A stretch of 64,000 bases of DNA, taken from the NCBI RefSeq assembly GCF_000143415.4, contig NW_003314317.1:1-64000 (forward strand), written 5' to 3'. Both the position numbers and the translations under genes were made by a program. Shown here piece by piece: positions 1 to 64,000 of this stretch. Within the stretch, counting starts at the first letter, position 1, and every line of letters begins with the position of its first letter. The DNA comes from Selaginella moellendorffii. Lineage: Eukaryota; Plantae; Lycopodiophyta. The notes below the pieces were generated by a model. That model was given only the letters and a program-made list of their open reading frames with translations. It made no database searches and was not told the origin of the DNA.

Positions 1-30
1 TACATATATGTATATATACATACATATATG

Positions 31-61
<31 letters not shown>

Positions 62-207
62 ATACATATATACATATACATATACATATATACATATATA
101 CATATATACATATATACATATATATATATACATATACATATATACATATATACATATATACATATATACATATATATATATACATATATACATACATATA
201 TATATAT
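1..207. repeat. Compound (TA)n/(TACATA)n microsatellite
   Basis: Direct reading; it explains the spurious YI/HI-repeat ORFs. Confidence 0.97.
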
Positions 208-1263
208 TTAAAATTGATGATGTTGTTATTATTAGTTAATATTTTACATGAGGAATCTTGTGGTAAAATAAAAATGTTTATTAAATATTTTATCTAGGAA
301 ATTAGTCATAAAACACCTTTTGATATATTTTAGTTGTGAACATTTAATTTTACATAAAATAGTTCATATTTAATATTTTATGTTATTATTTATTTAAAGT
401 TTAATAGTAGTGATCAATATAATTATTTAACTTTAACATATTTTATTTTAAAAAATTATTTTGAAGTGGATCACATTGAAATAAATATTTCATCCTCAAC
501 TGCAATTAAAAATATAAAAGGGATGTGGCATTATATTTTGGTAAATGGTTTCCAAGTGTGGGTACAATAGAAGTATATTCCACAACTAATAATAATTGAA
601 TATAAAAATTCAATTAAATTTTTTATTTAATTAGAATAACACTTATTTTTAAAATCTTTTAACTTTAATTGATGGTTAGAGAACTTAGTGACCATAAAAA
701 ATTGTTAATATTAAATAAGGAACATTCTAATGTTAATAGTGCCCAACTGAAAGCATGAGACTACAATAAAATAGATGTAAATTAATTTCCTTTATCACTA
801 TTATCCTTAAAACACAAGAAGTTCTCTAACTAATTTACCTTTCCTCTTAAGTTCTGCTGGGAGAACTTCTTCATGTTGAAGCATTAAGTTCCTCCAGTAT
901 TTTAAACTCTCTACAAATTCATAGATGCAAATTGGCTATAGAGGAGAGGCACTGTTGAATCTTGTGTGGGTAGTTGTGGTGGTGGCTGTTTAGATGTTTC
1001 TCCAGGTCTCTCAGCATTGAATGGGCCACTTGAAAAGGAAAGAGCTTTCTCATCGACATAAAAAAACATTGGTTTATGGAGCACGGCACGTCATTCCAAG
1101 ATCATGATGATCATGGGTCGATCATGGGTCGATCACAAACGCATGGGCGCCAGCACAGCCATCGGATCGAATCGAACGGCTAAGTCGAGGCTGCCGTTGA
1201 TTCCGTCAATTTGGAGCGGGAAAAATGCCAGTGTAGGGCTTCTATAGGCGATGCCAGGCGGCG

Positions 1264-2874
1264 ATGGCGGCCTTCCACAAGGCCATGATCTGCCGGATTT
1301 GGATCGTGCTGCTCGTCACTCTTCTCTGGATCGGCCTCTGGTACAGCAGAATCTCTCCGGCGACCTCGGATTTGGCAGCGCACAGGAAGGATCTTCACAG
1401 GTTTGGAGGAAATTTGGCCCGGAATTCGTCCTTCTCGAAGTTCTGGGAGGTGGAAGACGACCAGCTTACTGCCGATCTCATCCACGAGGTTGTGGAGGAG
1501 CTCGAGAAGATTAGGGATGGGACTCCTGGTGGTGTGGTCGCGGCTGATCGCAAGGAGCCTTGCGATGAGCGCCGGGATTTAGCAAGGGAACGGGGCTTTC
1601 GACGGATTGGAGAGACGCTTCACGCCTTTGTCCTCTCCAGTGTGGCGAGATTTTCTCTGGAAGAATTCACCGCGGTGGGATTGGTTTCTATCCAACTGAG
1701 AGGCTTTGCCGGTAATCCATTGCAGTCTTGTGCTTGGGTTCCAAAGGCTGGATCCAGTTCTGTCGCGGCTGCTCTGGCGGCTTCCAACGATTCTTCGGTG
1801 ATTTGGGGGATCTCTTGGCTGGGGTACGTGAATGAAAGCCACACGGAGAAGATCTTCTACGATGTGGGCGTGGTGAAATGCTCGTTCGAGGAGCCAGTAG
1901 GGGCAAATGGAGAAGGCGGGTTTCTAGTGCTCAACATGACAAGAAACTCATCACCGCCACCTCTTGTGGATCACTCAGGGATCATCGAGCAAAGTTACGT
2001 GCCTGTTTTTCAAGAGCTTCCGGAAGAGATCTCCTCGATCCAATTCGAAGGGCCGTTTCGATTCGACTATGCCTACTGCTCGCCTCTGCTGACACCGAGC
2101 AAGAACGTATCGGCCAAGTACGTGAAAGAGTGGCTCATGTATCACCAAGGCCTGTGGAGCGAGAGTCACGTCCACTACTTCTTCTACGACGCCGGTGGGA
2201 TCGATTCGAGGCTGCTGGAAGTCTTCCAGCCGCTGATGGAGAAGAAGTTTCTCACAGTGGTAGACATGAGAGAATTGGTACTGTTCGAGTCTGCCGGTGA
2301 CGGTCACCAGCTTGTGATCAACGATTGCCTCCAGCGAAGCCGGTTTCTAGCGACCTGGGCATTCTTCTGGGACTTGGACGAGTACCTCCAGCTCGTAAAT
2401 TCCACATCGATGGCAGCTTTGCTCAGGAGCTACGAGAGTTCTCCGTGGATATCTCTAGCAAACTTGGTGTGGAGCAGGACTTACTGCAAGGAAACGAGCG
2501 CGGAGGACGAGTGGGCCGTGGAGAGGATGCGTTTCAGGCTGCGGTACCCGACTTGCGGGGACGAGCAAAGGGCCGAGACTTGCCACGGCGTGGAGGGGCA
2601 CAGGAAGTGGATCGCCAACCCGCGCAAGGTGCTCGTCGCGTCCATCCACCGGACTGTGGAGCCCGAGTGGAACGGCGAGATCCTGCGAGCCTCCATCGCC
2701 AGGCTCAACCAGTTCCACGGCCTGGCCGCGGAGGGCAGCGCGAATTCCAGCTGCTGGATCGTGAAGAAGCTCGACCAGGTGAACGAGTCGATCCTGGTGG
2801 ACGAATGGTGGCTCAAAGACGAGAGTTTTGCAGTGGCCGCCATGGAGCAGCATCGCAAGGCCATGACCCGTTGA
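1264..2874 (+). CDS. Glycosyltransferase family 92 (GALS/DUF23-like), type II membrane protein, intronless
   Basis: 536-aa ORF with N-terminal TM; motifs FDYAYC, KEWLMYH, YFFYDAGG, QLVINDCL, FFWDLDEY (DxD) and GHRKWIANPR typical of GT92. Confidence 0.85.
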   Translation: MAAFHKAMICRIWIVLLVTLLWIGLWYSRISPATSDLAAHRKDLHRFGGNLARNSSFSKFWEVEDDQLTADLIHEVVEELEKIRDGTPGGVVAADRKEPCDERRDLARERGFRRIGETLHAFVLSSVARFSLEEFTAVGLVSIQLRGFAGNPLQSCAWVPKAGSSSVAAALAASNDSSVIWGISWLGYVNESHTEKIFYDVGVVKCSFEEPVGANGEGGFLVLNMTRNSSPPPLVDHSGIIEQSYVPVFQELPEEISSIQFEGPFRFDYAYCSPLLTPSKNVSAKYVKEWLMYHQGLWSESHVHYFFYDAGGIDSRLLEVFQPLMEKKFLTVVDMRELVLFESAGDGHQLVINDCLQRSRFLATWAFFWDLDEYLQLVNSTSMAALLRSYESSPWISLANLVWSRTYCKETSAEDEWAVERMRFRLRYPTCGDEQRAETCHGVEGHRKWIANPRKVLVASIHRTVEPEWNGEILRASIARLNQFHGLAAEGSANSSCWIVKKLDQVNESILVDEWWLKDESFAVAAMEQHRKAMTR

Positions 2875-3640
2875 CTTTAGGCACGTTGACCTTATCCAGT
2901 CAACGACAAATGTTGACTTCATGTCAGAACCTGCTTTAGACCTAAAAGTTGACTTGGTCAAAGACCTAAAAGGTGACCTAAAAAAGTGCCACGTAGACTT
3001 TCCTTGATCATATAGAAACGAGGAATATCTTATCGCTTCACCCGTATGGTATGCCCTCCCTGGCATGGCCGGAAGCAAAAAACCAAAATGGCGTGCTACT
3101 TGCTCTTGGTTGCGTGACACACCAAAAATAAAAAATAAAAAAAGGCCTGGTTTGAGAGATTGAGATTTTGATAACGTCCTTCCATGCAGTGGATTTTTAT
3201 ATTGTTTTCCGGGGAAGGGAAAATAAAGCTGCTAGTCTCTTTTGTCGTGGCCTTTCCCAAATCACTGTGATGTTTTGGCCCTCCTCGAGAGAGGTGATCA
3301 TGCCATTGTTATCTAATGTATCTCAAGATTTTTCGCGAAAACAATGGTTTTGATATGAACAAGATGAGTAACAAAGATCGCATCTGGAAGCACTGACATA
3401 TAAATGTAGGAGACGAAAGGTACCAAACAGAGGCCATGCCTAGTTTAGCTAAAATGTGTCATAGTTTGTTAGAAGAGAGAATGTGTATAGCTAGTTAGCG
3501 AAGTATGGCGGGCCTGGCTTCTCCCAGCTTTTAAAATCAATGCTCTCATGGAATGGAGTGAAGTGGAGTGGAGAGCTTTATTTTAGGTCGTAGGAGGAGG
3601 AGGAGCTAGGAGAGAGCGCTAGAGAAGAGGCGAATCATCG

Positions 3641-6600
3641 ATGGAAGCCTTGAGCAAAAATGGTGGCCGGATGAATGAAGGAGCGCAGCAGCGCGGCGGC
3701 ATCGACATGTTAGGAATCCCGCGGCCGCAGCTCCCGCGCGACGCCAGGGGATCGCTGGAGGTGTTCCAGCCGCAGCAGCAAAGATCGGGCGAGAGGGATG
3801 CTGGCATCGCCATCGGCGTGGCGGATTCTCGAAATTTCGGCCGAAGCGGTCGCTATGGCGCCCAAGAACAGCAGGTTTTCGGCGGGAGGTCTGTGGAGAG
3901 CACGCTGGATTTGGCGACGACGAATGCCGGGTGGAGGAGATCGCCGTCTGGCTCGGGTTCCAAGAGTCCAGTTTGCGGCCATTTCCAAGGGGATTTTTCC
4001 TCCATCGCCAAGCCGCAGAACGATCGCGCTGCCGCCGAGCGTGCGGCGGAATGGGGGCTGGTTCTCAAGGCCGATGTCGGCTCCGGCAAGATCCAAGGCG
4101 TGGGGGTCCGGAATAACTCCGGGGACTCCAAAACTAGCGGGAGAAACTCTGGGAGGAGGACTTCGGAGGAGTCTTCCTCGGATGCTGGCAGCGAGGCCGC
4201 GCTTGGGGGTCGGCCTCACATTCCGAGAGTCTCGGAAGATTTGAAGGACGCGCTCTCATCGTTCCAGCAGACGTTCGTAGTGTGCGATGCGACCGACCCG
4301 GAGCTTCCAATTCTCTATGCGAGCGCTGGTTTTTTCAGCATGACGGGATACACTGCCAAGGAAGTGATCGGCCGAAACTGGTGTGGAAGTGCTACTTGTT
4401 GGTTTGATCTCACGTTTTTTTTGGTTTTCCAGTCGATTCTTGCAAGGTACCGAGACGGATCCAGCGGATGTTTCCAAAATCCGAGTGGCTTTGGAGCAAG
4501 GGAAGAGCTTCTGTGGACGGCTGCTAAACTACAAGAAGAATGGAACGCCATTTTGGAATCTCTTGACAATAGCTCCAATCAAAGACGAAGATGGCAAGGT
4601 TCTTAAGTACATCGGGTCAGTTTTCCTCTATTTTCCAATTCATTCCATACTCAGATTGAGTTTCACGTGTAGGATGCTGGTTGAGGTGAGCCAGTTTACA
4701 GAGGGATCTAAAGACAAAGCTGTTCGTCCGAATGGAATGCCAGAGTCTCTGATCAAGTACGATGGTGAGTTATCTTATATGTTCCAGCTTCATAAATATG
4801 GTTTTGTATAAAAAGATTTTTGCTGTCGCTGTTGATGTTCAAAAGCTCGACAGAAAGACAGCGTCGTGAGCTCGGTGTCTGAGCTCGTGGAGGTTTTCTC
4901 GACGTCGAAGACAGACCAATCCAACGACCACGATCGACGAGCTAGTGCTGGCAAGCTTACAGATGTTCCTGAGGCTAGTCCCGTGAAGGCGAGCAAGAGA
5001 ACTCGCAGGTCATCCAGCTTACTGTCCTTTTTGAGGTAAATTTCGTTTATTTTTTCCTGCTAGAGATACCGACTGAGTAGATGATGCCAGGCGACATGTG
5101 AGGGCTTCGGCTGAGATCGATCAATTGACGCTGAAGACTGCCGACAATGTCGACGACTTTCCTGAGGACTTTCAGAGAAAGAAGGAAATTCGAAGAGGCA
5201 TCGACCTGGCAACCACATTGGAGCGTATCGAAAAGAACTTTGTCATCACTGATCCCCGTCTCCCCGACAATCCAATCGTAAGATCTCAGCCTGTTTTGCG
5301 CCGATTCATATGCAATATTATTACAACCGCAGATTTTTGCATCCGATTCCTTTTTGGAGCTAACGGAGTACAGCCGAGAGGAAATTCTGGGAAAAAACTG
5401 CAGGTCAGGATCAATACTTGACAAGAGTGGTAAACTTTTGATTGAAAAATTACAGATTCTTACAAGGACCCGATACGAATCAGGAGACGGTGACTAGAAT
5501 TCGGTATGCCATTCGGGATCAGAGAAGCATCACTGTTCAACTTCTAAACTACACCAAACGGGGTATGCACCCTCTGTTCGTGAACGCTTCTCCTAATGTT
5601 CTTGTCAATTTAACAGGGAAGCCTTTCTGGAATTTATTTCACTTGCAACCCATGAGAGACAACAAGGTGCCCTTGTTTCTGCTGCAAACCATGTAGATAA
5701 GCTAATCTTGTATATGCATGCAGGGAGAGTTGCAGTACTTTATAGGAGTTCAGCTGGATGGAAGCCAGCATTTTGACAAAGTTCGCAAGGGGCTTCCTGA
5801 CAAGGTCGAGCACGAGGGCGTTCAAGTGGTAAGTGCCATATCACAAGCAGGATATTTTGTTCAGCGATCTTATGCTGCTGGTTTAGATCCAATCTGCAGC
5901 TGGCAACGTGGATACTGCAGTTCGTGAACTCCCAGATGCAAATCAGGTAAAGCTAGATAGAAGAATGATCACCAAGCTCTCATGTTCTGCTTAACGCTGT
6001 GTGTAGAATGTCTTTGAGATTTGGAGGAATTACTCAAAAAAAGTGTGTCCCAAGCCTCACAAGGTTCACAGTACTTCCTGGGCAGCCATAAACAAGGTGG
6101 AAGCTGTTCAATGAAACACTGACATTAATTTGCTTTTGACAGGTTGTAAAAAAAGATGGACTCTTGAACTTACAGCATTTTCGGCCAGTCAAAGCTCTTG
6201 GTTCTGGTGATACCGGAGGGTGAGTACTGTTTTAAACTGAATGTGCCAGCTTAATTTCTGTTTGGGGTTTGTAGTGTTCATTTAGTGGAGCTACGAGAAA
6301 CCGGCCAATTTTTTGCTATGAAAGCAATGGAGAAGTCGATTATGCTCAATCGAAACAAGGTAAATTAACTATCGACAGAATATATCAACTCCTGCTGTGA
6401 AATAGGTTCATAGAACACTCATGGAACGAGACATTTTGGACATGATGGATCACCCTTTTCTTCCAACTCTCTATGGATCGTTTGAGGTACACTTTAGATT
6501 TTAACATGATCATATAGTAAAATAATTCTGAAGTGTAGACTGAGGCACATGTATGCTTGATCACGGATTTCTGTCCAGGAGGCGAACTCTTTCTTCTTCT

Positions 6601-7695
6601 AGACAGGCAACCGTCAAAAACATTCAACGAGCCTACTGTTTGGTAACGATCTCTTGTTACTTTCCCATCTATTTGGAATTGCTTGAAGCTAACACGCAAC
6701 TTTGTCAAGTTTCTATGCAGCTGAAGTGGTTGTTGCTCTTGAGTATCTTCATTGCAGAGGTAACTTAGTTCTGTGCAGCTGACAAAAAAATTCAATCTCA
6801 TGGCCAGGTGTTGTTTACCGAGACCTTAAACCAGAGAACATACTTGTTCAAAGAAATGGCCATCTTTTGCTCACCGATTTCGATCTCTCATTTGTGAGCA
6901 ACCCGAGAGCTCAGGTGACTTCTACCAAATTATGTTCTGAACTAAACTTGGATTCTAGTGTCAGGTTATAAGACCACCCCCGCCTGCCTCTGAACGACGG
7001 AAGAGAAAGAAAGAAGCACCAGTTCCCCCTACGTTTGTCGCGGAGCCTGTTGCAAGATCAAATTCTTTCGTTGGCACGGAGGAATACATTGCTCCTGTAA
7101 GCAGATTTTTGAAAGTTGAGAAGTTTGTCATTTTTCTTTCTTTCTGTTTTGCAGGAAGTGATAAATGGTTCGGGCCACAGCAGTGCCGTGGATTGGTGGG
7201 CTCTTGGTAAGCCGACTGTCTCGCATAAAGCTCAAGCTTAACTCCTTCTCAGGAATTCTCTTGTATGAGATGCTCGTGGGATGGACTCCGTTCCGGGGTA
7301 AAAACAGACAGAAAACTTTTCACAACATTCTCCACAAAGAATTAAAATTTCCTAGCACTGTCCAGGTGACAATTTTCTTATCCTTTTATTTATATATTCT
7401 GATGGCATTGATGTCAACCAGGTTAGTCCTTCAGCAAAAGAACTAATCCATCGACTGCTGCAAAAGGACCCTTCGCAAAGGCTGGGCTCTTCAATGGGAG
7501 CGAACGAGATCAAACATCATCCTTTCTTCACTGGGGTGCGCTGGCCCCTTATTCGTTGCAAGGTAGCTAGTTCGGATTAAAGACTTTTCCTTACCCGGTT
7601 TACTGCAGAGCTGTCCGCGACTAGATGCTCCACTTACACTGACCGACGACTTTGTCAAAGGAACGTCTACGACAGACGCATTTGCTGTGTTTTAG
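3641..7695 (+). CDS. PHOT: Phototropin (LOV1-LOV2-AGC kinase), multi-exon
   Basis: [11 protein letters not shown]; spliced GRNCRFLQG and GKNCRFLQG; [27 protein letters not shown]; kinase [35 protein letters not shown]; TAG at 7693-7695. Confidence 0.97.
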
Positions 7696-7980
7696 ATCAT
7701 AACTTGTCGGTATGTCCTCTAACGAAAACGTCTGTGCATTAGATGCCACCTGCACGGAGAAGTTGTATGATAACAGTAGAGAGCCAATACGGTAATCTGC
7801 AATCGTTCTTCTTATTCTCCAGTTAAAAATTGAGGCTAAGTGGCAGGCACCATAGTGGGTTTGTCATGATGCGGTGTTGGTAGTGCTCGATGTAACATTT
7901 CCTAAAGCCAGGTTTGTGCTGTTCATCATATCGTTCTTCCTATAAGTGTGTCTAACTCGGTCCAACATTCAGAGATAACG

Positions 7981-9140
7981 ATGCTTCTTGCACGAGGCTT
8001 GTGCGTTTTAACAATCGCTCTTGTAGTTCTATGCGACGAGGGCCCTGCATTGAATTATTCTTACTATGCTAAGACATGTCCCCGGGCTGAATCCATTGTC
8101 AGCTCCAGCATCAGAACGTTTTTAAGGCGGGACAGGAGTGAAGTCGCGGGGCTGCTGCGAATAATTTTCCACGACTGTTTCGTTCAGGCAAGTTATTTGT
8201 TTGGTTTTCAAGTTGATTCAGGTAAATGCAAAAATCTTGCAGGGATGTGACGCGTCTGTTCTTCTCGTGGGCCTCAACGGCAAAGAGTCCGAGCAGCAGG
8301 CAGTTCCAAATCTAACTCTACGCCCAAAATCCTTGCAAGCGATCACCGACATCAAGGCACGTCTAGAAAAGGCTTGCCCCGGCACTGTCTCGTGCGCAGA
8401 TATAATCGCATTAGCCACCCGAGACGCTGTCAACCTGGTAAGCTTTCCAACGTCCTTGTTTATGCTCTTGGCTTGTAATTTCCTCTACTTAGGCTGGCGG
8501 CCCCTGGTTCCCTCTCCCCACCGGTCGCAAAGACAGCAAAAGCTTTGCAAGTGTGCAGGAGACCCTCAACAACTTGCCTCCACCGTCTTTCAACGCCTCT
8601 GAGCTGCTGGAGAGCTTCCAAAGCAAGGGGTTGAACGCTACTGATCTCGTCGCTCTGTCAGGTAAGTTTGCTCGAGAGTTTAAAAGAGCCACTCTAATGC
8701 ATTGAATCCAAACAGGTGCTCACACGGTCGGCAAAGCCCACTGCCCGACGTTCTCCGGCCGCTTGCGTCCATCGCTGGACCCCGACTTGGACATAAATTT
8801 CGCCCAAAAGCTGGCGGCGACTTGCCGGGAAGGCGACGACGACTTCGCGACCTCAAACTCCACGGATCTCGACAGCTCCACTCCAAACCGATTCGACAAC
8901 GCGTACTACAGGAACCTGTTGAGGAAGAAGGGGCTTCTCACCTCGGACCAGCAGCTGTTCGTGGACAATCGCACGAGCAGCCTGGTGGAAGCGTTCGCGT
9001 GCAGCCAGCGCTCCTTCTTCTCGCAGTTTGCGGCGTCGTTCGTCAAGCTCAGCAAGATCCAAGTGCTCACTGGGAGCGAGGGGGAGGTCCGGATCAATTG
9101 CTCCGTTGCCAATCCATCGCGAATGCTCTACGATGCTTGA
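7981..9140 (+). CDS. Class III secretory peroxidase, 4 exons
   Basis: Signal peptide; LLRIIFHDCFVQGCDASV, VSCADIIALA, ALSGAHTVG, TPNRFDNAYY, GEVRINC. Intron 1 is GC-AG (8188-8242). Confidence 0.96.
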
Positions 9141-9312
9141 AATCTACATTAAATTTTTGGTGGTGTATAGTTTTGGTGTATTTTTCAATGTATGTTTTTG
9201 ATTGACAGTGATTTTGTTTAAAGGTACTTTGATATATGGTGCGAAGAATGAGAATGCCAAAAAAAAGAGGGGATTTTTCATTCATTGATTCATATTATAA
9301 GCTTTTTCACTT

Positions 9313-9888
9313 TTAGTGGAGAGAGGTGGTGAAGGAAACAGTCTCCAGAGGGCTTCCGCAGTGGTACTGCCGGATGATATCGGCCAAAGAGAGAACAAGG
9401 CGGCTGTCCATGGGCTTCACCAAGGGATTTCTTTGCGGGACGAGCACGAAATCATACGTGTGGTTCCTCGCGCTCGAAGGACTCGGGTATGGGATGTTGT
9501 GGCTGGTGTTGGAAGGAGCAACGTAAGGCTCGAGAATGCTGGCCGTCACAGCTCCTGTGCAAAGCAGATTCAACATAGATCATGGAAGAACGTTCAAGAA
9601 CTTACCAGAGCTGCCGGCTGGAATGTTCGCAATCCAATAGTTGATGTAAGGATAGACCTTGGAGGGAGCTACCAGTGCTCGTTGGTCCGCCATCACCACC
9701 GAAAAGAGACGAGCGGTGCCATTCCCGCGGAAGCCTTGAATATCAATTGTGGGAGGTGAGTCAGTGCTGCTCAAGGGGATAAAATTGCCATTCGCCACAG
9801 TCATAGAGCCATACTGGACGAAAAGACCCACGGCGACATCCGCAAACAAACAGCACACAAGAGCAAAAGACGCCACGAAAGATGCCAT
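9313..9888 (-). CDS. Divergent secreted PEBP-fold protein, 174 aa; exons 9888-9606 and 9554-9313
   Basis: Spliced ORF is intact; N-terminal signal peptide; the order of motifs V.YG..V.NG, FSVVM.D, YINYWIANIP, HTYDFVLVPQ and Y.CGSP..V.F parallels FT/TFL1/MFT. Confidence 0.75.
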
Positions 9889-10601
9889 TGGAATTTGATG
9901 TACCTACAAGGATGGATCGCCCATCGTTTTTATACAATGCCATAATCTAAATTCGTGCCAGATTTCTAATAAAGGTTATAATCTTTGCAACTAAAATATC
10001 ATTTCGAATTATTTATTTCCAACGGCTCTCATTCTTTTAGATTAATTGTGTCAATGTGAAACATCTTTTCACTCTTAAGTATTGCATTTTCATTGTAAGT
10101 ATATTTGAAGCACTTTCACTCTAGATCTTCATCATATTTTATTGATGTTTCAGGCAAGTGTCTAGACTGAATCTCCACAAGTGTCCTGCAAGCTATCCGT
10201 GCCCAAGTAGCTCTCCCCCTCAAAGTAATCCTCGTGCCCTCCACCAAAAGTGTCCCTCCTCTTCGTCTTCTCGTCCAAGACCCTCCATCGTTCGTACCAA
10301 TCCCCTCCATGAAATCCCAAAACTCGCCTTTGATTCCTCCTACACTTCACATCTTTCCCAAGCTGGTTCATCCCTTCGTCCGTGACATCCTTGCAAACGT
10401 TCCATGACTTGCAAGTTATATCCTCCCAAGTACTCACGTCAATGGGCTTCTTGTCCAACACACATTTGTTAGTTCCAAAAACCGCTCACACTTTCCATCA
10501 CCTTTCCTAAACCCTAAACTTTCATGCACAAAAGGAGTGATTATTTCATTATTTTACCACACATACTGATCTTCGTTATTTACCATATATACAACATCTT
10601 T

Positions 10602-12233
10602 CTATGCTTCTAAAGCTGGTACGTCAAACAGGACGTGCATGGCCATGGCGGAGCTCAAGGTGAGCATCACCAGCATTCTTCCAGCCACGTCTTTGCAGGC
10701 TTCGCTAACCCATGCCCAGAATCTGGCAAGTCGCCCAGGTTTGCGCGTGATGTCGCCGCTCGGGTTCTCTCGTCCGCCATGGTCCTCCACCACCTCCGCC
10801 AAGTTGTAGCTCCTGGCGTCTCTCTCGCGCCTCGTGAGGCCCCGGAGCTGGAGGTTTCCCCGGAGATATGGCGAGAGGACTCCCAGGAACACGTCGAAGA
10901 AGGAATGGATCGCCTCCGACGTTACCGTCCCGGCGACGTCGATCAGGAGGTTCCTGTTGCTGGGAACCGCCAGCGTCCTGGAGATCCCGTCCACCCAGTT
11001 TGGCAGCACGTTGATCCTGGAGCTCCCGTGACTGCTCGTCACGAGTATCATGTTGGCCTGGCCTTCCAGTTCCTCCAAGGAGCTCGGAGCTGTTGTCTTG
11101 TAAGTTTTCCCGGAGGCTGCCAGGGAATCGCTCTCGCTAGCCGCTCCAAGGCCGTCATTGAAACAATCCACTGTCTTGACAAGCTCCTTCACAACCTCTT
11201 TCTTGAGATGCTCTTGGGCGCCGGCTTCTCCTGACCCGGACCTGGGAGGACTGGAGCTCAAAACTTCGTGCGAGGTTCTCACGAAGGTCTCCACTGCGCT
11301 GCTGCAAACTGAGCTAAAGAGATCCTTCACAGCAGCCTGGTGGCTCGGCTTGGTCACCCCAGCCACCACCTCTTCGTAAAAGTTCACGTCCTTGGTCTTC
11401 TCCAGGAAAACCGTCACGGCCGTGCCAACAAAAGCCTCGATGCAAGCCGCGACGAAGGACCTTCCTCGGTTGCTGGAGCACAGGTCGAGCAAAGTATCCG
11501 ACGCTTCAAATGGAATTGGCCGTTCTAATCCCTGTTCCGGAGGACAAACATCTGGAGCCAATCCTCTCGAGTCCCAGTCACTTCCCCTCGATCGGTTGTG
11601 CTGAATCTGTAAGCCTTCCAGCATAGAGAGAATCGTGTTTCTAGCCACTGAGCCGAGAACCGCCGAAGCAAATCCCTTGCCAGGATCGCTGAAGATTTTC
11701 TGGAGTACCCTCTCGGGGAGCCGCTCTTCTTGCTTGAGACTGGAACACTCCATGCTGCTATCGCATTCCTCACCACCATTCTGGAACTTTGCATTTCCAT
11801 CCCTGGACCGGCTACCTTTCTCGTGGCTTTGTCGTTCATTCCTTCTTCTAGAAACAGAGAATTCATCACTACCGGCATCCGCTATGCTTCTAACCAGCCC
11901 CCTTGAAACGCAGGAAGAAAAGGCCGTGAGAGCGTCCTGGAATTCTCTACAATTGGCGATCTTGAGGCCCTGTTTGAGGCTCCGGGGGACCTCGTCGTCG
12001 TCCGAGAGGAGGAAATTTCTAAGATCGCCAGCCACGAGCGAGGTGGAGTCGATTCCCATGGCAAACATCTCGATCATTTGCACAAGACTGTCGATCAGCG
12101 ATGCCACTCTCCTCCTCTTGCGCGTGACGAAGGACGATTTGTATACCTTGTAGGACGCGTAGCCGCCGACCCCGGCGGCGGCAGCGAGAAGGAGGATTCT
12201 CTTGCGGCGCCTGGCGGACAGCGCCATTTCCAT
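10602..12233 (-). CDS. PHLOEM PROTEIN 2-LIKE A10-like protein, intronless
   Basis: RRRKRILLLAAAAGVGGYASYKVY; DLRNFLLSDDDEVPRSLKQ; KGFASAVLGSVARN; CSSAVETFVRTSHEV; TLAVPSNR. Confidence 0.85.
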   Translation of the reverse strand: MEMALSARRRKRILLLAAAAGVGGYASYKVYKSSFVTRKRRRVASLIDSLVQMIEMFAMGIDSTSLVAGDLRNFLLSDDDEVPRSLKQGLKIANCREFQDALTAFSSCVSRGLVRSIADAGSDEFSVSRRRNERQSHEKGSRSRDGNAKFQNGGEECDSSMECSSLKQEERLPERVLQKIFSDPGKGFASAVLGSVARNTILSMLEGLQIQHNRSRGSDWDSRGLAPDVCPPEQGLERPIPFEASDTLLDLCSSNRGRSFVAACIEAFVGTAVTVFLEKTKDVNFYEEVVAGVTKPSHQAAVKDLFSSVCSSAVETFVRTSHEVLSSSPPRSGSGEAGAQEHLKKEVVKELVKTVDCFNDGLGAASESDSLAASGKTYKTTAPSSLEELEGQANMILVTSSHGSSRINVLPNWVDGISRTLAVPSNRNLLIDVAGTVTSEAIHSFFDVFLGVLSPYLRGNLQLRGLTRRERDARSYNLAEVVEDHGGRENPSGDITRKPGRLARFWAWVSEACKDVAGRMLVMLTLSSAMAMHVLFDVPALEA

Positions 12234-12341
12234 GGCTCCGCGAAACCCTAGCCCTCCGCCCTAGGTGTGGAAAAGAAAAAGTTTTAAAAGGCTCTCAAGG
12301 GGGAAAGGAATATCCTGTTCTAGAGGGAAAAGAGTGGCGCC

Positions 12342-14315
12342 ATGTTGAGAAGAGGCGCTGCTAGGTTTCGATCGGGAGCGCCGGCGATCGCTGCCCGAGC
12401 GCTCCTTTCTCAGCGATTCAGCGGCGCTTCCTTCTGTAGCTCCAGTGCTGCGATCGATCAAGGGGTAAGAAGAGATTTTGGTGTCTAGGTCGTGAATCGC
12501 CTTGATTTCTCTGTTTCTTTGTCAGACTGGAAGCTCCCAATCAAGCAGCGAGCCCTATGATGTGGTGATCGTCGGCGGGGGAATGGTCGGAGCGGCTGTG
12601 GCTTGTGGCCTAGGTGAGGTTTTTTTTCTCCACTCCTGGATTTACTTTGCGTGGAAATTTCTTTCAGTGAGCTCTCCACTGACGAGATCACTTAAGATCG
12701 CTGTGATCGATGGAAGTCCTATATCGTTTGATAAGGTGAAGAAGAGCGATATCCCAGACCCTCGCGTCAGCTCCATCACTCCCGCGACTGTCTCTTTTTG
12801 CAAAGGTTAGATTTTTTCCTTCGCTACATGTCTTGGAATAACTTTGCTTTTTAGATATCGGTACATGGGATGATTTGAAGTCGAAGGTGGCTCCATTCGA
12901 CTCAATGCAGGTATTTCTCTTTGTCCTGCCTTTGAATTTTCGTTTGGTTTTGTGTTGAATTCGTTGCTTTCTCAGGTCTGGGATTATGCTGGCCTGGGTT
13001 ATACACGCTACAACGCAGCTGACGTTGATGAGCCTGTTCTCGGGTATGCCATTTTCTTTTCGTTGTCGTTTGAAGTGAAACTTTAACCCTTCGGTATTCA
13101 TGCGCAACAGATATGTTGTGGAAAATGGCATTCTCGTTTCCTCTCTTCGTGCGCGATTACAGGTTTCTTTAACGTAAAGCTCCATCACTTATGGACAGTG
13201 TTTCTTTTTCTTTTGTTTTCATCAGGGTTCAGACGTTGATCTGTTATGTCCAACGCAAGTTGATTCTGTGATCTTTCCACATCGAGTAGGCGGTTTGCCG
13301 GAAGAAGAGGGATCCAACTGGGCTCATGTAAATCTCAAAGATGGCCGTTCGATCGCAACGCGGCTTGTGGTAAGTACTTTGGTTCAGGAAAAAGAAAGAC
13401 ACGATCTCGACTTTTTCTTTTCAGGTTGGAGCTGATGGTGGGAAGTCCAAGGTTCGGAAAATGGCTGGCATCAGTACGACTGGGTGGGATTACATGCAAG
13501 AGGGCCTGATTTGTACAGTTCGAGTTGATGAGCACCATTCCACGGCATGGCAACGATTTCTACCGACGGGTCCGCTGGCCTTACTTCCAATGAACGACGA
13601 TTTCAGCAACATAGTTTGGTCTACAACTCCCGAGAAAGCAAAGGAGCTGAAGAGCCTACCCAGCGAAGACTTCGTGAACGCTGTCAACAATGCTCTGACC
13701 AAGGACTTCTCTCCACCACCCAAGTCGGGATTCGCAGAGGTTTTGACGAACAGGTTCCTGTCGCCGTATTTTGGAAACTTAGCGCCGTCAGCCACAGAAG
13801 AGTTCCAGTTCCCGGTGAAGGTGAAATCAGTGGAGACGGACAGGCTTTCGTTCCCGCTCTCGCTCTCTCACGCTCGAAGCTACGCTGCTCCCCGCGTGGT
13901 TCTCGTCGGTGATGCGGCACACACCGTCCATCCTCTTGCTGGACAGGGCGTCAACCTTGGATTTGGAGACGCTGCTGCTCTTATCAAAGTCTTGGAAAAG
14001 GGAGTGAGATGTGGTCTTGACGTGGGAGAGGTAAGCGCACCTCTTTAAAAGCTCTTGCCTGTTTTACAACTCACCCTTTTGTTCCAGATCTCGCTTCTCA
14101 ACGAGTACGAGAACACTCGCAAGTTTGCCAATCTTCCCATGATGGCCGTGCTCGACGGCTTCCAGCGGATTTTCTCCACCGACTCGGGCCCCGTGAACGC
14201 TCTTCGAGCTGCGGGATTTAACTTGGTGCAATCCTTTGGTCCCTTGAAGAAGCTCGTCATCTCGTCGGCTATGAGCAACGGCTTTAGTGGGCTTCCCGGG
14301 CTTCTTCGCATCTAG
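12342..14315 (+). CDS. COQ6: Ubiquinone biosynthesis monooxygenase COQ6 (mitochondrial)
   Basis: Arg-rich presequence; DVVIVGGGMVG, PDPRVSSITP, AWQRFLPTGPLALLP, LVGDAAHTVHPLAGQGVNLGFGD. Confidence 0.95.
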
Positions 14316-14426
14316 TAAACTTCTCAATCCCAAGGACGCTCCTTTTTTTTCGTATTTGGCGGCATATTCACTGAATCTCCTTTCTCTTTTTTCTTTTTTC
14401 TGATCTTCGCTAGGTCTCGTAAGCTG

Positions 14427-15797
14427 ATGGCTCTATTCGATGGGAGGGCGACTGCGGTGGAGGTGATGGATGGGATCCGCCTGGATTCCAAGGTCGCCAT
14501 CGTCACAGGTAGATCCTTTTGATCGTTTTTTTCCGCTGCTACTCGAAGCTCTACAATTTTTCTAGGTGCCAATGGAGGTATTGGATTTGAGACCGTGAGA
14601 GCTCTCGCGATCAAAGGCGCCCATGTCATTCTCGCTTGCCGGAATCTAAAGTCCGCGGAGGCTGCAAAAGCTTCCATTTTGAGAGAGGAGCCGGACGTCC
14701 AGCTCACTGTTCTTCGCCTGGATCTCAGCTCTCTTGCCTCGGTTCGTGAGTTTGTGGAGGAGTTTAAGTCTCTCAAGCTTCCTTTGCATATCCTCATGTA
14801 AGTTTCTTCTCACCTTTTTGTTTTCATAGCTTTTCTATCAGCCCATCTCGTGACGCTGTGGATGATTTCATGAAGCAACAATGCAGGTCTAGCGTCCAGC
14901 GAGTTCATGCTCACGGTGGATAACTTGGAAGTCACATTTGCGACAAACCATGTTGGTAAGCTCAAGGTCCACCCTTTCGCGATTTTGCGATGGTGATTTT
15001 TTTGGTTTCCAGGACACTTTCTTCTCACGAACTTGCTCCTCGACTTGATGATCAGTACTGCCTTGGAGAGCAACAGTGAGGGGCGGATCGTGATAGTCGC
15101 GTCGAGACAACACGAGAGTGCCAGAGGCATCAATTTTGACAGCCTTCACAAGAAAAGCTGGCTGCAGTCCTTGCCGCTCGTAAAGAGGCAATCCAGTCAT
15201 GTAAGATTCTTTTGGCAGCAAATTCTAACACTTTGCGTCTGGCAGCTACCACGGGTTGTGCTCGGTGTACGCTCAATCCAAGCTCGCCAACGTTTTACAC
15301 GCGAAGGAGCTCGCACGTCTTCTCAAGGTTTTTTCTACACTAGTCACTTCCTCGTTTCTGGCATAACTCTACGGTGGTGTAGGAACGGGGAGCGAATGTA
15401 ACAGTGAACTCTTTGCATCCCGGAGTGATTCACACAAACATTGTTCGCAACTTCTTCAAGCCCGCCGAGTGTAAGATCCAGGAGTTTGTTTCGATCTTTT
15501 TCTAACTTTCTTTCTTCGTACAGATATGTATAACGCGTTCCCTCGAATGTTTAAAACCATGGAACAGGTACTTCGATCGATTCATTTTTTTCTTTCGGGA
15601 CCATTCTTTGATGTTCTTCTTTTGTGATTTCCCAGGGAGCAGCGACTACTTGTTATGTGGCGGCTCATCCAGATTTAAATGGCGTCTCCGGGAAATACTT
15701 CGTGGATTGCAAAGAAGCTCCTTGTAGCCAATATGCCAACGATCCAGAGCTCGCGGAACATCTCTGGAAGTACAGCGAGGAACTCGTGAGATCCTAG
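14427..15797 (+). CDS. Short-chain dehydrogenase, TIC32/retinol-dehydrogenase-like
   Basis: Spliced [36 protein letters not shown] (YxxxK), [18 protein letters not shown]. Confidence 0.92.
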
Positions 15798-16151
15798 CCG
15801 TCGCGCACGAGCATGCGTGTCACCATCTTGAGATGCCATCTGGCAAGCTCATCCACCGCGTCAGCCCTAACTGCTACCACGTGGCCCCGAGCTCCACGTG
15901 CTATTTTTTGGATAAGGGCGCCAGGATAAAGTAAGGGGGATATTCCCAGCGCTCTATTTTAACTGTGCTAGGTCGAAAAGGAAAATTCTTGTTCCAGGCA
16001 GGGAATCTGGGCTGTGTAGGAGATTCTTTCCCGTAAATTATTGATTCTAGGGTTCTAGGGCGTAGCGAGCGACCGAGCGAGCGATCGAGGTACCGGAGGC
16101 GCGATCGATCGATCGATCGGTTCTTTGAGAGCGATTTAGGTCAGCACCGGA

Positions 16152-16820
16152 ATGCCAGAGGAGCTGGGGATCTCGCCGCCGGCGTGGAGCGCAGCTGAGA
16201 TCAAGCTGTTTGAGTCGGCGCTATCGGTCTCCGCTCACAAATTTGGATCGGGGGAGCCGAATTGGGAGAAATTCCATCTACCGGGCAAGCAGGGGTGGGA
16301 GCTCAAGCAGCAGTATGATATGCTCGTCAAGGACGTGGCGGCGATCGAGGCCGGCCTTGTGGCGCCTCCGAATTACATCGAAGCTCCTCCGCAGGGCTCC
16401 CCGGATCGCAGCGGCAGCCCCGGCAGGAAAATCCCTGCTTCCATCGTACACAGGACGAGCGATCACCCCCCGCAAGAGCGAAGGAAAGGAATCCCGTGGA
16501 GCGAGGACGAGCACAAGTAAGTCGATTGGAGCTGCGGTTTCCGATCGATCGATCGATCATCGTGCTTACATTTTTCCACTTGTGTGATCTATAGGCTGTT
16601 CTTGATCGGCCTGGAGAAGTATGGCAAGGGAGACTGGCGAAGTATCTCCAGGAAAGTAGTGATCACAAGAACACCTACGCAGGTGGCGAGCCACGCGCAA
16701 AAGTATTTCAATCGCCTAGCGTCCAAGAACAAGGACAAGAGGAGGAACAGCATTCACGACATTACGTCCGTGTCGCCTCCGCCGTTGATTTCGCCCCACC
16801 ACCGTCCGATGCACCACTGA
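16152..16820 (+). CDS. DIVARICATA-like R-R-type MYB (SHAQKYF), 2 exons
   Basis: [17 protein letters not shown]-like repeat; [31 protein letters not shown]; [15 protein letters not shown]; RRNSIHDIT. Confidence 0.93.
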
Positions 16821-17031
16821 TTTTTTTTGTTTTTTTCTGGTTTTGCCCTTATTTTGTCCTGTAGACCTTGCGTCTATACTGTACATTGTATGAAGGAATT
16901 TTTGGAGCTTTCTCAAAACTGTTATTCGCTTTTGTTCTTCTTTTGGCTGTTTAAATTTATTTTTTAATATATATATGTGTATATATATAAATATATGTAT
17001 ATATATAAACTTTGCATTATTGTTTATAGCT

Positions 17032-18071
17032 TTAGTAACCTTTAATGAGTGATACAAGCACAACACGGGGCGGTTCACCGGGCAACCTGCAATGCATCAC
17101 TGACAAGTTGTCAACGATCACAACGTCACCTTTTTGCCAGTCCAACACGACTTGTTCCTCTTGCAGCACCGTAGCTATCTTGTCAAGTTCTTCCACCGGG
17201 ATGGGTGATCCGTCTCCAAACGCAACTCCGCGAGTGACAGGGTCGTCTTGGACAAGGCAAATGCTGTTGAACCAAGCCATGGAGCCTTTGACCGGGTGCT
17301 TGACTGTCGCAGAGAAAGGCCCTCGATAAGCAACCGGCTCGTCATGATCGGATCCATCGGCTTTCCATTCCAGTCGAGCTCCAATCGCTTCAGCTCTATC
17401 AAAGGAATCGGAAAGTTACACACTAGCTCCCTCTCGGTATACCTCTTTTGCGCAATGGCTTTGTCCGTGGTCTGGAACGCTTCCTCCCACTTTTTTGGAA
17501 GTCCGGTGCGGTAGCAAATTCGCTTCTCCTGCAAGAGATTGAAGATCTCGGGCATCTCTTTTGCGAGCCTCTGGTACACGAGCTCGCCGTTGACGAGAGC
17601 TGTTCCTCCCCCTCTCGGCGATGGCTGCTCGCAAAAGAACATGATCACGTCCGGATAGACAGTGAGCTGTTCATGGAGAAACTCGAGCAAAATCAAGGAG
17701 TCGGATCTTTGAGAAGGCAAATAACTTACATAGGCCATCTCGTTGTGGAAGGAGATTCGCTTGTCCACGGGGTCTTCGTTGGCCGTGAACACGGGACCAA
17801 GGATGTGCTTCCTTGCACCCCCGCCGTGCTTGTAGTCCATGCTGGTGTAGCCCAGCGCCTCCACGACGCTCGCAAAATCCTGGGCATTTGCCAGCTTCCA
17901 TCCCCGGAGGAGAAGTGCGCCGTGCTCCACCACTTTTCCCCGGATCGAAGCCCTCTTTTCGCGAATCAGATGCAAGAGGCTGTGCAGGGAATCGTCGCTG
18001 CCATTGTCTGGGACGAGAAGCGCTGGGAATTCATCCATTAGAGAGCCCTTGAGGAGTGGATCAAATTTCAT
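17032..18071 (-). CDS. TauD/clavaminate synthase-like 2OG-Fe(II) dioxygenase, 3 exons
   Basis: HGALLLRG, VFTANE, FHNEMAY (HxE), FFCE, WFN, WQKGDVVIVDNLSVMHCR; frames join through GT-AG introns. Confidence 0.9.
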
Positions 18072-18354
18072 TTGACCTTTATAGTCTACAGTTGACTTAA
18101 GATTGACTTGGACCACAAGTTACACAAACTTTTTTGGGGCTCAAAACGTGCAATTTTTCACAAAGAAAAGTTGAAGAGTACTCCACATTTTGCGAAGCTT
18201 TTTTTTTTTGGGCCCAAAACATGTGATCTACGTGAAATGTCAAGGAGGTACCCCACATTTAACGCGCCACTTTTTAGGGAAGATCTCATAAAAGACAAAA
18301 GAAACAAAGAAGTATTGAACAGTGAGTTTTAATAAAGCACACCTCCTTTCTCTT

Positions 18355-21174
18355 TCACCTTTGACGCGAGCATATATAGTTTGACATCAACACATAGCTT
18401 CCAGAGCTTGTGTCCACCACTCCCAGTCCCTCCAATCTTTGCAGCGTTTGGAAACAAGTTTTTCCAATAGCATCGTTCTTCCATTTGCAGCACGCATCCA
18501 GCAAACAAATCCACAAAGGTACAACGTTTTCTCTGTCCCCGAGCTCCAGCACCATAGCCAGTGCCTCCTCCAACTTATTCGCCTGCCCAAGCAAATCCAC
18601 CATCACTCCATAGTGTTTGATACTTGGTTTCAATCCATACAGCGTCACCATCCTCTCAAAGTAGCTCTTTCCTTCCGTGACGAGACCAGCGTGATTGCAA
18701 GCGGAGAGAACACTCAAGAAAGTTATCTCGTTTGGTTCCAGCAGCTCCTGTTCTTCCAAACTCTTTAGTAAATTAAATGCACTGGCGGCATCTCCCTGGC
18801 GACTGTATCCATCCAGCATCGAGTTCCAAGTGATCAAGTCCTTCTCCTCGTCCCCAACAAGGGAAAATCTTTCTTCTGCCTCAGCAATGCTTCCACATTT
18901 GCCGTAGAAATCGATGATTGAGTTCACCACCATCAAGTTCTTGTGAAGTCCAGCGTTTCGGACCTCGGCCTCGATCTTCCTACCAGTTTCAAGAGCTCCA
19001 TAGTTTCCACAGGCCTTGAGAACTGCCGTGAAAGTTGTGGCATCAGATGATACTCCGGAAGCTCGCATTCTCGAGTAGAGATCGAGAGCTTTCTCGGCAT
19101 CACCACCCTCCGCATAGCCTCGGATGATCGAAGTCCATGCCACCACATTTGGATTGGAAATCTTTTCAAAAACTTGGCAAGCGTTCGCCAGGCTTCCACA
19201 CTTGACGTAAGTATCCACTAAGCTACTCGCTACAAAAACATGTTCTTCCAATCCATATCGTCTCGCATCCAAATGAAACTCTCCAGCTTTCTCCAAACAC
19301 ATATTTTTATCCACGAGAGATTGGTTTGCGTACAAGGCAGCACAGGCCTTTAGAGCAGCCAAGATAGTCACTGGATTTGGAGGAATTCCTTCTTCGTCGC
19401 GCATTCTATAGTAGAGCTTCAGAGCCATTTCTTCTTGTCCACACTCGGCATAACCCGTGATCATACAGTTCCAGGACACTAGATCTCGCTGTCTCATATT
19501 TTCAAACACTTTGCGAGAGTCTTCCATATCCCCAAACTTTGCGTATGTTTCTACAAGCCGGCTAGCGACAAAAACATTGCATTCCAGTCCATCCTTCCAA
19601 GCTTCACGATGGATTTCTCTCACTTTTGATTGTAGCTTGTCAGTTTCCAACTTATGGCATTCTTTGAGCTTGGAACTTAGCTCGTGATCTTTCTCATGTT
19701 CTTTGCTTAAACTCTCAGCTAGACTCACACAAGCCTTGAGCACGGCAAGGTAAGTGATAGCATCTGGTTTCCATCCCTCGTTTCTCATCATCTCAAAGAT
19801 CTTCAATCCCATTTTGCCCTCTTTACATTCACCATAGCCTGCTATAAGACAATTCCAAGAGACTGTGTCTTTGTCTACCATACAATCAAAAACTTGCTGG
19901 GCGCCCAGCATGTCCCCACACTTGGCATAAAAATCCAGCACACAATTCCCCATAACAATGTTAGATTCAATCCCATTCCTCACAACTCTTGCTAGAACAA
20001 CTTGTTTGCCATGTTGAACCTTTGCCACCTCATTATTAGCTTCTGCCAGTGCATGCAATACTGCTGAAAATGTGATTGTGTCAGCTTGAATCCCCTTGTC
20101 AAGCATTCGAGAGAAAAACTCAATCGTTCTACCTGTGTCACCTTTCTGGGCATACCCTGATATCATCCCTGTCCAAGACACCAAGTCCGGAGTCATTATT
20201 TTCTCAAACACACCATTAGCTTCTTCCATGCTTCCACACCTTGCATACATTTCCACCAGCGAGCTCGCTACAAAGGGATGATTTCCATGGCCATGTTTGA
20301 GAGCTTGAGAGTGGATCGATCGCCCCTTTCTCAAAACATCTCTAATCTTCTCTTGTTGATTTTCCATTTGATCTTTCCTTGTTACTAGAACATTCACACA
20401 AGCTTTGAGAGCAGCAACAAATGTAACATTGTTTGGATAGCATTCACTCGATTGCATCTCGTCAAAGAGATCCAAAGCAAGTTCACCATGGCCAAGCTCT
20501 GCGTACCCCTGGATCATTGCTGTCCATGAAACAACCGTGCGCTGCGTGATCCTGTCAAAAACTCGTCGAGCATCGCTCAAGCTCCCACATTTTGCATACA
20601 TATCCACCAAAGAGTTTGCCACGAAAATGTGTGTATCATCACCACTGGCTGCTGCTTGGGCATGTAGATCTCGCCCTCGTTTCAAGCTCTGTGCTTTCAC
20701 AAGCTGCGCACCAACAAGAGTTTTCTTCTCCTTGTCTGCAAGAGCAATGCAAGCACGTAGGGCAGCAAGATACGTCACGAAATTTGCTGGAATTCTGGCT
20801 TCTTCCCTCAGCTGCGAGAAGAGCTCTAAGCCAAGCTCGCCATTTTGATTCTCGGCACAAGCTTTGATGATACAATTCCAAAGGACGATTGATCTACGCT
20901 CTCGGACACTCTGGAAAACTCTGGTGGCTTCAACCAAGTTTCCACACTTGGAGTACATGTCTATTAACGTGCTTGCAACACGAACATCAAGGCTTCTCTC
21001 ACCGAACCTGGCTTCTATGCTGTGGATTTTCTTGCCGGATTCTATGTCTTGTGAAATGCTGCAAGCTTTCAATGCGGCCACCACCACTGCAACACTGGGC
21101 CGATCTCCTGTTTCCACAATCCTAATATAAGTTCTGAGTGCAGGTGGAGCACCCCTTGATGGTGGGTTTTGCAT
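18355..21174 (-). CDS. PLS-class PPR protein with partial E domain and no DYW (candidate editing factor)
   Basis: Repeated P-L-S motifs (VANSLVDMYAKCGSL, VVSWTAMIQGY, TFLSVLSAC), HYGVMVDLLGQA, YVLMSN. Confidence 0.93.
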   Translation of the reverse strand: MQNPPSRGAPPALRTYIRIVETGDRPSVAVVVAALKACSISQDIESGKKIHSIEARFGERSLDVRVASTLIDMYSKCGNLVEATRVFQSVRERRSIVLWNCIIKACAENQNGELGLELFSQLREEARIPANFVTYLAALRACIALADKEKKTLVGAQLVKAQSLKRGRDLHAQAAASGDDTHIFVANSLVDMYAKCGSLSDARRVFDRITQRTVVSWTAMIQGYAELGHGELALDLFDEMQSSECYPNNVTFVAALKACVNVLVTRKDQMENQQEKIRDVLRKGRSIHSQALKHGHGNHPFVASSLVEMYARCGSMEEANGVFEKIMTPDLVSWTGMISGYAQKGDTGRTIEFFSRMLDKGIQADTITFSAVLHALAEANNEVAKVQHGKQVVLARVVRNGIESNIVMGNCVLDFYAKCGDMLGAQQVFDCMVDKDTVSWNCLIAGYGECKEGKMGLKIFEMMRNEGWKPDAITYLAVLKACVSLAESLSKEHEKDHELSSKLKECHKLETDKLQSKVREIHREAWKDGLECNVFVASRLVETYAKFGDMEDSRKVFENMRQRDLVSWNCMITGYAECGQEEMALKLYYRMRDEEGIPPNPVTILAALKACAALYANQSLVDKNMCLEKAGEFHLDARRYGLEEHVFVASSLVDTYVKCGSLANACQVFEKISNPNVVAWTSIIRGYAEGGDAEKALDLYSRMRASGVSSDATTFTAVLKACGNYGALETGRKIEAEVRNAGLHKNLMVVNSIIDFYGKCGSIAEAEERFSLVGDEEKDLITWNSMLDGYSRQGDAASAFNLLKSLEEQELLEPNEITFLSVLSACNHAGLVTEGKSYFERMVTLYGLKPSIKHYGVMVDLLGQANKLEEALAMVLELGDRENVVPLWICLLDACCKWKNDAIGKTCFQTLQRLEGLGVVDTSSGSYVLMSNYICSRQR

Positions 21175-21715
21175 TTGGACTGCTGGATTAATGTGTGAAA
21201 TACTACTCTACTCGTTCAACAGGTGACTATTGAGGGTATGTGCTGAAAGCATAGCGATCCAAGATGCCGTGCCTTGCTCCAGCTTGCAATGAATACATTT
21301 AAGTCACCTTTTCCACTATCTCATTTTGCAGGATGCTGTAACAAGTGTTTTTCATGAGACAATTTTTTTTCTGGAGCATCATTTGTCCAACTTCCTTTCC
21401 TTCAACATAATACCCTTTCTGGGCATTTGCAGAATCATTCCGAATCGAACCTCTCAAATTGTCCTTCTCCCTTCACCTTTGCAATGGCATTACAAACCCT
21501 GTGCATATTCTTATGGCAGCCTGAGTTGATCAATACAGGTAATACTGTTCCCTGCTCGGGCACAGTACCTATAATAAGAATAACAGTATCTGAATGCAAA
21601 CCCATGATTTTTGCGTCGTATGTGCGCAACGTTCAAGTCCCAAATTTGCTGAAGAGCATCAAAAGAGTAAATTTGATGTAACATCAAAAGAGCAAATTCC
21701 AAGGATTTGTATATT

Positions 21716-22152
21716 TTAGTGGAGCGAAGTACAGTCTGGAGAGGGCTTCCACAGTGTACTGCCGAATGATATCAGCTAAAGAGACGACAATGCAGGCTTC
21801 ACCAAAGGATTCCTCTTGCACAAAATCGTATTGTGATTCCTTGCACTGAGTGGATTCGGGTATGGAATGTTTCTGGAAGGAGCAACATGGGGCTCTAAAA
21901 TGCTGCCCTTCACTGCTCCTGCAAAGCAAATCCAAAAGTTGATGTAGCGATAAACTTTGTCTGATGCTACTAGTGGTTTTTGATTTGCCATAACCACCCA
22001 AAGGAGGCATCCTTCCCAAATCCGTGGGGGTGAGTCAGTGCTGCTTAAGAGAATGAAGTTGCCATTCCCAATGATATTGCACAAGCAAACCTACAAGAAA
22101 CTTGAGCCCACAAGCAACAGAAACACAAGCAAAACACCATTAAAGTTGCCAT
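21716..22152 (-). pseudogene. Degenerate paralog of the secreted PEBP-like gene at 9313-9888
   Basis: Shared blocks NGNF.LSSTDSPP, KVY.YIN.WI, SILEP.VAPS, SARNH and SLADIIRQY; frameshifts, and a deletion removing the intron donor. Confidence 0.85.
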
Positions 22153-22337
22153 TAGCAAATTTGATGAATCAATTGATGTTGCATTTTCTCAGGATTTATA
22201 CAAAGCAAGATAGCTTAGGATTTATTTCCTGCCACCCAAAATCAAAATCTATTTTCCATTTTCCCCTTTGATCTGATCTCCCCTTTTCACCCTAGAATAA
22301 ATTCAAATGTCTAGGGTTCCCGCCCTAGGGTTCGCGA

Positions 22338-23400
22338 ATGCAAGGCAGCGCTCCATCGCGGCCCGCCACAGCTGAGGAGGAGGCATGGCTGGATGCTCAA
22401 GAGTTTCTGGATCATGCCCACACTCAGTGGCTCTACGCCAGTGACGGAATCGCTACAGCAGCGCAGGTTTTGATCCCCAATGTCCTTTCATTTAGTCTCT
22501 ATTTCTTCATGCATTCATTAGGATGCCCATGGCTTTGAGGATTATGGCTTTGAGAATTCCGAGGCTTTCGGGATGATGAGAGACGTGCAACAAGCGTAAA
22601 TCGCCAGGCATCGAATTTACATCTTTCTCAAGTTTTTTGTTTTTCTTTTTTCCAGCTCCGAGTTTCTTGTGAATCGAGAGATTGCAACAAAGGCGTCGTT
22701 TCATCGCCTGAGTTCCATGCGGAAGTCTGCACTGAAACTAGTAAGCATAATTGATGAGGCTATCCATACTGTCGTTCAAAACGAACGGTGCGTCTATCGC
22801 TACTCTCTAGTTTTTCTTCCTTCTAAAAGCATGCGTGTTCTTCAGGAATGCTGCCCTGGAGAAAATCGAGGCTGTGATGCAAATGAAAAACGAGTGTGAG
22901 GAAGTCGCAATAGCCGAGCGAATGCAGCTCCAGTCCGAGGTTGCACTGCTTAAGCAGCAGGGAGAATGCCTGGTAGATCTCCTGGTAAGTTTTTCCTTTT
23001 CCATAAACTTCCTAGATCGATATCTCTTCCGAGTCGATCACTTGATGACTGACTTTGTTGATTTTCAGGAACAAGAGAAAGACAAGAGCATTTGTGCAAT
23101 CTGCTTTACAAGAGTAAGCCCTTCCCATCGATTTCTTTCTTTTTGATTTGCTCGCATTCGCGTTTGCAGCCGAGGAACGTCATCACTTTACCTTGCTGTA
23201 AGGAGGAACGCTTTTCCTTTGCTTTCGGTGCTGCAACTTGACTTAGTTCTTTCTTTTCTTTTCGTTTCTTTTCTCTGGTTGTTGTTGCTGCAGTGCACTT
23301 CCACTACTGCAACTCGTGCCTCGATCAGCACCAGAGAACAAATCGAACTTGTCCGAGCTGCAGATGCCCGATAAGTGGGACACTGAAATGCAGCTTATAA
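22338..23400 (+). CDS. Small coiled-coil + C3HC4 RING protein (putative E3 ligase), multi-exon
   Basis: Spliced CAICFTRPRNVITLPCLHFHYCNSCLDQHQRTNRTCPSCRCPI; upstream heptad-rich exon. Confidence 0.8.
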
Positions 23401-23949
23401 AATCCATGGCGACGTCTCTCGAAGAAATCCTTGCAGGGATCGCACGAGGAAGAGCGAAAATACTTTAAAAAAACACGAAGAAAGGAGAAAAGGAAAAAAG
23501 AGCTTTTTCCACAGCTACAATGTGGAAAACACTACTACAATGTCAATCAATCAATTCGTTCACAAACCTTGAGAAAATAATGATTATAGTAGAGAGTTTT
23601 ACTTGGAAGAGTGGGGGAGTGGAAGTTATATAAGAAGAACTACTGTTCTAGTTTGTCATGGTCTGGGCATAGAGAAGCTCCACCTATAATCTCCAATGCC
23701 TGGGCCGTGGACATAAAAATATTATAAAGAAGAACACAAGGGCACAAGGAAGGTTTTGGGTTTGTGATTTTATGGAAGAAGAATATATGGCAGGGCGACA
23801 CTGGCAGGGCGGGGCCGCCTGATCTCTCCGCCCCGAAATCCCTCTCGCCGGTGGATGGATCGGATCCCATGGAGTGTAGGCGCAGCTTCCAGCTCGATCA
23901 ATTCATGTGGCGCCTGGCTTGGATGAGAAATCGGACCTAGGCCGGAGGT

Positions 23950-27320
<3,371 letters not shown>

Positions 27321-27446
27321 CATGTATATTATGATTCTTCCCGGTTTTTTTTTTTTTCTTCTTTTTTTTTCTGCTTTCTTATTTGAAGCGGTGTTGTAAA
27401 CAAGGTTTTGAAGTAAACAGGAATGTAGGAATTATAGCTATTCGTA

Positions 27447-27484
27447 TTAGGTTTTAGGGTTTACAGGGATTTAGGGTTTATAGG
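27447..27484. promoter_or_regulatory. Cluster of degenerate TTTAGGG (telo-box) units upstream of the SSSCA1-like gene
   Basis: TTAGGTTTTAGGGTTTACAGGGATTTAGGGTTTATAGG. Confidence 0.55.
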
Positions 27485-27494
27485 TGTGTGGAAA

Positions 27495-28190
27495 ATGGAG
27501 GAGCGTAGCGAGGGCGCCAGCGCGCTGATCGCCGCCAAGATGCTGCAGGGATGGGCGCTTCTCGGCGAGCATTGTCCGGCGTGTTTGACGCCACTGATGA
27601 GGAACAAGTGAGTGATTGCTCTCTCTATTCGACGGTTTAGTAATTTTGGATGCTTCGTCTCTAGGGAGAAGAGGATGTATTGCGTTTCTTGCCAGCAATG
27701 GGTAGTGCGTGAGAATGAGACTGCCAAGGTCGACAGGGCTGAGAAGATCGAGAAGATTGAGACTGGTAGCACCGTGGAAGAAGATGGAAGAGATGGGAAT
27801 TCGAGCACGGCGCCTTGGAGAGATAGAGATCAACCTCCACTTTTGCTTCCAAAGGTAGTCGCAACTCATTTCCATTTTCTCATTCCACTTTTCTTTTGTT
27901 TCTTGTAGGTGTCTGAGGAGTATTGGTCACCGGAAGTGATAAGCACTGTGGAAGTGAAAATCATGGTAAGATCAGTATCGAGTCTTGGATCCCATTTGAT
28001 TTGTATTTTTTTTTGAAAGGAGCTGCGCAAGGCCATCGACGAAACTAGAGATGTTGCGCAACTAAAACTGGTAGGCCAAGTTTCTTGTTTTCTTTTTCAA
28101 CACAAACGCGCAACCTTTGCTTTTCCTTGGCAGCTCATTGATACTTTAACTTCGTGCTTGACATGCCTGGAGCTTCTCCGGAAAAACTAG
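27495..28190 (+). CDS. SSSCA1/autoantigen p27-like zinc-ribbon protein
   Basis: IAAKMLQGWALLGEHCPACLTPLMRNK-EKRMYCVSC; last exon ends TAG at 28188-28190. Confidence 0.85.
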
Positions 28191-29391
28191 CTCTCGAGCG
28201 ATTCCGGCGTTCCTTTCCTCAGTCTCCGGGCCATGTAAATTTTCACGTACTCTCCGAAGCTCACTGGGCGATACCGGGATGGATGATCCGCGTCGACGAA
28301 TTCCGGCAGAGGCTTGATCGTCGCCTCCACCGCTGGGTTGAAGAAGCTGGAAATGGAGAGCCTCGCTCTTTCGGGATTAGCCAAGACTCGGTGCTCAAAA
28401 CTCTTGTAACGCTTGTTGGTTGCGATCTGGAACAAAGGTTATATGGAAACTTCCATTTCGTATCATCTTTTCTTTCTTACCTGCATTTGATCTCCAAAGT
28501 TGACGACGAGAGCTCTCCGGTTTGTGTTGATTGGCACCCATGGCGATTCTTCGTTCTTCCTCATTTGCAAGCCGGGCACATCGTCGATCAAAAGGATATT
28601 GAGGAGACCTGGAGAACAAAGATACAATGAAGAACGCGAAGGAGAATGAAAAAAAAAGTGAACTTTCACCTTGATCACAGTGGCTGCGAACTCCCAGCAC
28701 TAGATCCGGCTGGGGGCAAGGGAGGTACCTGTTGAAGAGCAAAAGCTGGTCTAATGGATCGAATTCTCTCTCAAGACGATCGGGACGTAATCCCAGGCTC
28801 TCGGACGCAAGCGATATCACCTTGAAGGCCAAAGCTCGGATTTCCTGGCAATACTTCACTGCTGCGCTCCTGAGAAGGAAGAAAGATTGAAGAGAAACGA
28901 AGGAAAAGAAGAAGAAGAAACCTGAATGATGGAGGATTGCTTGGCCAAGTTTCGAAAGTTTCTTCACTGAGTGGATGGCACTTCCCGACCACCAGGAAAT
29001 CCCTCCAGTCCTGGACGCCAGTTTCATCCAAGCGCGTCCCATATCTCGTTCCATTCATCTTTGGCTCGCCACTAAACAGTTCCATCCTTTGCTCCATCGG
29101 CTGTCCAAAGAATTCCAGTGCCGCTCGGACAATCCCCTCCATGGTCTCCTCTGAAACGCCATGGTTTGTGACTTGGAAGAATCCCCACTCCCTGGAAGCC
29201 CGCTCGATCTCGCCCACTATTCGCTGCCTGCCATGGCTGGATTCCAGATCTAGCAAATCTATCACTGGGATTCTCTCCTCGTCCTGGACCTCACCACTGA
29301 ATCCATCAGAGAAGCAAACGTAAGCTTCTGGAACTTTGGTCACGCCTTGCTCCACGAGAGTTGGAACCGGAACAGCTTGAGCGTACACCAT
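28187..29391 (-). CDS. DOXC 2OG-Fe(II) dioxygenase (DMR6/F3H-like superfamily), 4 exons
   Basis: IPVIDL, EWGFFQVTNHGV, DWRD, NRYLPCPQPDLVLG, HCD (HxD), VVNFGDQ, EHRV, RLS. Confidence 0.94.
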
Positions 29392-29492
29392 GTCGGAAAA
29401 GGAAACAGAACAAACCTCTATCACACATTCTTTTGATCTTTCTCAGTAGAACTGACCTTTATTATTATGACAAATATCGTGACCTTTTTGGG

Positions 29493-30107
29493 AAAATTTT
29501 TGTGGAGCTTTCTAAACAGAAACCAATGTGAGGGAGAACCCTTTGATACTAGACCGTTTAAATCCCATTCTTCCTTTGGCAGCTCGGTGCTGATGTACGG
29601 AGACAGTAAAAAACGTAAGTAAAAGGATTAACTCTAGGCAAACGTACATTGAGAATGTCATCCATTGTCAATTGAGAGTAATCCATCATAAGCGGCTTTG
29701 ATAACAAAGCACGCTTACGTTCCGTGTAGACACGGTCACGTTGACTATTCAGCACCTCATCGTATTCGAACAGCTGTTTACGGGCTTCAAAATAATAGTT
29801 TTCGACTTTTCTTTGAGCCTCGTCCAGCGATTTCGTGAGCATTTTTGACTCGATTGGCAAATCCTTGATTTAGAAAGCTGTCATCAAAACCAAAATAAGA
29901 ATTTGTCAATATCTACAAAATGACAACTACCTCACCTTTATCTTTTCACCACCAAATATCCGAAATATGGTACCTTCTAGACTCAAGAAAAATCTTGATG
30001 TTCCTGGATCACCTTGCCTGCCACTGCGGCCGCTGCCTGTAAGAACCTTCTATGAGTAAAATTTTATGGAGCAAAAACAAATGTGAGGGAGAACCCTATG
30101 ATAACAG
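29493..30107. repeat. Imperfect 50-60-bp direct repeats (29493-29552 and 30058-30107) flanking the SecA fragment
   Basis: Identical core AATGTGAGGGAGAACCCT at 29525 and 30080, each preceded by AAATTTT..TGGAGC and followed by TGATA. Confidence 0.8.
29558..30040 (-). pseudogene. Internal fragment of plastid SecA (3 exon remnants)
   Basis: [60 protein letters not shown]; in-frame TAA in LMTAF*IKDLPIES; lost acceptor AG; no 5' or 3' parts. Confidence 0.9.
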
Positions 30108-31199
30108 CTAAAAATGAAAATTGCCAAATGCAGTGGACACCCTAAACCCTAAACCCCTAAGTATATTTTAGGTATATTCAATAGCAAATTAAGTAAATTA
30201 AAATTTTCATTAATAAAGTTTAGATATCTTATTTTAAATAAATTATTTTTAGTTTTAATTATTTTTAATTTTCTTAAGCAGTGAATATACCTAGAATATG
30301 CTTGGAGACTCTAGAATATTTTACCATCTAATGGTTGTTATTCATTTAGATTAATCTTATATTTATAAATTATAAACATGTTTATAATTTATAAACTTTC
30401 TTAAATCCTTTCTAATATATTCTTTGTTATTCTATCATCTAATGGTTGATATGCAATAAGATTAATCTTGTGTTTATAAATTACAAACATGCTTATAATT
30501 ATAAACTTGATTTGATCAATTGGATTAATAAGTATGAATAACACTCTTATTTTGATACAAAATGGTAAAAAATTATTTTTAACACAAATTTTTTTGTCTC
30601 ACAAATTAAATTTCTCTGATTAAGTTTGCCAAATTATTTTGATCCTTCTCACAATTTCCATTAAGAAAGGTTTTCCTCAGTTTGTTAACATTTCTTCTAT
30701 AGTATAGCTTGAGGAATAGCTTCTCAAGCTTTTGTCTCTTTCTTAACTTACATAAGTGCTCCACATTTGCAAATTTGAGCAGTGCAAGAGATTGAGATTT
30801 ATTTTTGAATCAAGTCAAATTTCTTTCCCCTTGTGTTTTTAAGTGTTTTATTATAATTGCTTCTACATTTGCCAAGCTGTTTGGATATTATGGCTTTGGT
30901 CTTCAAAATAATATTTAGTTAAAGCTAAAAAAAATTTGCATTAGGTTTTGTAAATGGCTCTTGATGCTGGGAGGACACTTCTGCTTCCCACCATATTCGA
31001 AGGTTTGCAGGTAACAAGGTTGTGCTTTTACTCAATGCTTGTTCCCACACACAGAATATAAAACAAAAGAAAGCTTGCCTTAAGAAAATAGTCTTCTATT
31101 GGGCGTGCCACAAGGGCTTTGCCAGGAAATGGCGGATTTCCACTAACAAGTTTGATGAGGTAAAACAAAACCAATGTATTTGTCATTAATTAAGTTGAT

Positions 31200-31505
31200 A
31201 TGCACTTGGAGAGCAAATACTATTCCAGCAATGAGACGCACGAGGTTTCGAGGGCAGCAGAAATTGCACGCCTCACATTGGGTGTTTTTGACGAAGCACC
31301 AGTGGGGAAACTTGGGATAACACCCAAAGCATCACAGGTTGTGACGCTTCTCACTCGAAACCAATTCTGGGACTTGTGTTCGGATATGTTGGACGAGCGA
31401 TCCAAGCAGCACGAGGAATGGATTGAGCAGACCTTCACTGATGACCAAGATCTCAACTTCGTGCGCTACTTGAGGGAGGAGGAACGAAAGAACTCTAGAA
31501 AATAA
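31200..31505 (+). other. Orphan ORF or terminal exon (101 aa), possibly a degenerate gene with exon-like pieces from about 30955
   Basis: Protein-like composition and GT/AG-bounded pieces upstream, but the phases do not join cleanly; no family recognised. Confidence 0.3.
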
Positions 31506-31565
31506 GTTTTTGGTCTCCATCATTCTCGTTTTGGAAGTGTGGAACCACAAAGATTCACTAGTTTA

Positions 31566-33889
31566 TTATTGCTTTCGACAAATCCAGAAAGAGCTCGATC
31601 CATAGTCAATCTCTCCGACAGCGCTCGCATCCGCAAGGAAAGTAATGCCAACCAGATTGAGGTTTGCAAACTCACTGTTAGCTGCAGACTCCAGAGCTAT
31701 GGTAGAGATCTGGTTCATTTTCACTTCAAGGCCTGATTTGTAACCTCCCTTTGTGTTTGATATCTCTTGGCCAGTGAAGCCAAGAGATTTCAAGGTTGAA
31801 TTTGCCAGCCAAACTCCGGGAGATCCTAAAATTTATGACAAAGATTTCATTAGACAGCGAAAGTGGAAGCCAATATTGACAATTACCAGTGTCGAGAATA
31901 GCTGGGACTTCAATCTTTGTGTTCCCATTCTCAATTTCCACGACAAGCCAAGGCAATCCACCAAGTATTTTCCCTCTTGTAGCTCCTCTGTATAAAGCAA
32001 TGGTTCATACTTTTGAAATCTATAAATCCAATAGCATACCTTGGAATGCTAGCAGTCTCCAGTATTGGTCGATCGATCAATCTGATCTGCCACGACTCCT
32101 CCGCATCAGGTCCAGCAGAAAAGTCCAGTAACATTCTTGTTTTAGCAGCAAAGAAGTAATTTGACCCCAAGACGAAGCACGGGCTGTCATATGCAACAAG
32201 AGCTCGCACATCCACACCGTTCACTTGAAGCCTTATGATCTCTCCATCGCTTGCCTCATGCCCTTGCCCAAAGACGATGTTCATGTCTTTACCAGCAATG
32301 ACTGTTCCCAGAGCACCAGTGTCAATTGCAAACTCAATATAGCCGCTTCTCTCTGCGTCGACAAACAATGTTGACGTGAAGTGATACTGATCCGTTACTT
32401 TGGCTTCATAGACTGTTGCTGGAAAAGAAGAAGAAAGAAAATAAGGAGAGAAAAGAAACGAAGATTAATATTTTAACACCTTTGGCTCGAGTTGTCACTA
32501 GACTTGACTTTGCAAACGCCAAATCTGTGACAGAGCACATATGTCAATCGAGAGAGAGAGTGAGAAAAAAAAAATACAAACCAGAATATAGAAGGGATGT
32601 TCTCCTGCAGGGGAGACCCAAGGATCCAGTGAAAACTCCTGGATGTCCTGTCATAATATTATATAGATGGTAAAATCAAGTTGTACTTAATGGTTTCTCT
32701 ATCGCGTGTGTGAAGAGACGTCCCCGTGGGTTTGTAGAGCCTCTAACAGACAATGGCTATCTCCATAGATACGACGACGCTATGATTCAATAGTCTATGC
32801 TCTTGAGAGTACTTTCGATAACTAACCTGGACGTGGAGAGTTCCAGCCTGATGGCTCTATCCCAAGAAAGCGCAGTGATTTACAGTCTGGATGTGTGTCG
32901 AGTTAGAAAAGTTCTCGGGGGAACGAGTAACAAACCAGTACGAGCTTTGCCTGCTAGCAGGAGAGCTTGTGGCGATTTTGAAAAACGCGCATGACCTGTG
33001 CCATGCAAAAGGCTAGTTTAAAACGAAAAGTTCTTCAAACACAGATCAACTAACGAGCGCTCGAAGCTTGTCTTGCTTTTCCATGATTGAGCATCGTTTG
33101 TCCAGTCCAGGCCGAAAGTCCTGTGGCTGAGAGGAATAAAACATTAGAAGGTGAAGCCATGAGATTAAATCCCCAAACCAGAACTTAGAGCTTTGCCTGG
33201 TGGTGAACCTGGAATGCCTGATAGCGATCTAGCAAAGAACGCTGTGTTTGTGTGTGAGAAAGATTGATTAAATCGTCTTGTGAAAGCTGAACTAACCAGA
33301 AACTCGGGCTTGGCCTCCAGGTGACGTTGATCTGGCATAAGCTCCTGCTAGGAAAATGAGAAGGTCGTCTTGATAGATCGAAAGCTCCAAGACTCACCAC
33401 GAAGTCCCGCGTCGCAGATAATCTGGAGGCTCCCGGATCCTTCCATCCACGAAAATCTTGGAAAACAAATCGCAAAAGAAAGATCAAATCGATCATTGAG
33501 AACTAACCGGTATTTCGAGGACGATCGCTAGCGCTCATGGTCATTCTCAATCCCGCGTTCTTGGAGGCCAGGAGTCCTGCATTTCAAAGCAGCGGCAATG
33601 GATCATCGCGAAATATCGGCGACCGCGAGACTGGAGGCAAAGAACTGACCGTGAACCGGCGACAATGCGCTCGAATGCTCGAGAATCGACAGCGATCGAG
33701 GGGCTGCCGGATCGATCATCGAGAATCCGCCTTTCTTGATCAAATCCGGATGATGATCGCGTCCTGCATTCGATCATCCGCCACACACAGATGGAAATTT
33801 CCGCAATGGAAGTCGATCGATCTACCCGATCCGAGTGCTAGCGCCTTCGCTTCCAATGGGAATGCCATGCAAGAGCTCCACACCGCCAT
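31566..33889 (-). CDS. 14-exon gene (about 481 aa): phase-1 micro-exon array + tandem retropepsin-like aspartic protease domains
   Basis: Exons 33889-33826, 33763-33650, 33576-33508, 33439-33398, 33347-33297, 33241-33179, 33126-33055, 32995-32936, 32886-32827, 32647-32582, 32524-32480, 32418-32040, 31987-31887, 31825-31566. All are GT-AG and give one open frame; motifs FAIDTGA...VLGSNYF and AILDTGS...LVGITFL...IDY. Confidence 0.75.
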
Positions 33890-34062
33890 CGCCAAACCAC
33901 GCTCACGCTCTCTTCTTCTTGAATTACCAATGAAATTGACCCCGCTACTTCACGTTTTACTGAAGCGCCAGCTTTCACGCTTTTTACTTGTGTAGAGGTC
34001 GAATCTCGCCAGTAACACTTGTTCTGGTAAGTCCTTCTAGGGTTCTAAAGACAGAGTTGGAG

Positions 34063-36734
<2,672 letters not shown>

Positions 36735-36895
36735 TGTCGAAGAGATTGTCCAAGAGCATAGGAAATGGAAGCATGAAATCTATAGTTTATAGAAACTTTA
36801 GACTGTCTCTACAAGAGAAGAAATGTTTTCTGCCTAGTCTTAAGATGCCAAGAATCTCCATTTTGCGCTCCAGGGTTTTAGGGTTTCCAGGGAGG

Positions 36896-38608
36896 ATGGC
36901 GGCGGCGAGGGAGCCACAGCTCGTCCAGCCTCCAAAGGTATGGCTAGGCTTAGATTCGAGAGGGCGCCAACGACATTGGTTTCCTTCTCGCAGGGCACGC
37001 GAGATTTCAAGCCCGAGCAAATGATGGTGAGGAAGAGAGTGTTTGGCATCGTCTCCAAGGTTTTCGAGCAGCACGGAGCCGTCTCTCTCGACACTCCCGT
37101 GTTTGAGCTCCGGGAAACTCTCACGGGAAAGTATGGAGAGGACTCAAAGCTCATCTACAACCTCGAAGATCAGGCTAGTGAAAAAAACTTTTCTTTCCTT
37201 TTGTTGCTCACAATTTTTTTCTGTCTTTCAGGGTGGTCAGCTCCTTTCGCTCCGATACGATCTCACTGTTCCTTTTGCTCGATATCTGGCATCGAACAAG
37301 GTGACCAGCATGAAACGCTACCAGATCGGCAAAGTTTACCGGCGTGACAATCCTTCTCGGGGGAGGTATCGCGAGTTCTATCAGTGTGACTTCGATATCG
37401 CGGGGCAGTTCTCGGCCATGATCGCGGATGCCGAGGTGATCAAGGTCGTGGTGGAGCTGCTGGATTCTCTCGACGTAGGGGACTACCAGGTGAGAAAATA
37501 ATTTTTCCTGCTTTTCTTTTCTTCTCGTTGCTTGACTTCAATCTTTGTCACAGGTGAAAGTGAATCACAGAAAGCTTCTGGATCTAGTTCTCGCGTCTTG
37601 TGGAGTTCCCGAAGATAAGTTCAAGTCCATTTGCTCCGCCATCGACAAGCTCGATAAATCTCCCTGGGACAAAGTTCGAACAGAAATGGTGAGCCTTTTT
37701 GTTCGTGTTTTTACATATGTGTTTGACAAGAGCTTGATTTCTACCAGGTGGAGGAGAAAGGCTTGTCACCGGAAGTGGCTGACAAAGTCGGTGAGCAAGT
37801 CTCCAAGAAAGGCAATGCGACGGACATGCTTGCTTACTTGAACGCGTATCTCGGAGAGTCCCAGAATGCAACAGAGGTTCTCGAAGGCATGGAGACGCTC
37901 TTTGGCTTTTTGGAAGCTGGGAACTGCTTGCATCGCGTGGTTTTCGACCTTAGCCTTGCTCGAGGCCTGGATTACTACACCGGTGTCATCTTTGAGGCCG
38001 TTTTCACTGGCTCCACTCAGGTAATCTCGTCGTTTCTTCTTTCTGTTTTTCATCTTGGTTTGTATACTTCTTTTGAAGGTTGGATCGATTGCTGCTGGTG
38101 GTCGCTACGACAACCTCGTGAGCATGTTTGGCGGCAAGGAAGTGCCGGTTGTGGGACTTAGCCTGGGAATCGAGCGCGTTCTTCTCATACTCGAAGAGCG
38201 GGAGAAGGCAAACAAGGTGCGTGTTTCTCTCAGGATTTCTCAGTACAATCACAACTCTCTCCCTCTCTCGCACAGGTTGCAAGAACAAAAGAGACACAGG
38301 TTTTGATACTCTACCTCGGCAAAAACATGCACAAGCAAGCCTTTCGACTGGCGAGCGAGCTGTGGGCTGCGTCACTCAACGTAGAGTTTGACGCCATCGC
38401 CACGTCCAAGCTCAAGAACAAGCTGGATATGGCGGGCAAATCCTTCATCCCCTTCGTCGTCGTCGTTGGCGAGGACGAAGAAAAGAAAGGCGTGGTGCAG
38501 CTCAAGGAGATTGTCGTGAAGAAATCTCAAGAAGAAGAAAACAAGCAAAAAGAGGAAATTCCCAGAAACGAACTAGCCAAGACCATCTTGTCCAGATTGC
38601 AAAAATAA
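36896..38608 (+). CDS. Histidyl-tRNA synthetase, eukaryotic cytosolic type (in-frame upstream ATG at 36845)
   Basis: [64 protein letters not shown]. Confidence 0.96.
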
Positions 38609-38955
38609 ATCTTTCGATCATAGTCCTTTAACCTTTGCTCTTGGAATATCCTAGCCTTTCCCTTAGAATATTCTTTTGGCTTTAAACAGTTTTTGCCCTA
38701 ATCCGGGGCTGGGGTGATCTGACGGCTGATGGGCGCGCGAGAGCTTTGGCTTGAGTGGTGGAATCTGATGCTAGGGCTGAATCCGGGCGTGGATCCTGGG
38801 AGCTCTAGCTAGGGTTTGGGAGCGGGGCAGGGATTCTTGCGGAGAATGGGCTACGGGCGTGGATTCTACTGGCAGGCGCTTTTGCGAGCTGGGAGGCTGC
38901 TGCTCCATCTCAAAATGCCGTAGTACCGTGCCCGCGGGGGATCGGCATTGCCGCA

Positions 38956-41900
38956 ATGCCGGCTGCCACAGCGGCCAAGCTGATTGTGGATGCGCTGCTG
39001 CAGCGCTTTCTGCCGCTCGCGCGACGCAGGATCGACACGGCACAGGCACAGGTAATCTTTCGGGGATGATCGACGGGTGAGTGATCTTCGTTGGAATTTC
39101 TTTCTTTCTTTCTCTAGGATGGGCAATATCTTCGCGCGTCTGATGCTGCCTACGAGCAAGTATTGGATTCGCTGGCTATGGTGGCTCGTCACACTCCAAT
39201 ACCTCTTCTGGAGGCACTTCTTAAATGGAGAGAAAGGTGAGTGGTCTTATCTAAAACGAACAAGAAAAACAAGAATTGATGTGATTGGCAATGCTGTCTC
39301 GTATGAGCAGTGAATCCCCGAAAGGAGCCAACGATGCTTCGACTTTTCAAAGGAAAGTGAGTTGGAACTCCACTTTTTTCTCTCTTCCTGTGCTGAAACT
39401 TAGATTCGTGTAGCTGGCCGTGGAGTGTATATTTTGCTCAGCGTGTATACGTTTTGTGGAGTGCTGTCCACAAGAAGGGCTCACAGGTATTTCACCAGTG
39501 CCTTATTTCCAAGTCCTAGACTCTCATACATTCTTCTATGGACAGAAACACTGTGGAATGGTCTGGAGAATTTTGTTTTCGATTGGCTTATCAATGCCGA
39601 CAGGTATCTGGTTTTTCTGATAAACTGTGATGAACCAACACGCTCTTTTATTTCAGAGTTGTTAGCCAGACAGATTATCCGTCCTTATTTGATCTTCGCG
39701 GATTGCTCTTGGACCTCGTTGCTCAATTGCTTGGCGCTTTGTCCAGAATAAGGCAAGTTGAAATTCCTTCAATGTTAACTATAACATGAAACTATACAGA
39801 TTTAGCTCCATAACTGAGCGTTTCTTTAACGAGTTGAATACTCGTCGCATTGATACGAACGTGACAAGAAGCGAAACATTAAGCATCATCCATGGAATGC
39901 GGTATCTCAAGCTCGGGGTATTTGAGGAAATTGTTCTGTAGTCAATTGGGTAATCTTCTTCTTCTTCTTCTTCTTCTTTTTTTGCAGGTTTCATCACTTG
40001 GGGGACTTAATGCTAGCACGTCATTTGTAGCCAAAGCCAATCCTTTGAATCGAATGCCAGCGAAGAAGAAGAGTGAACTCCATCATGCGTTGTGCAACAT
40101 GCTTTCAAGTGTTCTTGCCCCTCTCACAGACGGTGGTAGTGGCCAGTGGCCGCCTGCAGGAGTTGATCAGGCATTGACTCTGTGGTATGATGCTGTTCTT
40201 CGAATTCGGAACCAGCTTATGCACTGGATGGAGAGGCAAAGCAAGCATGTTAACGTAAGTAAAAGATTTTCCAAATGAATTCGTCGTCAACAACGTTTAC
40301 AGGTTGGATACCCTCTTGTTACAAGTCTTTTGTGCCTAGGCGATCCAGAGTATTTTATAAGTTCATTCAATCCTCACCTCGATCAACTGTATAAACTGTT
40401 ACGGGTGAGCAGGGAAGTTAAAATTCAGTATTGCTCTAAACCTTTTTTTTGTCTTAGGAGAAAAATAACAGATCGGTAGCATTGGAATGTCTTCACAGAG
40501 TGCTTCGCTTCTATTTGAATGTGTACGCTGAAAGCCAACCGCAAAATCGGGTATGGATGACCTTGCACAGTGTTACAGCTCAATTGTTGAGCTGTTTGAA
40601 AAAAGGCTTTTTTGCGCTGGATGTTCAACACGAGAAGCTTGTCGACCTTTGCGTGACAATAGCCGAGAGTAATCTGGACTTCGCGATGAATCACGTGATA
40701 TTGGAACTTCTTCGGACAGAGAACCTTAGCGAGGCTAAAGTCATCGGTCTGAGAGGACTTTTGGCTATAGTTTCGTCCACTTCGGCCGAGCAACGTACAG
40801 ATGATTCCCGGCTCTCTTTGACGTCATTTCGTGGATCACCGACATCTTCTTGGTCATCAGCAACCTCGGCCGTTTTTACGTCATCTCGTCACAGTGCTGC
40901 AGCTCGTGTTGATATTCCTTCCAGCACTCATGATATTGGACCATATATACCAAAAGTTCGAGCTGCTCTTGGTTCTATTATCAAAGCATGTCACAGCACT
41001 TATGGGGGTGCATTGCTTACTTCCTCGAAGGCAACGCTGGGTAAGTTTTGCGACTCTTTTCGACAGTTTTTTCTCACAGTCACGTAATTTTGACAGATGC
41101 TCTGAGCAAAGAAAAGCCTCAAGGCTGGCTTGTGTTCCGCTGGGCTCTGAAATGTGTACCACATTTGATACCAGAGCAGTGGCGCAACGATCGGATGACG
41201 GAAATTATCCCGGTTTATGCAATCAGTGTTGAACCTGGTGTTCGTGAGGAAGCCGTGCAGGTTCTTTTCAGAACTGTTCGGGACCTTCCTCAAAGCCGCT
41301 TTGCCGTCATGCGAGGGATGGCAAATTTTATATTTCGGCTCCCGGACGATTTTCCAATACTGATCCGGATTTCTCTGGATCGTCTCGTACAGCTTTTAAG
41401 CTCTTGGCGCGTGTCTCTTTTGGAAGAGCTTTCGGACAGCAAAGACAACTATAACAAAAGTTCACGTCATTCGGCACCCTCGGAAGCCCGGTTTCATCCC
41501 TCGGGTTTAGATGCAGTGGGTCTTATATTTCTGTGCTCGGTAGACGTTCAAATTCGGCATACGGCTCTGGAACTTTTGAGGGCCGTTCGAGCTCTCTACA
41601 ATGATCTCTCAAGGATGTCTTCAAAGGAGAAGAACAATAAAAGGCCACATCCAGACCATACTTACGTGATCGACGTATTCGAGGAAGCTGGTGTATGTAT
41701 ATTTTCGTTGTTATAATGATTTCGTTCTAAAGTTCTTTTCTCCAGGACGACATTGTCCAGCAATGCTACTGGGACTGTGGAAGATGGTACGAAATGAGAA
41801 AAGAGTGGGATGCCATTCCACCAGAACTATCGCTGCAAACCGTACTGGAGAGCTCGGACAAAGGTCGTTGGGGACGATGTTTAAGTGAACTTGTTAAGTA

Positions 41901-44900
41901 TGCAGCAGAGCTTTGTCCGTCAGCTGTTCAAGGTGCAAGGTGCGTTTTTCTTTTTCTTCTGTTTCGCTCCGTAGTTTCTAATCTAAGTCGTTCTATGTAG
42001 ACTGGAAGTGGTTCAGCGGCTTGCACAAATTACTTCGGTAGAACTCGGCGGGAAGTCAACAACGTCGCACGATGACAGCAAGCTAGACCAGTGGCTTCTG
42101 TATTCAATGTTTGCATGTTCATGTCCTCCTGAGGACGTGGAGGACACCAAGTCGCACTCTACGAAAGAGTTGCTTCGTCTAATTTTGCCGTCTTTGAAGT
42201 CAGGTTCCGAGACTCAAATTGTAAGCCTTCCTTCACTCGACCATTCTGATGCTTACTTGTACCTGTGTTCATGTCCCCCACAGAATGCGGCTACCTTAGC
42301 GTTGGGACACTGCCACTGGGAGATTTGCGAACCAATGCTCACGGAATTACGACAGTTTCTGGACGAAATTGCAACGGAGATTGAAAGTCGTCCCAAGTGG
42401 AAGGTATGACGAGTCTGCCAAAAGGCTTCTGTGTTGATGTTTTCCGTTTACAGAGTCAAAAACTTAGGCGAGAAGACATTCGTGTGCATGTTGCAAACAT
42501 ATACCGAATGGTGGCAGATAATTTTTGGCCTGGTATGCTGATACGCAAGCCCGTTCAACGTATTCATGTGATCAAGTTCATTGAAGACACAGTCAAGTAC
42601 ATCACGTCAGCGTCTCCGCTGGAGGTTTTCCAAGATTTGCAACCTCTAAGATTTTGCCTAGGCTCCGTGCTACGATCAGTCTCCGTCGAAATGGTGAAAT
42701 CCAACTCGGACCGGTTTGATCCGCGAACAAGGAAGCGGATGTTCGATCTGCTCGCGTCCTGGTGCGACGATACTACGACTGTCTGGAGCCAAGACGGTGT
42801 TAGCGAGTACCGACGGGAAGTGGAGCGGTACAAGTCATCACAAAACTCCAGGACTAAGGACTCTGTGGAGAGAATCACTGTAGAGAAGGACGTCAACGAA
42901 CAGGTGGATGCAATCCAGTGGATCGCTATGAACGCTATGGCCGCTCTGTTATATGGGCCTTGCTTCGACGACAACGTCAGGAAGATGAGTGGGAGAATCA
43001 TCGCATGGATCAACGGCCTTTTCCTTGAACCGGCCACTAGAATGCCTATCGGGTATTCTCCAGATCCTCGTACACCACTCCATAAGTTCGCCATGGCTGG
43101 AGTCTTTGACGTAGTTCACGGTGGTAAGGACAGGCACAAGAGCAATCCTATGCGAGTTCATCTTGCGAAAGTTGCTCTTATGAACCTCGTTCAGACCAAC
43201 CTCGATCTCTTCCCAGCATGCATCGACCAGGTTTGTGATTTACTCATGAGTTTTTGGTGGCATTACTATTTACGTTTTGTTGCAGTGCTACTCTTCTGAT
43301 CCTTCTATCGCGGATGGGTATTTTTCTGTTCTTGCCGAAGTGTACATGCGGTACGAGATACCAAGGTGCGACACCCAAAGACTGTTAAGCCTCATACTCT
43401 ACAAGGTTGTGGACCAGTCTCGGAGGATTAGAGATGATGCATTACAGATGCTAGAGACTTTATCCATCAGGGAATGGGCTGAGGATGGGGAAGGAACGGG
43501 AAGGTATCGAGCAGCGGTCGTGGGAAGTTTACCAGATTCTTACCAACAATTTCAGTATCAGCTGTCTGCAAAGCTAGCAAAGGAACATCCAGAGCTGAGT
43601 GAGCTACTTTGCGAGGAGATCATGCAAAGGCAGCTGGATGCAGTGGACATCATCGCTCAGCATCAGGTTCTTACGTGCATGGCTCCTTGGATTGAAAACT
43701 TGAAGCTCTGGGAATCGGGATGGAGTGAGAGACTGCTGAAGAGCCTTTACTACGTAACTTGGCGTCACGGGGATCAGTTCCCTGATGAGATTGAGAAGCT
43801 GTGGCGGACAGTGGCAAACAAGAGACGAAATATCAGTCCCGTCCTCGACTTTCTGATATCTAAGGGCATTGAAGATGGTGACTCAACCGCATCAGGAGAG
43901 ATTACTGGAGTTTTTGCGACGTACTTCTCGGTGGCAAAGCGGATAAGCCTTTACTTGGCTCGAATATCACCACAGCAGACAATAGATCATCTCGTCTACG
44001 AGTTGGCAGAGAGAAGACTTGAAGATCATCCGGAGCAATCGAAACGAAGTGTAGATGGAGCGTTTGAGCTTGAAAGCTCTGCTGTTTTGGAGTTCTCGCA
44101 AGGACCAGCTCCCGTTCAACTGCTAGAACCGCCGCCGCATATGTCACCACTTCTGGTCAGGAGCTCTCTGGAAGGACCACTGAGGAATGCCAGCGGGAGT
44201 TTAAGCTGGAGAACAGCCACAGGTCGGAGTATGTCGGGTCCTCTGAATACTATCCCCGACACGCATACCGGGAGGTCTGGCCAGCTATTCACGGGATCAG
44301 GACCCTTGCCAAATGCTTCGGGCCAGCTTTTGGGAGTTCGTAGTTCCACAGGAAGCGTGAAGAGTCACCACTTATCGCGTGACAGTGGAGACTATTTTGA
44401 CACTCCGAATTCGGTTGAAGACATACGTATCATTACTCCACCGGTGAACCCGAGCGAGCTGCAGTCGGCTCTTCAGGCCCATCACCACTGGCTTTCTCGT
44501 GCGGACATTGCTCTGATACTTTTGGCGGAGATAGCTTACGAGAATGACGAAGACTTTCGAAGCCACCTTCCGCTGCTCTTCCACGTTACGTTCGTATATA
44601 TGGATAGCTCCGAAGACATTGTTTTGAAGCATTGCCAGCAGCTGCTGGTGAATCTTCTCTACTCGCTAGCGGGACGACATCTTGAACTTTACGAGCATGG
44701 TGATGGAGATTACAAGCAACAAGTCGTGAGCCTGATCAAGTACGTGCAGTCGAAGAAGGGAAGCAGGATGTGGGAAAAGGAATCAATGTCTTTGACGAGA
44801 ACGGAGTTGCCAAGTGCTGCTTTACTATCTGCGCTGGTGCTAAGTGTGGTGGACGCGATAGTTTTCCAAGGCGACCTTCGGGAGAAATGGGGGGAGGAGG

Positions 44901-46321
44901 CTTTGAAATGGGCTATGGAGTGCTCATACCGTCATCTGGCCTGCCGGTCTCACCAGGTTTACCGTGCACTCCGTCCCAGTGTCACCAGCGAGACGTGTGT
45001 TTCACTGCTAAGGTGCCTACATCGATGCTTCAGCAATCCAACTCCTCCAGTGCTGGGATTCGTCATGGAGATCCTCCTGACTCTGCAAGTGATGGTAGAG
45101 AGCATGGAACCCGAGAAAGTTATTCTCTATCCACAGCTCTTCTGGGGCTGTGTGGCCATGCTGCACACGGACTTCGTCCACGTTTACGTCCAAGTTTTGG
45201 AGCTGCTTTCCCGGATTGTTGATCGGCTATCCTTCCACGACCACACCGCCGAACAGGTTCTTCTGTCCAGTATGCCCAGGGACGAGTTTGAGAGCAGCGA
45301 AGGGAAAGGTGACGGGGGAACAGACGCAGACAAAGCTCCGGCGTTTGAAGGAGTGCAGCCGCTGGTTCTCAAGGGACTCATGTCAACAGTGAGCCATACG
45401 TGTGCTATCGAGGTGCTGTCGAGGATAACTCTGCATTCGTGCGACCGGATTTTTGGCGACTCGGACACTCGTCTGCTGATGCACATCGTGGGCCTCCTGC
45501 CTTGGCTCCTGCTTCAGCTCGTAAAAGGACAGAGTCACTTACCCGGTTTCGACTCGCCACTCCAGCAGCAGTTTCAAAAGGCTTGCTCTGTCGCGACAAA
45601 CATCGCTCAGTGGTGCGAGGCAAAATCGCAGGGAGCTCTAGCGGCTGTTTTCTCCGCTTACGGGAATGGACAAGTCACCGCCATCGGAGACTTGCTCAAC
45701 CGTATAGTACCGTTGCTGTGCAAGGAATGGTTCCCTCGGCATTCGGCGCTGGCATTCGGCCACCTTTTACGTGTTCTGGAGAAAGGACCAGTGGAGTACC
45801 AGCGAGTGATTCTCCTCATGCTCAGGGCGCTCTTGCAGCACTGTCCGATGGATACCGCCCAGAGTCCTCAAGTTTACGCTGCCGTCTCTCAGCTCGTGGA
45901 GAGTCCTCTCTGCTGGGAAGCCTTACATGTTCTAGAGGCGGTTTTGCAAAGCTGCAGCACTTTGCCGGTGGAAGCTACAACTTCCAGCGGACAGGATGCC
46001 ACTGCCAACGGACAAGCAGCGACGAGGAGGCTAGACGAAGACAGGCCTGTCGTTGCCTTGCTCTCGCAGACTTCTTTCAAGTCTCGGACAGGTCCCTTCC
46101 ATTCCTGGGTTGGCTCTGGTGGAGTTCCTGCGGTGACTGGAAATCCCGGCAGTGTTGACATGACGATGCTTCCATCGCGCGAGACGGCGCTGCAAAACAC
46201 CAGGCTGGCACTGGGACGTGTTTTGGATACTTATGGCGTGGGAAAGCGCAGGGACTATCGGCGTCTTGTTCCATTCGTTATTAGCAGCGTTCAAGCTGAG
46301 CCGCAGCAAAAACACCGGTGA
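38956..46321 (+). CDS. Furry/MOR2-PAG1/TAO3-like cell morphogenesis scaffold
   Basis: [70 protein letters not shown]; large HEAT/ARM-type protein. Confidence 0.93.
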
Positions 46322-46660
46322 CATCGTTCGTATATACTCGAGTAAGAGGAAGAGGAAGAGCGCCTTGGTTTGGAGACAGCTCTTTTTTGTTCGTCCATAA
46401 GGTACCATCTTTTACTTTCATTCTGATCTCGTCTAAATTTCGTTCGCCATGAAACAGGACGCTTTGTACATTCGAATCGCAGGAGTTTTGTGTCGGATAG
46501 AGGTAGAATCTACTCAAGTTGACACTGTTAACGAGCTATCTTGTTTATACGCAGCAGTTTTGAGTATATAAAGAGACTTATATTGACTGTGTAAAGACGA
46601 CGCGGTACGTATACTACCGCGCACTTATTCTGATCTCTTCTTTTCGTTTTTAAATCATAA

Positions 46661-48010
46661 TCAGGAAGCTTGTGCAGCGAGCTGCCACTGGAGGAAATAA
46701 CAGCCGAGTTTGATAAGTTTGGACGCTTTTTGTAACGCCCCAAGCTTCCCCTGCTCGGCAGCCAACCGGGTGTCGTCGATCACGTCCCTCGTCACCTCCG
46801 CGTCCGCCAGTGGTATGGGGTAGTAGTACCGGCTCAAGTTTTGCATGGAAGTCGTGAAGAAGCCGGTCATCTGGGATCTTATATCACCAACCTCGATGGC
46901 TCGGTAGCCAGACGCGACAGCTTCCTGGACGAGGCTATCTTCCGCGGCCTTGAGCGCCTTGAGCAGCTCCCTCCTCGGCTTGGCCTCACGCTGCACGAAC
47001 TTGAGAAGCTCTCCATACGTTCCTTCGCCAACCGGCTTGCTCTCGAAGGGCCCGTGCTTGAGGAACTGTCCGAGGTAGCCGGTCTTCTCGTCGCCGACGA
47101 GAGCTCTGGCAGTCTCGGAGATGTGGTTGATGAGGTGCGTGCTGAGCCGCTTGTGAGCAAACTCGAGGATCTCGAACGCAGCAATCTGCCTGGAGGAGTG
47201 GATGAGCCTCTTGAGGTGCAAGTCGCAGTTGTTCTCGTCCCAGCAACTGATGATCCTCTTCAAAGCAGGTTCGATGGTGTTGTTTCTCGATTGATTTTCT
47301 TGACTGTGATCTTGTTGATGGCAGCTCTGTGCTCGTCTTTTCTCGTCAAAGCTGGTGGCGGTGGCGGCCGAATGATCAAAGACTGGCTGTTCCAAGTACT
47401 CGGAGTTTCGAGCTTGCTCCAGAGAATGGATCCTCTCCTGCTTCAAGCTGTTGAGGTAGTCGACTCTTCCCCGGGCCTGCTGCTCCATGACATCCAGCTT
47501 ACTCTTGATACTCTCCAGCTGCTTGTCCTCCATGTTCTGGATGACGCTCCTCATCGACTCCTGCTTGCTCCCCAGCGACTGGATGCGGTCCTTGAGCGAG
47601 TTCTTCCCCTTGAGCAGCGACTTTATCTCCGACTCGAGCGTGGAGAAGTTGTCCAAGAGCGACTGCATCGTATCGTCGTCCTTGGGCTCGAATCCTCCAA
47701 ACGCAGCGGCAGTGACAGCAGCGGATTCTTCCGGTGGAGCAGTGGCAGCAGAGACGCGATCTTTGGCGGTGAAACTAGTAGGATCGAGCGCGGGGCTGGC
47801 GAGGGAGTATGGGCTCAAAGCATAGGCCCCGGCGGTGGGGGTGGAGGAGTAGGACTTACACGAGGAGTCGGAGATGGTGCTGGGCACGAGACGGACTCTC
47901 TTGGGAAGGACTGCTGTTGCCGATGGTGATGGCGAGTGAGAATGCGAGTCGGAGTGGGAGTGGGAGTGGAGGCCACCATTCTTCCTGGGACGAGACTGGA
48001 TGTCGTACAT
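46661..48010 (-). CDS. Uncharacterised intronless protein: Ser/His-rich N-terminus, coiled coil, helical C-terminal domain
   Basis: About 449-aa ORF with strong GC3 codon bias and heptad periodicity; no family recognised. Confidence 0.7.
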   Translation of the reverse strand: MYDIQSRPRKNGGLHSHSHSDSHSHSPSPSATAVLPKRVRLVPSTISDSSCKSYSSTPTAGAYALSPYSLASPALDPTSFTAKDRVSAATAPPEESAAVTAAAFGGFEPKDDDTMQSLLDNFSTLESEIKSLLKGKNSLKDRIQSLGSKQESMRSVIQNMEDKQLESIKSKLDVMEQQARGRVDYLNSLKQERIHSLEQARNSEYLEQPVFDHSAATATSFDEKRRAQSCHQQDHSQENQSRNNTIEPALKRIISCWDENNCDLHLKRLIHSSRQIAAFEILEFAHKRLSTHLINHISETARALVGDEKTGYLGQFLKHGPFESKPVGEGTYGELLKFVQREAKPRRELLKALKAAEDSLVQEAVASGYRAIEVGDIRSQMTGFFTTSMQNLSRYYYPIPLADAEVTRDVIDDTRLAAEQGKLGALQKASKLIKLGCYFLQWQLAAQAS

Positions 48011-48455
48011 TTTCACGCGCTCATCACAGGATAGGGCTGGGGGCTTTTAACGGAACGGGCTAACTGCCAACCTGGCACGAAATATTATCTCATGTTTTAT
48101 AACAGAAGGAATGCGTTTAAAGCGTTGATCACATTTTGGAACTTGCTGTTCTACGTCCTGCCATTGAAACAACAAAGTCACAAATCCGTCTGGACTATAT
48201 TAGATGAGCTCGCATTCGCTGGAGTTTGTTTGAGCACGCAGTGGCGGCAGGAGTCAAGCACTGAGGTAAGCACACTTAAAAATCAGTTACTTCTGGTAGA
48301 AACCACATGCGTAAAAGCACTTTGGCTCGGGTTTGGCTTAAGAAAATGCGAAAGCTTATAAGTGTTGGAAATGTAAGAATTACAGCAATTCCCATGATAG
48401 AATAAAGTACTCACATACCATAGACAATTCCAGATCGATGTGCTTCTGGATGAAA

Positions 48456-49023
48456 TCACACAACCTGTTCCAGCATGAGATTGTTGGTCACCTTTGGACA
48501 CATGTTGAGGCAGCCGGCTATTTTGTTATACTTGCAGCAGTAGTACTCGTGTCCCGATTCACAGCGCTGACCGCAACCGAACTTATTTTCCCGGCAGCAA
48601 ACGTAGTCCTTGCTCTTATCGCACATCTGGTGGCACCCATATCCGTTTTTGACGCAGCATTCATATTCGGCGTTGGAATCACACTCCTGAACGCAGCCCT
48701 GAAAGTTTTTGATGCAGCAATAGCTGCCGCCAAGGCCTTGGAAACACAAACACTTCAAGTATGAATTGATGGTCGTGCGAAAAAGAATGTGACTCTCATT
48801 TACCGTGCTGAGGAGGTTCGTGGATGGTGGTCACAAGCTCCATAGAAGGCTCCTCAATCGTATTCATAACGCCCTTGTTGCCCACTGCTTACAACACAGT
48901 TCAATGGATGTAATAGACGGGAAAGACTTAAAGCGCAAAGTACATGCCTTCAATATCGCGAGATGCATTTGCCAAGAGCACCAGGCCAAAGACAAGGCAG
49001 GCAATTGCAGGAAGCTTGGCCAT
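48456..49023 (-). CDS. Secreted cysteine-rich repeat precursor, 146 aa; exons 49023-48948, 48887-48804, 48736-48456
   Basis: Signal peptide MAKLPAIACLVFGLVLLANA, acidic pro-region, four 20-aa units Y.CC-x6/7-C-x3-C, hydrophobic tail LMLEQVV; two phase-1 introns (first is GC-AG). Confidence 0.85.
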
Positions 49024-49521
49024 TTTCCAAGGATAGGAGAGATTCCAAAAGATGAAACGAGCAAAGGATGTACTTTGGTGCCCTTTCTTTGATCACAATT
49101 TATACTGTGAGGCTGGCATGGATCGCGTGGGAAATCCTTTTCCAAGTCAATCCCATGCTAAGTATCTAGATTGCAAGCAAATCCCAGTTAAATACACAAG
49201 ATTGAGTTTGATAATCTTGTTCTTGACTGTCCTAGACTGTACATAAACAAATATTATATGCCAAACTTCCCATCGATCACATGAATCGCTTCTCTAGACG
49301 GTGAGAAATTTGGGTGTCCTGAAAGTTGCAGCACAGCTAGAGAAAATTTATGCTTTTTTCAAAGGGTAACAGCTCAAATGTCAGATTCACTGGTTTTATG
49401 GGACTGGTACAATACAGCCCATCAGCCACGTGGGTCTAGCAGTAGGATTATCGCCAAGAACTATACACATTTAATAGACATGAAAATATCACTGACCTTA
49501 TGTTAATGTTGTAGACAATGT

Positions 49522-51282
49522 TTATTGAGAGATATCCATCTTCGTGTAGCCATGCATTCTTAGCAGCTCCAGAAGCTTTTGCATGTGAACTTCGGTGTGC
49601 AAAACTCTTGGGCCAAGCCGGATAGAGTTGACATAATTTACAGGATTGTGATCCACAATCCCAGGAAAGAATAGCCCCGCAACACGAAGCACACGGGATG
49701 CCATCGCCTCCTTGAACTGCGACCCATGCAAGTAGCTCCTCCTGAAACTTAGAATCAACTCCCAGGCTGCCGTGATCCGTGTCACGATGAAGTACTTGAT
49801 TGAGAAGTTCTTATTTGGTTCTTCGAGCAGCGTCTGAAAAGCATCACGCGCATCAGCAGTAAGATTTGTAGTAACAATCATACGTACCTTTGCAGTGTAG
49901 TTGTGGTCGAAGTAAAAGCACAGACCAAAGTGCTTGAACTGGAAGAATATATCATCAAACGGGATCCTGGGAACGATGTCGTTGGAGTAAACGATCCGAA
50001 AGTAGCGGTTCACTGGGTCATTGAGCTTCTCGTCCATGTAGTCTGCAAAATCTATGTCTCCAACTCGAGGCTGGCCGAAAGTATACACCCCTGCTATCCT
50101 CTCCGTGACCGAGTCTTCCTTGTTATAGAACAGCATCGCCGTGAAAACTGTGGCCAGAGCTCCACCAAGGCTGTGTCCCGTAATGTAGACTTTGGCGCTC
50201 TTGTTGGCTTTCACAAGCTCCTTCAACTTGTCCTTGGTCGAATCGTAGGCCAACGAGAGCTTCCTGTCCTCGTTTTTAGCCTCTGGCAAGCCGGAAGTGA
50301 CGCGCTCTTTGCCTTGAACGTTTTGATAGCTGTGCTTCTTGAGCCTTGTAAAGGATTCCATGTCGTGGCGATCCACCAGGCTGAGAGCTTCCATAAAGCC
50401 CACATGGATTCTTCCGACCCCCGGAAGGTGGTACCAGGAGAAATCAAAGTCGGTGCTCCAGTCGTATGCGTTGAACGGCATGGTTCCTCTGAACGTGACA
50501 ACGATTGCGCCGGCGTCCTGAGGTGCATCCATGAACAGAAAAACCTGAGTTGGATTGTTCTCTTGGTTCTCTGCATCGTAATAGCTTCTTTCAGTCAGCA
50601 CGGAGCCTTTCAAGATTAAATACTTAACTGTTGATGCACTCGAACACATTCACAAGGCACATCTGAAAATATTGTGGACGCGTTAGAATCAGAACGTTGG
50701 GTCACATACCTTCCAGATCTGAGTAACAACTTTGTTTACAACCGCCGGGTTTTCGTACGCAAGCTTCGAAGCCATGATGCACACGTCTGCCACGACTTTT
50801 GATCCGGGAACCACTTCAAAGAAACTGCTGCCTTCAGATTTCTGAAGCTTCTGATCGTCGGAACTTTCGGTCATCAGCTCCAATCTCGGGTCTAGCATCC
50901 CCACAATGCTCCAGTAATTTTCCGAGCCTTCTACGGGCATTACTAAGACTGCAGTGAAATAGACAACTGAGAGTCCTTGCAAAAACAAGAGCAATAGCTT
51001 ACATTCACCAGCCAAGATCTTGTTGCAGACTTTGATGAATCCACCGTTTATGTAGAAAACGTTGAGAATGTACTCCACGAATTTACCAGTAACCTTAGAG
51101 ATCCGTGCCAGGTAATGCAGAAGCGTGGTGATGAACATCGAAAGTTTGGCCTGCCAGCTGACATCGATCCTGGGCTTAAGTGCCGGTGTGGAGCTTACAT
51201 GTGGTGTTTCCACAAAGGAACTACGGCGAACATAGTCCCACGGCTTGCCTTGACTTGGATGGCCGATTACAAAGGTGTCCAT
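49522..51282 (-). CDS. Class 3 lipase (OBL1-like triacylglycerol lipase); 5' end uncertain
   Basis: MASKLAYEN, VVTFRGTMPF, WSTDFD, HVGF, ITGHSLGGALA, YTFGQPRVG, YSNDIVPRIP, VDHNPVNYVN. Confidence 0.92.
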
Positions 51283-51628
51283 CCTTCGATACTCTGTCAA
51301 GAATGGCAAGTTTCAAAGTTTTCTGCGAAAAAATCAGTCTATGTAGTCAAGTACCTTGCAAACCACACGAGTTCCATGCCGCCGGCGTCACGGAATCCAT
51401 GCAAAGATCCGAAGAGAACGTTTGTCAAGAAAAATCAAATGCATACCAGTTATAATCTCAGCACGGGAACAAAACCGCGAGTTCTTGAAGTATCTGTAAC
51501 AGCTGCAAAGAAGGAAAAGAGAGCACCATGATCAAAAGAAAGTGTTCTAACCCGGGGAATAGAGCTAAGTAGGAAGAATCAAAACAGGCTTGAGCGGGAC
51601 GAAGGTTTTTTACAGCGGGATGGGAGTG

Positions 51629-52921
51629 TTAGTGGCTGGGGACACTAGGCTGGAAGCTGTAATCTTCCGAGTCCTCTTCAAACTCGAAGTCGAGGAACGG
51701 TAACTCGATTTCTTCCGGGTCCGAGTTTGATCTCTTGGAGCTCTCACTGTCCGTCCAGTCCCCCAGGTAAGATTTTGGAGACTCGCTTATCTCGCTGATT
51801 TCGTGGACGACCTTTGTTTCTACCGCTGCCGCTTGGAAAGTCGGCTGTGGCTGCAAAGGTGGCGCAGAGGAAGCAGAGCTACTGACCCTGGCGGAAGGCT
51901 TTGAGAGGGAGCACGTCCAGGCGATGGATTTCGAAGACGAGGAGCCGAGAGGGCCGAAAGTTTTGTTGGCACAGTCGTAGATCTTGCATGGGGTGGTGGC
52001 AGCAACTAGCTTCCTTGAAGGTGGCGGCGGGGGTGAGCTGCTGGATTTCCATGACTTGAGCACCGGCAGCGAGCTAATTTGGAAAGTCCGCGAGGCAGCG
52101 ACGAGCTTTTTCTGTTTCTTCTTCAAGTGCTTTCGCTGCTTTCGATTCATAGTTTGCTGCTGTTCTTCCTGTTCCTGATCACCATGTGTCACGTTGCTGG
52201 TGGAAGCGTCGTTGCCAGAATCTGTCCTGAGAAGTTCCACCATTGGAAGTGGAGCCAGCTTCAATCCAACAGCGACGAGATCCTTGACGTCTTCGCTAGA
52301 ACGAGGTGGCGCCGGAGGACGGGCGTCTTCTACTACCATTAACTCGCGGGAAAGGCCAGGGAAATCTACCAAGGAAGCGATACAGGGCTCTTCGGGGATC
52401 TGAGACGATGCCTCTACGACCATGGGACTGGGAGAAAACTTCGCGCGGGATTGCGAGAGGGAGGATGAAATGGCGGCTAGATCGAACTGTACTGTCTGGG
52501 ACCCGGTGGATCGGCGAGTAACCGGCCTCCATTCCCAGCGGGCCTTCCTCTTCACGAAGCATCGATCTCTCCTATCCTGGCCTAGATGATAGTGCCTCCT
52601 CCTATGAAAGAAATGCATCTGACCTCTCGCCCGACGATCCAGCAGCGCCTTGGAAGACGAAGACCCTAGCTTGGCGAGGATGACTCCGACCGATGCCGCG
52701 AACAAAACCAATGACGCTATTGCGCTGGTGTGATCGGCGGAGCGCGCGGCGATGAGCGCCGCTGCCAATCGCGCCTTGTCCTCTAATCCGCCAGCGGAGC
52801 AGCAGCTATGGCGGCAGAAGGAGCAGGAGCAGCCAGAGCTGCTAGCGTGTTGATCCATCAATGTAGTCGACGAGGATGCTGGCGCAGCGGCTGCCGCTGC
52901 TCCTGCCGCTGCTGCCGCCAT
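51629..52921 (-). CDS. Uncharacterised low-complexity protein with one TM segment, intronless (start uncertain)
   Basis: About 430-aa ORF; hydrophobic IASLVLFAASVGVILA, basic RKQRKHLKKKQKK stretch, acidic tail. Confidence 0.55.
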   Translation of the reverse strand: MAAAAAGAAAAAAPASSSTTLMDQHASSSGCSCSFCRHSCCSAGGLEDKARLAAALIAARSADHTSAIASLVLFAASVGVILAKLGSSSSKALLDRRARGQMHFFHRRRHYHLGQDRRDRCFVKRKARWEWRPVTRRSTGSQTVQFDLAAISSSLSQSRAKFSPSPMVVEASSQIPEEPCIASLVDFPGLSRELMVVEDARPPAPPRSSEDVKDLVAVGLKLAPLPMVELLRTDSGNDASTSNVTHGDQEQEEQQQTMNRKQRKHLKKKQKKLVAASRTFQISSLPVLKSWKSSSSPPPPPSRKLVAATTPCKIYDCANKTFGPLGSSSSKSIAWTCSLSKPSARVSSSASSAPPLQPQPTFQAAAVETKVVHEISEISESPKSYLGDWTDSESSKRSNSDPEEIELPFLDFEFEEDSEDYSFQPSVPSH

Positions 52922-53140
52922 AGCTCCAAACCCTTGTGTGGGAATTGGGGCAGGCGCGCAATTCCAAAAGAGAAGCGGGGGAGAATAATATCGGTGTAGT
53001 TCTCTTCCCTTCAAGAACCCTAAAAATGATACCGTAAAAGATTCTCATCCGACGCGTCCGTCTTGCCACGTGGCATCGTATCGTAAGGGCGGGCGCGGCT
53101 TTTTCAAAATCCGCATATCCGCTTTTTAAATTATAGATTC

Positions 53141-54016
53141 CTAGCTTTTTGTGTATCCATTAACCCTGAGATACTCTCGCGATTTCTTGTCAGCCAGCCT
53201 CACAGGCTCAGGAACCCTAAATTTGCACAGCTTTCTCACAATCTCCACGCCAGTCTCCAGCGAAATCCTATGCCCGGTCGACACAAACACTGGATTCACG
53301 CACTCTCCCGTGCTCCGCAGCGCCGATCCCCAAACCTTGCCCGATCGCCCCACCAGATCCATGGCGTCCCCAGCTCGCAGCAGCGAATTCCTGGCGCTCC
53401 TCTTCACCTCCCTCTCCGAAAGCCCGTCCACCTCGAACAGCGACTTGGCGATTCCCAGCGTTGGAACATCGGCAAGAACACCTAAATGGCTCGCGAGCCC
53501 GAATCCTCGCGGGTGAAGCACGCCATTCCCGTCCACCATGAGCAGCTGCGGGAAGATCTCCGGCCGCGAGGATTTCATCCGCGCGAGGAGACTGAGCAGC
53601 GCCGGGCTCTCACGGAAGGCCAGGAACCCTGGAATGTAAGGCATGTCGAGCGAGACGATCTCCAAATCCTCGTACACCGTCGCCATTGTGGCCGCATCGA
53701 TCACCACCAGTGCGCTGCAAGCCACCGTCTCGTCCTCCTTGACGAAGCTAAGATCCATCCCACCGATATATTTGAGTTTAATCTCTCCCTTTCCCTCGCA
53801 ATCTTGCTTCGATCCATCGATTTCTTGCGTTTGAGGTAATTCGTGCTGGCTCGGCGCGCTAGAATCGACCGCTTCTTCCTTTTTTAGGGTTCTTGGCTCA
53901 CCATAGCCAAATTTCTCTGGAACTACCCACGGGAAGGAATCGCTACAAACCAGTCTTTGCTTGAGCGCCTGTTGCTCCTGAATCCACAGCTTCTTCTTCG
54001 CCGCCTTCTCCTCCAT
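53141..54016 (-). CDS. ENDOV: Endonuclease V, intronless
   Basis: YIGGMDLSF, PYIPGFLAFRE wedge motif, VDGNGVLHPRGFGLASHLG, VFVSTGH, RVPEPVRLAD. Confidence 0.96.
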   Translation of the reverse strand: MEEKAAKKKLWIQEQQALKQRLVCSDSFPWVVPEKFGYGEPRTLKKEEAVDSSAPSQHELPQTQEIDGSKQDCEGKGEIKLKYIGGMDLSFVKEDETVACSALVVIDAATMATVYEDLEIVSLDMPYIPGFLAFRESPALLSLLARMKSSRPEIFPQLLMVDGNGVLHPRGFGLASHLGVLADVPTLGIAKSLFEVDGLSEREVKRSARNSLLRAGDAMDLVGRSGKVWGSALRSTGECVNPVFVSTGHRISLETGVEIVRKLCKFRVPEPVRLADKKSREYLRVNGYTKS

Positions 54017-54056
54017 CAAAAGAGCCCTAATTTCAAACACAACGCGCGCAAGAACC

Positions 54057-54950
54057 CTAATTTTTGCCAAACAGCCCACTCAAGAACTTGGCCGACTTTA
54101 CAACCGGAGAGCTCGCCGCCACGCGATTGTAGAGCGCATTCTCCAGATCTTCCGGCGATGGCCGCCTACTCAGGCTCAACACGCAATCCATCTTGCTGCC
54201 TTCCTTCAAGAACACTCGCCATGGAGTGTTGAGCGGGACCTCCTTGAGCACCGCGCCTTCTTTCCTGCTCAAGAACACCCTGATCGAGAGAGGGATGAAG
54301 GAGTATGCGACCTGGAATGCATCACACGGCGCCACGAGCTCTTCCTCCAGCGACCACTCCGGATTGAGCACGACGATTGCCCTGCCCCCGGAACTCCCCA
54401 AGATTCTCCCCACCGGATCAATCTCGGCCGAGCCGGGAGCCACGATCAGCACAAACGCCGCGTCCTTGTGGATCGCAAAATCGTAATCGTCCTGGAGATT
54501 CTCGAGCTGGAGCTCTGGAAGAACCCTAGAATCGGCGCTGCGCCTCCTCTCCGCCTCGGCCGCCACGAATTCTTGCAGCAGCGCTGTCGGCAGCACGAGA
54601 CAGAGCTTGGAAACACCGGCATTGGCGAGCAGATCGAGCGCGAGCGATGCTAGGGTTCGGTCGTCGCCATCCAGGACTGGGATCTCGATCCGGAAGCGTG
54701 ACTGCTGCTGGATCTGGGCTTGGCTCTTGGAAATCTTCCGCAGCGTCGATGGCTCCGCGCGGCGCTTCAGCGGTGCCTCGAGAACCGCCCAGAGCGAAGC
54801 GCGCGCCTGCTCGATCGTCTCCTCCTTGCTAATCGGCGGCAAATTTCCTGCCCCATTCTTCAAACTTGCCCTACAAATCCAAGAAGAAGAACACGAAGGG
54901 GGCGATGAAGAAGAAAGGTTCGTCGATATAGGCATAGCAATTGCCGCCAT
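54057..54950 (-). CDS. DUF1995-type plastid protein, intronless
   Basis: Ser-rich transit peptide; PPISKEETIEQAR, RFRIEIPVLD, VVLNPEW, AYSFIPL, KEGAVLK, RRPS...LENALY. Confidence 0.8.
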   Translation of the reverse strand: MAAIAMPISTNLSSSSPPSCSSSWICRASLKNGAGNLPPISKEETIEQARASLWAVLEAPLKRRAEPSTLRKISKSQAQIQQQSRFRIEIPVLDGDDRTLASLALDLLANAGVSKLCLVLPTALLQEFVAAEAERRRSADSRVLPELQLENLQDDYDFAIHKDAAFVLIVAPGSAEIDPVGRILGSSGGRAIVVLNPEWSLEEELVAPCDAFQVAYSFIPLSIRVFLSRKEGAVLKEVPLNTPWRVFLKEGSKMDCVLSLSRRPSPEDLENALYNRVAASSPVVKSAKFLSGLFGKN

Positions 54951-55004
54951 AGCCAAGACCTTTGCAATCACGCCATGTGGCAAGAATAACTGTCCTGCGA
55001 TTGT

Positions 55005-55014
55005 GCCACGTGGC
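55005..55014. promoter_or_regulatory. Palindromic G-box (GCCACGTGGC) in the divergent DUF1995/BPS1-like promoter; another at 53064-53075
   Basis: Exact motif within a 220-bp head-to-head gap. Confidence 0.5.
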
Positions 55015-55170
55015 GATTTTCCATAGCATCCGACCGTTGGCAGGGTCAAACGCGTAACCGAGTGGCAAGAGCCCTAGGTCTTGATTCCTAGGCAGCGAGT
55101 CCACAAAATCGGCTACTGCGCGTTCCGCGGGATGATCTTCACGAGCTGAGAAACAGCTGGAAAGCTCGCC

Positions 55171-56058
55171 ATGGATCAGGCGCTCGCTCCTCTGTCCACA
55201 GGTATGGGATTCCTCAATCTCCACTGGATCTTGCAAGGCGTGGACGCGATGCTCGCGGCGCACGCCGATCTCCAGCGCCTGCTGCTGGAAGCGCTGGGAA
55301 TGCCGGGGAAGAGGGATCGCATTCTAGTCTCGGTGTTCGTGGATGACAACGCGAGGCAGCTCGAGACGATCAACGCTGTGAGGAAGGGTATGAGCGTAGC
55401 GGCGCAGCACAAGATGAGGATCAAGTACGCTCTCAATCTCGTCAAGAGCGCGGCGATCTCCAAGGAATTGGAAGTCGCCAGAGCAAAGATTTATCTGGAG
55501 GAAGTGATCGGCGAGATCGAGAGGAGCAGTGAGGTGAAGAACACGCATACAGGGAGCTGGCCACTCGATCAAGACAGCCACCATTACCGGAAGCTCAAGC
55601 TCGAGAAAAAGTCCAACATATCCACGATTGCAAGCAAAGCCATCGAGGCCAACTTGGTGAGCTCGCTGGTGCTGGGGGCGCTGCTGGCGGCCTTGGATTG
55701 CAGCGCGGGTCTCTCGATCACGACAGCGATCCCGATCCCAAAGAACTTATCGGGGGGATTTCCAAGTTTGTGGGAAGAGCTCAAGGAAGAGGCAGAGGCA
55801 AGGCGTGGGAATCGTTGTTCTTCGGCATTTCTGGAAGGGATTTGCTCGTGCTTGGGGCAGATCGCGGCGCTGCTGGATTCTTTGCTGCGGAACAAAGCGA
55901 CAAGAGACGATGACGAGCTCCAGATCAAGCAGCTCCTTCGGCTTGCGCACAAGAAGCTCGATTATCTCGACAGCGGCTTCCAGATTCTCGAGGAGCAAAT
56001 GGGCGATCTCTTCTCCAAGATGGTGGCAAACCGGAAGGAAATTCTCTCGATTGCGTGA
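55171..56058 (+). CDS. BPS1/DUF793-like helical protein, intronless
   Basis: N-terminal FLNLHWILQGVD; C-terminal LDSGFQILEEQMGDLFSKMVANRKEIL pattern. Confidence 0.6.
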   Translation: MDQALAPLSTGMGFLNLHWILQGVDAMLAAHADLQRLLLEALGMPGKRDRILVSVFVDDNARQLETINAVRKGMSVAAQHKMRIKYALNLVKSAAISKELEVARAKIYLEEVIGEIERSSEVKNTHTGSWPLDQDSHHYRKLKLEKKSNISTIASKAIEANLVSSLVLGALLAALDCSAGLSITTAIPIPKNLSGGFPSLWEELKEEAEARRGNRCSSAFLEGICSCLGQIAALLDSLLRNKATRDDDELQIKQLLRLAHKKLDYLDSGFQILEEQMGDLFSKMVANRKEILSIA

Positions 56059-56217
56059 CGATTCATATAGAAGAAACATCATGTGTAAAACCATTTGTAA
56101 ATTGATTGATTGCTTCGTCAAGATGGAAATATTCCTCTTGCATTGACTAGAATATGCGGCGCTAGTACTGAAATTTTTTAAGGGATCAAAGTTTTAGGGT
56201 TCCTGGAGGAATAGGCG

Positions 56218-57597
56218 ATGGGAGAAGGGATCACGGAGGTGGATCGGCTGGAGGCGCTGGTGGATGAAGGCGTCGGCGATGTCGCTCGCTATCTAGCTCT
56301 CATTCGCAAGCTCAAGCTGCGCAGATCTAGTAAGGTCGCCAAGCACGGGATGGAGCTGCTTAGAAATTCCAGCGCCAGGGCCAAGCTGGGAGCTGACGGT
56401 AAGGATGTGTTTCTTCGATCAGAGCGTTAAGGATGAAAATTTCTCCAAATGCCTGGCAGTCTGGACCGTGTACGAGCAGGTTGCGATCGCCGCATTGGAT
56501 TGTCAATGCTTGACCGCTGCAAAGGTAAGTTTTTCTTCATACTCTTCGATTGTTCTATGAGAGGTTTGGATTATTTTGCGTGATGGACAGGAGTGCATTG
56601 GAGCTTTGCTGAAGAAGTTCCCGGATAGCACTCGAGTGGGTGGGTGATGCAAATGTCATGCGTGTGCTTTTGTTGATGCGAGATTTTTCTGACAAATTCG
56701 GGTTTTGATCAGGGCGTCTGGAAGGAATGTGGTTTGAAGCAAGGGGATCGTGGCAACAAGCCGAGAAAGTCTATGCTAGCATTCTAGAGGAGCGCCCGAC
56801 TGATGCAGTAAGCTTAAAACCTCTTGTGGATTGCTCCAAGGTTTTTTAACTTTTGTGCCTTGTCCAGAGAATACTTAAGAGAAAGATAGCGATGGCAAAA
56901 GCTCAAGGAAACCTGATGGGTGCAGTTGATGAAATGAACAAATACCTTGAACTGTAAGCATTTTTTGTTTCCCGTTTTTCTTTTTTTGTTGATGCTTAGT
57001 TGTGTGTCAGGTTCATGGCCGATCACGAGTGCTGGAAAGAACTCGCAGACGTTTACCTCTCGTTGCAAATGTGAGTAGTCTTTCCGACGCGTTGAAATCT
57101 CTGAAAATGCCTTCCCAGGTACAAACAAGCTGCATTTTGCTACGAGGAACTCATCTTGGTACAACCCGCGAATGCTTTGTTTCACTTGGGGTATGCCGAG
57201 GTACGCGGTTTTGTGTGTGTGTGTGTGCTCAACAAAGTCTCAACCTTTTTGGTCTCGCATTTTGCCAGATTTTGTACACGATAGGTGGCTTGGAAAACTT
57301 GAAAACAGCCAAGAAATACTACGCATCGGCGATTGAGCTAAGCGGAGGCAAAAACATGCGAGCTCTCTACGGTGTTTGCCTCGTAAGTCCTGCAAAGGTT
57401 TTGAGATTGAAAAGACAAAAACCTCGGTCTCTTTCGTGCAGTGCGCTGCTGGGATCAACCAGGCCAAGGGCCGGAACATTAAAGACGAGAAAGAGAACTC
57501 TACCGTGCACACTCTCGCGGCCGACGTGATCAAAAGGGAATACAGATTGAAAGCTCCAAAGAAGGCCAGTTTGGCGGCTTGCATTTTGGAGGCTTGA
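56218..57597 (+). CDS. EMC2: ER membrane protein complex subunit 2 (TPR protein)
   Basis: YLALIRKLKLRRS, WTVYEQVAIAALDC, KKFPDSTRV, FMADHECWKELA, YKQAAFCYEEL, AKKYYASAIELSGGKNMRALYG. Confidence 0.93.
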
Positions 57598-58101
57598 CGA
57601 AGTGCTTAAAAGGCGAGGCTACCACTGGGAGAGAACAAATGGGTCGCTGGTAGCGATTTGTTTGATATATATCAAAGTATACTAATATATTCCTTGTTCG
57701 GATTCCAAAGTCTCATCCAATTTTCTTAATGCCAGACGGAATGTGCTGCTTGAGCTAGCGGAATATGTCTCTTTGTAGGCGGAATGTGCCAGGAATAAAG
57801 CAAGCCGCTGACGGAATATAATGACGTAATATGCTATGGAATCGTACGTGGCGCGCTGTGAGCCGTTGGATATGCATCCGACGGTCCATACGCGGACATG
57901 CAAAACCCCCCGGCCCGTGTTGTTTACTTCGAGGTTGAAGAGGAAGGGCCGTTTAGATCACAGGTCGAGAGCGCGCCTCGCTTTTTTTGGGCCGCGCCTA
58001 GCTAGGTAGGGATCGCGGCTTTAAATCTCTCGCTCCAGAGGTAATCTCATTCTTTGTCGGCGGCCTTGCAGATCCTCGCCGAGTTTTCGCTGCTTCTGCC
58101 A

Positions 58102-60078
<1,977 letters not shown>

Positions 60079-60781
60079 GAAAGAAACGCGGCCAGTTTTG
60101 TATGCGCTAGTGAAGGAGCTGACTACTTATATTTTTTCAAAGACACCACCAGTATGGATGGAAACTATGATTGTTACTGGAAATAAATCACACACACAAG
60201 ACGAACCATATGAAAATAAATCAATGCCGTGGAATGAAAAATGCCTTGCTTTCTCAATGGTTATGAAATTCAAAGAAAGATGATTGATTTGATTATAATT
60301 AAGTGGTAACTAAATTCCACAGCCATATTCTGGATAGCATTCAACTGTATTGTGACTATGAATGCTAAAGAATCTGGATGACCCAAGATCGGTCCTTGTA
60401 CAGTATAGCCTGGACATTCACATTGCTTAACAAATAGAGATCTAGCATGATTGCAATAGTTTCCTGTTAATTGGAAATGTCCTTCTAACATATATTCTAT
60501 ACCCCATGAAGCTCCAACTTCAGCTGTGAGAGAATAAAAGTATATTCACTCAAGATGCACCTTTCAAAGTGGATTGTCAAGATTGTTAAAGAAGATTACA
60601 CCTGATAGTTGTTGAAATGAAGGAGCTCAAGGAGCTGAGCTTATATTCACTACGCATCAAATGGAGTCATAATCTTAATCTCATAAGTAAAAATTAATTA
60701 GCATTCTTAATAAAAATAAGGGAGAACCAATAATTCTTTGTACATGTGTTAGAACTGTGATATAAATCGTACAAGGGATTG

Positions 60782-60952
<171 letters not shown>

Positions 60953-63093
60953 TCAGAGAAAACTAAAAGTCTAAAGTCTTAGATTAGAAATCCTTGACAG
61001 ATTTGCCAACTTACAACATGTTGGTTTGAGCAAAGTGTTTTGGCATAAAAGTTAACTATAAATAAAAGGGTTAACATAATTTTTATTTTTTAATTCACTA
61101 TCTACTATAATAATAATAATAATAACTAAAACAAGAACTTCCAAAGTGTGAGGAAAACTCTAGTGCAAACCCCAAAGTTAATGTGCTCTTCAAGGATTCA
61201 ACATTTCATTCTTTGAAATTCCTTCTTTTCTACAGGGCATACTATTAAAGAATATGGCAGTGATCTTTGAAGCCAGTGACTCTTTTGGTTGCTTCAAAAT
61301 GGCTGTGGGTGAGAACTATAATCTTTTCTTCATTTGGTTTTTATCACTTAGCCATGACTGTTTGTATTAATTCTTCCAGCTATAAATTCCATATGAAATA
61401 TGTAGCTATTGGTGCACTGGTTGGCAGGTGCAAAGGATGTGTGTGATGCTTAGAGATAGAAGCGTTTAGGTATTGCTTTAAGTCCAAGAAAGAAATATAA
61501 AGAATATTCTACAGCCTTGGAAATCTGGACATCTTGGCTGGCCTATATTCAATCTCATGTACTGGTATTTTTCTGTGGATGACAGAAGAGTGTGATATTG
61601 ATCCTAAAGAATATAGCATCAGGAATAACTACTGTAACAAGGAAAAGACACTTGATGATGACGTTGAGGAGTATATACACTAATTTATTGAAGTTTGGAG
61701 TGACATCAAGAGATAAACAATTCTTGCTTATCAAAAGATATCTTCGCATGGATCCTCAAGGTATGAATCAATCATATATTTATCATTACTACTGGTACAT
61801 TAAACATGTCAAAAACTATTGTATTGTAGAATGGAAATCATCACTATACTGTAACAACTAGGAGGTTAATAGTTGGTTAAAGTCATGGGAAACTTGTTGA
61901 TCTTGCAACCTTTAAGCAGGTTGACTTACTTAGAGTATCAAACCTAATCTAAATTCCACTTCAAATGTTTTATTTATCAAAAAGTTTGATGTAAACTAGT
62001 TATAAAAATTATGTAGGGATTTTATCTTTGGATGTGTATGCTTACAAGTTTTGCAATCTCTACCTTATTCTCATGGATATTTATAATGAGTTGCTAAAGT
62101 TGCAATGTTTTATCAAAGATTTTAGCTCCATGAATGTGCAAAAAAATGCCAAACAAGATTTTCTAGTGATGTTAATTAAAGCCCAGATATTTTTGCCATC
62201 AACTTGTCAATAAAGTAGTCAACATAATGATTATTTTTTTCTGAAATTTTTATGTAGAAGGATGTGTCATCTGTTGTAAGGCTTGGTCCATCCATGTTGA
62301 TCACCGAGAAATTGGATGCAGTCGGCCCTCCGATAGGAAAGCTGTTCTGGGCCATGCTTACGGCCCAGATCTTGTTGTTTCCCTAGTTGTCAGCTTTCAG
62401 TGGTGGCTACTTCTTGGCCTGTGCTCCGTGATTGTGCTGCTTTCAGTAAGGCTAGAGCTCGCTTCTGCTTCTGGAGCTTTTGCAAGGGTTTCTACATCGT
62501 CCAGTTTGGCATGAAGTTTGAGAAAGGCCTCATCTAGTGTGTGTCCAAGGGGGTCCTCCTCGGTCTTTTTCTGTCTCTTTGCTTTGCTGGCTGGGCTGGA
62601 CGCCTACAGTCTTGTTTCTGCCTCTGATGGCTGTGCTTTTCAATGTGGTCGTGGCGTGTGCTCTGCTGCCGTGGATGATTCGTTGATGTTCCACAAGCGC
62701 CAATTGCTGGTGAAAGTCTTCGAGATGTTTAGATACTGCGGTGCATAAGTGTACTTGCCCATGGTGGTCTAGCTCTTTGTCGAACTTCAACTGTTACCAC
62801 CACGGACCTGGTGTTTGTGGAGATGATTCGTCCTAAGTTGCAGAGTTTTGCTGTTTCGACATCCAGATTGCTCTCATTTGCCAAGAACTCACTATTTAGA
62901 GCTGTATTGCGGAGGGATTGTGGATGTGGAACTCGTCTCTCGTGGTCTCATTTCCTCTCGATTGAATCGTCTGGAAATGTTCTCTCTATAAATCCCGTGT
63001 AGTGACGTGTGGCCACCTGGCAATGGAAGATACTTTGAATATGCTTTCTTATTTTGCTGCCTCGATGCCGCGTCTGCTGGCTAGGTTTTGGCG

Positions 63094-64000
63094 ATGGCGC
63101 GTTCTTCGACCGATCGGAGGGCGGGAGCGCTGGGAGATTTCGATGCGCTCCCGGATGAGCTGCTGTGCTCGGTGCTTGGATTGCTGGAGCCGCGCGACAT
63201 TGGCGCCATGGCGTGTGTTAGCAGGTATGAAGTGACTGAGCTCTAGGCTCTAGCTCTAGCTTGATCTGTCCCGGTGTTTCAGTGTGTTCTATGTACTGTG
63301 CAATGAGGAGCCGCTGTGGATGCGGATTTGCCTGTCGAACCGAGAGCGCGTCGATTCTCTCGTTTACAAGGGCTCTTGGAAGAGGACTGCTATGAAAAAC
63401 AAGTATGTTTGCATGCACTTTTTTTCCGTTTTGTGTTCGCTAAAGTGCTTGGTTTTCTCATAGAACTGGAAAACTCAATGGCAAAATCGAGCAGCTACAA
63501 TTCAATGGTGGGGTTTTCTTCCATCTCTTCAAAGCTTGCTAAAGCTTGTTCTTACCTTTGTCCACAGGTTTCACCTCCTTATACCTTTATCGAAGGTGGT
63601 ATCGGTGCCATATGTCGCTCGAGAATTTCTTCTACGACGCTGGAGCTATTGAAAGACGGAAGGAACTCTCCTATGATGTCTTTGTACAAAACTACGATGT
63701 TCAGAAACCTGTATGTTTCGGTGAGTGTCCCTGCCGACAGAAATTCTCACAGATTTTCTTTTATGCATCAGGTTCTCTTGACTGATCTGGCTGAGGACTG
63801 GCCTGCGAGACGAACTTGGACGATAGACCAACTTGTCCATCGCTACGGTGACTCCGAGTTCAAAGTTTCTCAATCATACGGGCAAAGGATACGCATGACG
63901 CTGAAAGATTATGCTGATTATACGAGGTCCCAACATGATGAAGATCCGCTGTATATATTTGACTCTTCTGTAAGTTCTTGTATTCGAGTGGCAGTTCAGA
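63094..64000 (+). CDS. F-box + JmjC protein (At1g78280-like), truncated at the window end
   Basis: DRRAGALGDFDALPDELLC, ACVSSVFYVLCNEEPLW, GFTSLYLYRRWYRCH, QHDEDPLYIFD. Confidence 0.9.

What the first reader, a model, noticed from the sequence alone, without database searches (positions are those of the whole stretch)
9313..9888. Secreted, likely glycosylated PEBP (florigen-fold) protein with a rewritten pocket
Seen: 174 aa with a signal peptide of about 21 aa and three N-glycosylation sequons (NGT, NTS, NHT). By eye it aligns with FT/TFL1/MFT: YTLVMVDPD becomes FSVVMADQR, YLHWLVTDIP becomes YINYWIANIP, and GIHR.VF.LF.Q becomes RNHTYDFVLVPQ. Its single phase-1 intron falls in a Gly codon just after the IP motif, about where FT-family intron 3 sits. 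Established: plant FT/TFL1/MFT are intracellular and keep DPDxP, His and GxHR; some non-plant PEBPs are secreted or act as protease inhibitors. Inference: an extracellular PEBP offshoot with an altered ligand pocket, outside the three classical plant clades.
Basis: partly seen in the sequence, partly recalled or inferred. Interest (0 to 1): 0.75.

Follow-up and report, generated by a model that had tools for sequence, protein, structure and literature searches.

The report
Secreted-type divergent PEBP gene, spikemoss
This spikemoss gene is real and spliced, and it encodes a protein with the fold of the flowering hormone FT that has gained an export-type leader and sugar-attachment sites and lost most of FT's pocket motifs; it belongs to a lycophyte-only gene family of unknown function.

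Summary
A two-exon minus-strand gene (9888..9606, 9554..9313) with a 51-nt phase-1 GT..AG intron in a Gly codon encodes 174 aa. The motifs and three sequons are as described. An RNA contig shows the exact splice.

Pfam's PEBP model misses this protein and its close paralogs, but homology is secure:
- Each exon peptide scores 42-44 bits against a profile of Pfam-positive relatives; 400 shuffles reach at most 6.7 bits.
- Profile-profile probability is 99.4%.
- The paralog profile hits rice Hd3a and FT in the PDB.
- An AlphaFold model of the closest paralog (pLDDT 78.5) matches only PEBP structures, FT/Hd3a/TFL1 first.

An exhaustive search of 1.84 billion proteins finds relatives only in Selaginella and the clubmoss Diphasiastrum. 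All complete models carry hydrophobic leaders. The clubmoss protein keeps the classical pocket, so the pocket loss happened within this clade.

The window gene is under purifying selection (dN/dS about 0.08-0.17), and a decayed copy lies 12 kb away.

Secretion, glycosylation and function are inferred, not shown. Placement relative to MFT-like proteins could not be tested.

This scan already noted the same family on other DNA of this genome (s1-420264, s1-398904). Published PEBP phylogenies list only MFT-like proteins for lycophytes.

The parts
9606..9888 (-). Exon 1 (ATG at 9888; 94 codons plus the first base of Gly95).
   Evidence: An RNA contig covers 9843..9605 and joins to 9553.
9826..9888 (-). 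Predicted signal-peptide coding part (residues 1-21; predicted cleavage after A-V-G).
   Evidence: Hydropathy and the -3/-1 rule. The leaders of the paralogs are variable but always hydrophobic. Low pLDDT in the model. Inference; no dedicated predictor was run.
9555..9605 (-). Intron: 51 nt, GT..AG, phase 1, inside the Gly95 codon.
   Evidence: Same position and phase in P0001, P0002 and P0014.
9313..9554 (-). Exon 2 (last two bases of Gly95, 79 codons, TAA at 9315..9313).
9679..9705 (-). FSVVMADQR, the counterpart of YTLVMVDPD. The first Asp is kept; the Pro and the second Asp are lost.
9619..9648 (-). YINYWIANIP, the counterpart of YLHWLVTDIP. The pocket His is replaced by Asn.
9433..9468 (-). 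RNHTYDFVLVPQ, the counterpart of GIHRxVFxLFxQ. His and Tyr are kept, Gly and Arg are lost, and the stretch overlaps the NHT sequon.
9715..9723 (-). N-glycosylation sequon NGT (residues 56-58).
   Evidence: It is NGT or NGS in all subfamily-A paralogs.
9502..9510 (-). N-glycosylation sequon NTS (residues 110-112), inside the 10-residue insertion that subfamily A carries relative to the Pfam-positive relatives (subfamilies C and D); subfamily B has a shorter extra stretch at the same place.
   Evidence: The loop has low pLDDT.
9457..9465 (-). N-glycosylation sequon NHT (residues 125-127), at the GxHR position. A sequon is also present here in subfamily B (NNS).
9928..9934 (-). TATAAAA, 40-46 nt upstream of the ATG; a possible TATA box.
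   Evidence: Read from the sequence. A consensus match only.
21716..22152 (-). Decayed paralog (pseudogene) of the same family, about 12 kb away. About a dozen deletions, most of them frame-breaking, including loss of the end of exon 1 and the 5' part of the intron.

Best explanation
Window 9888..9313 (minus strand) is an intact, transcribed, correctly spliced gene of Selaginella moellendorffii.

Its 174-aa product is a strongly diverged member of the eukaryote-type PEBP superfamily, the fold of FT, TFL1, MFT and RKIP. In it, the first ~25 residues of cytosolic PEBPs are replaced by a cleavable-type signal peptide.

It belongs to a multi-copy family that evolves by gene birth and death. The family has been found only in lycophytes: Selaginella subfamilies A, B and C, plus a Diphasiastrum protein that still has the classical pocket.

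In subfamily A, to which the window gene belongs, the anion-binding pocket has been rebuilt:
- DPDxP has become ADQRA.
- The pocket His has become Asn.
- GxHR has become RNHT, which creates a sequon.
- A 10-residue sequon-bearing insertion sits in the loop that lines the pocket.

Inferred mechanism: the protein enters the ER, is N-glycosylated, and is delivered to the apoplast or cell wall (less likely the vacuole). There it cannot act like FT, because no 14-3-3 or FD partners are present. It probably no longer binds phosphoryl ligands in the classical way.

The most likely role is an extracellular binding or inhibitor protein, for example of secreted proteases as with yeast Tfs1 and mammalian PEBP1, possibly in defence.

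Shown here: gene structure, transcription, homology, fold (on the closest paralog), motif changes, family distribution and purifying selection. Inferred: secretion, glycosylation, loss of anion binding and any biochemical activity.
For: Gene and transcript:
- Structure; the spliced RNA contig is.
- The few stranded raw RNA reads lie in the orientation opposite to those of the plus-strand peroxidase gene.

Homology:
- The exon 1 and exon 2 peptides score 43.9 and 41.9 bits against an HMM of Pfam-positive relatives. The best of 400 shuffled controls scores 6.7 bits.
- hhalign of subfamily A against the Pfam-positive relatives gives probability 99.4%, E 1.7e-21, over 145 columns.
- The exhaustive profile search hits P0007 (E 1.9e-13), P0010, P0011 and P0012. 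These pass Pfam PF01161's gathering score with 33.3, 26.3, 33.9 and 52 bits against a cut-off of 24.
- The subfamily-A profile alone hits Hd3a at E 8e-4 and FT at 4.8e-3 in PDB. The wider profile hits Hd3a at 3.9e-22.

Fold:
- The AlphaFold2 model of paralog P0001 has pLDDT 78.5 and pTM 0.76. P0001 is 83.5% identical to the window protein in exon 1 and 93.6% in exon 2.
- All 49 Foldseek PDB hits at E<=0.001 are PEBPs, with Hd3a, FT and TFL1 first (TM 0.66-0.73).
- The best ESM Atlas cluster is 'Terminal flower 1': TM 0.70, 141 residues, rmsd 2.5 A.
- All 30 nearest clusters by language-model features carry PF01161.

Leader and secretory features:
- Hydropathy and the -3/-1 rule.
- Leaders are present in all four subfamilies.
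- P0007 has an extensin-like run of Ser followed by five Pro after its leader.
- Sequons are conserved, and the one at the GxHR position is shared by subfamilies A and B.

Selection:
- Against the closest paralog, pN/pS is 0.078/0.364 in exon 1 and 0.028/0.287 in exon 2.
- My Jukes-Cantor correction gives dN/dS of about 0.17 and 0.08.

Family dynamics: tandem copies, fragments and a pseudogene.
Against: - Pfam PF01161 matches neither the exon peptides nor the full-length close paralogs P0001 and P0002.
- No signal-peptide predictor was available. The leader has no positively charged n-region and carries an Asp at position 17.
- The mature protein has a single Cys, so no disulfide pair of the kind that would favour an extracellular life.
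- Expression is low in every sample read: depth 1-2 reads, or 7.9 for the contig, against 100-1200 for the neighbouring peroxidase.
- The fold model is of a paralog, not of the window protein itself. Its alignment contained classical PEBPs, and with five close paralogs only the model failed (pLDDT 39.9).
- No protein-level or localisation data exist, and no biochemical activity is known for any member.
Confidence: 0.72

Rival explanations
1. The hydrophobic N-terminus is not a cleaved signal peptide. It is instead a signal anchor or an organelle-targeting sequence, so the PEBP domain is membrane-tethered or organellar and not released outside the cell.
For: If the Asp at position 17 is ignored, hydrophobic residues run from 4 to about 24. 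There is no positively charged n-region. No dedicated predictor was run.
Against: - Residues 22-29 (LFVQYGS) align with the first conserved strand of PEBPs (LKVTYG in Hd3a) and are modelled as a strand with high confidence. The free hydrophobic core is therefore only about 13 residues, which is signal-peptide length.
- Small residues occupy -3 and -1.
- P0010's leader is a textbook signal peptide with basic residues at its start.
- The leader has no Ser/Thr/Arg-rich composition typical of a transit peptide.
Confidence: 0.1
2. The gene is a drifting, functionless duplicate of a lineage-specific family, on its way to becoming a pseudogene like the copy at 22152..21716.
For: Expression is very low. 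A decayed copy lies in the same window and a fragment in L001. The classical functional motifs are lost.
Against: - The reading frame is intact, the splice sites are canonical and the transcript is correctly spliced.
- pN is far below pS against every intact paralog.
- The altered motifs and the sequons are themselves conserved across subfamily A.
Confidence: 0.06
3. The clade did not arise from the plant MFT-like lineage. It is either an old separate eukaryotic PEBP lineage or was acquired horizontally, for example from an animal or a fungus in which secreted PEBPs are common. This concerns origin only and is compatible with the best explanation for what the protein is.
For: - RefSeq names subfamily-C members after nematode secreted PEBPs ('26 kDa secreted antigen-like', 'protein D2').
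- P0007's best PDB matches are rat PEBP1 (47 bits), ahead of TFL1 (28.9 bits).
- The nearest language-model clusters are fungal PEBP-like proteins.
Against: - P0012 and the family profiles match the plant proteins Hd3a, TFL1 and FT best.
- The best structural matches are plant proteins.
- Subfamilies A, B and D have a spliceosomal phase-1 intron in the loop where plant FT-family intron 3 lies.
- The clade is present in two lycophyte orders.
Confidence: 0.1

Closest known systems
Plant eukaryote-type PEBPs: FT / Hd3a, TFL1 / CEN, MFT
   Same: - Same fold: best PDB and Atlas structural matches, TM about 0.7.
- Best sequence-profile matches.
- Shared N-terminal strand motif (V-x-Y-G-x-x-x-V-x-N-G), the IP motif, the H-x-Y-x-F-x-L-x-x-Q core and the C-terminal G-x-P-V/L...F motif.
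- A phase-1 intron in the loop after the IP motif.
   Different: - A hydrophobic leader replaces the cytosolic N-terminus.
- The DPDxP motif, the pocket His, and the Gly and Arg of GxHR are lost.
- A 10-residue insertion lies before the GxHR position.
- Three sequons are present.
- There are two exons instead of the four-exon layout with 62-bp and 41-bp middle exons (PMC6514984).
- Pfam PF01161 does not reach threshold.
- Published phylogenies list only MFT-like PEBPs for lycophytes (PMC8408984).
Leader-bearing lycophyte PEBPs with a more classical pocket: Diphasiastrum complanatum P0012/P0021 and Selaginella subfamily C (P0007, P0010, P0011)
   Same: - They are the only proteins recovered by the exhaustive family-profile search.
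- All have N-terminal hydrophobic leaders.
- They share the LEPY / LExY and Y-x-F-x-L-x-x-Q motifs.
- hhalign probability is 99.4%.
   Different: - They pass Pfam PF01161.
- P0012 keeps D-x-D, the pocket His and GIHR.
- Subfamily C keeps the pocket His, lacks the 10-residue insertion and the sequons, has two Cys (one of them C-terminal), and has no intron within the PEBP domain.
Secreted animal PEBPs, e.g. Toxocara canis TES-26 and the Onchocerca D1/D2-type antigens
   Same: A PEBP domain behind a signal peptide that is exported from the cell. TES-26 is handled as a signal-peptide-bearing secreted antigen in PMC8398310, which cites Gems et al. 1995 for its PEBP homology. RefSeq's automatic names for subfamily C come from these proteins.
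   Different: They are animal proteins with other added domains. From my own knowledge they keep the classical PEBP signature. No specific relationship was shown here.
Yeast Tfs1 (carboxypeptidase Y inhibitor) and mammalian PEBP1/RKIP
   Same: Same fold: 1wpx_B has E 2.8e-6 and rat and bovine PEBP1 have E about 5e-9. They are the precedent for a PEBP acting as a protease inhibitor or protein-binding regulator, which is the functional guess made here.
   Different: They are cytosolic, lack a leader and keep the classical pocket. Inhibitor activity for the Selaginella protein is pure inference.
Bacterial YbhB/YbcL-type PEBPs (YbcL is [11 protein letters not shown])
   Same: The general PEBP fold, and an exported member exists.
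   Different: They are much weaker matches. 1fux_A (YbcL) has Foldseek E 5e-3 and TM 0.48, and nothing of this type appears in the profile search of PDB at E<=0.01. The Selaginella family is of the eukaryotic type.

Membership tests
PEBP superfamily (Pfam PF01161 PBP) | A match to the Pfam PF01161 profile above the gathering score. | tested here: not met
   There is no hit for either exon peptide or for the full-length close paralogs P0001 and P0002, even at E<=10. More distant family members do pass, with 26-52 bits against a cut-off of 24.
PEBP superfamily (Pfam PF01161 PBP) | Demonstrable homology to accepted members. | tested here: met
   - The window's exon peptides score 43.9 and 41.9 bits against an HMM of Pfam-positive relatives; shuffles reach at most 6.7 bits.
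- hhalign probability is 99.4%, E 1.7e-21.
- The exhaustive search links subfamily A to P0007 at E 1.9e-13.
- The subfamily-A profile hits Hd3a at E 8e-4.
PEBP superfamily (Pfam PF01161 PBP) | The PEBP fold: a central beta sheet core with a C-terminal helix. | tested here: met
   Tested on the closest paralog P0001, not on the joined window protein. The model has pLDDT 78.5. All 49 PDB hits at E<=0.001 are PEBPs. The Atlas TFL1 cluster matches at TM 0.70.
Classical PEBP signature (anion-binding pocket) | The D-P-D-x-P motif. | tested here: not met
   The window protein has A-D-Q-R-A; only the first Asp is retained.
Classical PEBP signature (anion-binding pocket) | The pocket His in Y-L-H-W. 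| tested here: not met
   The window protein has Y-I-N-Y-W, with His replaced by Asn. The His is kept in subfamilies C and D.
Classical PEBP signature (anion-binding pocket) | The G-x-H-R motif. | tested here: not met
   The window protein has R-N-H-T. The His is kept, while the Gly and Arg are lost.
Plant FT/TFL1/MFT clades | Cytosolic, with no signal peptide, and the four-exon gene layout with 62-bp and 41-bp middle exons. | tested here: not met
   A hydrophobic leader is present. The gene has two exons; only an intron resembling FT-family intron 3 is present. The FT layout is taken from PMC6514984.
Plant FT/TFL1/MFT clades | Phylogenetic placement inside one of the three clades. | not tested
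The indirect evidence is that the family profile recovers no classical plant PEBP at E<=1e-3.
Secreted N-glycoproteins | A cleavable N-terminal signal peptide. | tested here: inconclusive
   The heuristic features fit: an h-region of about 13 residues, A-x-G at -3/-1, and variable leaders in all paralogs. No dedicated predictor or experiment was available.
Secreted N-glycoproteins | Occupied N-x-S/T sequons. | not testable with these tools
   Three sequons are present and conserved within subfamily A. Whether they are occupied needs protein work.

The most novel reading that the evidence does not exclude
Early in their history, lycophytes turned the florigen/RKIP fold into an extracellular glycoprotein family. 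In it, a glycan and a new loop replace the phosphate-binding pocket. The family would act outside the cell either as an apoplastic inhibitor of secreted proteases in defence or as a secreted signalling ligand. That would make it the first plant PEBP lineage working in the cell wall space and not inside cells.
Probability: 0.15. Interest if true: 0.8.

Novelty: new variant of a known kind. Interest (0 to 1): 0.55.

Why it matters
Plant PEBPs are studied almost entirely as intracellular regulators: FT as florigen, TFL1 and MFT. The published family history gives lycophytes only MFT-like genes (PMC8408984).

A second, leader-bearing and pocket-remodelled clade present in both Selaginella and Diphasiastrum would add an unrecognised branch to that history. 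It would also show that the PEBP fold was re-used in the secretory pathway of a land plant, as it was in nematodes and bacteria.

The series from the clubmoss protein (classical pocket) through Selaginella subfamily C (half-changed) to subfamilies A and B (rebuilt, with a sequon at the pocket) is a natural experiment. It shows which PEBP residues matter once phospho-ligand binding is no longer needed.

The practical value is modest until a function is found.

Tried and rejected
- Pfam on the two exon peptides and on the full-length paralogs found no PEBP hit. One sub-threshold CLLAC match lay in a leader and I ignored it.
- phmmer of P0001 against PDB gave only a non-significant TFL1 hit (E 0.54).
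- AlphaFold2 with five close paralogs failed (pLDDT 39.9). It worked only after distant relatives were added.
- Word-based homolog searches reached only the Selaginella paralogs. For P0012 they reached only one metagenomic PEBP.
- The small tree I could build shows subfamilies A+B as a 100/100 clade on a long stem next to subfamily C. It has no proper outgroup and weak backbone support.
- Literature searches for the SELMODRAFT ids of the family found nothing. Searches for secreted PEBPs in Selaginella found nothing relevant.
- I considered bacterial YbhB/YbcL-type ancestry and rejected it on weak scores.
- I considered a longer N-terminus from an upstream start and rejected it because of the in-frame stop six codons upstream.
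- An LTP-like partner gene, as in the tandem units of L002, is not present in the window.
The exons were searched apart by reference, and the full-length analyses used the annotated paralog P0001.
Full report
**What is in the sequence**

The finding lies on the minus strand.
- Exon 1 runs 9888..9606, starting at an ATG that is preceded by an in-frame TAG six codons upstream.
- A 51-nt intron (9605..9555, GTAAGT...GCACAG) interrupts a Gly codon in phase 1.
- Exon 2 runs 9554..9313 and ends in TAA.
- The two exons add up to 525 nt, which is 174 codons plus stop.

The three sequons are at residues 56 (NGT), 110 (NTS) and 125 (NHT).

The genome is Selaginella moellendorffii. Its very short introns fit the 51-nt intron. 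The upstream neighbour on the plus strand is a class III peroxidase gene ending at 9140.

**Is it a real gene?**

Yes, on three counts.
- A contig of run X1 covers 9843..9605 and continues at 9553..9511, skipping exactly the predicted 51 nt. The same run assembles the neighbouring peroxidase without its introns, so the run is RNA.
- In three stranded RNA-seq runs a few reads lie on the gene, in the orientation opposite to the peroxidase reads. This fits minus-strand transcription. Depth is only 1-2 against 100-200 for the peroxidase, so expression in those samples is low.
- Against the closest paralog (L001, protein P0001), the proportions of non-synonymous and synonymous differences are 0.078/0.364 in exon 1 and 0.028/0.287 in exon 2. 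After my Jukes-Cantor correction this is a dN/dS of about 0.17 and 0.08, which is clear purifying selection. The other intact paralogs give the same picture.

**Handling of the spliced model**

The two exon peptides were searched apart by reference. Whole-protein analyses used the annotated paralog P0001 (177 aa), which is 83.5% identical in exon 1 and 93.6% in exon 2.

**Is it a PEBP?**

Pfam says no. PF01161 matches neither exon peptide nor the full-length paralogs P0001 and P0002, even at E<=10. A plain phmmer run against PDB gives only TFL1 at E 0.54. Homology nevertheless holds by several independent routes.

1. A profile of the five closest paralogs, searched exhaustively against 1.84 billion representative proteins, returns only ten proteins at E<=0.001.
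   - Four of them pass Pfam's PEBP gathering score of 24 bits: P0007 (33.3), P0010 (26.3), P0011 (33.9) and P0012 (52).
   - Their E-values in the search were 1.9e-13 for P0007, 1.8e-10 for P0010, 5.7e-9 for P0011 and 1.1e-4 for P0012.
2. An HMM built only from those Pfam-positive relatives scores the window's own exon 1 peptide at 43.9 bits and its exon 2 peptide at 41.9 bits. The best of 400 shuffled controls scores 6.7 bits.
3. Profile against profile (hhalign) gives 99.4% probability and E 1.7e-21 over 145 columns, which is the whole mature domain.
4. The subfamily profile alone finds rice Hd3a (E 8e-4) and Arabidopsis FT (4.8e-3, 8.9e-3) as its top PDB hits. The wider family profile finds Hd3a at 3.9e-22, TFL1 at 1.3e-20 and FT at 7.8e-20, followed by insect and mammalian PEBPs and mitoribosomal mL38.
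5. All 30 nearest ESM Atlas clusters by language-model features carry PF01161.

**Fold**

- With only five close paralogs AlphaFold2 failed (pLDDT 39.9).
- With a 12-sequence alignment spanning the family, the P0001 model reaches pLDDT 78.5 and pTM 0.76. Low confidence is confined to the leader and to residues 111-128.
- Foldseek against PDB gives 49 hits at E<=0.001, every one a PEBP-fold protein. Hd3a, FT and TFL1 are on top (E about 1e-9, TM 0.66-0.73). Yeast carboxypeptidase Y inhibitor and bacterial YbcL fall far lower.
- The ESM Atlas shape search returns a 'Terminal flower 1' cluster at TM 0.70 with 141 residues at 2.5 A, covering residues 22-177.

**The family**

All hits of the exhaustive search are lycophyte proteins. 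Four groups appear.

| Group | Members | Pocket motifs and other features |
|---|---|---|
| A (Selaginella) | Window gene, P0001-P0005 | VMADQ[RK]A, YIN[YF]W, NHTYDF |
| B (Selaginella) | P0006, P0008, P0009, P0014 | VMFTWLD, YITYW, NNSYSF |
| C (Selaginella) | P0007, P0010, P0011, P0013, P0016-P0020, P0022 | [IM][LI]DR[RQ]ASR, Y[IV]HYW, H-x-YEF. RefSeq's automatic names are '26 kDa secreted antigen-like', 'protein D2' and 'FLOWERING LOCUS T-like' |
| D (Diphasiastrum complanatum) | P0012, P0021 | Near-classical pocket: VDLD...P, YVHWLV, GIHRYVF |

All complete models start with a hydrophobic leader. In a small tree, A and B form a 100/100 clade on a long stem next to C. That tree has no proper outgroup and a weak backbone.

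The pocket loss is therefore stepwise inside a leader-bearing clade, which is stronger evidence than the window gene alone.

The family evolves by birth and death:
- Locus L002 carries three tandem copies.
- Locus L001 carries one intact gene plus a fragment.
- The window itself holds a decayed copy at 22152..21716. Relative to the intact gene it has about a dozen deletions, most of them frame-breaking, including loss of the end of exon 1 and the intron's 5' part.

**The pocket**

The following comes from the alignments.
- The first Asp of DPDxP is kept (A-D-Q-R-A), but the Pro and the second Asp are gone.
- The pocket His of YLHW is Asn.
- In GxHR the His, and the following Tyr, are kept, while Gly is Arg and Arg is Thr.
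- Ten extra residues carrying the NTS sequon are inserted in the loop just before this motif. In canonical PEBPs that loop forms a wall of the anion site.
- The Asn-x-Thr created at the GxHR position is matched by Asn-x-Ser in subfamily B, although the middle residue differs. This suggests the sequon itself is retained.

'Rewritten pocket' is an accurate description at the sequence level. What it does to ligand binding is inference.

**The intron**

- Subfamily A (window, P0001, P0002) and subfamily B (P0014) share the phase-1 intron in the Gly codon right after ANIPAGS[SF].
- The Diphasiastrum gene has a phase-1 intron in the same loop. It has seven residues between the IP motif and the split codon, the same spacing that I count for FT's Gly102.
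- The FT count comes from memory of FT's sequence and its 201/62/41/224-nt exons. Only the 62-bp and 41-bp exon sizes are cited, from PMC6514984.
- In the window protein only three residues separate the IP motif from the split codon, so it sits four residues closer to IP in a loop of variable length.
- Subfamily C has no intron within the PEBP domain.

Strict positional identity cannot be claimed for the window gene.

**Secretion**

This is the weakest link because no predictor was available. Several points favour it.
- The leader has an uncharged hydrophobic core of about 13 residues, with small residues at -3 and -1.
- The leader is the most variable part among paralogs, while the mature part is conserved.
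- The leader ends exactly where the first conserved PEBP strand begins.
- Leaders occur in all four groups.
- P0010's leader is textbook, with basic residues at its start.
- P0007 has an extensin-like Ser-Pro5 run after its leader. From general knowledge, such motifs mark secretory-pathway cell-wall proteins.
- The sequons are conserved.

Three points count against it: there is no basic n-region, an Asp sits at position 17, and the mature protein has a single Cys.

I put cleaved-signal secretory targeting at roughly 0.8. The final destination (apoplast, cell wall or vacuole) is open.

**How it most likely works**

- *Shown:* the gene structure, the transcript, PEBP homology and fold, the changed motifs, the lycophyte-only distribution and purifying selection.
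- *Inferred:*
  - The product enters the ER, is N-glycosylated and leaves the cell.
  - There it cannot use FT's 14-3-3/FD route, and it probably does not bind phosphoryl groups as classical PEBPs do.
  - The precedents are PEBPs that bind and inhibit proteases (yeast Tfs1 with carboxypeptidase Y, entry 1wpx; mammalian PEBP1 against serine proteases, from my own knowledge). The family's tandem, fast-turnover genomics also points the same way.
  - My best functional guess is therefore an extracellular binding or inhibitor protein, possibly defence-related. I hold that specific guess at only about 0.25.

**Origin**

Placement inside eukaryotic PEBPs is unresolved.
- *Towards plants:* P0012 and the family profiles match the plant proteins best, and so does the fold.
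- *Away from plants:* P0007 matches rat PEBP1 best, and RefSeq names come from nematode antigens.
- *Most economical reading:* an early lycophyte duplication of the MFT-like gene that gained a leader.

**Novelty**

- UniRef labels the paralogs 'PEBP-like protein', and RefSeq names subfamily C automatically.
- No paper in the library mentions these genes.
- The broad PEBP phylogeny of PMC8408984 states that lycophytes possess only MFT-like proteins.
- Secreted PEBPs are known in nematodes (TES-26; PMC8398310) and bacteria (YbcL, entry 1fux).
- This scan already reported the same family on other DNA of this genome, with the same reading (s1-420264, s1-398904). I confirmed part of that independently, namely the tandem cluster in L002.

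I class the finding as a new variant of a known kind.

Noticed in passing
window 21716-22152 (minus strand): A decayed copy of the same PEBP-like gene lies about 12 kb from the intact one. It has about a dozen deletions, most of them frame-breaking, and has lost the exon 1 / intron junction.
   Followed up: yes
window about 8300-9140 (plus strand): A class III peroxidase gene (Pfam PF00141) is strongly expressed, at depth 100-240. Two competing junction forms are seen at 8434/8436 to 8491/8492, one of them with an extra G. Three positions (8383, 8922, 9000) have the other letter in about half or more of the reads, probably from a second haplotype or allele. Its 3' end converges on the PEBP-like gene within about 170 nt.
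   Followed up: partly
L002:10001-17779 (GL377586.1): A tandem unit is repeated three times. Each unit has an LTP-like ORF (starting at 10001, 12895 and 16598) about 300 bp upstream of a PEBP-like copy (starting at 10586, 13519 and 17204). The annotated 257-aa protein P0003 fuses the two. No LTP-like sequence accompanies the window gene.
   Followed up: partly
L001:6232-6600 (GL377582.1): A fragmentary PEBP-like copy with a stop lies 3.4 kb upstream of the intact P0001 gene. It sits next to an LTP_2 gene.
   Followed up: no
window 1-1000, 30001-31000, 60001-62000: These are very AT-rich stretches (GC 0.22-0.33) in a window that is otherwise 43-58% GC. I did not examine them.
   Followed up: no
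window 18355-21174 (minus), 17175-18116 (minus), 1264-2874 (plus), 23950-24594 (plus): Long ORFs with Pfam matches: a PPR protein (939 aa), a TauD/TfdA-type dioxygenase, a GT92 glycosyltransferase, and the start of a protein kinase domain. These are ordinary neighbours. PPR genes also flank the paralogs in L001 and L003.
   Followed up: no
P0014 (SELMODRAFT_422988), subfamily B: UniRef calls this 175-aa PEBP-like protein 'Neprosin domain-containing protein'. That name does not fit its sequence or its alignment with the family and is probably an annotation carry-over.
   Followed up: no

Follow-up and report, generated by a model that had tools for sequence, protein, structure and literature searches.

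A predicted array of short symmetric exons precedes a putative aspartic protease in an orphan gene of Selaginella moellendorffii

Background

Runs of symmetric exons sharing the same phase have been described in human genes, where they encode disordered regions and often involve internal tandem duplication (PMC3632108). In the micro-exon genes (MEGs) of schistosomes, the coding region consists mostly of symmetric exons of 3-81 bp, separated by introns of up to 5 kb. The products of these genes are small secreted proteins with demonstrated splicing variation, and the genes have been described in flatworms only (PMC4350168, PMC10526429). In the lycophyte Selaginella moellendorffii, alternative splicing has been characterised as dominated by intron retention over exon skipping (PMC5310277).

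The locus analysed here lies in a window of 64,000 nt from S. moellendorffii (contig NW_003314317.1). A preliminary description of this window had outlined ten consecutive symmetric phase-1 exons following a short first exon, and had interpreted them as a serially duplicated N-terminus, unexpected in a plant, whose exons could be skipped in frame to generate combinatorial isoforms. The array, on the minus strand, corresponds to the 5' half of SELMODRAFT_422290 (S. moellendorffii scaffold GL377621.1), and the claim of unexpectedness has to be set against the fact that this gene is already annotated, its public product being EFJ15877.1, a hypothetical protein of 469 aa (JGI model). SELMODRAFT_422290 is an uncharacterised orphan gene: a literature search found it named in no paper, and it does not appear in the supplementary material of the splicing study on Selaginella.

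On predicted splicing, the array resembles the human exon runs in presenting ten successive phase 1-1 exons (at least three being required), in encoding a low-complexity, basic and acid-poor peptide with some neighbouring exons alike, and in that the frame would survive the insertion or loss of a unit (PMC3632108). It differs from them in residing in a plant gene, in the small size of its introns and in that homology among units is detectable for three or four exons only. The similarity to schistosome MEGs, as originally proposed, is more difficult to sustain. Small symmetric exons are also arranged in series in the array (all are symmetric, and nine of the ten do not exceed 81 nt), so that the protein could, in principle, be varied by skipping. 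In contrast with MEGs, however, the array does not make up most of the coding region, but 642 of its 1446 nt (44%), and precedes an enzyme part of 739 nt. Its introns span 49-73 nt, with a single one of 179 nt, instead of kilobases, and the predicted product is an enzyme-bearing protein of 481 aa, rather than a small one.

Exon-intron organisation of the array

Our analysis reproduced every number of the proposed exon chain on the minus strand, including exon sizes, phase, splice sites, donors and open frame (Table 1). All introns are GT-AG, with lengths, in order, of 62, 73, 68, 50, 55, 52, 59, 49, 179, 57 and 61 nt, and their donors recur (GTTAGT four times, GTTTG three times). Exons 2-11 all start and end in phase 1, and the chain, whose reading frame we designate frame A, is open from its ATG into exon 12. 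The proposed in-frame skippability holds as arithmetic: any single exon among exons 2-11 can be dropped while keeping the frame open and, since all split codons begin with G or C, no stop codon can be created at any junction. Exon 2 is stop-free in frame A and in one other frame, with two stops in the third, and exon 3 is open in frame A only.

The caveat originally attached to exon 4 was also borne out. The first of its two candidate AAG acceptors directly follows the pyrimidine tract and yields an exon of 59 nt (33456-33398) with a shifted frame. This is the acceptor used by the public model; if the rest of the chain is left unchanged, it leads to a stop at codon 138, within exon 6.

Table 1. 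Predicted exons of SELMODRAFT_422290 and associated features, in window coordinates
Feature	Position	Strand	Length	Remarks
Exon 1	33826..33889	-	64 nt	ATG 33889-33887; common to frame A chain and public model
Exon 2	33650..33763	-	114 nt	Phase 1-1; in public model too
Exon 3	33508..33576	-	69 nt	Phase 1-1; donor GTTAGT; in public model too
Exon 4 (frame A chain)	33398..33439	-	42 nt	Acceptor is the second of two AAG
Exon 5	33297..33347	-	51 nt	Tandem acceptor TAG/CAG; 48-nt form in public model
Exon 6	33179..33241	-	63 nt	Left out of public model
Exon 7	33055..33126	-	72 nt	Borders equal in both models, frames differ
Exon 8	32936..32995	-	60 nt	Public model has a 129-nt exon here instead
Exon 9	32827..32886	-	60 nt	Public model keeps first 3 nt only
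Intron 9	32648..32826	-	179 nt	TATATAAT at 32665-32658
Exon 10	32582..32647	-	66 nt	Donor GTTTGT; 70 nt in public model
ATG inside intron 10	32538..32540	-		In frame with exon 11; TGA two codons upstream
Exon 11	32480..32524	-	45 nt	Common to both models; in register with exons 5-10
Exon 12	32040..32418	-	379 nt	Predicted first protease lobe, first D-T-G motif
Exon 13	31887..31987	-	101 nt	Flanking introns RNA-confirmed
Exon 14	31566..31825	-		Contains stop codon

Comparison with the public gene model

The public model and the frame A chain read exons 4-10 differently. The former reads the middle of the gene in phase 0 and omits exon 6, along with most of exon 9. Its 129-nt exon (33012-32884) crosses intron 8 of the frame A chain, and the frame is restored by an extended exon 10 (to 32578, with donor GTATTT). 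The exon coordinates of this model yield EFJ15877.1 exactly, the nearer acceptor of exon 4 is the one it uses, and the resulting peptide has an ordinary residue mix (pI 7.1).

The public model is also favoured by statistics derived from the window at large. A codon model derived from 17 long ORFs of the window assigned frame A -0.175 bits per codon, similar to a wrong frame, and for exons 4, 5, 7 and 10 the window-wide codon and position models gave +7.8 bits to the public frame versus -25.5 bits to frame A (33 bits apart). This advantage vanishes with training on the gene's own confirmed exons: a position model built from exons 12-14 placed frame A ahead by 8 bits, and four-fold third positions in frame A are 67% A+T, versus 64% in the RNA-confirmed exons 12-14. 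With the window-wide model pointing to the public frame and the gene-specific one to frame A, neither was decisive, and codon and position statistics were discarded as a judge of the frame. A best-coding chain obtained by dynamic programming was likewise rejected as a gene model, having chosen implausible exons of 20-44 nt, and a splice-site matrix built from window introns was dropped, some of the six candidates harvested being clearly wrong.

The structural demands of the public model argue against it. It requires an intron of 42 nt, a weak GTATTT donor and two introns as long as 170 and 236 nt, which engulf exon-like blocks, and it reads across a normal-looking intron of 49 nt. In its frame, exons 6, 8 and 9 contain one stop each, and the model treats inconsistently a 12-nt block common to exons 6 and 8, skipping the former and reading the latter in the third frame. 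Searches for relatives and for RNA found no support for it. Frame A, on the other hand, needs no frame-restoring exon, skipped block or 42-nt intron, and is the only frame in which exon 11 joined to exon 12 can be read. In light of this evidence, we consider it quite unlikely that the public model is correct.

Non-random features and traces of duplication

With exon borders fixed, frame A presents no stops across exons 2-11, against a mean of 8.2 in shuffled sequences (P about 4e-4). Over the same exons, 10 and 3 stops occur in the remaining frames, and the introns carry 6-15 stops per frame. Base composition alternates along the array, with a GC content of 0.53 and a T content of 0.23 in exons, and of 0.40 and 0.37, respectively, in introns. 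A 3-nt periodicity was detected in exons 5-10 (chi-square p = 1e-6) and in none of the introns, and a leave-one-out periodicity test placed exons 5-11 mutually in register (7/7), with exons 2-4 out of register with them. Furthermore, an all-phase-1 chain of natural exon sizes was possible in only 7% of 300 dinucleotide shuffles, whereas the real sequence admits 2016 such chains, and chains composed only of multiple-of-three exons were enriched 9-37 times among natural-size GT-AG chains. An open chain carries little weight on its own, since about 2.85e12 open GT-AG chains can be traced from the ATG to exon 12, and a second frame likewise permits 528 symmetric chains. Overall, the array is moderately non-random beyond chance, and the exons of the frame A chain are candidates for those really spliced in the cell.

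The proposal that the array arose through serial duplication found support for some exons. Exons 6 and 8 share 12 identical nt at equal offset (p = 0.003, uncorrected for the 45 pairs compared), the 3' end and donor of exons 5 and 6 are alike (p = 0.07), and a short 5' motif is common to exons 6, 8 and 9. Overall, two of the 45 exon pairs reached p values of 0.01 or below, with 0.45 expected, and no likeness was detectable among the remaining array exons in this comparison. No tandem or inverted repeats were found, and the 12-mer of exons 6 and 8 does not recur as a dispersed repeat within the window. A common origin by duplication of three or four array exons is hence weakly supported by these matches. 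Intron 9 contains donor-like (GTTAG) and acceptor-like (CACACA...TAG) remnants, and these fit a decayed exon unit, as the preliminary description had suggested.

RNA evidence

Mapping of RNA-seq data, which had been advanced as a check on the array, showed the 3' exons to be transcribed and spliced, and yielded no array junction or read. Two RNA-seq runs, mapped to the locus as a 12% sample, contributed two reads each, all four within the 3' exons, and no read or contig from them fell on array exons or junctions. Exon 1 drew zero reads in about 9 million sampled reads per run, and in two runs the expression level amounts to approximately one read pair for every 4.6 million. A spliced contig from run X1, confined to exons 12-14 and including the 3' end and donor of exon 12, confirms both introns flanking exon 13, one of which is also supported by a read of run X7. 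One contig over the locus is unspliced and genomic. Exons 12-14 are hence transcribed and spliced on the minus strand, and the protease ORF is intact, spliced and, in a related sample, expressed at a depth of 15. None of the indexed RNA-like runs contained even a twentieth of the array words, and two (X1 and X2) contained the 3' exons. Given that X1 is devoid of most of exon 12, its silence on the array conveys little information.

The concentration of all observed RNA in the 3' exons is what would be expected if the protease were made alone, with transcription beginning downstream of TATATAAT in intron 9, intron 10 retained and translation initiated at ATG 32540 to produce a protein of 266 aa. 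This ATG shares the frame of exon 11, a stop lies two codons upstream of it, and the length of the ORF is near the 284-297 aa of the closest bacterial structural matches. The presence of the 3' exons in X1 and X2, together with less than a twentieth of the array words, points in the same direction, as does the lack of reads in exon 1, with 175 nt between this exon and the start codon of a neighbouring chloroplast Hsp70 gene expected to be well expressed. Four reads are nevertheless insufficient to locate a transcript start, X1 also misses most of exon 12, and the TATA-like word may be a chance occurrence in AT-rich, decayed sequence. In addition, intron 10 resembles a normal intron (57 nt, 49% T, GTTTGT...CACAG), and an internal start leaves unexplained the ten upstream blocks, which are stop-free, periodic and in a single phase. 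We therefore regard an internal start as unlikely, if the more credible of the alternatives considered here. Under such a start, the upstream blocks would either be silent or constitute an untranslated leader or a separate unit undergoing decay.

The low expression also bears on the possibility that the 5' half of the gene is decaying or was never functional, with the nearer acceptor of exon 4 in use, the frame ending in exon 6 and the gene nearly silent. No natural splicing would then yield a complete protein, and the open chain would be a path that can be traced through permissive sequence. The large number of open chains and the symmetric chains available in a second frame are compatible with this scenario, and so are the mutually contradictory composition tests, the visibly decayed unit inside the 179-nt intron and the lack of homologues among 1.84 billion representative proteins. 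The missing stops and the in-register periodicity, however, indicate present or recent coding constraint, and the intact, spliced protease ORF also speaks against decay, making this scenario improbable.

The downstream protease

Sequence and structural models indicate that exons 12-14 encode a putative two-lobed, retropepsin-like aspartic protease without sequence relatives. The Pfam model PF13650 (Asp_protease_2) matched residues 224-469 with 31.3 bits and the whole protein with 28.7 bits (cut-off 24.3). The match is carried by exons 13 and 14 together, and single exon pieces returned no match. Two D-T-G motifs were identified, one in exon 12 (FAIDTGA) and another split over the junction of exons 13 and 14 (AILDTG/S). 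As modelled in the Atlas, the public protein aligned with bacterial two-domain aspartyl proteases over 223-230 residues (TM 0.73-0.77), and AlphaFold2 prediction of the protease with no alignment gave a pLDDT of 34. The predicted enzyme hence has in common with bacterial two-domain Asp_protease_2/retropepsin-like proteases the PF13650 match and the two D-T-G motifs in a chain of approximately 245 aa, but it is encoded by an intron-containing eukaryotic gene and carries a long N-terminal extension.

An exhaustive HMMER search of 1.84 billion representative proteins with exon 12 as the query recovered no protein other than that of the gene itself. When submitted to a word-index search, the complete public protein likewise matched only itself, and a homologue search with its C-terminal half did not return any match. 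Exact-protein look-ups of two spurious ORFs, aimed at contigs from other haplotypes or strains, did not yield any results either.

Discussion

As initially described, the peptide encoded by the array is rich in S, G, A and R and poor in acidic residues. The N-terminal extension is S/A/L/G/R-rich, with 10 acidic versus 29 basic residues and a pI of 11.1; in terms of composition only, 69% of its residues are S, G, A, R, P, T or L, and its GRAVY is -0.15. Residues 83-235 hold 4 acidic and 20 basic residues, and the other 6 acidic residues lie within residues 1-82. The first 22 residues are moderately hydrophobic and include one glutamate and one lysine. In the Atlas, the model for the public protein is assigned a mean pLDDT of 0.56.

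The account that we tentatively favour, on the basis of the sequence features outlined above, is that the array encodes a constitutive, basic and probably disordered N-terminal extension composed of frame-neutral exons, among which three or four would be related by duplication. Short blocks in a common phase, with intervening mini-introns whose size is typical of this gene, would be constitutively joined, with exon 4 either used in its 42-nt form or omitted. The result would be an extension of approximately 235 aa, S/A/G/L/R/P-rich and probably disordered, on an acidic enzyme body (pI 4.7). The array would have grown by addition of small exon+intron units with lengths multiple of three, whose gain or loss would leave the frame intact, and one decayed copy would remain in the 179-nt intron. 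We infer that frame neutrality is a relic of how this region was constructed, rather than a device for generating isoforms.

The extension would most plausibly serve either as a targeting leader and spacer or as a basic pro-segment that lies on the acidic protease until its removal. Organelle transit peptides are N-terminal, hydroxylated, basic and acid-poor, and usually encompass a few tens of residues. Residues 83-235 match this composition, but at 235 aa the extension is much longer than is usual. Pepsin-type zymogens bear basic pro-segments, and a strongly basic segment preceding an acidic body (pI 11.1 versus 4.7) is reminiscent of them. This is a resemblance only, since the extension is several times longer than the pro-segment of pepsinogen and presents no sequence or structural similarity to it.

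The combinatorial device originally put forward, in which subsets of exons would be skipped to generate many in-frame targeting or pro-region isoforms, as in schistosome MEGs, appears very unlikely. Any subset of exons can indeed be removed without introducing a stop, because all are phase 1-1 and their split codons begin with G or C, and the weak acceptor of exon 4 and the tandem acceptor of exon 5 might lend themselves to variation. The RNA runs examined, however, provided no isoform evidence, with zero junction reads over the array. Splicing of mini-introns through intron definition generates errors by retention rather than skipping, and the 49-73-nt introns of the array favour this mode. 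Intron retention is also the main type of alternative splicing in S. moellendorffii (PMC5310277), and stepwise duplication leaves frame neutrality behind as well (PMC3632108). It is equally hard to credit the broader notion of an enzyme gene of possibly bacterial origin equipped with a ten-cassette, alternatively spliced pro- or targeting segment, as a plant counterpart of micro-exon-gene variation. On present evidence, the array does not reveal a new mechanism.

If the all-phase-1 chain corresponds to the real messenger, the public model would be wrong over about 125 residues, and SELMODRAFT_422290 would provide a clean plant example of small frame-neutral exons building an N-terminal extension ahead of an orphan protease. 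Such an example would be relevant to the acquisition of leaders by lineage-specific genes, and to how well short exons are annotated in Selaginella. The protease itself, with its bacterial-like predicted fold and no relatives in 1.84 billion proteins, may turn out to be the more unusual element of this gene.

Locus and gene identity

The window covers the initial 64 kb of scaffold GL377621.1 of Selaginella moellendorffii; over the gene, the scaffold record is base-for-base identical to it, with record coordinates equal to window coordinates. Exon 1 and the exon array (exons 2-11) constitute the 5' half of a minus-strand gene, SELMODRAFT_422290, annotated as a 'hypothetical protein' of 469 aa (EFJ15877.1; UniProt D8SIJ5). 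A chloroplast-type Hsp70 gene lies head to head with it, the two start codons (34063 and 33889) being 175 nt apart; no RNA-seq reads from either S. moellendorffii run fell on 33952-34020, between these starts. At the opposite end, a convergent 101-aa ORF ends 61 nt from the stop codon of SELMODRAFT_422290, and the 3' ends of both genes therefore probably abut or overlap.

A chain of symmetric phase-1 exons

The exon sizes, GT-AG borders, uniform phase 1, recurring donors (GTTAGT four times, GTTTG three times) and open frame reported in the preliminary description were all reproduced on the minus strand. Exon 1, 64 nt long, begins with the ATG at 33889; after it come exons of 114, 69, 42, 51, 63, 72, 60, 60, 66 and 45 nt, separated by introns of 62, 73, 68, 50, 55, 52, 59, 49, 179, 57 and 61 nt, all of them GT-AG and phase 1. 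The reading frame of this chain (frame A) runs on through exon 12 (379 nt) and exons 13 and 14, defining a 481-aa product. As had been proposed, any single exon of the array can be dropped with the frame remaining open; every split codon starts with G or C, and hence no junction can create a stop. The acid-poor character attributed to the encoded peptides was likewise borne out, with a predicted N-terminal 235 aa rich in S, A, L, G and R that contains 10 acidic versus 29 basic residues (pI 11.1). The remaining 246 aa have a pI of 4.7.

Dynamic programming yielded ~2.85e12 stop-free GT-AG chains between the ATG at 33889 and the exon 12 acceptor, and an open path by itself carries no meaning. 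With the borders fixed, exons 2-11 contain no stops in frame A against a shuffle mean of 8.2 (P ~4e-4), while the other two frames contain 10 and 3 and the introns 6-15 per frame. Exons and introns also differ in composition (GC 0.53 and T 0.23 versus GC 0.40 and T 0.37). An all-phase-1 chain of natural exon and intron sizes was possible in only 7% of 300 dinucleotide shuffles, the real sequence allowing 2016 of them, and chains made solely of multiple-of-three exons are enriched 9-37x among ~3e7 natural-size chains; as a caution, 528 symmetric chains are also allowed in a second frame. Three-base periodicity was strong in exons 5-10 (chi-square p = 1e-6) and absent from the introns in the same test, and a leave-one-out test placed all of exons 5-11 (7/7) mutually in register, with exons 2-4 out of register with them. 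Together, the absence of stops, the composition, the shuffles, the periodicity and the register say that the array blocks are coding exons held in a single common phase, or were so until recently, and that the pattern is real and non-random.

A break in GC3 was observed inside the N-terminus (0.62 in exons 1-3 and 0.35 in exons 4-10 in the same frame; 0.44 in exons 12-14), and the parts at 33508-33889 and 32480-33439 on the minus strand may differ in origin.

Frame A and the public gene model

The JGI annotation (public model) leaves out exon 6 together with almost the whole of exon 9, and reads the middle of the array, over exons 4-10, in a different frame to give its 469 aa. For exon 4 it takes the nearer AAG acceptor, directly behind a pyrimidine tract, which the preliminary description had rightly flagged as giving a 59-nt exon. 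With every other exon kept, this acceptor leads to a stop at codon 138, in exon 6; skipping exon 4 entirely preserves frame A.

Features of SELMODRAFT_422290 and its surroundings (public exons from coordinates with which the annotated protein was rebuilt exactly)
Feature	Position	Strand	Remarks
Public exons 1-3	33889-33826, 33763-33650, 33576-33508	-	Same as frame-A exons 1-3
Public exon 4	33456-33398	-	59 nt, nearer acceptor
Public exon 5	33344-33297	-	48-nt form, TAG/CAG tandem acceptor
Tandem TAG/CAG acceptor of exon 5	33345-33350	-	Models differ by 3 nt, one residue
Public counterpart of exon 7	33126-33055	-	Borders as frame-A exon 7
Public 129-nt exon	33012-32884	-	Entered via 42-nt intron; crosses frame-A intron 8
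Public exon 10	32647-32578	-	70 nt, donor GTATTT
Public exon 11	32524-32480	-	Followed by exons 12-14
TATATAAT	32665-32658	-	In 179-nt intron
ATG in intron 10	32538-32540	-	In frame with exon 11; TGA two codons upstream
Exons 12-14	31566-32418	-	Protease domain
Convergent ORF	31200-31505	+	101 aa

A codon model with 17 long ORFs from the window as its training set, which correctly identifies the frame of Hsp70 as well as that of exons 12-14, favoured the public frame by 33 bits; it scored frame A in exons 5-10 at ~-0.175 bits per codon, a wrong-frame-like value lower than in all 228 true-frame control windows. This preference was not upheld, because the gene has its own codon habit: four-fold families end in A/T in 64% of cases in exons 12-14 and 67% in frame A, versus 42% in the training set. 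When a position model was trained on exons 12-14, it preferred frame A by 8 bits. Given that the models disagree according to their training set, composition is unable to decide the frame. The public frame has one stop each in exons 6, 8 and 9, and its peptide is unusually rich in Q and H; the ordinary look of that peptide is largely a mirror of frame-A NCA/NCT and GGA codons. Frame A is still favoured by its complete lack of stops, by running straight on from exons 1-3 and into exons 11-12, and by simple splicing with no contrived splice choices; the exon 4 acceptor and the discordant register of exons 2-4 still count against it. The frame-A chain thus stands as a credible, if unproven, correction of the public model.

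Transcription of the gene

Among ~9.2 million reads sampled from each of two S. moellendorffii RNA-seq runs, two per run mapped to the gene, all four within exons 12-14. A 436-nt contig of exons 12-14 (31561-32109; depth 15.5, five differences) from X1, a sequencing run labelled with another organism ('organism A') than the remaining runs, has exact splices at 31825-31886 and at 31988-32039; its end at 32109 falls in the middle of exon 12. The contig and the reads establish minus-strand transcription and splicing of the 3' part of the gene, and the depth of the former indicates that a close relative or other accession has much higher expression of the protease part than the sampled S. moellendorffii runs. 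The contig obtained over the gene from a further run, X3, is unspliced genomic DNA.

In a restricted index search, no RNA-like run held even a twentieth of the words of 32480-33889, while words of the 3' part were present in X1 and in another run, X2. The missing array words lean mildly against the array residing on the same abundant transcript, a silence weakened because most of exon 12 is missing from X1 too, and because few words of 31 letters fit into short exons. The TATATAAT and the ATG in intron 10 could constitute an internal promoter and start, predicted to give a 266-aa protease alone, or could be due to chance; against such a start, intron 10 resembles an ordinary intron in all other respects.

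Origin of the array and mode of splicing

A block of 12 nt is identical between exons 6 and 8 and lies at the same offset in each (p = 0.003); this 12-mer is not a dispersed repeat in the window. The 3' ends and donors of exons 5 and 6 are alike over 28-31 nt (74% identity, p = 0.07), and a short 5' motif is common to exons 6, 8 and 9. No likeness was detected among other exon pairs, nor any tandem-repeat signal. With so few pairs alike, the proposed serial duplication is a plausible origin of three or four units, but an unproven one for the others. The 179-nt intron carries GTTAG donor-like and CACACA...TAG acceptor-like sites, as at other unit borders, which fit the dead exon suggested to lie there.

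For introns as small as these, intron definition is the expected mode of recognition, and it favours retention over skipping. The combinatorial skipping isoforms previously envisaged found no support. Intron retention is the dominant form of alternative splicing in S. moellendorffii (PMC5310277). Nor does the likeness drawn to schistosome micro-exon genes hold: in those, exons of 3-81 bp make up most of the coding region, introns are long, products are small and secreted and splice variation has been shown (PMC4350168, PMC10526429), and SELMODRAFT_422290 is not a micro-exon gene in that sense. The headline interpretation of the preliminary description is not supported. The array instead matches a known kind of gene structure, in which successive same-phase exons, often arising from internal duplication, encode disorder (PMC3632108), which is probable here.

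An orphan aspartic protease with a putative basic extension

Exons 12-14 encode ~245 aa with two D-T-G motifs, matching Pfam Asp_protease_2 (PF13650) with 31.3 bits where 24.3 is the cut-off; the product is a retropepsin-like aspartic protease, probably two-lobed. The ESM Atlas model aligns with bacterial two-domain aspartyl protease (Asp_protease_2) families at a TM of 0.73-0.77; alignment-free structure prediction gave no usable model (pLDDT 34). When 1.84 billion representative proteins were searched exhaustively, the sole hit was the protein itself, and two word-index searches for protein relatives added nothing further. At the sequence level, SELMODRAFT_422290 is an orphan. The protease may be an old bacterial transfer or a very fast-evolving gene.

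The reading we favour, tentatively and at slightly below even likelihood, is that the array exons are spliced constitutively into an N-terminal extension that is basic and probably disordered. Assembled from exons that leave the frame unchanged, this extension would act as a leader or pro-segment for the acidic protease.

What the first reader, a model, noticed from the sequence alone, without database searches (positions are those of the whole stretch)
31566..32418. Intron-containing single-chain protein with two retropepsin-like aspartic protease domains
Seen: splicing joins three ORF fragments into two domains of about 120 aa. Domain 1 reads IEFAIDTGALGTVIA...CFVLGSNYF...LLDF; domain 2 reads VPAILDTGSPGVWLANSTLKSLG...LNLVGITFL...EIDY. 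An intron splits the second DTG. Established: retropepsins carry one DTG plus a downstream hydrophobic-hydrophobic-G motif and must dimerise, while plant A1 pepsins are larger, secreted and disulfide-rich. No gag, RT, integrase or LTR is visible nearby, and there is no UBL/UBA as in DDI1. Inference: a host-encoded covalent pseudo-dimer protease, either domesticated or horizontally acquired, not belonging to a standard plant protease family.
Basis: partly seen in the sequence, partly recalled or inferred. Interest (0 to 1): 0.8.

Follow-up and report, generated by a model that had tools for sequence, protein, structure and literature searches.

The report
Spikemoss single-chain double retropepsin protease gene
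A transcribed, intron-containing spikemoss gene most likely encodes a small aspartic protease made of two fused retrovirus-type half-enzymes; it has no detectable sequence relatives and its activity is untested.

Summary
Window 31566-32418 (minus strand) holds the last three exons of Selaginella moellendorffii gene SELMODRAFT_422290 (EFJ15877.1, 469 aa as annotated).

- **Splicing:** RNA contigs from two studies show both introns, including the one that splits the Gly codon of the second DTG.
- **Motifs:** each ~120-aa half carries hydrophobic-hydrophobic-D-T-G-(A/S) plus a downstream hydrophobic-hydrophobic-Gly.
- **Profile match:** once spliced, lobe 2 passes Pfam Asp_protease_2 (31.2 bits against a cut-off of 24.3). 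Lobe 1 matches no profile.
- **Fold:** the ESM Atlas model of this protein superposes over both lobes (TM 0.71-0.75) on bacterial two-lobed Asp_protease_2 proteins.
- **Lobe packing:** ESMFold2 packs lobe 1 against lobe 2 at 0.76, best control 0.02. Both DTG loops and the two C-terminal strands lie in a pseudo-symmetric interface.
- **Relatives:** no sequence relative was found anywhere, including an exhaustive search of 1.84 billion proteins with lobe 1.
- **Surroundings:** the neighbours are ordinary host genes, with no LTR, gag or RT.

AlphaFold2 failed for lack of an alignment, so all fold evidence comes from ESM models. The N-terminus, the origin (retrotransposon or bacterial) and the activity stay open. 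The scan noted other tandem-retropepsin ORFs elsewhere in this genome. I could not compare them.

The parts
31566..31825 (-). Last exon. It encodes the rest of lobe 2: the last two bases of the Gly384 codon, the flap-like GGYKSG stretch, the LVG psi-loop motif (residues 441-443) and the C-terminal strand, ending at stop TAA 31568-31566.
   Evidence: Exon threading of P0001 on the window. RNA contigs X1 and X2 cover it.
31826..31886 (-). 61-nt GT..AG intron, phase 1, inside the Gly codon of the second DTG.
   Evidence: The joint is seen in contigs of X1 and X2 and in one raw read of X6.
31887..31987 (-). Exon encoding the inter-lobe linker and the first strands of lobe 2. The catalytic Asp382 codon is at 31893-31891.
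   Evidence: Pfam Asp_protease_2 covers residues 371-424 of P0001.
31988..32039 (-). 52-nt GT..AG intron.
   Evidence: The joint is seen in an X1 contig with 70 nt on its shorter side.
32040..32418 (-). Exon encoding all of lobe 1. The AIDTGA motif has its Asp256 codon at 32323-32321, and the VLG motif is at residues 306-308.
   Evidence: X5 reads cover 32076-32269.
32419..32479 (-). Annotated 61-nt GT..AG intron. No RNA evidence was obtained here.
   Evidence: Read depth is 0.
32480..32540 (-). Short exon upstream of lobe 1. In the public model it is 32524-32480. Alternatively it is a first coding exon starting at ATG 32540, which would give a 266-aa protein.
   Evidence: The choice between the two is unresolved.
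32578..33889 (-). Eight further annotated short exons encoding 208 residues. They have no family match and no RNA support in the reads sampled, and may be a gene-prediction artefact.
   Evidence: exon map; no Pfam hit on residues 1-224; depth 0 over 32270-34015.
32657..32666 (-). TATA-like CTATATAATA, followed at 32574-32550 by a pyrimidine-rich tract. Together they could be a promoter for the short form. This is inference only.
   Evidence: Sequence read.

Best explanation
This is a genuine, weakly transcribed Selaginella moellendorffii gene. The C-terminal 247 residues of its product (P0001 223-469) fold as two retropepsin-like lobes on one chain.

Each lobe supplies one Asp-Thr-Gly psi-loop (Asp256 and Asp382). 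A linker of about 16 residues lets the lobes pack around a pseudo-two-fold axis, as the two subunits of a retroviral protease dimer do. That would give a single active site without any need to dimerise.

It would therefore work as a small monomeric aspartic endopeptidase. It is probably intracellular, because it has only two cysteines and no obvious signal peptide.

**Shown:** the exon structure, the splicing, the motifs and the Pfam match of lobe 2.
**Predicted only:** the fold of lobe 1 and the lobe packing.
**Inferred:** catalysis, location and substrate.
For: - **Splicing:** spliced RNA confirms both introns.
- **Motifs:** both lobes carry hydrophobic-hydrophobic-D-T-G-(A/S) and a hydrophobic-hydrophobic-Gly 52 and 61 residues downstream. 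PMC4140852 and PMC2761423 give these as the signature of retropepsin and pepsin psi-loops.
- **Profile:** Pfam Asp_protease_2 scores 31.2 bits against a cut-off of 24.3, E 3.8e-7, on lobe 2.
- **Fold:** the Atlas's own model of this exact protein aligns over 224-239 residues, TM 0.71-0.75, with ten bacterial clusters of two-lobed Asp_protease_2 proteins. Lobe 2 alone reaches TM 0.78-0.85 against single-lobe retropepsin-like clusters.
- **Lobe packing:** ESMFold2 gives ipSAE 0.76 against a best control of 0.02. That mark was reached by 51 of 78 solved complexes and 2 of 108 mismatched pairs. The runs agree in at least 97% of contacts and the partner's pLDDT is at least 86.
- **Interface:** it holds residues 254-260 and 380-387 (both DTG loops) and the antiparallel strands 317-323 and 451-458. 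The contact sets of the two lobes correspond at an offset of about 126-132 residues.
- **Bacterial parallel:** a bona fide bacterial tandem protease (L130, Anatilimnocola) shows the same pattern, with lobe 2 recognised by Asp_protease_2 and lobe 1 only near its DTG.
- **Variants:** the five variants seen in RNA contigs are three synonymous and two conservative, with no frameshift.
Against: - **Lobe 1 has no profile support:** it has no significant profile hit (RVP E 0.22) and no relative among 1.84 billion representatives.
- **The halves are not similar:** the two halves are not significantly similar to each other. Neither is the protein significantly similar to the one bacterial tandem protease I could fetch (local alignment z 2.9, global z 1.2).
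- **One source of structural evidence:** both structural lines come from ESM language-model folding, so they are not independent. AlphaFold2 gave pLDDT 34 and 28, so no model of my own could be compared with solved structures.
- **No Asp-Asp distance:** it could not be measured.
- **Weak expression:** a handful of reads in about 9 million sampled per run.
- **Uncertain start:** the N-terminus, and hence the start codon, is unknown.
Confidence: 0.68

Rival explanations
1. The fold reading is right, but the gene is an evolutionary leftover. It would be a stand-alone relic of a Selaginella LTR-retrotransposon polyprotein that carried tandem protease domains, now transcribed at background level with no cellular role.
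For: - It is an orphan: no relative in any protein search.
- Expression is very low.
- The scan's notes list several tandem or triple retropepsin ORFs and Ty3/gypsy polyproteins elsewhere in this genome, and a follow-up judged one of them a relic. These notes are unchecked.
Against: - The reading frame is intact across three exons.
- Both catalytic triads and both psi-loop glycines are intact.
- The short introns are canonical and are spliced in three studies.
- No LTR-like repeat and no gag, RT or integrase domain was found within 10 kb either side, and the neighbours are host genes.
- The variants lean synonymous, though there are only five.
- Lobe 1 found no annotated Selaginella retroelement protein at E <= 0.001.
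Confidence: 0.17
2. Origin rival: the gene descends from a bacterial single-chain tandem Asp_protease_2 gene acquired by horizontal transfer. It then lost its signal peptide and PDZ domain and gained introns.
For: - All ten family sets among the 99 nearest Atlas structures for the two-lobe region are bacterial (Bacteroidota, Pseudomonadota) and of similar core length.
- The layout is collinear with the planctomycete protein L130, with both DTGs, a GLP(W/Y) start to lobe 2 and an NL(I/V)G motif aligned.
Against: - There is no significant sequence similarity to any bacterial protein or genome.
- The Atlas taxa reflect what is clustered there, not ancestry.
- The gene's G+C content (46.5%) matches the window's (47.5%).
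- Lobe 2 alone is structurally closest to eukaryotic clusters (Mucoromycota, Nematoda).
Confidence: 0.2
3. It is a reduced member of the pepsin family A1 (a mini-pepsin or nepenthesin/TAXI-like protein), not a fused retropepsin.
For: Weak matches fall on the DTGSxxxW stretch of lobe 2: plasmepsin-1 at E 0.46, TAXi_N at E 0.069 and PE-PGRS_C at E 0.02.
Against: - All these matches are below threshold and confined to the active-site motif.
- That motif sits in the second lobe, whereas in pepsins it is in the first.
- There is no PF00026 hit.
- The core is 247 residues with two cysteines, against about 320 or more and several disulfides in A1 enzymes.
- The best profile match and the best structural matches are retropepsin-type.
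Confidence: 0.05
4. It is a non-catalytic protein that keeps the fold but acts as a binding module or inhibitor-like protein.
For: - Activity is untested.
- PMC2761423 describes yeast Ddi1, which has a retropepsin-like domain, as not a peptidase.
Against: Both Asp-Thr-Gly triads and both psi-loop glycines are intact. Proteins of this fold that have lost catalysis usually have not kept them; that statement rests on my own knowledge.
Confidence: 0.1

Closest known systems
Bacterial single-chain two-lobed Asp_protease_2 proteins. They are uncharacterised, often carry a C-terminal PDZ domain, and are found in Bacteroidota, Pseudomonadota and Planctomycetota. The example fetched here is L130:3363-4532:- of Anatilimnocola sp.
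   Same: - Two retropepsin-like lobes lie on one chain, with a core of about 245 residues.
- The predicted structures superpose over both lobes (TM 0.71-0.75).
- Lobe 2 is the canonical Asp_protease_2 match, while lobe 1 is recognisable only around its DTG.
   Different: - There is no detectable sequence homology.
- The Selaginella protein has no signal peptide and no PDZ domain.
- It is a eukaryotic gene with spliceosomal introns.
Retropepsins and retropepsin-like homodimers of clan AA, such as HIV-1 protease (A2), Rickettsia APRc and the Ddi1 protease domain.
   Same: - The motif is hydrophobic-hydrophobic-D-T-G-A/S, followed by hydrophobic-hydrophobic-Gly.
- Each lobe is about 120 residues.
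- The predicted interface is built from the two DTG loops and antiparallel C-terminal strands.
   Different: - Those enzymes are obligate homodimers of one lobe.
- Here two diverged lobes, with no significant mutual similarity, are fused.
- There is no polyprotein, transmembrane or UBL/UBA context.
Pepsin family A1, the bilobed aspartic proteases, including the bacterial shewasins.
   Same: A single chain has one catalytic Asp per lobe. As in pepsin, the lobes resemble each other only at the psi-loop motifs (PMC2761423).
   Different: - It is much smaller.
- It has no A1 profile match, no disulfide set, no propeptide and no signal peptide.
- Both lobes appear to keep a flap-like hairpin.
Engineered tethered HIV-1 protease dimers. 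I cite these from my own knowledge and did not check them here.
   Same: Two retropepsin units are joined C-terminus to N-terminus by a short linker, giving a monomeric enzyme.
   Different: Those are artificial, with identical halves. This one is natural, with highly diverged halves.

Membership tests
Clan AA retropepsin-like aspartic peptidases (Pfam Asp_protease_2, PF13650) | Active-site motif Xaa-Xaa-Asp-Thr/Ser-Gly-Ser/Thr/Ala with hydrophobic Xaa (definition in PMC4140852) | tested here: met
   AIDTGA at residues 254-259 and ILDTGS at 380-385.
Clan AA retropepsin-like aspartic peptidases (Pfam Asp_protease_2, PF13650) | Downstream hydrophobic-hydrophobic-Gly that completes the psi-loop | tested here: met
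   VLG at 306-308 and LVG at 441-443, which are 52 and 61 residues after the catalytic Asp.
Clan AA retropepsin-like aspartic peptidases (Pfam Asp_protease_2, PF13650) | Profile score at or above the curated threshold | tested here: met
   Lobe 2 scores 31.2 bits against 24.3. Lobe 1 on its own does not pass: no hit, and RVP at E 0.22.
Clan AA retropepsin-like aspartic peptidases (Pfam Asp_protease_2, PF13650) | Two lobes or subunits packed with the two catalytic loops facing each other | tested here: inconclusive
   ESMFold2 puts both DTG loops in a pseudo-symmetric interface (0.76 against 0.02), and the Atlas model matches two-lobed proteases. AlphaFold2 failed and no Asp-Asp distance was available.
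Clan AA retropepsin-like aspartic peptidases (Pfam Asp_protease_2, PF13650) | Aspartic endopeptidase activity, sensitive to pepstatin or to loss of the catalytic Asp | not testable with these tools
   This needs recombinant protein.
Bacterial tandem Asp_protease_2 (with or without PDZ) proteins | Detectable sequence homology to members | tested here: not met
   No hits. Pairwise comparison with L130 is not significant.
Bacterial tandem Asp_protease_2 (with or without PDZ) proteins | Two-lobe architecture that superposes over the whole core | tested here: met
   TM 0.71-0.75 over 224-239 residues, with predicted models on both sides.
Pepsin family A1 (PF00026, TAXi_N/TAXi_C) | A1 profile match, with a size of about 320 residues and conserved disulfides | tested here: not met
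   No PF00026 hit. TAXi_N scores E 0.069, at 13.8 bits against a cut-off of 30. The core is 247 residues with 2 Cys.
Retroelement or retroviral polyprotein protease (A2, A11 and related) | Embedded in or next to gag/RT/integrase, and flanked by LTRs | tested here: not met
   No direct repeat of 60 nt or more in 22-42 kb. The flanking ORFs scanned are a kinase, a dioxygenase, Hsp70 and MOR2/PAG1.
DDI1-like proteins (A28) | UBL and/or UBA domains around one retropepsin-like domain | tested here: not met
   No UBL, UBA or PF09668 hit on the 469-aa protein.

The most novel reading that the evidence does not exclude
A land plant independently re-enacted the duplication-and-fusion step long proposed for the origin of pepsins. 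The result would be a working, monomeric, roughly 250-residue two-flap mini aspartic protease built from retropepsin-type lobes. It would be lineage-specific and unrelated in sequence to the A1 family or to the bacterial tandem proteins.
Probability: 0.3. Interest if true: 0.6.

Novelty: new variant of a known kind. Interest (0 to 1): 0.42.

Why it matters
[quoted passage not shown] 1978, as discussed in PMC2761423 and PMC4140852).

Natural single-chain proteins that still look like two retropepsin lobes are the expected intermediates, but my literature searches found none characterised. If this one is active, it would be a small natural example in a eukaryotic host gene. It could be used to study how a fused pseudo-dimer diverges, for example its asymmetric lobes, its two flaps and the DTGA versus DTGS motifs.

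It would also add a protease type to plants outside the standard A1, DDI1 and retroelement sets. If it is inert, it is merely one more lineage-specific orphan.

Tried and rejected
**Structure prediction**
- AlphaFold2 on residues 215-469 alone gave pLDDT 34. With a two-row alignment it gave pLDDT 28. Both models are unusable, so I ran no fold search against PDB, viral or Atlas libraries with a model of my own.

**Protein searches**
- Word-index searches with lobe 1, the two-lobe core and lobe 2 found nothing.
- The exhaustive search with lobe 1 found only the protein itself.
- NCBIfam gave no hit.
- PDB sequence and profile searches gave only sub-threshold hits: plasmepsin-1 at E 0.46, and a chain named 'Ubiquitin family protein' (7d66) at E 1.2.
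- tblastn against plasmids and phages found nothing.

**Attempts to collect bacterial homologues for an alignment**
- The search for related loci in genome, viral and metagenome collections found nothing.
- A two-DTG DNA pattern run on viral contigs returned collagen-like GDTGAxG repeats and one LLDTGANI-repeat ORF that I took, without testing it, for ankyrin-like.
- A stricter pattern run on bacterial genomes returned 49 loci. Only one of them (L130) is a real tandem Asp_protease plus PDZ protein.

**Internal and pairwise comparisons**
- Lobe 1 against lobe 2 by BLASTP and hhalign aligns only at the DTG.
- A shuffle test against L130 was not significant.

**Other checks**
- The two other motif hits in the window (26227 plus strand, 53990 minus strand) are chance occurrences in unrelated frames.
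- Scan look-ups by sequence and by relatives were blank.
- The reads sampled gave no coverage at 32270-34015, so the N-terminal exons could be neither confirmed nor rejected.

Full report
**What is there.** The finding lies on the minus strand. Reading 31500-32700 in reverse complement and threading the public protein onto the window gives three exons inside the finding:
- 32418-32040
- 31987-31887
- 31825-31566, with the stop codon at 31568-31566

They are separated by GT..AG introns of 52 nt (32039-31988) and 61 nt (31886-31826).

The exhaustive protein search returned one protein only, P0001 of 469 aa. The exact-sequence look-up names it EFJ15877.1 / D8SIJ5_SELML, hypothetical protein SELMODRAFT_422290 of Selaginella moellendorffii. 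Its residues 223-469 equal my spliced translation.

**Transcription and splicing.**
- I laid two raw RNA-seq runs and two sets of RNA contigs on 31300-34200. One X1 contig spans the last exon, the middle exon and 70 nt of the lobe-1 exon, with both joints.
- An X2 contig from a different study, and one X6 read, show the 61-nt joint.
- X5 reads cover 32076-32269. First mates lie on the plus strand, as expected for a minus-strand RNA in most stranded libraries.
- Depth is very low: 10 and 5 reads from about 9 million sampled records per run.
- Nothing was seen between 32270 and 34015, so the nine annotated upstream exons (33889-32480) have no support here.
- The coverage at 34016-34200 has the opposite orientation and belongs to the neighbouring Hsp70 gene.
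- Five variants in the contigs are three synonymous, one Q-to-E and one V-to-L, with no gaps. That is compatible with constraint but is far too few to test it.

**Family evidence from sequence.**
- Exon by exon, Pfam finds nothing, because the intron cuts lobe 2 at its most diagnostic motif.
- On the spliced protein, Asp_protease_2 (PF13650) matches residues 371-424 at 31.2 bits, above its 24.3-bit cut-off, with E 3.8e-7. Weaker matches are gag-asp_proteas (E 0.0024), PE-PGRS_C (E 0.02) and, on lobe 1, RVP (E 0.22).
- Both lobes meet the textbook signature quoted in PMC4140852 and PMC2761423. Lobe 1 has AIDTGA at 254-259 with VLG at 306-308. Lobe 2 has ILDTGS at 380-385 with LVG at 441-443.
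- The strict active-site motif occurs only three times in the six-frame translation of the whole window.
- As in pepsin (PMC2761423), the two lobes show no significant similarity beyond those motifs.

**Fold evidence.**
- AlphaFold2 failed twice for want of an alignment (pLDDT 34 and 28). I therefore had no model of my own to search against PDB.
- The ESM Atlas holds this exact protein, with pTM 0.55 and mean pLDDT 0.56 for the whole 469 aa. Its structure search aligns residues about 215-469 over 224-239 positions, at TM 0.71-0.75 by the query. The matches are ten bacterial clusters of 284-457 aa that nearly all carry Asp_protease_2, many with PDZ domains.
- Lobe 2 alone reaches TM 0.78-0.85 against single-lobe clusters, some annotated retropepsin-like.
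- Feature-based look-ups for lobe 1 alone also lean towards Asp_protease_2 and gag-asp_proteas families, at 0.91-0.93. That is a lead only.
- I then asked ESMFold2 whether lobe 1 (223-350) and lobe 2 (351-469) pack together. The score was ipSAE 0.76 in each of three runs against a best control of 0.02. That mark was reached by 51 of 78 solved complexes and 2 of 108 mismatched pairs. The runs agreed in at least 97% of contacts and the partner's pLDDT was at least 86.
- The confident interface contains 254-260 and 380-387, the two DTG loops. It also contains the helix-and-strand segments 309-327 and 441-459, and the N-terminal strands 229-237 and 357-362.
- The best-defined contacts pair 317-323 antiparallel with 451-458.
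- The two contact sets correspond at an offset of about 126-132 residues, which is what a pseudo-two-fold retropepsin-type dimer requires. The tool warns that such a pass may come from memory of solved dimers. It therefore shows likeness to them, not a measured interaction.
- Both structural lines rest on ESM models and so count as one kind of evidence.

**Relatives.** None were found by sequence.
- Three word-index searches were blank.
- The exhaustive phmmer of lobe 1 against 1.84 billion representatives found only itself.
- Scans of bacterial genomes, viral contigs and metagenomes were blank.
- Plasmids and phages were blank.
- PDB gave only sub-threshold hits.
- A DNA pattern scan did fetch one genuine bacterial example of the architecture, L130:3363-4532:- from Anatilimnocola. 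Its N-terminus looks like a signal peptide, and it has two protease lobes and a PDZ domain.
- L130 aligns collinearly with the Selaginella core, with both DTGs, the GLP(W/Y) start of lobe 2 and the NL(I/V)G motif in register. The similarity is not statistically significant.
- The protein therefore works like, and is predicted to look like, the bacterial tandem proteins. I cannot file it as a member of their family.

**Context.**
- No direct repeat of 60 nt or more lies within 10 kb on either side.
- The flanking ORFs I scanned match a protein kinase, a 2OG-Fe(II) dioxygenase, Hsp70 and MOR2/PAG1.
- The protein has no UBL or UBA domain and no A1 profile match.
- The exons' G+C content (46.5%) matches the window's (47.5%).
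- The gene is therefore a settled host gene, not part of a recognisable retroelement.

**The N-terminus.**
- The public model prepends 222 residues from nine short exons. These have no family match and no reads.
- A TATA-like CTATATAATA at 32666-32657, a pyrimidine tract at 32574-32550 and an in-frame ATG at 32540 all lie inside or beside annotated introns. They would give a 266-aa protein that starts 20 residues before lobe 1.
- This is inference. The ATG context is not strong, and only full-length cDNA can decide.

**Mechanism proposed.** A single chain folds so that Asp256 and Asp382 face each other across a pseudo-dyad. Each lobe contributes a psi-loop and a flap-like hairpin (VFGQGHE in lobe 1, KGGYKSG in lobe 2). 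The C-terminal strand of each lobe forms the inter-lobe sheet. The roughly 16-residue linker (341-356) plays the part of the tether in engineered single-chain HIV protease, a comparison that rests on my own knowledge. With two cysteines and no obvious signal peptide in either start variant, the protein is probably intracellular. The substrate is unknown.

**Origin.** This is unresolved. The scan's notes list other stand-alone tandem retropepsin ORFs and Ty3/gypsy polyproteins with three protease-like domains in this genome. I could not read those sequences, and the look-ups by sequence were blank. Domestication from such an element, bacterial transfer, or an old lineage-specific fusion all remain possible.

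**Verdict.** I rate it a new variant of a known kind. It is of moderate interest, because two-lobed Asp_protease_2 proteins already abound (uncharacterised) in bacteria, and because function, origin and even the start codon are open.

Noticed in passing
window 33988-36504 (+): An Hsp70 gene lies divergent from the protease gene. ORFs at 33988-34734 and 35935-36504 match PF00012 (E 4e-43 and 5e-51). RNA reads and contigs start near 34048. The annotated first exon of the protease gene (33889-33826) lies only about 160 nt from that transcript's start.
   Followed up: partly
window 32657-32666 and 32550-32574 (-): A TATA-like CTATATAATA and a long pyrimidine tract sit just upstream of an in-frame ATG at 32540. 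All three are inside or beside introns of the public gene model. They suggest a shorter 266-aa product and that the nine upstream micro-exons may be a prediction artefact.
   Followed up: partly
window 31200-31505 (+): A convergent 101-codon ORF ends 60 nt from the protease stop codon. It has no Pfam match, and there were no reads over 31300-31493 in the runs sampled.
   Followed up: partly
window 28398-29424 (-), 23950-24591 (+), 40482-41713 (+): The neighbouring host genes are a 2OG-Fe(II) dioxygenase (DIOX_N, E 8e-25), a protein kinase fragment and a MOR2/PAG1 cell-morphogenesis protein. The region is gene-dense, and none of the ten flanking ORFs scanned matched a transposon domain.
   Followed up: no
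L130:3363-4532 (-), Anatilimnocola sp. NA78 chromosome: This 390-aa planctomycete protein has an N-terminus that looks like a signal peptide (judged by eye), two retropepsin-like lobes (FAIDTGA and MIDTGL) and a C-terminal PDZ domain. It is an example of the uncharacterised bacterial single-chain tandem aspartic protease architecture.
   Followed up: partly
viral contig loci L001-L118: The DNA pattern for two DTGA motifs about 125 codons apart mostly hits collagen-like GDTGAxG repeat proteins of phages, probably tail fibres. This is a caution for motif-based searches for aspartic proteases.
   Followed up: no

What the first reader, a model, noticed from the sequence alone, without database searches (positions are those of the whole stretch)
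48456..49023. Secreted polyprotein-like precursor with four CC-x6/7-C-x3-C peptides
Seen: the spliced product is a signal peptide, an acidic pro-segment (SRDIEAVGNKGVMNTIEEPSMELVTTIHEPPQHGLGG), then SYCCIKNFQGCVQECDSNAE / YECCVKNGYGCHQMCDKSKD / YVCCRENKFGCGQRCESGHE / YYCCKYNKIAGCLNMCPK, then VTNNLMLEQVV. It has 16 Cys in a 20-aa period, conserved Y, N and G, variable loop residues, and spacers bounded by D/E. Established: Impatiens Ib-AMPs are 20-aa CC-x8-C-x3-C antimicrobial hairpins cut from one precursor with acidic spacers, and short hydrophobic C-terminal tails can act as vacuolar sorting signals. The pattern does not match defensin, thionin, hevein, LTP or snakin spacing. Inference: a possibly undescribed family of two-disulfide defence or signalling peptides, vacuole-processed. 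The short spacers and low net charge also allow a single repeat domain instead.
Basis: partly seen in the sequence, partly recalled or inferred. Interest (0 to 1): 0.85.

Follow-up and report, generated by a model that had tools for sequence, protein, structure and literature searches.

The report
Spikemoss secreted cysteine hairpin-repeat protein
This is a real, strongly transcribed gene of the spikemoss Selaginella moellendorffii for a small secreted protein with four 20-residue cysteine-rich repeats; it belongs to a fast-evolving family found only in this species, and the repeats most likely fold together as one domain instead of being cut into separate peptides.

Summary
A three-exon gene on the minus strand (49023 down to 48456) encodes 145 aa: a signal peptide, a 36-aa pro-region, four CC-x6/7-C-x3-C repeats with 16 Cys, and a short tail. 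It is RefSeq LOC9654180 of Selaginella moellendorffii, an uncharacterised protein.

- **Transcription and splicing:** RNA reads confirm strong transcription and both introns, including the GC-AG one.
- **Family:** at least 16 protein clusters, all from S. moellendorffii, with three or four repeats each. There is no Pfam hit (including Granulin), no PDB sequence or fold match, and no paper.
- **Polyprotein idea not supported:** linkers are 5 aa, not acidic as a rule, and carry no conserved cleavage motif. The units are near neutral. Repeats have position-specific identities. AlphaFold2 models four contiguous beta-hairpins with confident linkers.
- **Evolution:** the two haplotype copies differ by dN/dS of about 1.2, against 0.13-0.33 in the neighbouring genes, and every Cys is kept.

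My reading is a lineage-specific secreted disulfide-rich repeat protein, probably a binding or defence protein. Disulfide connectivity and function are untested. First readers of this scan noted the same family on other pieces of this genome.

The parts
49099..49104 (-). TATAAA box upstream of the transcript start
   Evidence: Read directly from the sequence. Read depth begins about 25-50 nt downstream.
49024..49058 (-). 5' UTR; many read ends at 49050, 49051 and 49058, with low depth up to about 49085
   Evidence: tables 2 and 6; the X1 contig reaches 49062.
48948..49023 (-). Exon 1 coding part: signal peptide (aa 1-20, 48964-49023, ending ANA before S) and the start of the pro-region (SRDIE)
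   Evidence: The signal peptide was judged by inspection (n-h-c regions, A-x-A); no predictor was available.
48885..48947 (-). Intron 1, 63 nt, GC-AG
   Evidence: Joint 48884/48948 in 475, 967 and 538 reads and in one X1 contig. The GC donor is also present in the other haplotype copy, while paralogues have GT at this place.
48803..48884 (-). Exon 2: variable pro-region (VGNKGVMNTIEEPSMELVTTIHEPPQH, first base of Gly)
   Evidence: This region is variable in length among paralogues and alternatively spliced in LOC9662029.
48736..48802 (-). Intron 2, 67 nt, GT-AG
   Evidence: Joint 48735/48803 in 236, 492 and 253 reads and in one X1 contig.
48666..48725 (-). Repeat 1 (aa 57-76): SY-CC-x6-C-x3-C plus linker DSNAE
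   Evidence: modelled as hairpin E8-14/E17-23.
48606..48665 (-). Repeat 2 (aa 77-96): YE-CC-x6-C-x3-C plus linker DKSKD
   Evidence: modelled as hairpin E28-34/E37-43.
48546..48605 (-). Repeat 3 (aa 97-116): YV-CC-x6-C-x3-C plus linker ESGHE
   Evidence: modelled as hairpin E48-54/E57-63.
48492..48545 (-). Repeat 4 (aa 117-134): YY-CC-x7-C-x3-C-PK, the family's distinct terminal repeat ending MCPK
   Evidence: modelled as hairpin E68-74/E78-84.
48456..48491 (-). C-terminal tail (VTNNLMLEQVV) and TGA stop (48456-48458)
   Evidence: pLDDT is below 50 in the models. The tail is weakly conserved in the family as TVNLM or T..GNL.
48338..48455 (-). 3' UTR, up to the poly(A) site
   Evidence: An X1 contig ends at 48338 followed by a run of T on the + strand, which is poly(A) on the transcript (table 7).

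Best explanation
This is an expressed three-exon gene of Selaginella moellendorffii (LOC9654180). It belongs to a family of small secreted cysteine-rich proteins so far seen only in this species.

The signal peptide sends the product into the secretory pathway. A variable 30-45 aa pro-region follows. After it come three or four 20-21 aa repeats of consensus Y-CC-L-K-N-G-(F/Y)-G-C-x-Q-x-C-(D/E)-x4, and then a conserved end, CPK plus a short tail.

I infer that each repeat forms a beta-hairpin whose Asn-Gly-aromatic-Gly segment makes the turn. The hairpins most likely pack into one rigid array laced by disulfides, and the array stays in one piece. It is probably not cut into 20-aa peptides.

The cysteine and turn scaffold is conserved, while the linkers and exposed positions change fast. 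This pattern suggests a binding protein that faces an outside or fast-changing target, meaning defence against microbes or binding to a wall polymer.

Shown: gene structure, transcription, splicing, family membership, restriction to this species in the databases searched, and the elevated replacement rate. Inferred: secretion, the hairpin array, the absence of processing, and any function.
For: - **Gene and transcript:** established.
- **Family:** 16 clusters at 90% identity, all from S. moellendorffii, share one architecture. An exhaustive phmmer search of 1.84 billion representatives found nothing credible outside the species. Its only other hits were bacterial CAP-domain proteins at E 1e-5 and 7e-4, in an unrelated region.
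- **Structure models:** AlphaFold2 with 5 and with 14 sequences gave the same best model, pLDDT 79 and pTM 0.61. It has eight strands forming four hairpins. The 10-residue blocks that include the 4-residue inter-hairpin turns score pLDDT 83-92.
- **Linkers:** they are 5 aa. The first residue is D or E, and positions 2-5 vary with place in the array. Of 39 linkers, 20 contain Asn and 7 contain a dibasic pair. Unit charge is 0 to +2 and domain pI is 7.3-8.8.
- **Repeat positions:** each repeat position is most similar to the same position in paralogues (0.59-0.70, against 0.40-0.60 for other positions). The last repeat is the most distinct. The DNA shows no detectable tandem repeat.
- **Haplotype comparison:** the other haplotype copy (P0024, on GL377571.1) is colinear at 97.2% over 12.6 kb. 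Exon 3 is 6.07% diverged against a 1.83% background, Poisson p of about 3e-5. dN/dS is 1.19, against 0.33 and 0.13 for the two neighbouring genes. All 16 Cys are kept.
Against: - Only one of five AlphaFold2 models is confident; the others have pLDDT 43-53. The alignment is shallow and comes from a single species, so the hairpin array is a prediction of moderate weight.
- I could not read coordinates, so disulfide connectivity is unknown.
- In regular hairpins the two Cys of a CC doublet face opposite sides and the C-x3-C pair share one side. A pure ladder would therefore leave one Cys free at each end. This is unexplained.
- Short linkers do not by themselves exclude processing. Nicotiana Pot II precursors are cut at a 5-aa EEKKN linker (PMC2259423).
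- There are no protein-level data, and the tissue of expression is unknown because run ids are coded.
- dN/dS near 1 can also mean relaxed constraint rather than selection.
Confidence: 0.6

Rival explanations
1. Polyprotein precursor. The pro-region and linkers are trimmed in the vacuole or apoplast, releasing three or four different peptides of about 15-20 aa. Each has two internal disulfides (C1-C3, C2-C4) as in Ib-AMPs, and acts as an antimicrobial or signalling peptide.
For: The unit has the same order of Cys as Ib-AMP, CC...C-x3-C, with a Gly/aromatic-rich loop. The copy number of units varies between 3 and 4. A pro-region is present, and every linker starts with D or E. Short linkers can be processing sites in other plant precursors, as with Pot II EEKKN. 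Intra-repeat pairing would avoid the free-end problem of a ladder.
Against: Loop length is x6/7, not x8. Units are near neutral, whereas Ib-AMPs carry about +5. Linkers are 5 aa against 16-35 aa, and they are neither conserved across positions nor generally acidic. Glu in 14 of 39 linkers rules out a uniform Asx-specific (AEP) site, and only 7 of 39 linkers are dibasic. Repeats within one protein are only 37-50% alike here and have position-specific identities, with a distinct capping last repeat. This differs from Ib-AMP, whose precursor carries Ib-AMP1 three times. AlphaFold2 treats the linkers as ordered turns. phmmer found no link to any Impatiens protein.
Confidence: 0.18
2. Multi-headed protease inhibitor. 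Each hairpin presents its conserved Lys/Arg, the second residue after CC, as a P1 residue in a disulfide-framed loop. This would work in the manner of Bowman-Birk or Pot II tandem inhibitors and target microbial or herbivore proteases.
For: There is a conserved K/R in the C-L-K-N-G-aromatic-G-C loop. The architecture is tandem, the family is a clustered multigene one, and evolution is fast. All of these are typical of plant inhibitor families (PMC2259423).
Against: In known inhibitor families the reactive loop is the hypervariable part. Here the loop is the most conserved part, and the variation sits in the linkers. There is no sequence or fold match to any inhibitor family. In this gene itself, two of the four loops have lost the K at that place.
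Confidence: 0.1
3. Highly diverged granulin homologue. UniRef calls several members 'Granulins domain-containing protein', and granulin is a ladder of four beta-hairpins pinned by disulfides from CC doublets.
For: The UniRef names appear. The granulin fold is described as four stacked beta-hairpins with six disulfides (PMC4527844). The model here also has four hairpins and CC doublets. The nearest named Atlas cluster by features is 'Granulins domain-containing', with cosine 0.76, which is a lead only.
Against: None of the 16 members matches Pfam Granulin even at E<=10. The Cys pattern is 4 x (CC, C, C) = 16 with full units at both ends, not the 12-Cys C,C,CC,CC,CC,CC,C,C pattern. No granulin structure was recovered by Foldseek or VIA-align. 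Three-repeat members exist. Similarity in architecture may be convergent.
Confidence: 0.1

Closest known systems
Ib-AMP precursor of Impatiens balsamina (CC-x8-C-x3-C peptides)
   Same: Secreted precursor with repeated units of about 20 aa. Each unit carries four Cys in the order CC, C, x3, C and has a Gly/aromatic loop.
   Different: The loop is x6/7, not x8. Units are near neutral, not +4/+5. Linkers are 5 aa and position-specific, against 16-35 aa acidic propeptides. Repeats are diverged and the last one is a distinct cap. No sequence relationship was detected. Facts on Ib-AMP come from PMC10136942.
Granulin/epithelin module (Pfam PF00396)
   Same: Small secreted disulfide-rich module with CC doublets. 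Four beta-hairpins are predicted here and are observed in granulin.
   Different: 16 Cys in a strict 20-aa period against the 12-Cys granulin motif. There is no Pfam match and no structural match. The hairpin number varies between 3 and 4 among paralogues.
Potato type II (Pin-II) multi-repeat proteinase inhibitor precursors
   Same: Tandem cysteine-rich repeats behind a signal peptide, 5-aa linkers, a conserved cysteine scaffold with fast-evolving surface residues, and clustered gene families.
   Different: Pot II repeats are about 50-58 aa with 8 Cys and a hypervariable reactive loop, and their linker EEKKN is conserved and cleaved. Here the loop is conserved and the linkers vary. There is no sequence or fold match.
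Other orphan secreted cysteine-rich families of S. moellendorffii noted in this scan
   Same: Lineage-specific, secreted, repeat-built and clustered, annotated only as hypothetical proteins.
   Different: Those families have different Cys frameworks (CxxC/CxxxC modules; C-x3-W-x-W-x4-C). This family has the CC-x6-C-x3-C hairpin unit.

Membership tests
Ib-AMP-type polyprotein | Cys motif CC-x8-C-x3-C in each 20-aa unit | tested here: not met
   Units are CC-x6-C-x3-C (three) and CC-x7-C-x3-C (one). The family as a whole is x6 or x7. The motif definition is from PMC10136942.
Ib-AMP-type polyprotein | Highly basic units (5-6 Arg) | tested here: not met
   Net charge per unit is 0, 0, +2, +2 here and 0 to +2 in 16 family members.
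Ib-AMP-type polyprotein | Units separated by acidic propeptides of 16-35 aa | tested here: not met
   Linkers are 5 aa, with 7 aa from Cys to Cys. Only the first linker residue is always acidic.
Ib-AMP-type polyprotein | Proteolytic release of the single units | not testable with these tools
   Needs peptidomics or intact-mass measurement. There is no conserved cleavage motif, and the linkers are modelled as ordered turns.
Ib-AMP-type polyprotein | Detectable sequence homology | tested here: not met
   phmmer against 1.84 billion representatives and two profile searches returned only S. moellendorffii proteins, plus two spurious bacterial hits.
Granulin (PF00396) | Match to the family profile | tested here: not met
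   No Granulin hit at E<=10 for the exon-3 product, P0001, P0002 or any of 16 members.
Granulin (PF00396) | Conserved pattern of 12 Cys (single Cys at both ends, four CC doublets) | tested here: not met
   There are 16 Cys as four identical CC,C,C units, and 12 in three-repeat members but in the same unit pattern. The definition is from PMC4527844.
Granulin (PF00396) | Stack of four beta-hairpins pinned by a disulfide ladder | tested here: inconclusive
   Four hairpins are predicted, but no granulin structure was recovered: best Z 2.8 to the GyrA C-terminal domain, and Foldseek found nothing. Disulfides could not be read from the model.
Classical plant cysteine-rich peptide families (defensin, thionin, hevein, nsLTP, snakin/GASA and others in Pfam) | Match to any curated family profile | tested here: not met
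   Pfam-A scan at E<=10 gave no family for this protein. Across the 16 members there were only stray sub-threshold hits: RECK CC4 at 0.28 and others.
Secreted protein (classical signal peptide) | N-terminal n-h-c signal peptide with a small-x-small cleavage site | tested here: met
   MAK, then a 14-residue hydrophobic core, then A-N-A before S21. The same layout is present in all paralogues. This is by inspection only; no predictor was available.
Pot II-type processed multi-repeat inhibitor | Conserved linker that is the cleavage site, and a hypervariable reactive loop | tested here: not met
   Linkers vary by position and the loop is the most conserved part. The definition is from PMC2259423.

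The most novel reading that the evidence does not exclude
The family is an independently invented disulfide-rich fold. It would be a modular ladder or meander of beta-hairpins, with one hairpin per 20-aa CC-x6-C-x3-C unit. The number of rungs (three or four) has been changed by unequal crossing-over without breaking the fold. One conserved edge is built from Lys-Asn-Gly-aromatic turns, and the other edge is hypervariable and used for recognition. This would be a lycophyte counterpart of granulin-like or repeat-scaffold binding proteins. A still bolder version is also not excluded: the units are released as a cocktail of different two-disulfide mini-peptides.
Probability: 0.3. Interest if true: 0.6.

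Novelty: new variant of a known kind. Interest (0 to 1): 0.45.

Why it matters
Plants hold many lineage-specific secreted cysteine-rich proteins, and few from lycophytes have been looked at. This family has four features worth attention:
- a simple, strictly periodic cysteine framework that no curated family, solved structure or indexed paper covers;
- strong expression;
- a natural series of three- and four-unit versions;
- allelic replacement rates far above those of its neighbours.

If the predicted hairpin array is right, it is a small, possibly new disulfide-rich scaffold with a tunable number of units. That would interest peptide engineers and people who study how repeat proteins grow. 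If the units are released instead, it would be a second plant example, unrelated to the first, of an Ib-AMP-like multi-peptide precursor. Either outcome can be settled with one mass-spectrometry experiment on Selaginella tissue.

Tried and rejected
- **Pfam:** scans of the exon-3 product, both database models and 16 family members gave nothing, Granulin included.
- **PDB by sequence:** a profile search at E<=10 gave nothing.
- **Fold searches of both AlphaFold2 models:**
  - Foldseek against PDB gave E 9.9 only.
  - VIA-align over 48,161 chains gave a best Z of 2.8, to GyrA and topoisomerase IV C-terminal domains.
  - The second look gave nothing.
  - The ESM Atlas by shape gave TM<=0.37, to an RHS repeat.
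- **ESM Atlas by features:** 0.78 and 0.76 only, and nothing for P0014.
- **Homologues outside S. moellendorffii:** none in the exhaustive phmmer search or in two profile searches. P0006 and P0007 are bacterial CAP-domain proteins and I rejected them as chance matches.
- **Tandem repeats at DNA level:** none found, so the repeats are old.
- **Paralogue in this window:** none.
- **Papers:** none names these loci, and the Selaginella cysteine-rich peptide, granulin and peptidome searches gave nothing on this family.
no RNA joint supports either.
- **Disulfide connectivity:** could not be read because model coordinates are not returned.
- **Not used:** Complex prediction, because no binding claim is made.

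Full report
**What is there.** The finding lies on the minus strand. Reading the sequence shows an ATG at 49023, a hydrophobic leader, two short introns, and a last exon that holds four copies of CC-x6/7-C-x3-C at a 20-aa period, with a stop at 48456-48458. A six-frame scan of the whole window for a looser form of the pattern (CC-x5-9-C-x3-C) finds these four tandem units and only three isolated chance matches elsewhere. The array is therefore not a chance feature. The window has no paralogue.

**Organism and annotation.** A protein search with the last exon returns two models of this same locus from Selaginella moellendorffii. One is RefSeq XP_024543843.1 (LOC9654180, 145 aa, 'uncharacterized protein'). 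The other is the older JGI model SELMODRAFT_422294 (115 aa), which UniRef names 'Granulins domain-containing protein'. The gene is thus already predicted, but nothing is known about it. None of six locus names of this family that I searched, this locus among them, occurs in the indexed literature.

**Transcription and splicing.**
- Three stranded RNA-seq runs and one set of transcript contigs were laid on 48150-49300. All reads have the orientation expected for a minus-strand RNA.
- Depth reaches several hundred in the exons and falls to a few reads in the introns.
- The joint 48735/48803 (67 nt skipped, GT-AG on the coding strand) is seen in 236, 492 and 253 reads.
- The joint 48884/48948 (63 nt skipped, GC-AG) is seen in 475, 967 and 538 reads. 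One contig carries both joints.
Its acceptor is the second AG of a tandem pair, so exon 2 begins at 48884 and the product reads DIE-VGNK.
- With these junctions the coding sequence is 438 nt and translates exactly to the RefSeq protein.
- Skipping of exon 2, as in the JGI model, has no read support.
- Read ends cluster at 49050-49058, downstream of a TATAAA at 49099-49104. One contig ends at 48338 in a poly(A) run, giving a 3' UTR of about 118 nt.

**The other haplotype copy.**
- Most reads differ from the window at fixed places. Applying those differences reproduces SELMODRAFT_439279 (P0024) on scaffold GL377571.1.
- That scaffold is colinear with the window over 12.6 kb at 97.2% identity and has the same neighbouring genes. 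I take it to be the second haplotype of this assembly.
- The RNA-seq plants express almost only that copy. The contig run holds both copies.
- Both copies keep the GC donor, while paralogues have GT at the same place.
- Between the two copies, the repeat exon is 6.07% diverged against 1.83% for the whole 12.5 kb. That is 17 substitutions where about 5 are expected, Poisson p of about 3e-5.
- Twelve codons are replaced and two are silent. Nei-Gojobori dN/dS is 1.19, against 0.33 and 0.13 for the two flanking genes.
- All 16 Cys are unchanged, and the changes sit mostly in the linkers between units.

**The family.**
- Profile searches find 16 clusters at 90% identity, all from S. moellendorffii. 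Several sit on one 4.46-Mb scaffold within a segmental duplication.
- An exhaustive phmmer search of 1.84 billion representatives adds nothing outside the species, apart from two bacterial CAP-domain proteins that I regard as chance.
- All members share one plan:
  - a signal peptide;
  - a variable 30-45 aa region;
  - three or four repeats of consensus Y-CC-L-K-N-G-(F/Y)-G-C-x-Q-x-C-(D/E) followed by four more residues;
  - a distinct last repeat ending MCPK, and a short tail.
- The member in this window is among the most divergent. Its turns read KNFQG, KNGYG, ENKFG and YNKIAG.
- First readers of this scan noted the same family on other pieces of the genome.

**Polyprotein or one domain.** According to a review (PMC10136942), Ib-AMPs are 20-aa CC-x8-C-x3-C peptides with 5-6 Arg and C1-C3/C2-C4 bonds. 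They are cut from a precursor whose six units are separated by acidic propeptides of 16-35 aa. This family differs on each measurable point.
- The loop is x6 or x7.
- Units carry a net charge of 0 to +2, and the domain pI is 7.3-8.8.
- Linkers are five residues. Only the first linker residue is always acidic (D 25, E 14 of 39).
- Asn is present in 20 of 39 linkers and a dibasic pair in 7 of 39, so there is no uniform Asx-specific or dibasic site.
- Repeats are not interchangeable. Each position in the array is closest to the same position in paralogues (0.59-0.70 identity against 0.40-0.60). The last repeat is a distinct cap, and within this protein the units are only 37-50% alike.
- The DNA no longer registers as a tandem repeat.
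- AlphaFold2, run with 5 and then with 14 family sequences, twice gave the same best model (pLDDT 79, pTM 0.61). It has eight strands forming four hairpins, and the 10-residue blocks that include the four-residue connections between hairpins score pLDDT 83-92.

There are limits to this conclusion.
- Four of the five models in each run were poor (pLDDT 43-53).
- The alignment comes from a single species.
- Short linkers can be cleavage sites elsewhere, as with the EEKKN linker of Nicotiana Pot II precursors (PMC2259423).

**Disulfides.** I could not read coordinates. From strand geometry (established knowledge), the two Cys of a CC doublet in a regular strand face opposite sides, and the C-x3-C pair share one side. 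With regular hairpins, at least one bond per unit should therefore go to a neighbouring hairpin, which would tie the units together. Such a ladder would leave one unpaired Cys at each end of an array made of complete units. The alternative, all bonds inside each unit as in Ib-AMP, needs irregular strands. This point is unresolved.

**Comparison with known families.**
- No Pfam family matches any of 16 members at E<=10, Granulin included. No PDB sequence matches the profile.
- Fold searches gave no credible match: Foldseek E 9.9, VIA-align best Z 2.8 to the hairpin spiral of the GyrA C-terminal domain, and Atlas TM<=0.37 to an RHS repeat.
- Granulin is described as four stacked beta-hairpins pinned by six disulfides, with a 12-Cys motif (PMC4527844). 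The resemblance to the model here (four hairpins, CC doublets) may explain the UniRef name. The defining profile and Cys pattern are not met, so I do not file the protein as a granulin.

**Function.** Nothing is tested. The following features are those of plant proteins that meet external or fast-changing partners:
- secretion;
- a rigid cysteine scaffold;
- a conserved row of Lys-Asn-Gly-aromatic turns;
- hypervariable linkers;
- gene clustering;
- high transcript level;
- allelic dN/dS near or above 1.

My best guess is a binding protein of defence or of the cell wall. A multi-headed protease inhibitor is a weaker alternative, because in this family the loop is the conserved part rather than the variable part.

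**Verdict.** The claim of an undescribed family is supported within the reach of these databases. The polyprotein mechanism is not supported but is not excluded. It is a lineage-specific secreted cysteine-rich repeat family of moderate interest, and its open question (one domain or several peptides, and which disulfides) can be settled by a simple mass-spectrometry experiment.

Noticed in passing
window 48456-49023 versus L002:6001-6568: RNA-seq runs X21-X23 carry almost only the other haplotype's copy, for example 425 of 434 reads at 48838. The contig run X1 holds both copies. This is either allele-specific expression or a plant line that lacks this haplotype.
   Followed up: partly
window 48666-48673: Seven of nine adjacent bases differ between the haplotype copies. 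This turns linker 1 from DSNAE-Y into DSSIT-Y, which resembles the DSNIT-Y of paralogue LOC9662029. It may be a small gene-conversion tract.
   Followed up: no
P0011 (LOC9649156) versus P0004 (LOC9641423), other scaffolds: One of the two near-identical copies lacks six residues (YGCTWM) of repeat 2. That leaves 11 Cys, an odd number. It is either a damaged allele or a mis-modelled one.
   Followed up: no
P0005 (SELMODRAFT_438189, 610 aa): This gene model starts with a family signal peptide, pro-region and two repeats, then runs on into unrelated sequence that UniRef names a protein kinase domain (not scanned here). It is probably two genes merged by the annotator.
   Followed up: no
window 48946-48947 and L001:4757-5291, L001:10001-10525: The GC donor of intron 1 is specific to this gene and is shared by both haplotype copies. 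The paralogues in the GL377567.1 cluster have a GT donor at the equivalent exon 1 end. The GC intron is nevertheless spliced efficiently.
   Followed up: yes
L001 (GL377567.1:714416-738950): Three family genes lie interleaved with duplicated Peptidase_S28 and FtsJ/Spb1 genes, so the family expanded there by segmental duplication.
   Followed up: partly
window 46661-48016 (-): An intronless 451-aa ORF directly downstream has an HSHSHSDSHSHS tract near its N-terminus and no Pfam match. It is conserved in the other haplotype (458 aa) with dN/dS 0.33.
   Followed up: partly
window 49522-50649 (-) and 43277-46321 (+): The neighbours are a class 3 lipase (Pfam Lipase_3, E 2.5e-37) and the C-terminal part of a MOR2/PAG1 (Furry-like) cell-morphogenesis protein. 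Neither has an evident functional link to the cysteine-rich gene.
   Followed up: yes
run X19 (organism B): One 2025 run labelled with a different organism holds 16% of the sampled words of this stretch.
   Followed up: no
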